34,499 nucleotides of DNA from a bacterium (GCA_030605785.1 JAUWHS010000099.1:1-34499), one strand, 5' to 3'. Positions 1 to 34,499 are shown, counted from the stretch's first letter. Made by a program: numbers and translations. Notes: generated by a model not told the origin, from the letters alone.

Positions 1-1548
1 AATCTAGAAGAAGATGTAATCGAGAATAGTAACGCTATTACAAATAACAATGAAGAAATAAACAATAACTCAAATGCATTAATAACTTGTTGCGACAACG
101 CGAATAATTCAATCACAGAAAATAGCAATGCTATCATCAACCTACAAGAAGATATTCATGAAAATAGTCAAGCCATAATTTTTATAAGAGAAGCGGGAAC
201 AAATCTCATTGTAGAAAATAGTAACGCTATTGTTAATAATAGCAGTTTCATCGCTCAAGCATTAATAACACAAAATAGTGACGCAATTGTGTCAATCGAT
301 AACTTCCCTCTCGTTGACGGTCCACTTACAACTGATATAACTTTAGAAAAAAGCGCGTTTATTCACCCAACGCAAAGAATTTTTGTCGCAGGAAATATAA
401 CAATTAACGGTCAAGGCGCAACTTTATACTTCGCGACAGATGAAAGACCAATCGGCGCGCAATTCGTAATTGATGAATATAAAACTTTAATTTTGAAAAA
501 TATCAGATTAGTAGGATTAACTCAAACAACATTTGAATTCAGAAAAGGTTCCAGATTAATAATTGGCGAAAATGTAAGTTGGGAATTCTTTAGAAATATA
601 ACTTTATCAAGCGGAAATATAATTTTACAAAACCAAGTTGCAGCTGATGGATCTGATATCGCGAATTCATTTTACATTCGTGGTATTGGAGGAAAAAAAC
701 GTCTAACATTAACTCCTGACTCTGATACAACATTACCAATGATTAACCTTGGACAAAATACTCTCGCATTACAAAATATTGAATTTACGGGTCTAGAATA
801 TATTTCTCAAACTATTTCTCCGGACGGACTATTAATTGGCGCGCTCGGACTTGCTGGTGATACAGCAGTTAATATTGAACAATCAAATAATATGGCATTC
901 GCGGTAATGGGACTTGGCAATACATTCAGAATGCTGGAAAACAATTTAAGACTTAATGGACAATTGGATTTTGTTGGTCTTGGTGAAGATGTTCTACATT
1001 TAGATTTCGTTTTACGCTCCCCTGTTGAATCAGTAAATGCGGGAACACAATTGGCTGACGGAAAAGTTCCGGTAATCAATTTTGGAACAGGATTTATTTA
1101 TCTTACATCACTGTCAGGTGTCGCAAGAATAATATTTGATGATTATCTAATAAGAATTAATAACGCGGCCAATGCATTTATAGCTACAAATAACGGTTAC
1201 CTTGGAGCAAATAAATTATACGTATCCGGAGATCCTATTTGGGACGCGTCAAATGATTCATCGAAAAACCGTTTTGCGGTCGAAGCTAATGAAATTGAAG
1301 CGGTTAAAGCGCTTGGTAAAGAGTATAAAAAACAACTTCCTGATTTTGGAATACCAATCATTGTAGATCCTTATCATCCACATAGAACTTCTGATTTCCG
1401 TTCAATAGATGATGATACAGATTTAATAAAAACGCTAAAAGAAAACATCCGACCAAAAACAGCGTTACAACTTGAAAGAGCAAAAGAGGAAAATATCGAT
1501 CCATCAACTCTTTACTTCGGTGAACCAAACTTTATAATTAAAAATTAA
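1..1548 (+). CDS. Large surface/secreted protein, 5'-partial: IxxNSxAI coiled-coil stalk followed by a predicted beta-solenoid domain
   Basis: Frame 1 is open from base 1 (NLEEDVIENSNAITNNNEEINNNSNALITCC...) into the listed ORF 289..1548, so the GTG at 289 is not the real start. There are six [IV]xxNSxA[IL] motifs in the first 97 codons. The C-terminal region (ITINGQGATLYF...AQFVIDEYKTLILKNI) resembles the N-terminal domain of the three downstream genes. Confidence 0.8.
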   Translation, partial: NLEEDVIENSNAITNNNEEINNNSNALITCCDNANNSITENSNAIINLQEDIHENSQAIIFIREAGTNLIVENSNAIVNNSSFIAQALITQNSDAIVSIDNFPLVDGPLTTDITLEKSAFIHPTQRIFVAGNITINGQGATLYFATDERPIGAQFVIDEYKTLILKNIRLVGLTQTTFEFRKGSRLIIGENVSWEFFRNITLSSGNIILQNQVAADGSDIANSFYIRGIGGKKRLTLTPDSDTTLPMINLGQNTLALQNIEFTGLEYISQTISPDGLLIGALGLAGDTAVNIEQSNNMAFAVMGLGNTFRMLENNLRLNGQLDFVGLGEDVLHLDFVLRSPVESVNAGTQLADGKVPVINFGTGFIYLTSLSGVARIIFDDYLIRINNAANAFIATNNGYLGANKLYVSGDPIWDASNDSSKNRFAVEANEIEAVKALGKEYKKQLPDFGIPIIVDPYHPHRTSDFRSIDDDTDLIKTLKENIRPKTALQLERAKEENIDPSTLYFGEPNFIIKN

Positions 1549-1571
1549 AAAGCGAGAAACAGAGAAATCTT

Positions 1572-3629
1572 ATGAAAATAAACAAAATTTTATTTGCAAT
1601 TTTAATCTACATTCCTTTTTCACAAAATTTATTTGCTACCTCTCTTGATGGCACAACAAATATTGTTTATAAAAACATTCATTATATTTTTGATAATAGT
1701 GATACAGCTACAGGTTTCGTACGATTAAGACAAGGATTTACATTACCTGAACATTCACAAGTAACTTTTAAAATAAATTCTCCGGTTTCCTCTGGAATTG
1801 ACCTACAAACAACAGGAACTTTAACATTAGATTCTGATCTTATTTTCGATCCAAACATATCTCTATCAAGTAGTGGTTTTATCAAAGGAAATAGTAATGC
1901 AATTATTTTAAATGACGATTTAACAATTCCAGCCAATAAAAATCTTGAAATAATTGGTGACACAATTATTAATGGAAATGGTCATAATTTAATTTTAGAT
2001 AACTGGGCACAAATTTTAGTTGACGGAGGTGTCACTCTAACTTTAAAAAATATGACTATTAAAAATGTCGTTAATTCAATTGCAAACCCACCAATAAAAT
2101 TAATTGATCAATACAGTAAACTTTCTTTAAACGAAGTGACCCTTGCCTTAAATAACGATTTTGCATTTCCAAACGGACAACTTTTTATCCACAATGATGT
2201 AATTTTTACAGGCTCATCTAAATTTAGTTATCGTTCAGTGTTGCCAAGTTATATAACTCCACATGCATGTTTATTTTTTGATATTGATACAACTTTTGAA
2301 TATTACCCAAGTTGCACAAGAGATGATTTAATTGTTTTATATAATGAAACTTCTAGCGTCTTTTTAAACGGTTGCACATTGCAAACAACTCATACAGGAA
2401 TTAAATTAACTAAAGGTAGGTTATTTTTTGATAATAAAATCACTTTAAGCAATGCTACCAATACAACAATGATAACTCCAAATCTTGAAGACAATAAGGA
2501 TTATGGAACTTATATTTATGGAGTTGATTGGAGGCCTGATGGTAAATATCTTGCTTTAGGTGGAGAGGGACCTTTTTCTGGTAACGAATTACAAATATAT
2601 TCCTTTGAAAATGATACTTTGACCTCTTATACATCTAAAAATTATGGTACTCGTATTTATAATCCTACTTGGAGTCCTAACGGAAAATATCTTGCTATAG
2701 GCGGACACATACCAACATCAGGTGATGAACTACAAATATATTCTTTCTATAATGAAGACCTTTCTGCATCCCCAATAACTTCAAAAAATTATGGCGATTA
2801 TCTCATTGCTTTAAAATGGAGGCCTGATGGTAAATATCTTGCATTAGGAGGAATTAACCCTACATCTGGAAATGAACTAGAAATATATTCTTTCAATAAC
2901 GAAGTTCTTTCATCATCCCCTGTTGCCCATTTTAATTTTGGAGCACAAGTTAGATCTTTAGATTGGCATCCAAATGGACAATATTTAGCAGTAGGTGGAT
3001 TAAATCCATTTTCTGGTAATGAGTTGCAAATATTTTCTTTTCAAAATGATGTACTAACTTCATACACTTCTAAAAATCTTGGTAGTTCTTCATCTACCGT
3101 CTTAGCATTAGAATGGAGTCCTGACGGACAATACTTGGCTCTTGGAGGTGTTTCATTTTATTCTGCAGATGAGTTTCAAATTTATTCTTTCATTAATGAT
3201 AATTTATCTACTTACACTGTCGATAGCAAAAACGATGGAACAATTCGAAATATAAAATGGCATCCTTCCGGAAACTATGTCGCATTTGGATCAAGCTCAG
3301 CAACTAACGATTTAGAAATATATTCTTTTAATAATGGATCACTTTCTTCATCCCCAATTTATGGAAAATCTTTTGGTGATGATCTTTATTCAATCGACTG
3401 GCATCCTAATCGTAAATACCTTGCATTAGGAGGAGAAAATCCAACTTCTGGCTATGAACTCGAGGTTTACAAAATAAATTATATGTTTGATGCAAGTTCA
3501 TCAACCCTATCAAACGCAATAAAATTTGGTGATTCTTCAAAAGGATCAGCTTATAATTTAAATACTTATGTACTCAGTGGAGCAACAATTGAAATTGATG
3601 GACTTATCTGGTGTGATGATGCAAGTTAA
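1572..3629 (+). CDS. Secreted beta-solenoid + WD40-like 7-blade propeller protein (paralog P1)
   Basis: 685 aa; signal peptide MKINKILFAILIYIPFSQNLFA; seven ~45-48 aa repeats with WxPxGxYLALGG...ELQIYSF; conserved C-terminal cap LSNAIKFG...GATIEIDGLIWCDDA. Confidence 0.85.
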   Translation: MKINKILFAILIYIPFSQNLFATSLDGTTNIVYKNIHYIFDNSDTATGFVRLRQGFTLPEHSQVTFKINSPVSSGIDLQTTGTLTLDSDLIFDPNISLSSSGFIKGNSNAIILNDDLTIPANKNLEIIGDTIINGNGHNLILDNWAQILVDGGVTLTLKNMTIKNVVNSIANPPIKLIDQYSKLSLNEVTLALNNDFAFPNGQLFIHNDVIFTGSSKFSYRSVLPSYITPHACLFFDIDTTFEYYPSCTRDDLIVLYNETSSVFLNGCTLQTTHTGIKLTKGRLFFDNKITLSNATNTTMITPNLEDNKDYGTYIYGVDWRPDGKYLALGGEGPFSGNELQIYSFENDTLTSYTSKNYGTRIYNPTWSPNGKYLAIGGHIPTSGDELQIYSFYNEDLSASPITSKNYGDYLIALKWRPDGKYLALGGINPTSGNELEIYSFNNEVLSSSPVAHFNFGAQVRSLDWHPNGQYLAVGGLNPFSGNELQIFSFQNDVLTSYTSKNLGSSSSTVLALEWSPDGQYLALGGVSFYSADEFQIYSFINDNLSTYTVDSKNDGTIRNIKWHPSGNYVAFGSSSATNDLEIYSFNNGSLSSSPIYGKSFGDDLYSIDWHPNRKYLALGGENPTSGYELEVYKINYMFDASSSTLSNAIKFGDSSKGSAYNLNTYVLSGATIEIDGLIWCDDAS

Positions 3630-3653
3630 ATCAATAATCCGGAGAAACGGAGA

Positions 3654-5705
3654 ATGAAAATAAACAAAATTTTATTTTTTATTTTGAATTTTTTAATCCT
3701 CTCCCCAAATTTATTCGCAATTTCTCTTGATGGTACAACAAACATTGTTTATAAAAAAACTCATTATACTTTTGATAATAGTGACACAGCTACAGGTTTC
3801 GTACAGCTTGATAGCGGTTTTTCCATTCCACAAAGCTCACAAGTAACCTTTAAAATTTATAATCCAATTCGTAACGGAATAGATTTACATACAACTGGAA
3901 CATTAACTCTAAATAATGATTTTATTTTAGATTCCACTGTATCTCTATCAAGTAGTGGTTTTATTAACGGAAACAACAACGCCATTATTTTAAATGACGA
4001 TTTAACAATTCCAACCAATAAAAACCTTGAAATAGTTAGCGATACAATTATAAACGGAAATGGTCATAATTTAATTTTAGATAACTGGGCACAAATTTTA
4101 GTTGATGGAGGTGTAACTCTAACTTTAAAAAATATGACAATAAAAAATGTCGTAAACTCAATCGCGAATCCTCCAATTAAATTAATTAATCAATACAGCA
4201 AACTTGCATTAGATGAAGTTACATTTGCGCTGAATGATGAATTTGCTTTTCCTAATGGCCAACTTTATATTCACAACGATGTAATTTTTACAGGATCATC
4301 TAAATTTAGTTATCGCTCTGTTTTGCCAAGTTATATTACTCCACACGCATGTATGTACTTTGATATTGGAACAACTTTTGAATATTATCCGGGTTGCAAC
4401 AAAAATGATTTGATTGTTTTATATGATAACTCATCCAGTATCTTTCTAAACGGATGTACTCTACAAACCACTCACACCGGAATCAAGCTTACAAAGGGAA
4501 GACTGTTTTTTGATAATAAAGTAACTCTTAGTTCTGCGGCCAATACCGTACTTGATAGTATTACATTAATAGATTCCAAATCTATTGGCGACTACGTTTA
4601 TTCTGCAGAATGGAGTCCTGATCAACATTACATCTCAATCGGAGCGCAAGGTGAAGCCTCCGGACAACTACAATTTTATTCTTTTTACAATGACACACTA
4701 ACAAGTGTTACATCCAAACAATACGACACTTTAGCTTCCATGCTACTAAGCACAGATTTCAGTCCTAATGAAAAATATTTAGCCATTGGTGGGCGAAGAT
4801 CAGCAGAGGGGAACAAAGAATTTCAAATTTATTCTTTTTATAACGACACCATTTCAACTTATACAATTCAATCCAAAGATGAAGGTTATTGGACTGCCTC
4901 AGCCAGATGGAGCCCTGATGGACATAATATCGCATTAGGAAATTACGGTGGAGCAGATATAGAATTATATGGTTTTGAGAATGAAGTTCTAACAACCTAT
5001 ACAAGCAGAAACTTTGGGGATAGAATTGAATCTTTGGATTGGAAACCGGATGAAAAATATATTGCATTTGGGGGGCGAATTCCAACAGATGCATCTGAAC
5101 TACATATTTATTTATTTAATAATAATACAATGTCTGATGCTCCCGCATTTAAAAAAGACTATGGAACAAATAGCTCATTCCTTTATGCCATAAAATGGAA
5201 TCCTGAAGGAAATTATTTTGCAATTGGAGGCTATCACCCCCACTCAGGCTTAGAATTACAAATATACTCTTTAATAAATGATACACTATCAACTTATACT
5301 TCAAAAAACTATGGTACACGAATTCAATCTGTCTCATGGAGTCCTGATGGACAACATTTAGCAATTGGGGGAAGAAATGCCGGAGATGAATTACAAATTT
5401 ATTCCTTTAAAGATAACCAACTATCGGCAACACCAGTTATATCACAAAGTTGGGGTTACGAAATTTATTCTGTTGCCTGGAGTCCTGATGGGAATTATTT
5501 AGCCGTTGGAGGAAATCAACCGGATTCAGGTAAAGAATTTGAAATTTATAAAGTAAATTATCGATTTGATACAACAACACCGACATTATCAAACGCGATT
5601 AGATTCGGAAATTCTTCAAAAGGATCATCTTATAACCTAAATACATATGTCCTTGGTGGAGCGACAATTGAAATTGACGGACTTGTCTGGTGTGATGATG
5701 CATAG
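3654..5705 (+). CDS. Secreted beta-solenoid + WD40-like propeller protein (paralog P2)
   Basis: 683 aa; same architecture as P1 and aligns end to end by eye; GGAGA-containing spacer upstream. Confidence 0.85.
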   Translation: MKINKILFFILNFLILSPNLFAISLDGTTNIVYKKTHYTFDNSDTATGFVQLDSGFSIPQSSQVTFKIYNPIRNGIDLHTTGTLTLNNDFILDSTVSLSSSGFINGNNNAIILNDDLTIPTNKNLEIVSDTIINGNGHNLILDNWAQILVDGGVTLTLKNMTIKNVVNSIANPPIKLINQYSKLALDEVTFALNDEFAFPNGQLYIHNDVIFTGSSKFSYRSVLPSYITPHACMYFDIGTTFEYYPGCNKNDLIVLYDNSSSIFLNGCTLQTTHTGIKLTKGRLFFDNKVTLSSAANTVLDSITLIDSKSIGDYVYSAEWSPDQHYISIGAQGEASGQLQFYSFYNDTLTSVTSKQYDTLASMLLSTDFSPNEKYLAIGGRRSAEGNKEFQIYSFYNDTISTYTIQSKDEGYWTASARWSPDGHNIALGNYGGADIELYGFENEVLTTYTSRNFGDRIESLDWKPDEKYIAFGGRIPTDASELHIYLFNNNTMSDAPAFKKDYGTNSSFLYAIKWNPEGNYFAIGGYHPHSGLELQIYSLINDTLSTYTSKNYGTRIQSVSWSPDGQHLAIGGRNAGDELQIYSFKDNQLSATPVISQSWGYEIYSVAWSPDGNYLAVGGNQPDSGKEFEIYKVNYRFDTTTPTLSNAIRFGNSSKGSSYNLNTYVLGGATIEIDGLVWCDDA

Positions 5706-5739
5706 TTAAATAAATAATCTGGAGAGATGGAGAAAACTT

Positions 5740-7815
5740 ATGAAAATAAACAAAATAATTTTCACATTAATTATTCTTTTAACAGTTTCACAAAATTTAT
5801 TTGCTACCTCTCTTGATGGCACAACGAATATTGTTTATAAAGAAAATCATTATATCTTTGAACAAAGCAAAGCAAATTCTGCCGAAGGTTTCGTTTGGCT
5901 TGAAGGAGGCTTTACAATACCAGAGCACACTCAATTAACATTAAAAATTAACCCTCCTGTCTCCTCTGGAATTGATTTACGAACAACAGGAACTTTAACA
6001 TTAGAATCAAATTTAAAACTCGAATCAAATTTATCTTTTTCAAGTAGTGGATTTATTAAAGGAAATAACAACGCAATTATTTTAAATGACGATTTAACAA
6101 TTCCTGCAGCCAAAAATCTCGAAATCATTGGTAATACAATTATCAATGGAAATGGTCATAATTTAATTTTAGATAACTGGGCACAAATTTTAGTTGATGG
6201 AGGTGTTACTCTAACGTTAAAAAACATAACAATTAAAAATGTTGTTAATTCAATTGCAAACCCACCAATTAAATTAATTGATCAATACAGTCAATTAGCA
6301 TTAGACGAAGTAACTTTTGTTTTAAATGATGATTTTGCGTTTCCAAACGGCCAACTTTTTATTCACAATGACGTAATTTTTACAGGTTCATCCAAATTTA
6401 GTTATCGTTCAGTTTTGCCAAGTTATATAACTCCACACGCATGTTTATATTTTGATATTGATACAACTTTTGAATATTACCCAAGCTCAACAAGAGATGA
6501 TTTGATTGTTTTATATGATGAAACTTCTAGCGTCTTTTTAAACGGTTGCACATTGCAAACAACTCATACAGGAATTAAATTAACTAAAGGTAGATTATTT
6601 TTTGATAATAAAGTGACTCTTAGTTCTGCTGCCAAGACCGTGCTTGATAGTCTTACATTAATAGATTCTAAAGTAATTGGGGAATATGTTAACTCAATAG
6701 GATGGAGTCCTGATCAACATTATATTTCGATAGGCACACAAAATCCAAATTCCGGACAAGAATTACAATTATATTCTTTTTATAACGACACATTGACTAG
6801 TTATACATCTAAACAATATGGTGTTGATTCGCCTTATCTTTTAACTACAAAATTTAGCCCTAATGGGAAATATCTATCTATTGGAGGTCACACAAATAAT
6901 CCAAGAGGAGATGAAGAATTTCAAATTTATTCTTTTTACAATGACACACTTTCTACCAATACAATACAATCTAAAGATACAGCCTGGTGGGTAGCGGAAA
7001 CTGCATGGAGTCCAGACGGAGAAAATATTTCTATAGCAAATTACTGGCCTATAACAGCACACAATGATATAGAATTATATGGATTTCAAAACGAAATATT
7101 AACAACATATACCAATAGAAATTTCGGGGACAGGGTAAATACTGTAGATTGGAGACCTAACGAAAAACATATTGCATTTGGAAGCAAAAACCCAACAGAT
7201 ACAGCTGAATTACATATTTATTCATTTATTAATAATACTATGTCAGATGCTCCTGTATTTAAAAAAGATTATGGTCCAGGTGGTTCCTTTATTCATGGAG
7301 CAGAATGGAATCCTGATGGACAATATCTTGCACTCGGAGGATATAGACCACACTCCGGCCTAGAATTACAAATATATTCTTTAATAAACGATACATTATC
7401 AACTTATACTTCAAAAAACTATGGTACACGAATTCAATCTGTCTCATGGAGTCCTGATGGACAACATCTGGCAATTGGGGGGAGAAATGCTGGAGATGAA
7501 TTACAAATTTATTCATTTAAAGATAATCAGTTATCTGCGTCACCAATTATATCTCAAAGTTGGGGTTATGAAATTTATTCTATTTCTTGGAGCCCCGATG
7601 GAAATTATTTAGCTGTTGGAGGACAAACACCCGATTCAGGTAAAGAATTTGAAATTTATAAAGTAAATTATCGATTTGATACAACAACACCAACATTATC
7701 AAACGCGATTAGATTCGGAAATTCTTCAAAAGGATCATCTTATAACCTAAATACATATGTCCTTGGCGGAGCAACAATTGAAATTGACGGACTCGTTTGG
7801 TCTGATGACGCATAG
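5740..7815 (+). CDS. Secreted beta-solenoid + WD40-like propeller protein (paralog P3)
   Basis: 691 aa; same architecture; N-terminal domain is P1-like and the propeller plus cap is P2-like; GGAGA RBS upstream. Confidence 0.85.
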   Translation: MKINKIIFTLIILLTVSQNLFATSLDGTTNIVYKENHYIFEQSKANSAEGFVWLEGGFTIPEHTQLTLKINPPVSSGIDLRTTGTLTLESNLKLESNLSFSSSGFIKGNNNAIILNDDLTIPAAKNLEIIGNTIINGNGHNLILDNWAQILVDGGVTLTLKNITIKNVVNSIANPPIKLIDQYSQLALDEVTFVLNDDFAFPNGQLFIHNDVIFTGSSKFSYRSVLPSYITPHACLYFDIDTTFEYYPSSTRDDLIVLYDETSSVFLNGCTLQTTHTGIKLTKGRLFFDNKVTLSSAAKTVLDSLTLIDSKVIGEYVNSIGWSPDQHYISIGTQNPNSGQELQLYSFYNDTLTSYTSKQYGVDSPYLLTTKFSPNGKYLSIGGHTNNPRGDEEFQIYSFYNDTLSTNTIQSKDTAWWVAETAWSPDGENISIANYWPITAHNDIELYGFQNEILTTYTNRNFGDRVNTVDWRPNEKHIAFGSKNPTDTAELHIYSFINNTMSDAPVFKKDYGPGGSFIHGAEWNPDGQYLALGGYRPHSGLELQIYSLINDTLSTYTSKNYGTRIQSVSWSPDGQHLAIGGRNAGDELQIYSFKDNQLSASPIISQSWGYEIYSISWSPDGNYLAVGGQTPDSGKEFEIYKVNYRFDTTTPTLSNAIRFGNSSKGSSYNLNTYVLGGATIEIDGLVWSDDA

Positions 7816-9528
7816 TTAAGAAAAAAGTTTTTGATAATTTTTTAGAAAATTCAAGGCGATTGTTTGTGCCGGACGTGAAGATCCGGCATTCTCCACCAAA
7901 ACAATTAAAGTTAATGGATCCTGATCTTTATATTTGAAATATGAAGCAAACCAGGCGTGTTCAAGCTGACTTTTTTTTACAATCTCTTTTTGTAAACTTG
8001 TTGTTTGCGCAGTACCTGTTTTCGCATGAATTTTAAAATCTACAAGCCTTCGGAGCAACTTCGCTGTTCCTTTTTTTACAGCCTTTCTCATTGATTCACG
8101 CAAAATATCTAACGTAGAATTGGCAATTAAAAGTTCTTCTATTTCAATATCTTCATCCTGTAAAATTCTTGGCTTTATTAAATAACCTGTACAAATACTA
8201 GAAATCATTCGAGCTATCTGCAAAGGCGTTACAAGTAAATAACCTTGCCCCAAACTTACAGCCAAAGTGTCTCCCTTCCACCAAGGCTCACCTTTTGTCG
8301 CAACCTTCCATTCATAAGTTGGAACCAATCCTGATTTCTCATTTAATAAAAAATTTGTTTTCCTTCCTAAACCAAAACAATATGCATAATAAGCAAACTG
8401 ATTAATTTTTAGTTTTTGCGCAATTTCATAACAAGGAATATTACAAGAATAAGCAAGTGATGTTTTTAAATCTAAATCTCCATGCCCCCATCTTCTTTGA
8501 CACATATACTTTCTTCCACCAAAAAAGGTAAAACCTTTGCAATGAAATTCTGTATCTTCATCAATCTCACCTTCTTCTAAACCGGCCGCAAAAGTTATTA
8601 ACTTAAAAACAGACGCCGGAGGATAAAGAGCGTTTGTTGTTCTATCTAAAAGAGGACTATTATACATAAACTTTTCGTTCCAATCATCGTTAGAAATAGG
8701 ATCTAAAAATAAATTTGGATCAAAATTAGGATAGGATAGCATCACTTTTATTGCGCCATACTGCGGATCCATAACAATTAACACACCTGACTGATCATTC
8801 TCAAATAAATTTTCCGCGATTTTTTGCAATCTAAAATCCAAGGTTAATTTAATATCACAACCCTGCTTCGCGTTTCTAAATTCTTTTTGTTCTAATTTTT
8901 TTCCGGTAGAATTGGTTACATATTTTATATAACCGGACTCCCCTTTTAATTTATCCTGAAACATTTTTTCAAGACCTGTTCGCCCCTGTGTTATAAATTT
9001 TTCAGATCTTGACAGGTAACCTAATAAATGACTTGCTATTTTTCCATGCGGATAAAAACGCTTAAAACGATTTACAATAACCAAATTATATGAATCATTG
9101 CACTGTTCACTAATACAACAAAGTTCATTAAAGGTTATATTTTCTTTTAATAAAATTCGACGAGAATATTTTTCTGAAAATCTGATTTCATTAAATTTTG
9201 AATTTAAAGCAATATCATCTTGTAAAATTTCATCTATTTTTTGTAAAATGTTTTTTTGTTTTTCATCTAAACTTTTAAAACCACCCCCCTGCCAATATAA
9301 ATCATAGACAGGTTTATTTGACGCTAACAAAACATTATTACAATCTAAAAAGTTACCTCGAACGGAAGGTAAAGTTTCACGACGTAAAAAATTTTTTTCT
9401 CCTAAATTTGAAAATTTATCTTTCTGATCTATCTGGAGGTAAAAAAGACGTAAAATTACAACAAAAACAAAAAGAATGAAACCGTATAAGATCTGTTTTA
9501 TTTTTAGATTACGCTGTTGTTGAATCAA
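7816..9528 (-). CDS. mrdA: Penicillin-binding protein 2 (class B transpeptidase)
   Basis: N-terminal TM helix followed by RLFYLQI and RGNFLD; SxxK (ASVFK), SxN (YSCN) and KTG (AKTGTA) motifs. The start is placed at TTG 9528 because AAGGA lies just upstream; the ORF track starts at TTG 9549. Confidence 0.88.
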   Translation of the reverse strand: MIQQQRNLKIKQILYGFILFVFVVILRLFYLQIDQKDKFSNLGEKNFLRRETLPSVRGNFLDCNNVLLASNKPVYDLYWQGGGFKSLDEKQKNILQKIDEILQDDIALNSKFNEIRFSEKYSRRILLKENITFNELCCISEQCNDSYNLVIVNRFKRFYPHGKIASHLLGYLSRSEKFITQGRTGLEKMFQDKLKGESGYIKYVTNSTGKKLEQKEFRNAKQGCDIKLTLDFRLQKIAENLFENDQSGVLIVMDPQYGAIKVMLSYPNFDPNLFLDPISNDDWNEKFMYNSPLLDRTTNALYPPASVFKLITFAAGLEEGEIDEDTEFHCKGFTFFGGRKYMCQRRWGHGDLDLKTSLAYSCNIPCYEIAQKLKINQFAYYAYCFGLGRKTNFLLNEKSGLVPTYEWKVATKGEPWWKGDTLAVSLGQGYLLVTPLQIARMISSICTGYLIKPRILQDEDIEIEELLIANSTLDILRESMRKAVKKGTAKLLRRLVDFKIHAKTGTAQTTSLQKEIVKKSQLEHAWFASYFKYKDQDPLTLIVLVENAGSSRPAQTIALNFLKNYQKLFS

Positions 9529-9529
9529 G

Positions 9530-10489
9530 TTATTTTTCCTTGCTACCAATAATTAAATTATCCATAATTAAATTATCCATTTTATTTAATGGATGTTTTT
9601 CATCACACATTTTAGCAAGTTCAGCTGAGGTTACTCTTGTATAAATTTCGGTCGTTCCAAGATTTTTGTGACCTAAAAGTTCTTGAATAACTCTTAAATC
9701 AACACCCTGATTTAAAAGATGTGTAGCAAAAGAATGACGAACTTTATGAGGAGTTAAGTTTTTATCAATTTTTAAAAACTTTCTAAACATTTCAAAAATT
9801 CGTTGAACCGAACGAGGAGTAAGTTGTGATCCTGAATTGTTCAAAAAAAGATATTCATTTTGCTGCTTTTTCAATAATAAAAAACGTTCTTTTTCAATAT
9901 ATTTTTTTAAAACTTTTTTTGCTTTTTCACCAAAAAGAACAATCCTCTCCTTTGAGCCTTTTCCAAGAACCTTGACCGCTTTATTTGTAAAATCAATATC
10001 ATTTAATTTTATACTTACCAATTCAGCGCAACGCGCTCCGGTCGCATAAATTAATTCAAAAATCGCTTTATCGCGAAACGGATATTTTGTTGGCAAGTCA
10101 TCATTTTTAACAGAATCCAATAAATAAAAAATTTCATCTACCGTCAGAACTGTTGGTAACTTTCGATCAAGCTTTGGCGATTTAAAGCTTACATTAATTT
10201 TTACACCATTTGATCTGAGAAAAACCTGAAATGAGCGAAAGCAAGAAAGCTTTCTTGCTAGAGATGCTTTTGATATTTTTTTATAAAACATAAAAACAAT
10301 ATAACGATGAAGAATTTTTTCTATAGAACCTTTTAAATCTTTTTCCTTGGCTGCTATTCTTTGCCAAAAAGCAATAAATTGTTCTAAGTCAACTTTGTAA
10401 GCCCGCAAAGTATTTGGCGCGCTATTTTTTTCTACTTCTAAAAAAATTAAAAACTCACTAATTTTTTGTTTTAAAAAATCTAAATTCAC
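9530..10489 (-). CDS. xerC: Tyrosine recombinase XerC/XerD
   Basis: N-terminal SAM-like domain (SAPNTLRAYKVDL); catalytic R (YATGARCAEL), K (GKGSKER), HxxR (PHKVRHSFATH), LGH and Y (TTEIYT). The choice of xerC over xerD is not certain. Confidence 0.85.
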   Translation of the reverse strand: MNLDFLKQKISEFLIFLEVEKNSAPNTLRAYKVDLEQFIAFWQRIAAKEKDLKGSIEKILHRYIVFMFYKKISKASLARKLSCFRSFQVFLRSNGVKINVSFKSPKLDRKLPTVLTVDEIFYLLDSVKNDDLPTKYPFRDKAIFELIYATGARCAELVSIKLNDIDFTNKAVKVLGKGSKERIVLFGEKAKKVLKKYIEKERFLLLKKQQNEYLFLNNSGSQLTPRSVQRIFEMFRKFLKIDKNLTPHKVRHSFATHLLNQGVDLRVIQELLGHKNLGTTEIYTRVTSAELAKMCDEKHPLNKMDNLIMDNLIIGSKEK

Positions 10490-10634
10490 CCTTATTCCCC
10501 TATATAAAAATTTTTAAATAACAATCATTTGAAATTAAAAAAATAAATTTTATCAGAATTTGTACCAACATAAAAATTTAGATACCTTAAAAATGATCTA
10601 AATAAATAATATTTTAAATTTCAAGGTAAAACAA

Positions 10635-11297
10635 ATGGCAGATAAAAACATAGTAAATAAAATTGTTTCCGTTTTACAGAAAAATACAAAAAATTTTATT
10701 CAACCCTTGGCGCAAACCATTATAAAGCAATATGGCAAAAAACCATTTTTAATTTTGGTTAGCGGAATATTAAGTCCAAGAGTCAAAGATTCAACTTCAT
10801 TACAAGTTTGTCATGAATTATTTAAAGTGGCGCAAACACCTAAACAAATTTCAGAAATACCTATAAGAAAATTAGAAAAATTAATTTATAAAATAGGTTT
10901 TTATAAAAATAAAGCAAAATCTTTAAACAAAGCAAGCAAGATGATAGTCGAAGAATTTAATGGAAAGGTTCCCAAAACACAAAAAGAATTACTTTCAATT
11001 CCCGGGGTTGGAATAAAAGTCGCAAATTTAGTTTTAGGAATAGCCTTTAAGAAACCTGAAATTTGCGTAGATGTTCATGTCCATCGAATTTCAAACAGAC
11101 TGGGATTAATCAAAACAAAAAACGTTATTCAAACTGAAAAAGCATTGCAAAAAATTTTACCTGAAAAAGATTGGATTGAATGGAACACTCTTTTAGTAAT
11201 GTGGGGACAAAACATTTGTACTCCGGTTAGTCCAAAATGTAGTATTTGTAAATTAAGTAAAATTTGTAAAAAAGTCGGTGTTAAAAAACATCGATAG
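10635..11297 (+). CDS. nth: Endonuclease III
   Basis: HhH motif IPGVGIKVAN, catalytic VDVHVHRI, and [4Fe-4S] motif CTPVSPKCSICKLSKIC. Confidence 0.93.
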   Translation: MADKNIVNKIVSVLQKNTKNFIQPLAQTIIKQYGKKPFLILVSGILSPRVKDSTSLQVCHELFKVAQTPKQISEIPIRKLEKLIYKIGFYKNKAKSLNKASKMIVEEFNGKVPKTQKELLSIPGVGIKVANLVLGIAFKKPEICVDVHVHRISNRLGLIKTKNVIQTEKALQKILPEKDWIEWNTLLVMWGQNICTPVSPKCSICKLSKICKKVGVKKHR

Positions 11298-11364
11298 AAA
11301 GACTTGTGCAAAAAAAAGGAGTATCATTAGATATTATTTAAATACCTCAAAACAAGAGTGAATA

Positions 11365-11655
11365 ATGGTCAAAAAAGAATACAAAGAGAAACTATTAAAA
11401 TTGATAATCGAACATTTTCCATCTGCTAAAATTTACTTATTTGGTTCAAGAGCCACAGGGGAGCATAGCAGGTCGTCTGATATAGATGTGGCAATTGACG
11501 ATAAAAAAAAAGCTGATCAATATAAAATGGCATCAATAAGACTATCAATCGATGACCTCAACATTCCACTTGATGTAGACATAGTTGATTTTCATTCCAT
11601 TCCGGAACAAATGAAAAAAAGAATAGAGAAGGAAAAAATAATATGGAAAAAATAA
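11365..11655 (+). CDS. Minimal nucleotidyltransferase (MNT/MntA-type antitoxin)
   Basis: 96 aa; IYLFGSRATGEHSRSSDIDV fits GS-x10-DxD; third Asp in VDIVD; overlaps the downstream HEPN gene by 13 bp. Confidence 0.9.
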   Translation: MVKKEYKEKLLKLIIEHFPSAKIYLFGSRATGEHSRSSDIDVAIDDKKKADQYKMASIRLSIDDLNIPLDVDIVDFHSIPEQMKKRIEKEKIIWKK

Positions 11656-12077
11656 TGGAAAGATACAAAACAGCTCAGAAAACTCTAAAATTTTTAAAAA
11701 AAGCAATCGATGATTATGAAAACCTACAACATCAAGAATACATCGAACATCTTAGAAATTCTAAAATACAAAGCTTTGAATTTTGTGTAGAAACTATGTG
11801 GAAATTTTTGAAGCTTTATTTTAGAAAAGCATATGGAGTAGAGCTTGATCCGGGAGCAAAGCCAATTTTTCGTTATTGCTTCAAGGTTAACCTCGTAACA
11901 GAAGAAGAAGCAAAACATCTTTTAAAAATGGTTGATGACAGAAACTTATCTTCACATACGTATCACGAAGAATTCGCTGAAGAAATGAACGAGAGAATAG
12001 AAAACCATTACAATTTAATGGAAAAAATAATAAATCAAATTGGTAAAAAATTAAATACTGAAAATCAAAAATATTAA
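11643..12077 (+). CDS. HEPN toxin (HI0074-like/HepT) RNase
   Basis: RNSKIQSFEFCVE family motif; Rx4HxY motif RNLSSHTY. Confidence 0.88.
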   Translation: MEKIMERYKTAQKTLKFLKKAIDDYENLQHQEYIEHLRNSKIQSFEFCVETMWKFLKLYFRKAYGVELDPGAKPIFRYCFKVNLVTEEEAKHLLKMVDDRNLSSHTYHEEFAEEMNERIENHYNLMEKIINQIGKKLNTENQKY

Positions 12078-12079
12078 AT

Positions 12080-13807
12080 TTAATACTTACTTAACTCAAC
12101 TGCTTTTTGAATTAAATCATCAACTTTAAGACCAAACTCTTGTTTTCCATCAGGATGACGCAAAGTTACAGTTTGATTTTCTTGCTCTTTTTTACCAACA
12201 ATCAACATCCAGGGAAGTTTGTCCTCTTGCGCTTTTCTAATTTGACCGGAAATTTGATCTCCGGATTCATCAAGTTCAATTCGAATATTTTTTTCTTTAA
12301 ATTTATTTAAAATTTCTTTTGCGTATTCTTTTTGTTCATCTGTAATTGTCAAAATTCTAGCTTGAACCGGAGCAAACCAAAATGGAAAACGCCCTTTGTA
12401 ATGTTCAGTTAAAATTCCAATAAAACGTTCTAACGATCCATAAATTGCTCGATGAATCATAACAGGAGTTTTTTTAGATTGATCAGAATCGATATATTTC
12501 ATTTCAAAATTTTGAGGCAAGAAAAAATCCACTTGAACGGTTCCACATTGCCATTCACGTCCCATCGCGTCTTCAATATTCATATCAATTTTGGGTCCGT
12601 AAAATGCGCCTTCACCCTTTTGCAATTTATAATCTATTCCTCTTGCTTCAAGAGCATTTTTTAGCGCTTGAGTTGCTTTTTCCCAAAGTTCGTCACTGCC
12701 CATTGCATTTTCAGGTTTTGTTGAAAGGCTCATTGAAACTTTTTTAAAACCAAATTTATTATAAATATTTTGTGATAAATCTAAAATCTTTATAACTTCT
12801 TTTTCTATTTGGTCAGGCATACAATAAACGTGCGCGTCATCTTGAGTAAACGCGCGAACACGAAATAAACCGTGCAACACGCCGGAAAGTTCATGTCTAT
12901 GAACTAGACCAAATTCAGAAACACGCAATGGAAACTCACGATAGGAACGAGGTTTTTCCTTATAAAGTAAAATTCCACCGGGACAATTCATCGGTTTTAT
13001 ACAATAAGGCTGTCCTTCAACAACGGTGAAATACATATTTTCTTTGTAATGATCATAATGCCCGGAAGTTTTCCACAAAGATTCTTTCATAATTAATGGT
13101 GTTTTAATTTCTTGATAATCTTCTTTTTGTTGCTCACGCATATAATCAACAAGTTTATTAAAAATAATAAGACCTTTATTATGGAAAAAAGGAAAACCGG
13201 CAGCTACATCATTAAATGAAAAAAGATCTAATTGTTTACCTAGCCTGCGATGATCATATTTTTTGGCCTCTTCAACCATTTTAAAATAATCATCCATATC
13301 TTTCTTCGTTTCAAACGCGACACCCGAAATTCGTTGTAAAGGCATACCATCTTTATCCGCGCGCCAATAAGAACCGGAAAGATTTGTTAATTTAAAGAAT
13401 TTTATTTGATCCGTAGAACTTACGTGCCCACCCTTACAAAGATCAAAAAAATTACCCTGGCTATAAACTGTAATTTTTTCGCCTTCCGGTAATTTTTTAA
13501 TTAATTCTTCTTTGAATAGATTTCCCTTAAAAATCTTTAAAGCTTCTTGCTTGCTAACTTCTTTTCCCGCAATTGGGAAGTTTTGATTCGCGAGTTCATG
13601 CATTTTGGATTCAATTTTAGATAGATCTTCTTCTTTGAAATTTTGTTTTGGCAAAAAATCATAAAAAAATCCATATTCCGTAACCGGCCCAATGGTTAAC
13701 TTTGTGCCAGGAAACAATTCTAAAACAGCTTGAGCCAATAAATGCGCAGCCGAATGCCTTAGATTTTGTAATTTTTCATTACCTTCGGATTTAAGATTTT
13801 TTTCCAT
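12080..13807 (-). CDS. thrS: Threonyl-tRNA synthetase (lacks the N1/TGS domain)
   Basis: RHSAAH and DLCKGGH editing domain; DHRRLG, KPMNCP, LFRVRAFTQDDAH, GAFYGPKID and IHRAIYGSLERF motifs. Confidence 0.97.
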   Translation of the reverse strand: MEKNLKSEGNEKLQNLRHSAAHLLAQAVLELFPGTKLTIGPVTEYGFFYDFLPKQNFKEEDLSKIESKMHELANQNFPIAGKEVSKQEALKIFKGNLFKEELIKKLPEGEKITVYSQGNFFDLCKGGHVSSTDQIKFFKLTNLSGSYWRADKDGMPLQRISGVAFETKKDMDDYFKMVEEAKKYDHRRLGKQLDLFSFNDVAAGFPFFHNKGLIIFNKLVDYMREQQKEDYQEIKTPLIMKESLWKTSGHYDHYKENMYFTVVEGQPYCIKPMNCPGGILLYKEKPRSYREFPLRVSEFGLVHRHELSGVLHGLFRVRAFTQDDAHVYCMPDQIEKEVIKILDLSQNIYNKFGFKKVSMSLSTKPENAMGSDELWEKATQALKNALEARGIDYKLQKGEGAFYGPKIDMNIEDAMGREWQCGTVQVDFFLPQNFEMKYIDSDQSKKTPVMIHRAIYGSLERFIGILTEHYKGRFPFWFAPVQARILTITDEQKEYAKEILNKFKEKNIRIELDESGDQISGQIRKAQEDKLPWMLIVGKKEQENQTVTLRHPDGKQEFGLKVDDLIQKAVELSKY

Positions 13808-14070
13808 GATTTTGCCTTTTCAAACAATTTTAAAACTCAGGGATGTGAATTTTCAAAACTAGGAATTATTCAACTAGAACACAATAATACAACTAAAAGA
13901 GTAAATTGGAAAGGGGCAAAAGCCACACTCCATTTCTATCAACAAAATTAAAAATCATTATTAAAGTGATTCATTGAATACCTAAAAACAAAATTGCTAT
14001 TCTTTTGTTGGGGCAGGAAAGCAATAAAGCTTTATCAAAAAATACTAACCTTTAAACGGGGGAGACAAAC

Positions 14071-15504
14071 ATGGACAATCAAAACAAGGAAAATCAACAA
14101 ACTTCCCAAAAACAACCACGTCTTGACCGAATCTTTGTTCTAGACACAAATGTTCTTTTGCATGATGTCAATTCACTTTTTGCATTCAGAGGTGTAACGG
14201 TTGGGATACCATTTGTTGTTTTAGAGGAACTGGATACATTCAAAAGTGATTCCGGTGAAAAAGGGAAAATAGCCAGACATATCATAAGAAATTTAGACAA
14301 TCTCAGATCACAAGGCTCACTGGAAAAAGGAGTCGAACTCAATCATAAAACAGGATCCATATTAAAGATCTTCGCGACACCACATGATTTAAAAGCAGAA
14401 ACTCTACCTCATGAAAAAGTGGACAATATTATTCTGCAAACAGTCCAAAAATTATCAAAAGAAGGAAACAAGGTTACATTCGTTACAAAAGATATAAACG
14501 CAAGAGTTAAAGCTGACGCATTGGGACTAGATGCCGAAGATTACGCAAAAGAAAAAGTTCCGACAGAAGAAGAATTCTATACGGGCTGGATTGAGATAGC
14601 AATACCCGCAAATGAATTAAGATTAGTAAGCGCATCTAAAGTTGCAAACATTGTTCCTAAAGACCAAAAATTACTACTAAATAATTTTGTAATCTTGCAA
14701 AGTAAAAATAATCCTGAAAATTATAGATTATTCAGATTCTTAGGGGGCGCAAACTTTAAAGAAGTAGAAAATTTCAAACTCATGCAATATTTTGAAGCCA
14801 AAAACGTTCAACAATTAATGGCCATAGATTTATTAATGGATCCGGATATTCAAATAGTAACGTTGCTCGGTCAAGCAGGAACCGGAAAAACATTTTTAAC
14901 TCTTTTAGCCGGATTACAACAAATTCTATATGGAAAAGAATATCAAAAATTTTTAATAACAAGACCCATTATCGCGCTTGGCGCAGATATCGGATATTTA
15001 CCGGGAGGGGTTCAGGAAAAATTATTTTATTGGATGCAACCGGTTTACGATAATCTTGATTTAATTTTCAGCAGAAAACACAAACATGATGAACATGGCG
15101 AGCATGGTGAAGAACAAAACCAGGATAAGAAAAAAAAGAAACATAAAAATGGAACACCGAAAAAGAAATTTAGTATTGATCAACTTATAAAAAGGGACCT
15201 TTTAAGCCTTGAAGCAATAACATATATGCGCGGTCGCTCAATCCCTGATCAATTTGTTTTTATTGATGAAGTTCAAAATCTTTCTCCGCATGAAGTTAAA
15301 ACAATTGTTAGTAGAGCAGGTGAAGGAACAAAAGTTGTTCTCGCCGGTGATCCGTACCAAATTGATTCACCTTATCTTGATTTTAGTAGTAATGGATTAA
15401 CACTTTCTACAGATAAATTAAAAGGACAAGCTATTTTTGGAACAGTGTTTCTGCAAACTAGTGAAAGAAGTCCGCTAGCTAAACTTGCTGCTGAAGTTTT
15501 ATAA
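14071..15504 (+). CDS. PIN-PhoH (PhoH2/YlaK-type) RNase-ATPase
   Basis: N-terminal PIN domain VLDTNVLLHD...VLEELD...TKDINARVKA; Walker A GQAGTGKT; GYLPG, YMRGRS, IDEVQN and GDPYQID motifs; GGGGGAG RBS. Confidence 0.92.
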   Translation: MDNQNKENQQTSQKQPRLDRIFVLDTNVLLHDVNSLFAFRGVTVGIPFVVLEELDTFKSDSGEKGKIARHIIRNLDNLRSQGSLEKGVELNHKTGSILKIFATPHDLKAETLPHEKVDNIILQTVQKLSKEGNKVTFVTKDINARVKADALGLDAEDYAKEKVPTEEEFYTGWIEIAIPANELRLVSASKVANIVPKDQKLLLNNFVILQSKNNPENYRLFRFLGGANFKEVENFKLMQYFEAKNVQQLMAIDLLMDPDIQIVTLLGQAGTGKTFLTLLAGLQQILYGKEYQKFLITRPIIALGADIGYLPGGVQEKLFYWMQPVYDNLDLIFSRKHKHDEHGEHGEEQNQDKKKKKHKNGTPKKKFSIDQLIKRDLLSLEAITYMRGRSIPDQFVFIDEVQNLSPHEVKTIVSRAGEGTKVVLAGDPYQIDSPYLDFSSNGLTLSTDKLKGQAIFGTVFLQTSERSPLAKLAAEVL

Positions 15505-15525
15505 AATAACTAAATTAATGAAGAT

Positions 15526-15549
15526 AAGAGGCGTAAATCTGCGCCTCTT
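15526..15549. terminator. Bidirectional intrinsic terminator between PhoH and cmk
   Basis: AAGAGGCGTA-aatc-TGCGCCTCTT followed by a T run, between convergent genes. Confidence 0.75.
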
Positions 15550-15550
15550 T

Positions 15551-16213
15551 TTATTTTTGAATTTGTCTTAAAAAATCCTGTACCGTTTCTTCAAACGTTA
15601 AATTTGAATTATCTATAATAAAAGCATTATCCGGAACAACCAAAGGTGACACATCGCGAGTTTTATCTCGCTCATCTCGCTTTTCAATCTCTTTTTTTAT
15701 TTTTTCTAAATCCTTATCTTCAATATTTCGTTTTTCATCAAACGCAACTCGTTTTGCGCGAACATCAACCCTTGCAGTCAGGAAAAATTTATAATCAGCA
15801 TTCGGAAAAACAACCGAGCCACAATCACGCCCTTCAGCAACAATGTCATATTTTTCTGATATTATTTTCTGAATTGGCAACAAAGACTCACGAACTTGTT
15901 TATTGGCGCTAAAAATTGAAGAAGGTTTATCTAAATTTGAATCAAATAAATCATCTGTTAATGCTTGGCCATCAAAATAAATAGCCGGTTCATTATCAAT
16001 AAATTCATACGAAATCTTATCCAATAAAGAAAAATCGCTTTCACTTAAAACACCGATATTTTCCGGATCTTTATTTAATTTATTAATTAAAACATACGCC
16101 GCCGCGCGATACAAAAAACCGGTATTTAAATAATGAATTTTTAATCGTTTCGCGATCTCTTTCGCGACTGAACTCTTTCCGCTTCCAACAGGACCATCAA
16201 TTGTAATAATCAT
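15551..16213 (-). CDS. cmk: Cytidylate kinase
   Basis: ITIDGPVGSGKSS, LNTGFLYRA, VAEGRDCGSVVFPNA and RDERDKTRDVSPL motifs. Confidence 0.95.
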   Translation of the reverse strand: MIITIDGPVGSGKSSVAKEIAKRLKIHYLNTGFLYRAAAYVLINKLNKDPENIGVLSESDFSLLDKISYEFIDNEPAIYFDGQALTDDLFDSNLDKPSSIFSANKQVRESLLPIQKIISEKYDIVAEGRDCGSVVFPNADYKFFLTARVDVRAKRVAFDEKRNIEDKDLEKIKKEIEKRDERDKTRDVSPLVVPDNAFIIDNSNLTFEETVQDFLRQIQK

Positions 16214-16323
16214 TAAAACTTCCCTTTTTATACTTACACAGAACCCTGGATGATATAATTTGGGTTTTGTGATAAATTAAACAAGTAAAAAATATTATAT
16301 CATCTAAAAAAAATTGAATAACT

Positions 16324-16629
16324 ATGGAAAATACAAAAACAACAAATATAGAATACAAAAACTTTTTAATAAAAGTAATTCACAGAAACATACCTAACTG
16401 TAAAATCTATCTGTTTGGATCTAGAGCAAGGAGAACTCATAGACCTGGCGCTGATATAGATATTGCTCTAGATGCAGGAGAAAAAATAAATTTTAGAAAG
16501 TTATTTGACATTCAAGATGAAATAGAAGAATCAAGTCTTCCATTATTTGTAGATTTAGTAGATTTACATTCAGCTTCAAGTGAATTAAAAAATGAAGTGA
16601 AAAACGAAGGAATTTTATGGAAAAGCTAA
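16324..16629 (+). CDS. Minimal nucleotidyltransferase (MNT antitoxin), second copy
   Basis: IYLFGSRARRTHRPGADIDI and VDLVD; 13-bp overlap with the HEPN gene. Confidence 0.9.
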   Translation: MENTKTTNIEYKNFLIKVIHRNIPNCKIYLFGSRARRTHRPGADIDIALDAGEKINFRKLFDIQDEIEESSLPLFVDLVDLHSASSELKNEVKNEGILWKS

Positions 16630-17072
16630 AACTTTCTAACAACACACTCCTAAAAGCCCTAAAAACATTCAACGAAGCAGTTCAGTCATTTGAAGACATT
16701 GAAAAAATAGGAGGCTGGAATGACAAAAATAGGTTAGAATTTTCCAATTATGAAAAAATCAGAGATCAACTAAGAGATTCAACAATACAACGATTTGAAT
16801 TTTGCGTAGATCTTTTTTGGAAATACATAAAAAAGTATTTGGAATTCTCATTAAAAAAACCGTCCGAAATGAACACTCCTCGTCACGTCGTTCTTTCTGC
16901 ATGCAAAGCAGAATTGATTTCAGAATTAGATGCTTCTAAAATAATCAACATGATCAAAGATAGAAATCAAACATCACATATTTACAAAGAAGAATTAGCA
17001 GAAGATCTAATTGTAAAGATTCCGGGGTATTATAAGTTAATGTATAAATATGTTGCGATACTCAAGCCATAA
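16617..17072 (+). CDS. HEPN toxin (HI0074-like/HepT), second copy
   Basis: LRDSTIQRFEFCVD motif; Rx4HxY motif RNQTSHIY. Confidence 0.88.
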   Translation: MEKLKLSNNTLLKALKTFNEAVQSFEDIEKIGGWNDKNRLEFSNYEKIRDQLRDSTIQRFEFCVDLFWKYIKKYLEFSLKKPSEMNTPRHVVLSACKAELISELDASKIINMIKDRNQTSHIYKEELAEDLIVKIPGYYKLMYKYVAILKP

Positions 17073-18087
17073 AACACTTACAAACTTTTGTATTTTATTT
17101 TTATTAACATTAGAAACTATTTATCCATTCATAATCCAAGTCGATAAGTTAGAAAAGACAGGAAAAGAAATTATTTTATATTCAGATTTCCATCTTCCAG
17201 AATTAACAAAATCTAAAATAAAACAAAAAGAACAAAATAAAAAAATCAAAAAAACTTTAAAAAATTCCCAAAAATTAACTGTACTCTTTGAAGGCTACAA
17301 ACAAGATCAAAAAAACAAATTTTCTCTTCAACAAATTCAAAGAAGTAAACACCTAGCGACACCGGCCTACCTTGATATTTTAACTCAAACCTTAAACAAC
17401 AAAAATGTAAGACTTATTCCGTGCGATCCTCGCAAAAAGATAAATGACACCTTTTTAAATACAATAAAAGCAATAGATATTTTAAGCCAAAATCAAATAG
17501 AAGATGTTATCGAAGGAACAGCTAAAATAAAAAAACTAAATAGATATGAAAAAAATCAATTAAAACAACTAGAAAAAAGTTGTCCAACTCTCAAGCAAAT
17601 TTTCAATGATATAAATAAGACTAAAAATAGTTTCTATCAACAAACGCTAAAAAATGTTTATGAGAAAAAATACAATTCTATTATCAAAAAACCTATAACA
17701 TCTATTGTTTCGAAAATCTTGCAAAAACATTACACGTTAATTGAAAAACCATATTTAGACAAATTAAAAGTTGTAACAAATAACCTCTTTTCTATTTATG
17801 AAGAAAGTTTTGACCTGTTTGTTTTAAAACTTTTATCAAAAATCAAGGAGAATAAAAACAACAAAATTCTTGTTGTTGCCGGTCAGGAACACATTGAAAA
17901 ATTAAAAAGAGAGCTTTTAAATATCGATTATAAAATCAAAAACGAAATTTATGACAATCAAACAATAAAATTTGTCCAAAATTTGGAGGATCAACTTGAA
18001 GACGGAAGTTTAACCGATATCAACAAACAACTTGAAGAAAAAACAAACATGTTAAAAATTCCGGATGAAGCTTTTCAAACAATCTAA
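17050..18087 (+). CDS. Hypothetical secreted protein, putative TIKI/TraB/ChaN/EreA-superfamily fold
   Basis: Hydrophobic N-terminus; IILYSDFH, VLFEG, PCDPR and ILVVAGQEH motifs; paralogous to the next gene. The start overlaps the HEPN gene and is uncertain. Confidence 0.6.
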   Translation: MLRYSSHKTLTNFCILFLLTLETIYPFIIQVDKLEKTGKEIILYSDFHLPELTKSKIKQKEQNKKIKKTLKNSQKLTVLFEGYKQDQKNKFSLQQIQRSKHLATPAYLDILTQTLNNKNVRLIPCDPRKKINDTFLNTIKAIDILSQNQIEDVIEGTAKIKKLNRYEKNQLKQLEKSCPTLKQIFNDINKTKNSFYQQTLKNVYEKKYNSIIKKPITSIVSKILQKHYTLIEKPYLDKLKVVTNNLFSIYEESFDLFVLKLLSKIKENKNNKILVVAGQEHIEKLKRELLNIDYKIKNEIYDNQTIKFVQNLEDQLEDGSLTDINKQLEEKTNMLKIPDEAFQTI

Positions 18088-18215
18088 AAATAAAGACTTT
18101 TCAGACTGTTAATAAATTTTACAATTATAATTCGTTTGATACTATACAACAAAAGGAAAATACGATTAATGGTGGTAGAATAAAAAAACGCATTACAATT
18201 TTAATAGGACAAAAA

Positions 18216-19175
18216 TTGAAAAAACTTTTATTTATATTGTTTTTATTTCAAACATTCGCAACTAACATAAAAAGTCGTATCATCCAGGCGCATTATCTAA
18301 AAAAAGAAGAAACTCCGGTCATTTTATATGGCGACACACATCTATGGGACAAAGAGATTATAGAAGAACAAGCAAAGTTGATAGAAGAGCAAATTTTATC
18401 ACAACCAAATGTCTCAATCATCACGGAAAAACCATTAACAGAAAAACCGGATGTTTTATCTACAATTCCAATTTTCTATTTCCTGGTAGAAAAATCAAAA
18501 ATGAACAAAAATATCATTTGCATCGAAAGCCGAACTTTTTTAGAAACTTATTCAATAATTGAAGACGCATTACATGCGTTTGACTATCACACGGAAACAG
18601 GTTCCCTGGAAGAATTCAAACAAAGTGGCAGAGTTAAAAATCAACCGAATTTACAAAAAACTTTCTTAGTTTTTCTCTCTGAAATCGAAACCATTTTAAA
18701 AGATTTGGCAACGGAGTTTTTCGAAACGCTAGATACAACCGTTTTATCTGACAAATCTAAACAAATTTTAATTGAAAACTTTATTGAAACAAAAAAGAAT
18801 ATTTTAGATTTCATAAATAATTGGAATCAAACTTTTGAACAAAACAATCTGTTAACAAAGCCAATAATTGAAATAATGACCGGATCTTTCAATCTCGAAG
18901 AAAAACCTGAAATTGAGTTAATTAAAAAAATGAATAGCAAAATAGTATCCGCAACATGCGCAATTTTAGATTTTAAATTATTAATTGAAGTTATTAAACA
19001 ATTTAAAACAAACAAAAAAATTGCTGTCTTCGCGGGATGCAATCACATCGATAATTTAATTAAAATTTTAGAATCAACTGGATTCACAATCCAAGAAGAA
19101 AAAAGAAATCCACATAAACCTGGCGTTTGGGTAGAACCGGTAGACACACAAACTTTTGGTTGGATCACAAATTAA
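18216..19175 (+). CDS. Hypothetical secreted protein, putative TIKI/TraB/ChaN/EreA-superfamily fold (paralog)
   Basis: TTG start with AGGA upstream; signal peptide KKLLFILFLFQTFA; VILYGDTH, IITEK, CIESR and IAVFAGCNH motifs. Confidence 0.65.
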   Translation: MKKLLFILFLFQTFATNIKSRIIQAHYLKKEETPVILYGDTHLWDKEIIEEQAKLIEEQILSQPNVSIITEKPLTEKPDVLSTIPIFYFLVEKSKMNKNIICIESRTFLETYSIIEDALHAFDYHTETGSLEEFKQSGRVKNQPNLQKTFLVFLSEIETILKDLATEFFETLDTTVLSDKSKQILIENFIETKKNILDFINNWNQTFEQNNLLTKPIIEIMTGSFNLEEKPEIELIKKMNSKIVSATCAILDFKLLIEVIKQFKTNKKIAVFAGCNHIDNLIKILESTGFTIQEEKRNPHKPGVWVEPVDTQTFGWITN

Positions 19176-20954
19176 CTATTCTTTTATCGCAACATCTAAA
19201 CCTTGTAACTCAATATTAACTCTTTCGTTCCATTCATTTCTAACAACATGAGCCGCAACATCAAAGGTTTTCTCACCAATATTAGAAAAAACATCAAATA
19301 GATCCGGTCGATTAAAAAATATTAAACTCTTAATTATTCCCTGAGAAAAAACGGAACATTTTACATGCTGATCTTTTAATAACTGCGGTTGACGCAATAA
19401 TGTTAAATCTTTTATTAAAAAAGCAGGCTGCGCGTTTTTGTTTCCAAATGGTTCAAGTTGATCTAAATCAAAAAGTAATTTTTGCTTCATTTCCGGAAGT
19501 TCTAGCTCCGCATCAAGATCAATCTTTGGAGAAAGGTCTTCAAAAGTTAATTCTTTCGCGATTTTATTTTCAAGTCTTTCTTTTAATTTTGGTAAATCTT
19601 TTTGTTTTAATTTCAAACCGGCAGCATGTGAATGACCGCCAAAACTTAAAAGTAAATCTTTATTTTCATTTAAAGCGTCAAAAATATTAAACTCAGGAAT
19701 TGATCTACAAGAACCCTTCACTATTCCTTTTTTATCAAGATGAAATAGAAATGCAGGTTTGCCATAATTATGCGCCAACTTTCCGGCAACAAGTCCAATT
19801 ACTCCTGAAGGCCATTGAGTATTAGCGGCAACAATTATGTTTTCTTTTTCCAAATTAATCTGTTTTTCTAAAATCGCGTTTTCAATTTCAAGATAAATTT
19901 GTCTGTCTATCAATTTTCTTTCTTCGTTAACTTTTTTTAAAATAAAACTGATTCGTTCAACTTCAGGTTTTTCTGAACTTATCAAAAACTTTACAGCGTC
20001 TCTTGGATCATCCAATCGCCCTAAAGCATTTATTTGAGGAGAAATCATAAAACCAACATCTAAAGAATTTATTTTTGATTTGTTTAATCTACTATTTTGC
20101 ATTAAACAACTTAAAGAAAGACTTCTTTTTTTATTTACAACAGACAAACCGTACTGAACCCAATATCTATTTTCTCCAATCAATGGAACAACATCGGCAA
20201 CAGAACCAAGCATTAAAAGTTCATAAATTTTTTCGGGTAAAGTTTTACCAATTTGTTTATAAAGCAAACTAATAATTTTAAATGACACTCCAACACCGGC
20301 TAGTTCCTTGAAAGGATAAGAACAATCTTTTTGATTTGGATTTACAATCGCTAATGCTTCAGGCAACTTTTCTTGTTCTCTATGATGATCTGTAATTATT
20401 AAATCTATTCCTAATTCACTCGCCTTTAGCGCCGCGTCAAAAGCGCTAATTCCATTATCAACCGTGATTATAAGTTTATAATTATTTTCAGCCGCTTTTT
20501 TTACAAATTTGGTAGAAAGACCGTAACCATCTTTTACTCTATTTGGTAAATGAAAATTAATATTCGCGCCAAGAGGAAGAAGAGAAAGAAGAAATACTGA
20601 TGTTGAAGTTATTCCATCAACATCATAATCACCAAAAACTAGAATTTTTTCTTTTTTTTCGATTGCGAGCAAAATACGCTCAACCGTTTTTGTCGCGTCT
20701 TTGAATAAAGTTGAATCAAAAACATTTTGTTCATAAGAAGAAAATAAAAAAGATCTAATTTGCTCTGTTTGAGTAAAACCTCGAGAGTATAATACTTGAG
20801 CAATTGCGTAACTCAAATTATTATCATAAGCAATAGATCTTATTTTTGCCGCGTCTATATCTTTAATGCGCCACAAAAACTTTTTGCCTTGAATTTTTGT
20901 ATATTCTTCTTTTTTGCGACGTTTTAAAACTTTTTTTATATTTTGTAAATTCAT
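19176..20954 (-). CDS. recJ: Single-stranded DNA exonuclease RecJ
   Basis: FGDYDVDG, ITVDNG, ITDHH, ADVVPL, INALGRL and FGGHSHAAG (DHH/DHHA1) motifs; LEPFGNKN. Confidence 0.95.
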   Translation of the reverse strand: MNLQNIKKVLKRRKKEEYTKIQGKKFLWRIKDIDAAKIRSIAYDNNLSYAIAQVLYSRGFTQTEQIRSFLFSSYEQNVFDSTLFKDATKTVERILLAIEKKEKILVFGDYDVDGITSTSVFLLSLLPLGANINFHLPNRVKDGYGLSTKFVKKAAENNYKLIITVDNGISAFDAALKASELGIDLIITDHHREQEKLPEALAIVNPNQKDCSYPFKELAGVGVSFKIISLLYKQIGKTLPEKIYELLMLGSVADVVPLIGENRYWVQYGLSVVNKKRSLSLSCLMQNSRLNKSKINSLDVGFMISPQINALGRLDDPRDAVKFLISSEKPEVERISFILKKVNEERKLIDRQIYLEIENAILEKQINLEKENIIVAANTQWPSGVIGLVAGKLAHNYGKPAFLFHLDKKGIVKGSCRSIPEFNIFDALNENKDLLLSFGGHSHAAGLKLKQKDLPKLKERLENKIAKELTFEDLSPKIDLDAELELPEMKQKLLFDLDQLEPFGNKNAQPAFLIKDLTLLRQPQLLKDQHVKCSVFSQGIIKSLIFFNRPDLFDVFSNIGEKTFDVAAHVVRNEWNERVNIELQGLDVAIKE

Positions 20955-20961
20955 TTAAAAG

Positions 20962-22467
20962 TTATTCTTTAACCTTTTTCAATGTTGGAAACAAAATAAC
21001 ATCTTTAATTGATGTTGTATTTGTAAGAAGCATTACCAAACGATCAATTCCTAAACCAACACCAACAGTTGGAGGTAGCCCGTATTCTAAAGCTTTTATG
21101 TAATCCGCGTCGTAATGATGGGCTTCATCGTCACCTTTTTCTTTTGCGCAAGATTGAGATTTAAATCTTTCAGACTGATCAAATGGATCATTTAACTCTG
21201 TAAAACCATTCGCGATTTCCATTCCCGCAACAAAGAGCTCAAATCTTGCCGCAATATTTTTATCATTTGGATCACGTTTAGCTAATGGTGAAATTTCAAT
21301 AGGATAACCTACAACAAAAGTTGGTTGGAGAATTTTAGATTCTACTTTTTCTTCAAATAAAACAAAAAGTTTTGCTCCATAAGAATCTTGTCCTTTTGGA
21401 ACTTCTATTTCTAAATCTTTGAATAATTTATCAATATTATTCTCTTCAATTTGTTTTTCTTCAAAGCCACCAATTTCAATCAATGATTCTTTTACTGTTA
21501 ATTGCTTAAATGGAGCGGTAAAATCTAAAACATCATCCTGAAATTCAACTTTTAAATTTCCACAGTTTTTTTGAACGGCATCCTGAATTAAATCCGCTGT
21601 AAGTTTTATGCCATCCTTGTAATCCCCATGCGCCATATAAAATTCAAGCATAGTAAACTCAGGATTGTGACGAGTTGAAACACCTTCATTTCTAAAATTT
21701 CTGTTAATTTCAAAAACTCTTTCAATCCCGCCGACTACCAATCTTTTTAAATAAAGTTCCGGCGCGACTCTTAAATAAAGATCCATATCATAAGCGTTAT
21801 GATGCGTAACAAAAGGTCTTGCTGTAGCTCCACCGGGAATTGGATGAAGCATTGGTGTTTCAACTTCCAGAAAATCCTTATCCAATAAAAATTGACGTAT
21901 TGATTGTACAATTTGTGAACGTTTTTTAAATTTATCTAAACTATCCGGATTACTTATAAGATCTAAATAACGTTGACGATAACGAGATTCAACATCGGTT
22001 AAACCATGAAATTTTTCCGGCAATGGATAAAGACATTTACTCAAAAGAGTAAAATCATTAATACGAAGAGTAATTTCACCCTTTTTAGTTTTAAAGGATG
22101 AACCGGTAAGCCAAATAATGTCTCCGGTATCAATATATTTTGAAAAGAAAGAAAATTTTGCTTCTCCAAGAATATCTTTTTTTATATAGATCTGTAATCT
22201 ACCGGTTCTATCCTGAATATGAGCAAAAATGGTTTTTCCATGCTCACGAACAGAAATTAAACGACCGGCAACTTCATATTCTTTTTCAGAATCAGGATCA
22301 AATTCATCCAAAACCTGCATACATGTTACGCTTACGGCTTTGAATTGAGGCCAGGGATTAATGTCTTTCTTTTCTAATTCTTTAACTTTTTCAACTCTAA
22401 CTTTGTTTTCACTAGAACTAAATTCTTCAAAACTTGGCTCACCATTTATTTTTTTTTCGTCACTCAT
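20962..22467 (-). CDS. lysS: Lysyl-tRNA synthetase (class II)
   Basis: [35 protein letters not shown] and [12 protein letters not shown] motifs. Confidence 0.97.
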
Positions 22468-22551
22468 AATTTTTCCAGGAATATAAAAAGCTATAATTAT
22501 AAAAATAGAAACATTAAGCTAGCATTAATCCGCAATATTGGCAATTTAATG

Positions 22552-22863
22552 CTACTTTATAAGACAAACTTTTTCATCCGGCAAAGCCATCTGTAAATCT
22601 TGTCGAGCCATCTTTTCAATCATAAAATCACTGTTTTGCCACAAATCAATCTTTGATTTTAAACCATCAATGTCTTTAACTAATTTCGCAATTTTTTGAT
22701 TTTCAAGATTTATATCTTTCTGTAAGAATCGATAATACAAAAAACCTTTATCACCCCAAATAAACGATTTCGCGAAAACAAAAAACAATAATAAAAAAAT
22801 TAATGTTTTTAAAATTTTCTGAAAAGTCCAAAAGTTATTCTTTCTACTAAACTCTCTTCTCAT
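22552..22863 (-). CDS. Septum formation initiator family (FtsB/DivIC-like)
   Basis: Single TM helix, WGDKG, coiled coil, and IEKMARQDLQMALPDE; ATGA overlap with rapZ. Confidence 0.78.
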   Translation of the reverse strand: MRREFSRKNNFWTFQKILKTLIFLLLFFVFAKSFIWGDKGFLYYRFLQKDINLENQKIAKLVKDIDGLKSKIDLWQNSDFMIEKMARQDLQMALPDEKVCLIK

Positions 22864-23792
22864 TCTTTTCCTAAATCCCTATGCTGAACCAAAAATCTCA
22901 CCTTATTCCATTTTTGTCGCGCAATTCTTTCAGCAAATGCAACCGAACGATGCTTGCCTCCGGTACAACCAATAGCAACGTTAACAAAAAACCTACCCTC
23001 TTTATAAGACTTTTCTATAGAAAATTCTAAAAAATTAACTAAACGTATCCAATAATCCTTAACATCAGAATTACTAAACAAATAATTTTGAATCTCATCA
23101 GTTCTTCCATCAAACTTTTTTAAATCAGGAACGAAATAGGGATTTGGCAAAAAACGAAGATCGTAAACCATACTACTTTCAGTCGGAACACCATACTTAA
23201 AGCCAAAAGAAATAACATTTACCAATATTTCCTCTTGAGATTTTACAGAGAAAGAATTTTTTACCCATTTTCTTAAATCATGAATATTAAATTCATCAGT
23301 ATCAAGAACAATTTCAGACATACCCATTATTGGTTCTAAAAGATCCTTCTCTTTTAGTATCGCGTTTAAAAGAGAAACTCCGCGATCGGCTAAAGGATGT
23401 TTTCTCCTCGTTTCCTGAAAACGTCTTACCAAAGTTGTATCACTCGCGTTTAAAAAAATTATTTTAAATTGAACGCTTTCATCTTTTTGCTGACGCAATT
23501 TATCAACTTCTAAAATAAAATCGCTTAAAAATTGTTGCCCTCTCGCATCAATACCTAAAGCGACTTTATGCAAATTACTTTGTAATTTAAACGCTAAATG
23601 GAAAAAAGTAGAAAGTAGTGGAACAGGAAGATTATCAACACAATAAAAACCTAAATCTTCTAGCCCTCGCATAACACTGGTTTTTCCAGCTCCGGAACAA
23701 CCTGTAACAATTAAAATTGTTCTGCTTAACTCTAAAGGCAAAGAAGAATTATCGATTTTATTTTTAGAATAGTTTTTTTCTGTTGCTTCCAT
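22860..23792 (-). CDS. rapZ: RNase adapter RapZ/YvcJ-family P-loop protein
   Basis: TGCSGAGKT, CVDNLP, RRFQETRRKHPL, SFGFKYG, DLRFLPNPYF and GCTGGKHRSV motifs. Confidence 0.93.
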   Translation of the reverse strand: MEATEKNYSKNKIDNSSLPLELSRTILIVTGCSGAGKTSVMRGLEDLGFYCVDNLPVPLLSTFFHLAFKLQSNLHKVALGIDARGQQFLSDFILEVDKLRQQKDESVQFKIIFLNASDTTLVRRFQETRRKHPLADRGVSLLNAILKEKDLLEPIMGMSEIVLDTDEFNIHDLRKWVKNSFSVKSQEEILVNVISFGFKYGVPTESSMVYDLRFLPNPYFVPDLKKFDGRTDEIQNYLFSNSDVKDYWIRLVNFLEFSIEKSYKEGRFFVNVAIGCTGGKHRSVAFAERIARQKWNKVRFLVQHRDLGKE

Positions 23793-23965
23793 AAGACTTC
23801 GTCAATTTAATTTTTTATCGTTTAAAATATAAAAAAAATATATCATGTGAATATAAACTTTTCGATTCAATTGGCGCAAATGTTTTAAATATCCGGGCAA
23901 AACGTAAATTATCCAGCACAAACGAAACAGTAATATAACAAACATATAAAAAAGGAGAACAAGAA

Positions 23966-25468
23966 ATGAGGAAAACAACTTTTTCTATTGCTTTAATTCT
24001 TATTGGATTATCTTTCATAAATTTTACATTTAAAAAAAATAATCAAACTCAAACAGAAGAAGAAACAAAACAAAAACAGGAAAGTGAAAAAAGCGCGTAT
24101 CAAAGTTTTAGAACAATGGCTGAAGTTGTAAGCCTGGTACAAGAAAAAGCTTATAAAGCGCCTGAAAACATTTCAAATGTTTTAGAAAACGCGTTAAAAT
24201 CCGCAATGCCAAATATTGACCCGCATACAGCTTTCTTCCCTAAGGAAAGTTATCAATCCACAATGGAATCTACTTCCGGACAGTTTTCAGGAATAGGAAT
24301 AAGCATTATAAGTAAAACTTCAGAAGATGACGCTTTAGGAATAATTGATGTAATTCAAGGTGGACCGGCGGAAAAAGCCGGTTTAAAAGCCGGTGATAAA
24401 ATAATAGAAATAGAAGGTAAAAAATTAAGAGGCCTTTCCTCAGACGAAGCAATTGCTGAAATAAAAGGCAAAATAGGAACAGCAATCAAATTGAAAGTTA
24501 TAAGAAATAAAAAACCATTAGAATTTAAAGTAAAAAGAGACACGATCAAAGATCAAACTTCATTTTGTTTTCATTTTAAAAAACCAAACATTTACTATTT
24601 AGGTCTTAAAATATTCGCAAACACTTCCGCAAAACAAATGTCCGAATTATTGGCAAAAGCAAACGCCGGAAAATCCAAAGGAATAATTCTTGACGTAAGA
24701 AGAAACCCCGGAGGAATTTTAGAATCAGCAGTTGATATGACAAGTCTATTTGTAGACAAGAATTCACTTGTAGTTTCAACAAAAGACAGAAACAATAAAA
24801 CAACTGCCGAATATAAAACAACAAAAGATCCAATATTGAAAAGCAGGATACCAATCTTTATTTTAATTGATAATTTCACAGCATCGGCATCCGAAATTTT
24901 AGCCGGAGCTTTAAGACATTACTCTGCCCAAAATAAAAAAAATAATCTTATAGTTTTTTTAGTAGGAACTCCAACTTTTGGAAAAGGTTCAGTTCAGGAA
25001 GTTATTCCTGTAAGTAATGGAAGCGCGCTAAAACTAACCACAATGCTTTACTACCTTCCAAACGGAGAAACAATCCAAGCGCTAGGAATAAAACCTGACT
25101 TTACAATAAATCCTAAAATAACACCCGCGGAAGAAATAAAGTGGATAGAAGATTTGTATGGTAAAGAAGCATCGTTAAAAAATTATATTGATCCCCAAAA
25201 AACAGAAAAACAAACTGAAAACAAAAAAGATAAAGAAAATAAAGAAGATAAAGAGAAACCTGAAAAAAGTTGGGAAGAAAAAAGAATAGAGGCAATAAAC
25301 AGCGATATTCAAATACAAGCAAGTATTAATATGATAAATATGCTTGATTTAGCCAAAAAACATACACCTAAATTAGTCGCGACAAGAGATAAGGCATTAG
25401 CTTTTTTAAAAGAAAATTTTGTTACAGATGACCCAATAGAAATGGAAGAAATCAAGGTTAAAAGTTAA
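23966..25468 (+). CDS. ctpA: Carboxyl-terminal processing protease (S41, PDZ)
   Basis: DPHT, FSGIGI, PDZ GGPAEKAGLKAGD, DVRRNPGG, TASASE (Ser) and TFGKGSVQ (Lys); GGAG RBS. Confidence 0.92.
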   Translation: MRKTTFSIALILIGLSFINFTFKKNNQTQTEEETKQKQESEKSAYQSFRTMAEVVSLVQEKAYKAPENISNVLENALKSAMPNIDPHTAFFPKESYQSTMESTSGQFSGIGISIISKTSEDDALGIIDVIQGGPAEKAGLKAGDKIIEIEGKKLRGLSSDEAIAEIKGKIGTAIKLKVIRNKKPLEFKVKRDTIKDQTSFCFHFKKPNIYYLGLKIFANTSAKQMSELLAKANAGKSKGIILDVRRNPGGILESAVDMTSLFVDKNSLVVSTKDRNNKTTAEYKTTKDPILKSRIPIFILIDNFTASASEILAGALRHYSAQNKKNNLIVFLVGTPTFGKGSVQEVIPVSNGSALKLTTMLYYLPNGETIQALGIKPDFTINPKITPAEEIKWIEDLYGKEASLKNYIDPQKTEKQTENKKDKENKEDKEKPEKSWEEKRIEAINSDIQIQASINMINMLDLAKKHTPKLVATRDKALAFLKENFVTDDPIEMEEIKVKS

Positions 25469-25515
25469 TTTTCCTTAAAAATCATTAAATTTTGATGTAA
25501 AACAAGAAAAACGCT

Positions 25516-25543
25516 TTGATTTTTATTCTTTTACTCTTATAAT
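25516..25543 (+). promoter_or_regulatory. Sigma70-type promoter of tRNA-His
   Basis: TTGATT-16 bp-TATAAT, ending 13 bp before the tRNA. Confidence 0.6.
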
Positions 25544-25556
25544 AACAACTCTATAT

Positions 25557-25633
25557 GGTGGATGTAGTTCAATCGGTAGAGCACCAGATTGTGATTCTGG
25601 GCGTTGCGGGTTCGAGTCCCGTCATCCACCCCA
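25557..25633 (+). tRNA. tRNA-His (GTG), with genomically encoded G-1 and CCA
   Basis: Acceptor GTGGATG/CATCCAC; anticodon arm CCAGA-TTGTGAT-TCTGG; T-loop TTCGAGT; C73 discriminator. Confidence 0.97.
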
Positions 25634-25661
25634 AAATTTGTACTTTTTACAATTTTTTTGA

Positions 25662-25690
25662 TTGCAATACATTTAAATCACTTGTAAAAT
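25662..25690 (+). promoter_or_regulatory. Candidate sigma70 promoter of tRNA-Pro
   Basis: TTGCAA-17 bp-TAAAAT. Confidence 0.45.
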
Positions 25691-25749
25691 ATGACTATAA
25701 AAATTTGAAATTTATCTAAACATCCATCGAAAAAGATTCAAAATAATGT

Positions 25750-25825
25750 CGGGGCGTGGCGCAGTTGGTAGCGCACTCGCTTTGGGAGCGAGGGGTCGCC
25801 AGTTCGAATCTGGCCGCCCCGACCA
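25750..25825 (+). tRNA. tRNA-Pro (TGG)
   Basis: Acceptor CGGGGCG/CGCCCCG; anticodon arm CTCGC-TTTGGGA-GCGAG; TTCGAAT; ACCA end. Confidence 0.97.
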
Positions 25826-25882
25826 GTCTACGCTCGATGAGCGCAAGCGCTATCGAGCTACGCCTGGCGCGGCCAGTTTTTT
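25826..25882. repeat. GC-rich palindromic (REP-like) element and possible terminator after tRNA-Pro
   Basis: GCTCGAT/ATCGAGC and AGCG/CGCT stems; CTACGC direct repeats at 25828 and 25858; followed by a T run. Confidence 0.55.
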
Positions 25883-25922
25883 AGTGGACTTTTTTCACCT
25901 TTAATTGAAATTATATTACAGT

Positions 25923-25999
25923 GTGCCCGTAGCTCAGTTGGATAGAGCAACGGATTTCTAATCCGTAGGTCACAGGTTCAAGTCCTGTCGGGCATGCCA
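25923..25999 (+). tRNA. tRNA-Arg (TCT)
   Basis: Acceptor GTGCCCG/CGGGCAT; anticodon arm ACGGA-TTTCTAA-TCCGT; TTCAAGT; GCCA end. Confidence 0.97.
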
Positions 26000-26017
26000 T
26001 TTTGAAATAAACTACAA

Positions 26018-27160
26018 TCACTTCAACCTTCGAACACACGCCTTTTTCTTAGTTTTGTCTACTTTCATAATTTTTTTTGGTGTGCTTTCAATCAAGATTT
26101 TTCGCTTTTCAAGTTCAGCTTCAATTTCTTTTGTCGTTGGCAAGCTTCCCTTAAGTTTTTTTGGCAACGATTCAACAAGCTTTGTTTTATAACTTGCTAT
26201 GCCTATAGGTTTATTGATATCTCTTAACGCATATTCTGCTACATAATTATCTTTTGTTTTACATAACAACAAACCAATTGTTGATTGATCTCCAGAACGT
26301 CTCAATAAACTATCAACAGCAGAAAGATATAAATTTACTTGACCCAAATTTCGTGCATCAAATTCTTCTGCTTTTAATTCGACAACAATAAAACACCTCA
26401 GTGTTATGTGATAAAAAAGCATATCAATAAAAAAATCCTTGTTTCCGACAGTTATAGGATATTGTCTGCCTATAAAAGCAAATCCTTGTCCCAACTCCAG
26501 TAGAAATTTTTGTATGTGCGACATTAGCCCCAATTCGATTTCCCGCTCTCTTGCCTTCTTGTCAATGGTTAAAAAATCGAAGCTATAAGGATCTTTAAGA
26601 GTTTGTACGGCAAGATCCGAATAAGATTCAGGCAAAGTTACTTTAAAATTGGTGATCGCTTTTCCTTGACGACTATATAGATCTGATTCAATCCACATAG
26701 CCAAAGAAGCTCTACTCCATCCATTTTCAACTGTTTGTTGTACGTACCAAAGCCGCTGGTCATTGTTTTTAAGCTTTTCCAGGATAGTTATATTGTGTCC
26801 CCACGGTATTTGCGCAACAGCTGTTGCACAATTGATTTCCTTATAACAATCTGCAAACTTGCGCATGTACTTTAAATTACGTATCGAAAAACCTGCAATG
26901 CCCGGAAAACTCTTTCCCAGGTCATGCGCAAGTTTTTCTACTACTTTCGTTCCCCAACCTTCAGTCTTCATTTTTTTTGAAATAGTTTTCCCAATTCTCC
27001 AATAGAGTAAGATTAACTCTTTTGTTACAGACAAGGCAGCTTTTAATTGTGTTTGCAGAATGTCTATCTTTATATTTTCAAGAAGTTTTACATATTCCTT
27101 AACCGCCGTATCATTTACCTTTGATGAAATCTTTTTTGATATTTTTTTCTTATTCATCAC
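26018..27160 (-). CDS. YhcG/DUF1016 PD-(D/E)XK nuclease-domain protein
   Basis: LYWRIG, WGTKVVEKLAHDL, GFSIRNLKYMRKFA, QIPWGHN, KDPYSFDFL, FLLELGQGFAFIGRQ, IDMLFYH...VVELK motifs. Confidence 0.92.
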   Translation of the reverse strand: MMNKKKISKKISSKVNDTAVKEYVKLLENIKIDILQTQLKAALSVTKELILLYWRIGKTISKKMKTEGWGTKVVEKLAHDLGKSFPGIAGFSIRNLKYMRKFADCYKEINCATAVAQIPWGHNITILEKLKNNDQRLWYVQQTVENGWSRASLAMWIESDLYSRQGKAITNFKVTLPESYSDLAVQTLKDPYSFDFLTIDKKAREREIELGLMSHIQKFLLELGQGFAFIGRQYPITVGNKDFFIDMLFYHITLRCFIVVELKAEEFDARNLGQVNLYLSAVDSLLRRSGDQSTIGLLLCKTKDNYVAEYALRDINKPIGIASYKTKLVESLPKKLKGSLPTTKEIEAELEKRKILIESTPKKIMKVDKTKKKACVRRLK

Positions 27161-27296
27161 TTACCTTTATTTTTTTACTCATTGATTCACTTCAATTTCT
27201 GGATACACATTTCCATCACCATCAAATAATCCTACAACATCCTGAAGCAAAGCCACCAGTCAATCAGATTCTCAATATTAACAAATTTTAAAAAAT

Positions 27297-27326
27297 TTGA
27301 CTCTTGATTTTGTCTTAACATATACT
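27297..27326 (+). promoter_or_regulatory. Candidate outward-facing promoter at the right end of the island
   Basis: TTGACT-18 bp-TATACT, just before attR and pointing into the GIY-YIG gene. Confidence 0.35.
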
Positions 27327-27390
27327 AAACGACGAATTCAAGTCCTGTCGGGCATGCCATTTTCTATTTACAAAAAAAACAATTTCTAAA

Positions 27391-27603
27391 ATGACAAAAT
27401 TTTATCTATATATTCTCCTTTGCTCAGACAGCAGTTTCTACGTTGGTCAAACTGACAACTTAAAAAAAAGAGTTCACGAACATGAAACTGGAAAATTTCC
27501 TGGATACACACATTCTAGAAGACCATTAAAACTTGTATTCAGCAAAACATTCAATTCCCGTAAAGATGTATTAGCAACAGAACGTAAAATTTTTTTCGCA
27601 TAA
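27391..27603 (+). pseudogene. GIY-YIG nuclease (UPF0213/YhbQ-like), apparently C-terminally truncated
   Basis: FYLYILLCSDSSFYVGQTDNLKKRVHEH...YTHSRRPLKLV...ATERKI, then an abrupt FFA-stop. The usual C-terminal KxWSRxKK helix is absent. Confidence 0.65.
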
Positions 27604-27661
27604 AAATCAGGGTAACATTTCACCCAACATGTATAAAAATCAAGGGAACTTTATATTAAAA

Positions 27662-27705
27662 AAAAGATCCATTTGAAAAAATTAGATTTTTCAAACGGAT
27701 CTTTT
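27662..27705. terminator. Long bidirectional hairpin terminator between GIY-YIG and the DEAD-box gene
   Basis: AAAAGATCC-a-TTTGAAAAA loop TTTTTCAAA-c-GGATCTTTT. Confidence 0.75.
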
Positions 27706-27726
27706 AATATTTTAAAAAAGAATTAT

Positions 27727-29151
27727 TTAATAACGAAAACGTCTTTGTGATGACATTTTTGATTTACCTTCACCTTCAATAACCATTTTAAGAAGCGCTG
27801 CTGAAAGATTTTCTAAAGAAGTATCATCATCAACCAACTCATTCATCATGTGTAAATATTTTGATAAATCATCTTTTCTTACTTTTTTAACGCGACTATT
27901 TATTTTAGAAAAAAGACTTCGTTGTTTTTCATTTTTGTTCTTATTATTTGAGCTTGCGGTACTTGTCTTTTTTACTTGTACAAACTCGTCATGATTAATT
28001 TTATCTCTAGAAACAAATTCAGGGTCGAAAAGATTGTTTATACTTTTTCTCTCAATATCTGTTTTTGTAAATCTCATAATATCACGAAATTTTCCAAACT
28101 CAGTTCTTGATACCAAACTAATTGCTTTACCTGTTTTTCCGGCTCTTCCGGTTCTTCCAATTCTGTGAACGTATGATTCAGTCTCTCTTGGAATTCCATA
28201 GTTAAAAACAATTTCCACATTAGAAACGTCAATACCGCGAGCCGCAACGTCTGTCGCAACTAAAACATTAACTTTTTCATTTCTAAATTTATTCATAATA
28301 GTATCACGCTTATTTTGTCTGATATCACCATGAAGCGCCGCGGAGTAAAAACCGTGTGAGCGTAAATCATCGCAAACAGCATCAACTTTTCTTTTGGTAT
28401 TACAAAAAACAATAGAAAGTCTCGGATTATGTTCTGTAAGCAATTGCGAAAGCAATCTAGTTTTTCTTGATGGCTCAACATCAAAATAAGATTGTTTAAT
28501 CATTTTTGAACTAATTTCTTCACTTAAAACTTTGATAAGTTTTGGATTTTTTTGAAACTGCTTTGTTAAGTTTAAAACTTCACGTGACATCGTCGCGGAA
28601 AAAAGAGTTGTTTGTCTGTTATTTGGTGTGCCTTTTAAAATTTGATGGAGATCAGGTCTAAAACCCATATCAAGCATTTCATCAGCTTCATCCAAAACAA
28701 CCATTTTAACTTTGCCTAACTTTAAAGTTCCACGTTTAATATGGTCTAAAGTTCTACCGGGAGTTCCAACAACAATTTGAGCCCCTTTTCTTAAGCCATA
28801 AAATTGCCTTTCAATTGGTTGACCACCATAAACGGGCAATGCAAAAATATTCTTTTTATATTTTAAAAATTTATTAATTTCAGATGAAACCTGTATCGCA
28901 AGTTCTCTGGTCGGACACAAAACAAGAATCTGAACAGCTTGCTGTCCCTCATCAATTTTTTCAATTGCGGGAAGAGCAAATGCCGCCGTTTTACCTGTTC
29001 CGGTTGAAGCATGACCTATAATATCTTTTCCTAAAATAATTTCAGGAATTGCTTTTGATTGGATGGGAGTCATTTGTTCAAACCCCATACCTGAGATTGC
29101 TTTTAAAAGCTCATTTGATAAATTTAATTCTTCGAATTTTAGTTCATTCAT
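27727..29151 (-). CDS. DEAD-box RNA helicase (CsdA/DeaD/CshA-like, no C-terminal DbpA RNA-binding domain)
   Basis: Q motif, TGTGKT, PTRELA, TPGR, DEAD, SAT, ATDVAARGID and HRIGRTGRAG motifs. Confidence 0.93.
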   Translation of the reverse strand: MNELKFEELNLSNELLKAISGMGFEQMTPIQSKAIPEIILGKDIIGHASTGTGKTAAFALPAIEKIDEGQQAVQILVLCPTRELAIQVSSEINKFLKYKKNIFALPVYGGQPIERQFYGLRKGAQIVVGTPGRTLDHIKRGTLKLGKVKMVVLDEADEMLDMGFRPDLHQILKGTPNNRQTTLFSATMSREVLNLTKQFQKNPKLIKVLSEEISSKMIKQSYFDVEPSRKTRLLSQLLTEHNPRLSIVFCNTKRKVDAVCDDLRSHGFYSAALHGDIRQNKRDTIMNKFRNEKVNVLVATDVAARGIDVSNVEIVFNYGIPRETESYVHRIGRTGRAGKTGKAISLVSRTEFGKFRDIMRFTKTDIERKSINNLFDPEFVSRDKINHDEFVQVKKTSTASSNNKNKNEKQRSLFSKINSRVKKVRKDDLSKYLHMMNELVDDDTSLENLSAALLKMVIEGEGKSKMSSQRRFRY

Positions 29152-29202
29152 AACAATTATACCTTTTAGTTTTTGTAAGCTTAAATACCTACTTATTAAA
29201 AT

Positions 29203-29442
29203 AAAACATCATCGTGCCAAGTATTTTCCTTATTGGCTCTCACCAATTTGGCGCTCACACTTAAGGCCGACTTGCTTAATTTTAAAAAGCAAACAAAAAC
29301 AGAAGTAAATAACACTTCTTACAAAAACCTCTAGATATAATGATAAATCACTTATTTGAGATTTTAACCTTTAAAGAAAGCCCCCAGACAGTTCTTTTGC
29401 CGTTTCAAAACCTATTTATCTACAAGGCAAAGTACTTCGTCT
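29203..29442 (-). ncRNA. Candidate structured 5' leader of the DEAD-box helicase mRNA (two elements)
   Basis: Two GC-enriched, self-complementary blocks (29203-29277 and 29386-29442) in an AT-rich, ORF-free leader downstream of a promoter. Confidence 0.5.
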
Positions 29443-29492
29443 TAAGTTAACACTTTATCAATAAATGGAATTAACCATTAAATTGAGTTATC

Positions 29493-29520
29493 AACCTAAC
29501 AAATATCTTCTATTTGTCAA
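29493..29520 (-). promoter_or_regulatory. Sigma70 promoter of the DEAD-box gene
   Basis: Consensus TTGACA (29520-29515), 16 bp, then TGn-TAGGTT (extended -10). Confidence 0.55.
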
Positions 29521-29616
29521 ACGATAAAAGTGGAATTTTAGCTAAAAACTCTACTAAATAGAACTCTTCTTACAACATTCATGAAAAAAGGTTCAGTAAT
29601 ATTAAAATTACAATAA

Positions 29617-30420
29617 TTAAGATTTTCGCTCAAAAGTTAATTTTCCATCAGAATAGTTAAAAATTGTAAAATTATATCCACCAACATTTATTACTCTTAT
29701 TTTTTTATTCCATAAATATGTACTTGATTTATGAACATGACCATTAATAATGGCTTTAATATTATATTTCTGTATCAGATTATAAAAAATATTTTTTTCG
29801 TCATCTGACCAAAAATCACTATATTTTCCTTCAATATTATAGTGAAAAAAAATAATAACAGGCCGATGCCCAATCCATTTCAAAAGATCATCTAACCACA
29901 AACAAGTATTAAAATCAGGATAAATTCCACAACAAAGAAAAAAAACTCCATCAGTTTTAAAATAATAATTTATTCCGTTTGTAGATTCCTCTATTTTTTT
30001 GTATGCCGATTTACGACAAATTTTGCGGTAATCAAGAATTTTCTCATGATTGCCAGCGCAAAGATAAACATTTGATGCTCCAATTTGGCTAATTAAAGGA
30101 ACCACCCATTGTTGTTCAAAATCATGCCATTCATCTATCAAATTACAACAACCACAACAATTGAATCTTGGATTTGCCCAACCATGATCAACCAAATCAC
30201 CAACAATCAGCGCAAATTTTATCTCTTCATCATCTTTCATTTCCTGTATAATTGGCTCACGAAGTTTAAGTTTTTCCACCGCAACATTATTGCCACTCTC
30301 AACTTGACGCCCAATATGAGTATCCGAAAAAGCTATAAATTTAAATGGTGTCACGTAATTAACAAAAAAAGTAATTACAAAAAACAGAAAAAATGATTTT
30401 TTACTTTTTAATAACAACAT
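29617..30420 (-). CDS. Secreted calcineurin-like metallophosphoesterase
   Basis: Signal-like N-terminus; SDTH, GDLVD, GNHE, FFHY and GHVH motifs; GGGAG RBS. Confidence 0.85.
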   Translation of the reverse strand: MLLLKSKKSFFLFFVITFFVNYVTPFKFIAFSDTHIGRQVESGNNVAVEKLKLREPIIQEMKDDEEIKFALIVGDLVDHGWANPRFNCCGCCNLIDEWHDFEQQWVVPLISQIGASNVYLCAGNHEKILDYRKICRKSAYKKIEESTNGINYYFKTDGVFFLCCGIYPDFNTCLWLDDLLKWIGHRPVIIFFHYNIEGKYSDFWSDDEKNIFYNLIQKYNIKAIINGHVHKSSTYLWNKKIRVINVGGYNFTIFNYSDGKLTFERKS

Positions 30421-30441
30421 AACAAATCTCCCTTTTTTTAT

Positions 30442-31263
30442 TTAAATTGAATACATCCTTTGAAATCTTTTCTTATCAGCAAATGTAGATTTAACTTTTA
30501 ATGTATTTTTTTTAGAAACAGAAAAAGTGGTAAACCCATAGCCTCCAACACCAAAAACCGGAATACCATTCCAATCATCCTCAAATGTTCCATGTTTGTG
30601 TCCGTTAATAATTCCAATAACATTACGATTTTTTATAACTTCGTAAAATTCATTTTTTTCATCATCATTAAAACCATGGCAAGGTTTTGAAATTGTGTAA
30701 TGAAAAAACATAACAATTGGAATGCTTTTATGTACACAACGCAAAAGTAATCTTAAATAATTTCGTGTATTTAAATCAGGATATATACCACAACAAACAA
30801 AAAGAATATTTTCTTTTAAAAAAGAATAATTTTCTAAACCATAATTCTTAAGAGCATCAAAAACAGATTCATTTTTAAAAAACTTTTTACCATAAATATA
30901 ACCCGTATCATGATTACCGGGACAAAGACAAATATTTTGTACCCCTATTTTTTCGGATATAGGATAAAACCAATCAAATAAAAACTTTTCCCATTCGCTT
31001 TCAACAGAATCACAATCGTCAAAGCGACCGTGATCTGTTAAATCTCCAACCATAAGAACAAGATCTGTTTTATTAGTATCTAAATATTTTAACAACAGTC
31101 GCCGAACCTCATGTTTTCGTGCATTAAGATATTTATCACTTCTTCCAACATGAAAATCTGACGCCGCGACAAATTCCAGACCTTTTAGATCTAAAACACA
31201 AACAAAAGAAAAAAAGACAATTGTGGAAAGAAAAAATAAATAGAATTGTTTGACTATAAACAT
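30442..31263 (-). CDS. Secreted calcineurin-like metallophosphoesterase (paralog)
   Basis: SDFH, GDLTD, GNHD, FFHY and GHKH motifs. The start is placed at ATG 31263 (MFIVKQ...), which follows a G-rich RBS; the ORF track starts at 31305. Confidence 0.85.
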   Translation of the reverse strand: MFIVKQFYLFFLSTIVFFSFVCVLDLKGLEFVAASDFHVGRSDKYLNARKHEVRRLLLKYLDTNKTDLVLMVGDLTDHGRFDDCDSVESEWEKFLFDWFYPISEKIGVQNICLCPGNHDTGYIYGKKFFKNESVFDALKNYGLENYSFLKENILFVCCGIYPDLNTRNYLRLLLRCVHKSIPIVMFFHYTISKPCHGFNDDEKNEFYEVIKNRNVIGIINGHKHGTFEDDWNGIPVFGVGGYGFTTFSVSKKNTLKVKSTFADKKRFQRMYSI

Positions 31264-31440
31264 GGCCCCACCCCCTTCTACTGAAAAAGTAAAAGTTATA
31301 GACACCTTTTAGGCTATGTTTATTTCAAATGATTTATCAACAAATAAATTATAACTATGATTTTATGTGGCAATAATAGGGAAAAGTGATTAAAATTAAA
31401 AACTTAATCCTTTTTAACTTTTTATTTCAAAAGGAAAATA

Positions 31441-32016
31441 ATGAAAAAAATAATTTATTACGCAACCGGAAATGAGGGAAAATTTCAGCAGGTTAAACAT
31501 TTTGTTGAAAAAAATAATAAAAGCATAGAGATCAAACAATTTATTGGAGACATTCCGGAAATTCAAACAACGGATCAAAAAGCAATTGCTATTTCAAAAG
31601 CATTGCAAGCCTGGAACAAAATCAAAAAACCATTACTTGTTGATGATAGCGGACTTTATTTCGCGCAATATAATAATTTTCCTGGAACATTAACCAAGTT
31701 TGTTTATCAGGGATTAGGATACAAAGGATTATTAAAGTTGGTTGAAGATGATAACAGGGCATATTTTTTAGTTACACTTGTTTTTATGTTTGATGAAAAT
31801 AAATTCGAAATTTTTGAAGGCAAAATTGACGGTGTAATTAAACCACCGGTTGATGAACCGCCACATCCTCAACTTCCAATGAATAATATTTTTTATCCTG
31901 AAGGAAGAGATCAAAGTTACGCTAAATATTATATTGAAAAAGAAGATGGACTTGTAAAAGATAACGCCAGAATAAAAGCGGTTAGAAAATTTTTGAGTTG
32001 GTATGAAAACCAATAA
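31441..32016 (+). CDS. Ham1/ITPase-family NTP pyrophosphatase, divergent
   Basis: ATGNEGK, IPEIQ, K(A), VDDSGL, FPG and FEGKIDGVI motifs; the base-recognition motifs are altered. Confidence 0.85.
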   Translation: MKKIIYYATGNEGKFQQVKHFVEKNNKSIEIKQFIGDIPEIQTTDQKAIAISKALQAWNKIKKPLLVDDSGLYFAQYNNFPGTLTKFVYQGLGYKGLLKLVEDDNRAYFLVTLVFMFDENKFEIFEGKIDGVIKPPVDEPPHPQLPMNNIFYPEGRDQSYAKYYIEKEDGLVKDNARIKAVRKFLSWYENQ

Positions 32017-32038
32017 GAAGTTTTTTTATAATACAAAA

Positions 32039-32071
32039 AAGAAGAGCTCCGAATTTTTCGGAGCTCTTCTT
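32039..32071. terminator. Bidirectional intrinsic terminator
   Basis: Perfect AAGAAGAGCTCCGAA-ttt-TTCGGAGCTCTTCTT with an A run on the left, i.e. a U tail for the minus-strand gene. Confidence 0.88.
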
Positions 32072-32096
32072 AAATTAATTTATATTGAATCTTTAA

Positions 32097-32957
32097 TTAG
32101 TTAGATCCAATTTCTGCAAGAATTTCATCAAGATTTACTTCTTTACCATTTTCTACTGAATCATTGATTGCTTCTAATAATTCCGGGTTGTTTGCTTTGA
32201 AGTGTTTGTAAAGATAAACAACACCAGCTACAACAGCAGCTGTTCCTACAACGCCACCAGTAATAAATTTCTTCTTGTGAGTTTTAGCATAAGCATAACC
32301 ATTATTAGCCGGAGTCTTAACCCATCTCTCTGTTCTATCAGTATCCCAACCAAAGCGATGTGTTTTATTGTCTATACCTTTTGCACCGGCTTTTGCGCCC
32401 CTCAAAGCCAAATCTTCAAAATAACCACCTGTTGCATTATAATATCTTTTAAAGAATCTATCACCAGTTGTTGTTTCGCCAGGTACTGATTTGTAGAATT
32501 TTGTTGTGTCATCAACTTTTTCTTCCTTAACAGCATCAGGATATTCTACTTTATTACTATCATCACCAGTGAAGTATTTATCAACACCATCAACGGTTTC
32601 TTTTGTCATACCTGCAATTTCTTCACCTTTAGCTGGTTCTGCAGTATCAGTCCATCGTCCTAAACGGCTACCAATTAAAAGTCGAGCAGAAACAGCAACT
32701 AATGCTGTTGCAACTGCGATAGACATATATGGATGATCTTTAACAATGAATTTTACAGTTTTGTTTTTAAAATCAACAACTTTATCTTTAGCTGTAACAA
32801 TTCTGCCTTTTCTAACTTCTATTAATTCTTCAGATTTTGTTTCTTCTGTTAAATCAGCAAGTTGCGCATTAAGATCTGACAAAAGTTCATCAGGATTTGC
32901 GACAACCGCATTTCCGAAAGCAAGTGAAATAAGTAACGCGTATAAAAGTTTCTTCAT
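32097..32957 (-). CDS. Hypothetical membrane protein (signal peptide + two TM helices)
   Basis: Probable start MKKLLYALLISLAFGNAVVA at 32957 with GAGG RBS; TM segments SIAVATALVAVSARLLIG and FITGGVVGTAAVVAGVVYLY. Confidence 0.75.
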   Translation of the reverse strand: MKKLLYALLISLAFGNAVVANPDELLSDLNAQLADLTEETKSEELIEVRKGRIVTAKDKVVDFKNKTVKFIVKDHPYMSIAVATALVAVSARLLIGSRLGRWTDTAEPAKGEEIAGMTKETVDGVDKYFTGDDSNKVEYPDAVKEEKVDDTTKFYKSVPGETTTGDRFFKRYYNATGGYFEDLALRGAKAGAKGIDNKTHRFGWDTDRTERWVKTPANNGYAYAKTHKKKFITGGVVGTAAVVAGVVYLYKHFKANNPELLEAINDSVENGKEVNLDEILAEIGSN

Positions 32958-33307
32958 CGATATCCTCATAAAAAATAAAAAACACATGTTCTTCAACAAC
33001 ACAATCAAGTAACAACCACCATTAACTTAATAACCAAAATAACCAACATTTTTAAAAAACAGCAACTAAATTATCCCCATACATAGCCTCCCCGCTTAAT
33101 GTTTTTACTGTTTTCTTATTGCTAAAAAAATTTATAAAAAAAGTCAAAGAAAAAGAAATTAATAAACTAATTAAAATCAGTCAGCTCATGTTAGCATAAG
33201 CTTTCCAAAATGCAAGCAAAAACTAAAAAAACTTGATGCTATAAAGCTTTTCCAATTCAAACGAATATATAACATTAGAAAAAATTATCAAATATTATAT
33301 TAAAAAT

Positions 33308-34498
33308 TTAAATTAAAATATTTTTATTATTCTTTATTTCCCAAAGTAAATCAAAAACTTGCTTGGGTGAAAGCTCATTTAAATTTAAATTATTAATATC
33401 TCTCAACGCATCTTGCTTATGTTTTAATTGTTGCTTCAGATCAGCAATTTCTTGTAATAGCAGTTCTTTTTCTTTTATTGAAAAAGTATTATTTTCATAA
33501 TCACTTTCATGATCGTTTTCATGCACAACTTCAAATAAGCTTTGCTGTTTGACTAGTTTGGTTTCTAACGCTTTTTGTGATTCCATTTTTTGTAATAAGT
33601 CTGTAGCTCTTAAAACAATTTGTTTTGGTAAGTTCGCGAGCTTCGCGACCTCAAGGCCAAAACTACCTCCTGAAATACCTTTTACAATTTTATATAAAAA
33701 GACAACTTGATCTTTTATTTTTTTGCTCTCCATATAATAATTCGCGATACCATTAAATTTATTACTTAATTTCGTAATCTCATGATAATGTGTCGCGAAT
33801 AAAGCCCTTGCGCCAATCTTTTGAAAAAGATATTCAATAATTGCTTGCGCTAAAGCCATGCCATCAAAAGTACTTGTTCCTCTACCAACTTCATCAAGAA
33901 TAACAAGACTGTTTTTATTAGCTTGGGTGCAAATTGTCGCGGTCTCTTCCATTTCAACTAAAAAAGTACTTTTACCTTCCGCCAAATTATCACCCGAACC
34001 AATACGCGTAAAAATGCGATCTAAAATTGGTAAATTAGAATTATCAACCGGAACAAAACTTCCGCATTGCGCCATAATGCAAATAAGAGCAACTTGACGT
34101 AAGTATGTTGATTTACCACCCATGTTTGGACCGGTTACAATCCACAAAGATTCTTTATCTGTTAAATTTGTATCGTTTGGAATAAATGGTACACCCTGTT
34201 TTTGTTCTATTACCGGATGGCGTCCATTTTTAATTATAATATTTTGTTCTGAATTAAAATTTGGTTTTACATAAGAATGATCATAAGCAACTCGGGCAAA
34301 ACCAAAAATCGCATCAAAATAAGAAAGTGATTGAGCGAGTTGTCTTAAATCGTTCAATCGTTCTTCAACCTCTTTTTTCACCTGTTCAAAAACTTTTTCT
34401 TCAACAGCTTCAACATCATTTTGAGCTTTTAAAAGTAATGTTTCTAATTCTTTTAGCTTTGGAGTTACAAAACGGGAGCGATTAACTAACGTTTGTTG
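33308..34498 (-). CDS. mutS: DNA mismatch repair protein MutS, 3' part (5' end outside the window)
   Basis: The frame is open to the window edge (QQTLVNRSRFVTPKLKELE...); GRHPVIE, TGPNMGGKSTYLRQ, DNLAEGKSTFLVEM, LDEVGRGTST and FATHYHE motifs. Confidence 0.95.
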   Translation of the reverse strand, partial: QQTLVNRSRFVTPKLKELETLLLKAQNDVEAVEEKVFEQVKKEVEERLNDLRQLAQSLSYFDAIFGFARVAYDHSYVKPNFNSEQNIIIKNGRHPVIEQKQGVPFIPNDTNLTDKESLWIVTGPNMGGKSTYLRQVALICIMAQCGSFVPVDNSNLPILDRIFTRIGSGDNLAEGKSTFLVEMEETATICTQANKNSLVILDEVGRGTSTFDGMALAQAIIEYLFQKIGARALFATHYHEITKLSNKFNGIANYYMESKKIKDQVVFLYKIVKGISGGSFGLEVAKLANLPKQIVLRATDLLQKMESQKALETKLVKQQSLFEVVHENDHESDYENNTFSIKEKELLLQEIADLKQQLKHKQDALRDINNLNLNELSPKQVFDLLWEIKNNKNILI

Positions 34499-34499
34499 C

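Follow-up and report, generated by a model that had tools for sequence, protein, structure and literature searches.

The DNA analyzed here (the window; 34,499 nt) comes from an uncultured Babeliales (TM6) bacterium, the assembly of which is 90.5% complete. Positions 1-7815 carry four co-oriented genes on the + strand, namely ORF1 and the tandem paralogues P1, P2, and P3. ORF1 (1..1548; 515 aa) has a frame that is open at the contig start. The gene is incomplete at the 5' end, which corrects an earlier description. P1 (1572..3629; 685 aa), P2 (3654..5705; 683 aa), and P3 (5740..7815; 691 aa) share one architecture, in which a leader and a beta-helix are followed by an inserted seven-bladed WD40 propeller and closing helix rungs. 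Full-length identity between P1 and P2 is 62%, and P3 is 77% identical to P2. The genes are flanked by housekeeping genes that encode a penicillin-binding protein transpeptidase, a XerC/D-type recombinase, an endonuclease III-like protein, and a class II tRNA synthetase.

The gene calls bear out the short and similar GAGA-rich spacers of the original prediction. The ORF1-P1 spacer (1549..1571, + strand; 23 nt) contains a Shine-Dalgarno-like purine run, GAGAAA-CAGAGAAA, and the P1-P2 (3630..3653, + strand; 24 nt) and P2-P3 (5706..5739, + strand; 34 nt) spacers contain ...CCGGAGAAACGGAGA and ...CTGGAGAGATGGAGAAAACTT, respectively. A GAGA/GGAGA stretch lies 5-12 nt upstream of the ATG in all three, and we read these stretches as putative Shine-Dalgarno sites. 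The string AATAATC-GGAGA-GGAGA recurs in the second and third spacers, as would follow from duplication of the unit together with its ribosome-binding site. No terminator-like site was found on the + strand in the gaps between the four genes, which are probably co-transcribed.

The remaining part of ORF1 begins with a stalk (residues 1-98; 1..294, + strand) made of NS(N)AI heptad repeats, for which a parallel three-stranded coiled coil is predicted. Among the motif spacings, 71/96 are multiples of 7 and 50/96 equal 14. In the consensus N-S-N-A-I-V-N-L-x-E-D-I-x-E, positions a, d, a, and d are taken by I, L, I, and N, such that Asn occupies alternate d positions. In three runs, the trimer model scored 0.85, 0.84, and 0.85 (best control: 0.12), with at least 56% of contacts in agreement, partner pLDDT of at least 80, and an interface that spans residues 2-91 with 3-4 spacing and includes N9, N23, N41, N55, and N73. 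The mark for this score was reached by 20/30 solved pairs and 1/23 single chains in a calibration that used two copies and the tool's own alignments, which applies only roughly to the stalk trimer. The same residues are disordered in the monomer model (pLDDT ~33). Passages of PMC13580157 describe the stalks of trimeric autotransporters as having Asn-at-d layers and N(d)T motifs, and the passing trimer score may reflect likeness to solved stalks of this type. The heptad statistics and the trimer model agree with the prior assignment of a coiled-coil stalk to ORF1, although the parallel trimeric Asn-at-d arrangement is a matter of prediction only. Besides ORF1, the assembly has no other frame with NS-x-A-I repeats.

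The stalk is followed by the body of ORF1 (residues 99-437; 295..1311, + strand), which is modeled by AF2 with pLDDT mostly at or above 90. As modeled, this part is a right-handed parallel beta-helix with a pectate-lyase-like fold, and the structural comparison matches it at the fold level. All 50 rows listed by VIA are beta-helix or beta-solenoid structures by title. The first six ranks are PL6 lyases, the PfbA adhesin, CBA120 tailspikes, and the Pet passenger (rmsd 4.9-6.5, 261-310 aligned residues), with Z of 12-14, and values below about 13 may show just a common arrangement in repeat folds. Foldseek gave no match for the helix at E <= 1e-3 (best E 0.024). No Pfam family was found in ORF1 at E <= 1, the beta-helix families Beta_helix and Pectate_lyase included; such families were also absent from seven long relatives, and five more relatives had chance-level rows alone. 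The ORF1 tail (residues 438-515; 1312..1545, + strand) is predicted with low confidence, has two short helices in the AF2 model (residues 472-481 and 488-496), and contains the motif IRPKTALQLERAKEENIDP. On another contig (C87), an ORF of 639 aa with a leader has this motif close to its N-terminus. Full-length relatives of ORF1 have 474-1029 aa and start with a leader and an N-terminal domain of ~75 aa.

In P1, the leader (residues 1-23) and beta-helix (24-300) precede a WD40 propeller (301-640; 2472..3491, + strand), and the last rungs (641-685) close the helix. The AF2 model of P1 has pLDDT of 93.6 and pTM of 0.89. The Pfam WD40 family (PF00400) scores 66.6, 58, and 53.2 bits in P1, P2, and P3 (cut-off 27), ANAPC4_WD40 scores 51.6-74.1 bits (cut-off 22.9), and Pfam found nothing outside the WD40 region of these proteins. 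By VIA, the P1 propeller aligns to 2ymu_B (Z 37.5, rmsd 2.0, 286 residues) and to the Thermomonospora curvata WD40 domain 5yzv (Z 37.1), and by Foldseek it has TMt of about 0.8 to Ciao1, WDR61, and WDR5. The P1-P3 propellers are true seven-bladed WD40 members by sequence and fold. Residues 72-292 and 634-683 of P1 align to the contiguous residues 305-524 and 521-570 of P0024, a propeller-less relative, indicating that the propeller has been inserted into the beta-helix before its last rungs. The model of residues 24-300 and 641-685 contains short strands only, with pLDDT above 90. The propeller filled both structural match lists, and the fold class of the P1 helix is assigned from this strand pattern and from homology to the ORF1 core. 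The signal peptides that had been proposed for P1-P3 are consistent with inspection by eye (MKINK, a hydrophobic core, and LFA before T/I-S) and with a helix at residues 2-19 of the model.

The propeller is the fast-diverging part of these proteins. Amino acid identity among P1-P3 is 80-84% in the helix and 45-74% in the propeller; for P1 compared with P2 and P3, the values are 82-84% and 45-46%, respectively. The propellers are variable, as had been claimed, but they are inserted into the helix rather than appended to it. The dN/dS ratio of P1 against P2 and P3 is 0.34-0.40 in the propeller and 0.12-0.20 in the helix, and ratios across all partitions of the three genes range from 0.05 to 0.48, a pattern of codon substitution that shows purifying selection on all three copies. 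With dN/dS below 1, there is no sign of gene-wide diversifying selection on P1-P3. In addition, the last blades and tail of P2 and P3 are nearly identical (100% identity in windows 541-570 and 631-660), with dS of 0.21-0.40 there compared with 0.99 in the helix. In our reading, the copies have exchanged segments.

A module shared by ORF1 and P1-P3 was detected by profile comparison. By BLASTP, ORF1 and P1 are not significantly similar, the region aligned in the original prediction scoring E 3.7 (25% identity over 145 columns with 31% gaps). The HMM of the P solenoid does not match the ORF1 of the window, and the ORF1-family HMM does not match P1-P3, such that the link within the window itself is one of profile-profile comparison only. 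A shallow hhalign comparison of the ORF1 and P1 families gave 94.5% (E 8e-8, 93 columns), and a deep comparison (60 vs 143 sequences) gave 98.6% (E 9.1e-16, 96 columns). For the deep comparison, the reversed template scored 4.6% and nine column-shuffled templates at most 0.9%, with a tenth shuffled template giving no line. In the deep alignment, the module corresponds to residues 110-211 of ORF1 (328..633, + strand) and to residues 108-208 of P1 (1893..2195, + strand). Both HMMs match 115 of the 227 proteins that had been gathered by the P-helix and ORF1-family searches themselves, and P-helix positions ~85-185 coincide with ORF1-family positions ~97-205. The ORF1-family profile also matches P-like frames of ~700 aa in other genomes at positions ~113-205, as well as a 727-aa P-like frame on contig C41 of the source genome (E 2.1e-7). 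The original prediction had named a lack of HMM-HMM similarity as grounds for its refutation; the similarity is present, and the earlier alignment of the ORF1 solenoid with the N-terminal domain of P1-P3 was recovered exactly. However, what is detectably shared is ~100 residues (roughly four rungs), or about a third of each helix, and not the whole solenoid. Outside this core, the helices of ORF1 and P1-P3 have no detectable similarity. Judged from these profiles, ORF1 and P1-P3 have a homologous beta-helix module.

The earlier interpretation is supported in part. A discrete four-gene system, a role of the shared module in assembly or export, and a surface location of the proteins did not gain support. 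The superfamily to which this small array belongs has 10 helix matches in the source genome, where a second array of seven genes lies on another contig and includes an ORF1 paralogue that lacks the stalk. Among relatives of one order, the number of matches varies from 0 to 29 per genome. The helix module was found in 25/61 related genomes and in 65/201 sampled genomes of the phylum, and the relatives comprise 74 for the P1 helix and 280 cluster representatives for the ORF1 body. The profile search of other genomes for partner domains, as proposed with the original prediction, revealed several architectures. The helix occurs alone (376-443 aa), behind an N-terminal Tectonin/Kelch-like propeller (PF19193, 30.2 bits, cut-off 30), with a stalk in one polypeptide (P0024), or as five to six tandem helices in one chain, and proteins of ~1200 aa combine a P-type helix with an ORF1 body. 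Among relatives, stalk length ranges between 0 and about 550 residues. These proteins outside the window lend support to the idea that the heads are interchangeable. By its sequence relationships, the family is modular, tandemly amplified, and known here only from genomes of the Babeliales/TM6 lineage. The helix module has no Pfam match and no solved (PDB) relative by sequence, and the literature searched contained neither a description of this family, in keeping with its proposed novelty, nor the arrangement of an exported WD40 propeller inserted near the C-terminal end of a beta-helix.

Several known systems resemble the products of this locus. Trimeric autotransporter adhesins such as YadA, UspA1, and Saa share with ORF1 a parallel trimeric coiled-coil stalk with Asn at d followed by Ser/Thr (as set out in part of PMC13580157), and likewise form fibers in which an exported, repetitive stalk of variable length is combined with a globular binding part. 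Unlike these adhesins, ORF1 has a distal part that is a single-chain right-handed beta-helix, and the polarity appears reversed, with a conserved N-domain before the stalk in full-length relatives. Moreover, the C-terminal YadA anchor (PF03895) was found neither in ORF1, the C-terminus of which is complete, nor in the 90.5%-complete assembly (E. coli control positive). YadA_head and YadA_stalk repeats were not found in ORF1 (E <= 1) or in relatives with repeats of 200-550 aa (E <= 10). Chlamydial Pmps are similar as a multigene family of leader-bearing beta-helix proteins with tandem divergent copies in an obligate intracellular lineage, and type Va passengers resemble the ORF1 helix by VIA (Z of 13.0 for Pet, 12.3 for Hap, 11.6 for UpaB, and 11.3 for pertactin, to be read with the same limit of about 13). 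Unlike the Pmp and type Va proteins, those at the locus have beta-propeller heads inserted in or fused to the helix, and no sequence relationship was detected. The absence of an autotransporter barrel from all four proteins, already noted in the original prediction, extends to the assembly as far as it is complete, given that PF03797 was found in neither (controls positive). Chlam_PMP (PF02415; GGA[ILV] and FxxN repeats) is also not among the Pfam families at E <= 1 in the four proteins. The comparison with Pmps that had been drawn thus holds as a functional analogy only, and the barrel and repeats that define Pmps were not found.

Phage tailspikes and tail fibers (P22, Sf6, CBA120) have the same order of an attachment domain, a trimeric coiled coil or neck, and a right-handed beta-helix, and the ORF1 helix matches the CBA120 tailspikes TSP3 (Z 13.3) and TSP2 (Z 13.1) by VIA, again close to that limit. 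The array sits among housekeeping genes, unlike phage tailspike genes. PHROGs gave no match for ORF1, its paralogue, or a C41 protein, and its sole match for P1 was a WD40-type phrog of unknown function; a BFVD search gave one match at E <= 1e-3, with TM of 0.19. The PHROGs results and the housekeeping flanks rule against membership among phage tailspikes or tail fibers. Residues ~301-640 of P1-P3 resemble bacterial and eukaryotic WD40 propellers by sequence and fold, but unlike the usual members they are exported behind a leader and placed within a beta-helix, in a loop close to its C-terminal end.

On balance, we lean toward the explanation that P1-P3 and ORF1 are exported proteins with a binding function, that they belong to a modular family expanded in tandem, and that they probably act in host contact at the surface or after secretion. 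This modest preference applies to the statement as a whole, including the host-contact role that we infer; its structural and evolutionary part alone is very probable. Members of the family carry leaders resembling Sec signal peptides, and all are built round a right-handed beta-helix with the conserved core of ~100 residues. By homology with full-length relatives, ORF1 would be a fiber that consists of a leader, an N-domain of ~75 residues, a long trimeric coiled coil, the beta-helix, and a helical tail, of which the copy in the window would retain just the last ~95 coiled-coil residues. P1-P3 are three diverged duplicates in which the helix serves as a conserved scaffold. Sec may carry the proteins through the inner membrane, and from there they may be delivered to the surface or the medium, possibly via one of the three secretins with matches above cut-off in the source genome. 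In part of PMC4776705, TM6 genomes are reported to encode a type II system that has two gspD copies. A TpsB transporter of the ShlB type (PF03865) had no match in the genome, and the control genomes were equally without a match. The propellers would then be the binding faces of ligand-binding, adhesin-like proteins directed toward the protist host. Since no anchor was identified, the data agree equally well with a location in the periplasm or with full secretion.

A less probable explanation, although one to be taken seriously, is that P1-P3, and perhaps ORF1, are secreted effectors inside the protist host, with the propeller capturing host proteins and the helix serving as a stable carrier. 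P1-P3 have a leader and lack an anchor, and the structures nearest to the propeller are those of eukaryotic WD40 proteins. Passages of PMC4378268 and PMC4776705 read WD40, propeller, and ankyrin proteins of Babela/TM6 that carry leaders as host-directed, the former favoring action of such Babela proteins inside the host cell, and 44% of Chromulinavorax coding sequences are stated to have signal peptides (part of PMC6561590). However, a trimeric Asn-at-d stalk combined with a beta-helix is typical of extracellular fibers and adhesins. The helix also carries Tectonin-like propellers, and Tectonins are lectin-like.

It is doubtful that ORF1 and P1-P3 assemble physically, with the helix core as a docking interface between one stalk and interchangeable propeller heads. 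The four genes are tightly spaced and co-oriented, and a listed helix gene lies within 10 kb of 17/31 strong ORF1-body matches (hand count; 11 genomes, 5 families). In G001, a genome of the same genus, the gene order P-like, ORF1-like, P-like has been retained. However, tandem duplication alone yields adjacency of homologous genes, and the ORF1 paralogue of the second array has no stalk to offer. Furthermore, a stalk is joined to a P-type helix in P0024, as is a P-type helix to an ORF1 body in the ~1200-aa proteins, and modules joined in single chains favor fusion or shuffling over docking between chains. A bolder reading, which we likewise regard as improbable when taken whole, is that the family corresponds to trimeric autotransporter fibers with the polarity reversed and the barrel absent. 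The N-domain of ~75 residues would hold the protein at the envelope, the variable-length stalk would project the beta-helix outwards, and the core would be where stalk-less P1-P3 dock onto stalked ORF1. If true, the choice of protist to be infected could depend on a changeable set of WD40 or Tectonin-like propellers displayed on one fiber.

We regard it as very improbable that the beta-helices are carbohydrate-active enzymes, such as the polysaccharide lyases or hydrolases of tailspike depolymerases, which break down glycans of the host or of prey and whose propellers bind carbohydrate. The ORF1 helix has PL6 alginate lyases, polygalacturonases, and phage depolymerases among its top structural neighbors, but non-enzymatic adhesins are equally many, with Z tied within 1-2, and no Pfam lyase, hydrolase, or Beta_helix family was found at E <= 1. 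Of the 35 nearly invariant columns in a P alignment of 62 sequences, D258 alone holds a charged residue; the others are G, T, N, P, S, W, or hydrophobic residues, and the three that are fully invariant are glycines. Also very improbable are periplasmic or envelope-structural proteins with TolB-like propellers and no role in host contact: the leaders are Sec-type only, some sources label relatives as 'Tol biopolymer transport system component' or 'PD40 domain', and a penicillin-binding protein gene adjoins the array, but scores for the TolB model are 20.8-26.2 bits (cut-off 343), and the variable copy number within one order, the amplification in tandem, and the divergence of the propellers are what one expects of an accessory, fast-evolving family rather than of a core part of the envelope.

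Contig C19, which makes up the whole window, belongs to an assembly of 1.18 Mb in 136 contigs (90.5% complete). Its first part carries four co-oriented genes, namely ORF1 (1-1548, + strand; 515 aa, with its frame running off the start of the contig), which encodes a predicted stalk and beta-helix, and the tandem paralogues P1 (1572-3629, +; 685 aa), P2 (3654-5705, +; 683 aa), and P3 (5740-7815, +; 691 aa), which encode a putative leader, a predicted beta-helix, and a WD40 propeller. As described in the original prediction, the spacers are short (23, 24, and 34 nt) and GAGA-rich. In all three, a purine-rich GAGA/GGAGA run is located directly 5' of the ATG, and these runs are read as putative ribosome-binding sites. 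The string AATAATC-GGAGA-GGAGA is common to the P1-P2 and P2-P3 spacers, a pattern that fits duplication of the entire unit. A pattern scan found no terminator-like sites on the + strand between these genes, and promoter-like sites were at chance level (48 versus 50.7 expected), such that the promoter scan carries no information. Downstream and convergent to the array are genes for a penicillin-binding (PBP) transpeptidase (7816-9549, -) and a XerC/D-type recombinase (9530-10489, -; 20-nt overlap with the PBP gene), followed by an endonuclease-III-like gene and a class II tRNA synthetase gene. These neighbors indicate a housekeeping context rather than a phage. The PBP and recombinase genes also follow the array in G001, a genome of the same genus, and this fixes the right-hand border of the array.

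Among the contigs of four public DNA runs, one of 1696 nt from run X1 matches 2390-4085 without mismatch and spans the P1-P2 junction; X1 may itself be the source sample, and its match does not count as independent support. No piece spanning the ORF1-P1 or P2-P3 junction was found among the listed contig pieces of these runs. Low-depth alternative joints between paralogous positions are also present: in X1, one returns from 7482 to 2712, and in run X4, one leads from 5074 to 7498 (with 22 other letters between). The joints (at window positions 2712, 5074, 5491, and 6916-7587, with sides of <36 letters) may come from other strains or organisms, or may reflect variation of the array in copy number or by recombination.

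The identity between P1 and P2 is 62% and that between P2 and P3 is 77%. The only Pfam families in these proteins are of the WD40 propeller type, all located past residue ~310 (PF00400 with 53-67 bits; cut-off 27), and residues 1-300 have no Pfam family. The AlphaFold2 model of P1 (62-sequence alignment; pLDDT 93.6, pTM 0.89) predicts a helix at residues 2-19, short strands only at 24-300, a seven-bladed propeller, and strands that resume at 650-681. The modeled helix 2-19 is the predicted leader, and the signal peptides originally assigned to P1-P3 agree with it as well as with leaders judged by eye. The P1 propeller matches solved WD40 domains (Z 37.5, rmsd 2.0, 286 aligned residues; TMt ~0.8). 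When the entire P1 model was used for fold searches, only WD40 propellers came back, so these lists speak for the propeller and not for the helix. Comparison with P0024, a relative without a propeller, provides the link between the two ends of P1: residues 72-292 align with P0024 305-524 (53% identity, E 1e-70) and residues 634-683 with P0024 521-570 (52%, E 2e-12). Since the two helix blocks are contiguous in P0024 but 341 residues apart in P1, the propeller is an insertion. The variable propellers proposed for P1-P3 are therefore retained, with the correction that they are inserted in the helix and not appended to it.

The helix is 80-84% identical among P1-P3, and the propeller is 45-46% identical between P1 and either P2 or P3 and 74% between P2 and P3. 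The dN/dS values are 0.12-0.20 for the helix and 0.18-0.40 for the whole propeller, and <1 in every partition, with dS close to saturation for several of the pairs. P1, P2, and P3 are therefore all maintained. The propeller is faster-evolving than the helix, and there is no gene-wide positive selection in P1-P3. Over the helix, the P1-P3 pair has the smallest dS (0.48 versus 0.96-0.99); over the terminal blades and the tail, the smallest dS is that of P2 and P3 (0.21-0.40), whose proteins are 100% identical in two 30-residue windows. This mosaic of dS along the genes points to exchange between copies and suggests gene conversion inside the array (1572-7815).

The original prediction also assigned a common solenoid to ORF1 and P1-P3. 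BLASTP between ORF1 and P1 is not significant (E 3.7 for the region proposed), so profiles are needed for this link. The HMM of the P1-P3-type helix has no match to ORF1 itself, and the ORF1-family HMM has no match to P1-P3 themselves. Profile-profile comparison by hhalign of 10 helices from this genome with ORF1 and its paralogue gave 94.5% (E 8e-8, 93 columns), and that of 60 versus 143 sequences gave 98.6% (E 9.1e-16, 96 columns), with P1 108-208 corresponding to ORF1 110-211. The controls remained at 4.6% (reversed template) and at 0.9% or less (nine column-shuffled templates; a tenth was without an output line), such that the profile-profile similarity originally expected between ORF1 and P1 was found. 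The P-type helix HMM does match P0077 (E 4e-7), which is a paralogue of ORF1, along with two relatives (P0078 and P0087). Both HMMs match 115 of 227 stored proteins at corresponding positions, in a set gathered by the same two profile searches and with E-values relative to that small set. In other genomes, the ORF1-family profile also finds P-like frames of ~700 aa, which match its positions ~113-205. These profile comparisons indicate that the shared part is real, but that it comprises approximately four rungs (~100 residues). The rest of the two helices has no detectable likeness, and the common solenoid stands only for this module.

No Pfam or NCBIfam family was found in ORF1. In its model (41-sequence alignment), residues 99-437 are almost all strands with pLDDT mostly at or above 90, residues 1-98 have low confidence (~33), and the part past 437 has mostly low confidence, with helices at 472-481 and 488-496. 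Foldseek returned no match at E <= 1e-3 (best 0.024), and a BFVD search returned generic beta-helix rows only. In VIA-align, the top six rows have Z of 12-14 over 261-310 residues and include the PL6 lyases 6qps (Z 14.0, rmsd 5.5, 310 aligned) and 7o7a (13.4), the pneumococcal adhesin PfbA (13.4), CBA120 tailspikes (13.3 and 13.1), and the Pet passenger (13.0); the passengers of Hap (12.3), UpaB (11.6), and pertactin (11.3) are found in lower rows. These structural neighbors are right-handed parallel beta-helices throughout, and no single one stands out.

Residues 1-98 of ORF1 consist of NS-x-A-I repeats. When ORF1 is taken with five relatives, the distance between motifs is a multiple of seven in 71 of 96 cases; it is 14 residues in 50 cases and 18 in 12. 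In the 14-residue consensus N-S-N-A-I-V-N-L-x-E-D-I-x-E, the a and d positions are occupied in turn by Ile, Leu, Ile, and Asn. According to the accessible text on trimeric autotransporter stalks (PMC13580157), Asn at d with Thr/Ser directly after it coordinates an anion in the trimer core, and such polar-core coils get predicted as disordered. Modeling of ORF1 1-120 in three copies gave scores of 0.85, 0.84, and 0.85, compared with 0.12 for the best control, with contact agreement between runs of at least 56% and partner pLDDT of at least 80. The predicted interface is in register over residues 2-91 with 3-4 spacing, via N9, N23, N41, N55, and N73. In the calibration of the complex score (two copies, own alignments), 20 of 30 solved pairs passed the threshold, as did one of 23 single chains; the pass of the trimer may reflect likeness to solved stalks. 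The heptad spacings and the trimer model are in agreement with the coiled-coil stalk of the original prediction. However, its description of ORF1 as stalk plus solenoid concerned an incomplete gene, as ORF1 lacks its 5' part. The full-length relatives P0076-P0078 start with a leader and then an N-domain of ~75 residues. The positional counterpart in G001, which is flanked by two P-like genes and lies ahead of the same PBP and recombinase genes, has 1029 aa with ~550 residues of repeats. Stalk length in ORF1 relatives ranges from none (the paralogue on contig C41) to ~550 residues, and no other frame in this assembly has NS-x-A-I repeats.

A second array in this genome (locus L032) contains seven co-oriented genes on contig C41 (19017-30726, - strand), with products of 425, 727, 376, 713, 421, and 726 aa followed by the ORF1 paralogue (481 aa, without stalk, 53% identical) as the last. 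One further family gene (443 aa) is located on contig C57. The C41 array is kept gene for gene in G001 (L031). In its three proteins of 713-727 aa, the helix is C-terminal and preceded by a different, propeller-like domain, with a match to Tectonin (PF19193, 30.2 bits; cut-off 30) in one and a faint Kelch match in another. The ORF1-family N-domain matches all three (E 4e-8 to 3e-6, 12-sequence set). Other relatives combine a stalk and a P-type helix in one chain (P0024 and P0051), five or six tandem whole P-type helices (P0203, P0219, and P0224; 2072-2495 aa), or a partial P-type helix and then the ORF1 body (~1200 aa).

The P1 helix has 74 database relatives, and ORF1 has four close ones by word search and 280 cluster representatives by profile (132 at E <= 1e-30). 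The helix is present in 25 of 61 related genomes (E <= 1e-10; this genome has 10 matches, and others have as many as 29) and, across the phylum, in 65 of the 201 genomes sampled (E <= 1e-20), with many matches in some. The HMM searches of this and other genomes that the original prediction proposed recovered a family with several partner domains. By family-level group, the helix is present in 23/23 (f12), 8/9 (f7), 4/4 (f19), and 18/66 genomes (f20), and in 0/28 (f3), 0/14 (f13), and 0/13 (f6). The ORF1-family profile matches 24 of the 61 related genomes, in the same groups, and its weak matches are cross-matches to the helix. By a hand count among the matches listed, a helix match lies no more than 10 kb from at least 17 of the 31 ORF1-body matches with E <= 1e-30. 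These are spread over 11 genomes and 5 families and are not independent, because the genomes are related; 115 more helix matches lie outside that listing. Public records name the relatives as Babeliales, TM6, or Dependentiae, and the source annotation is 'WD40 repeat' or 'hypothetical' protein only. A pattern-limited scan yielded 32 loci, all from MAGs or one SAG, and no cultured isolate with the family among them.

Pfam does not cover any non-WD40 part of the window proteins and tested relatives, and the NCBIfam rows (TolB, lactonase, and similar) are all sub-threshold. Searches of PDB sequences gave no match at E <= 10 for the helix profile and only four chance rows (E ~0.9) for the ORF1-family profile. 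PHROGs gave nothing informative. For P1 24-300, the best ESM Atlas score (0.83) is under the lead level of the tool, and the Pectate_lyase_5, Fil_haemagg, and Beta_helix rows are hints. In the accessible Dependentiae/TM6 literature, no account of the beta-helix scaffold, stalk, or architecture was found; supplementary tables might list members.

In the 62-sequence P alignment, D258 is the sole charged residue among 35 nearly invariant columns. A helix scaffold of this kind, fast-diverging propellers, a Tectonin-like head, and an adhesin-type stalk together place the proteins nearer to extracellular adhesins or fibers than to enzymes. With these features, a role as surface or secreted host-contact proteins is favored, at slightly better than even chances. 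The main rival is that the proteins act inside the host, as the accessible literature suggests for leader-bearing WD40/propeller proteins of Babela (PMC4378268); the adhesin- and fiber-like features argue for the surface or secreted host-contact reading instead. Under that preferred reading, the proteins would be exported by Sec, would then cross the outer membrane, and would have a binding role. Three secretins above the Pfam cut-off are present in this genome, and the accessible text of PMC4776705 reports type II secretion genes for TM6. Neither an autotransporter barrel, as originally noted for the four proteins, nor a YadA anchor was found in the assembly. A ShlB search was uninformative because control genomes gave no match either. 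The originally proposed physical assembly of ORF1 with P1-P3 is possible but unsupported. Tandem duplication, together with the joining of these modules within single polypeptides in other genomes, accounts for the neighborhood without an ORF1-P complex. Taken together, the observation in the original prediction is confirmed with three corrections, and its interpretation is partly supported.

The Babeliales (TM6, Dependentiae) are widespread and live as obligate parasites of protists, and we know of no established mechanism for their host recognition and entry. The accessible parts of genome papers center on ankyrin and other eukaryote-like repeats, and mention WD40 and other signal-peptide propeller proteins in general terms only (PMC4776705, PMC6561590, PMC4378268). 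The family described here, with a putatively exported beta-helix, swappable propellers, and a stalk in some members, provides concrete candidates for host-contact proteins. It adds three domains without a Pfam model (helix core, ORF1 body, and N-domain) and a testable structural prediction, namely a trimeric stalk that has Asn at d positions but lacks a barrel anchor. Exported beta-helix proteins with a binding role are known to form multigene families, and the present family is of this type; its propeller-in-helix architecture and barrel-less Asn-at-d stalk are unusual. If the proteins are intracellular effectors, the family would still be a large, unmodeled share of these small genomes.

Full-length members also occur under other labels (L038-L041, L044, L049, L051, L056, L057, L062, and L064), namely 'uncultured Pseudomonadota', 'Bacteroidota bacterium', and 'uncultured Porphyromonadaceae'. 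The family is otherwise found only in Babeliales/TM6/Dependentiae-named or unclassified ('bacterium') records, and the divergent labels on these MAG loci may be wrong. P0092 and P0104 (~2900 aa) contain several helices and an ORF1-type body. P0030, P0009, and P0055 (~380-400 aa) have a helix and then a single WD40-like blade (WSPDGKY...), to which P0030 adds closing rungs; these three proteins may have arisen from propeller-bearing members by deletion, or their gene calls may be truncated. Finally, the ORF1 tail motif IRPKTALQLERAKEENIDPSTL (window 1429-1515, residues ~477-505) recurs directly after the leader (61% identity over 28 residues, E 3e-4) in an ORF on contig C87 (13909-15825, -). 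The product of this ORF (639 aa) is beta-rich and otherwise unrelated-looking, and its DPFRSIDEDEL resembles DFRSIDDDTDL of ORF1. The shared stretch may represent a short docking or sorting motif.
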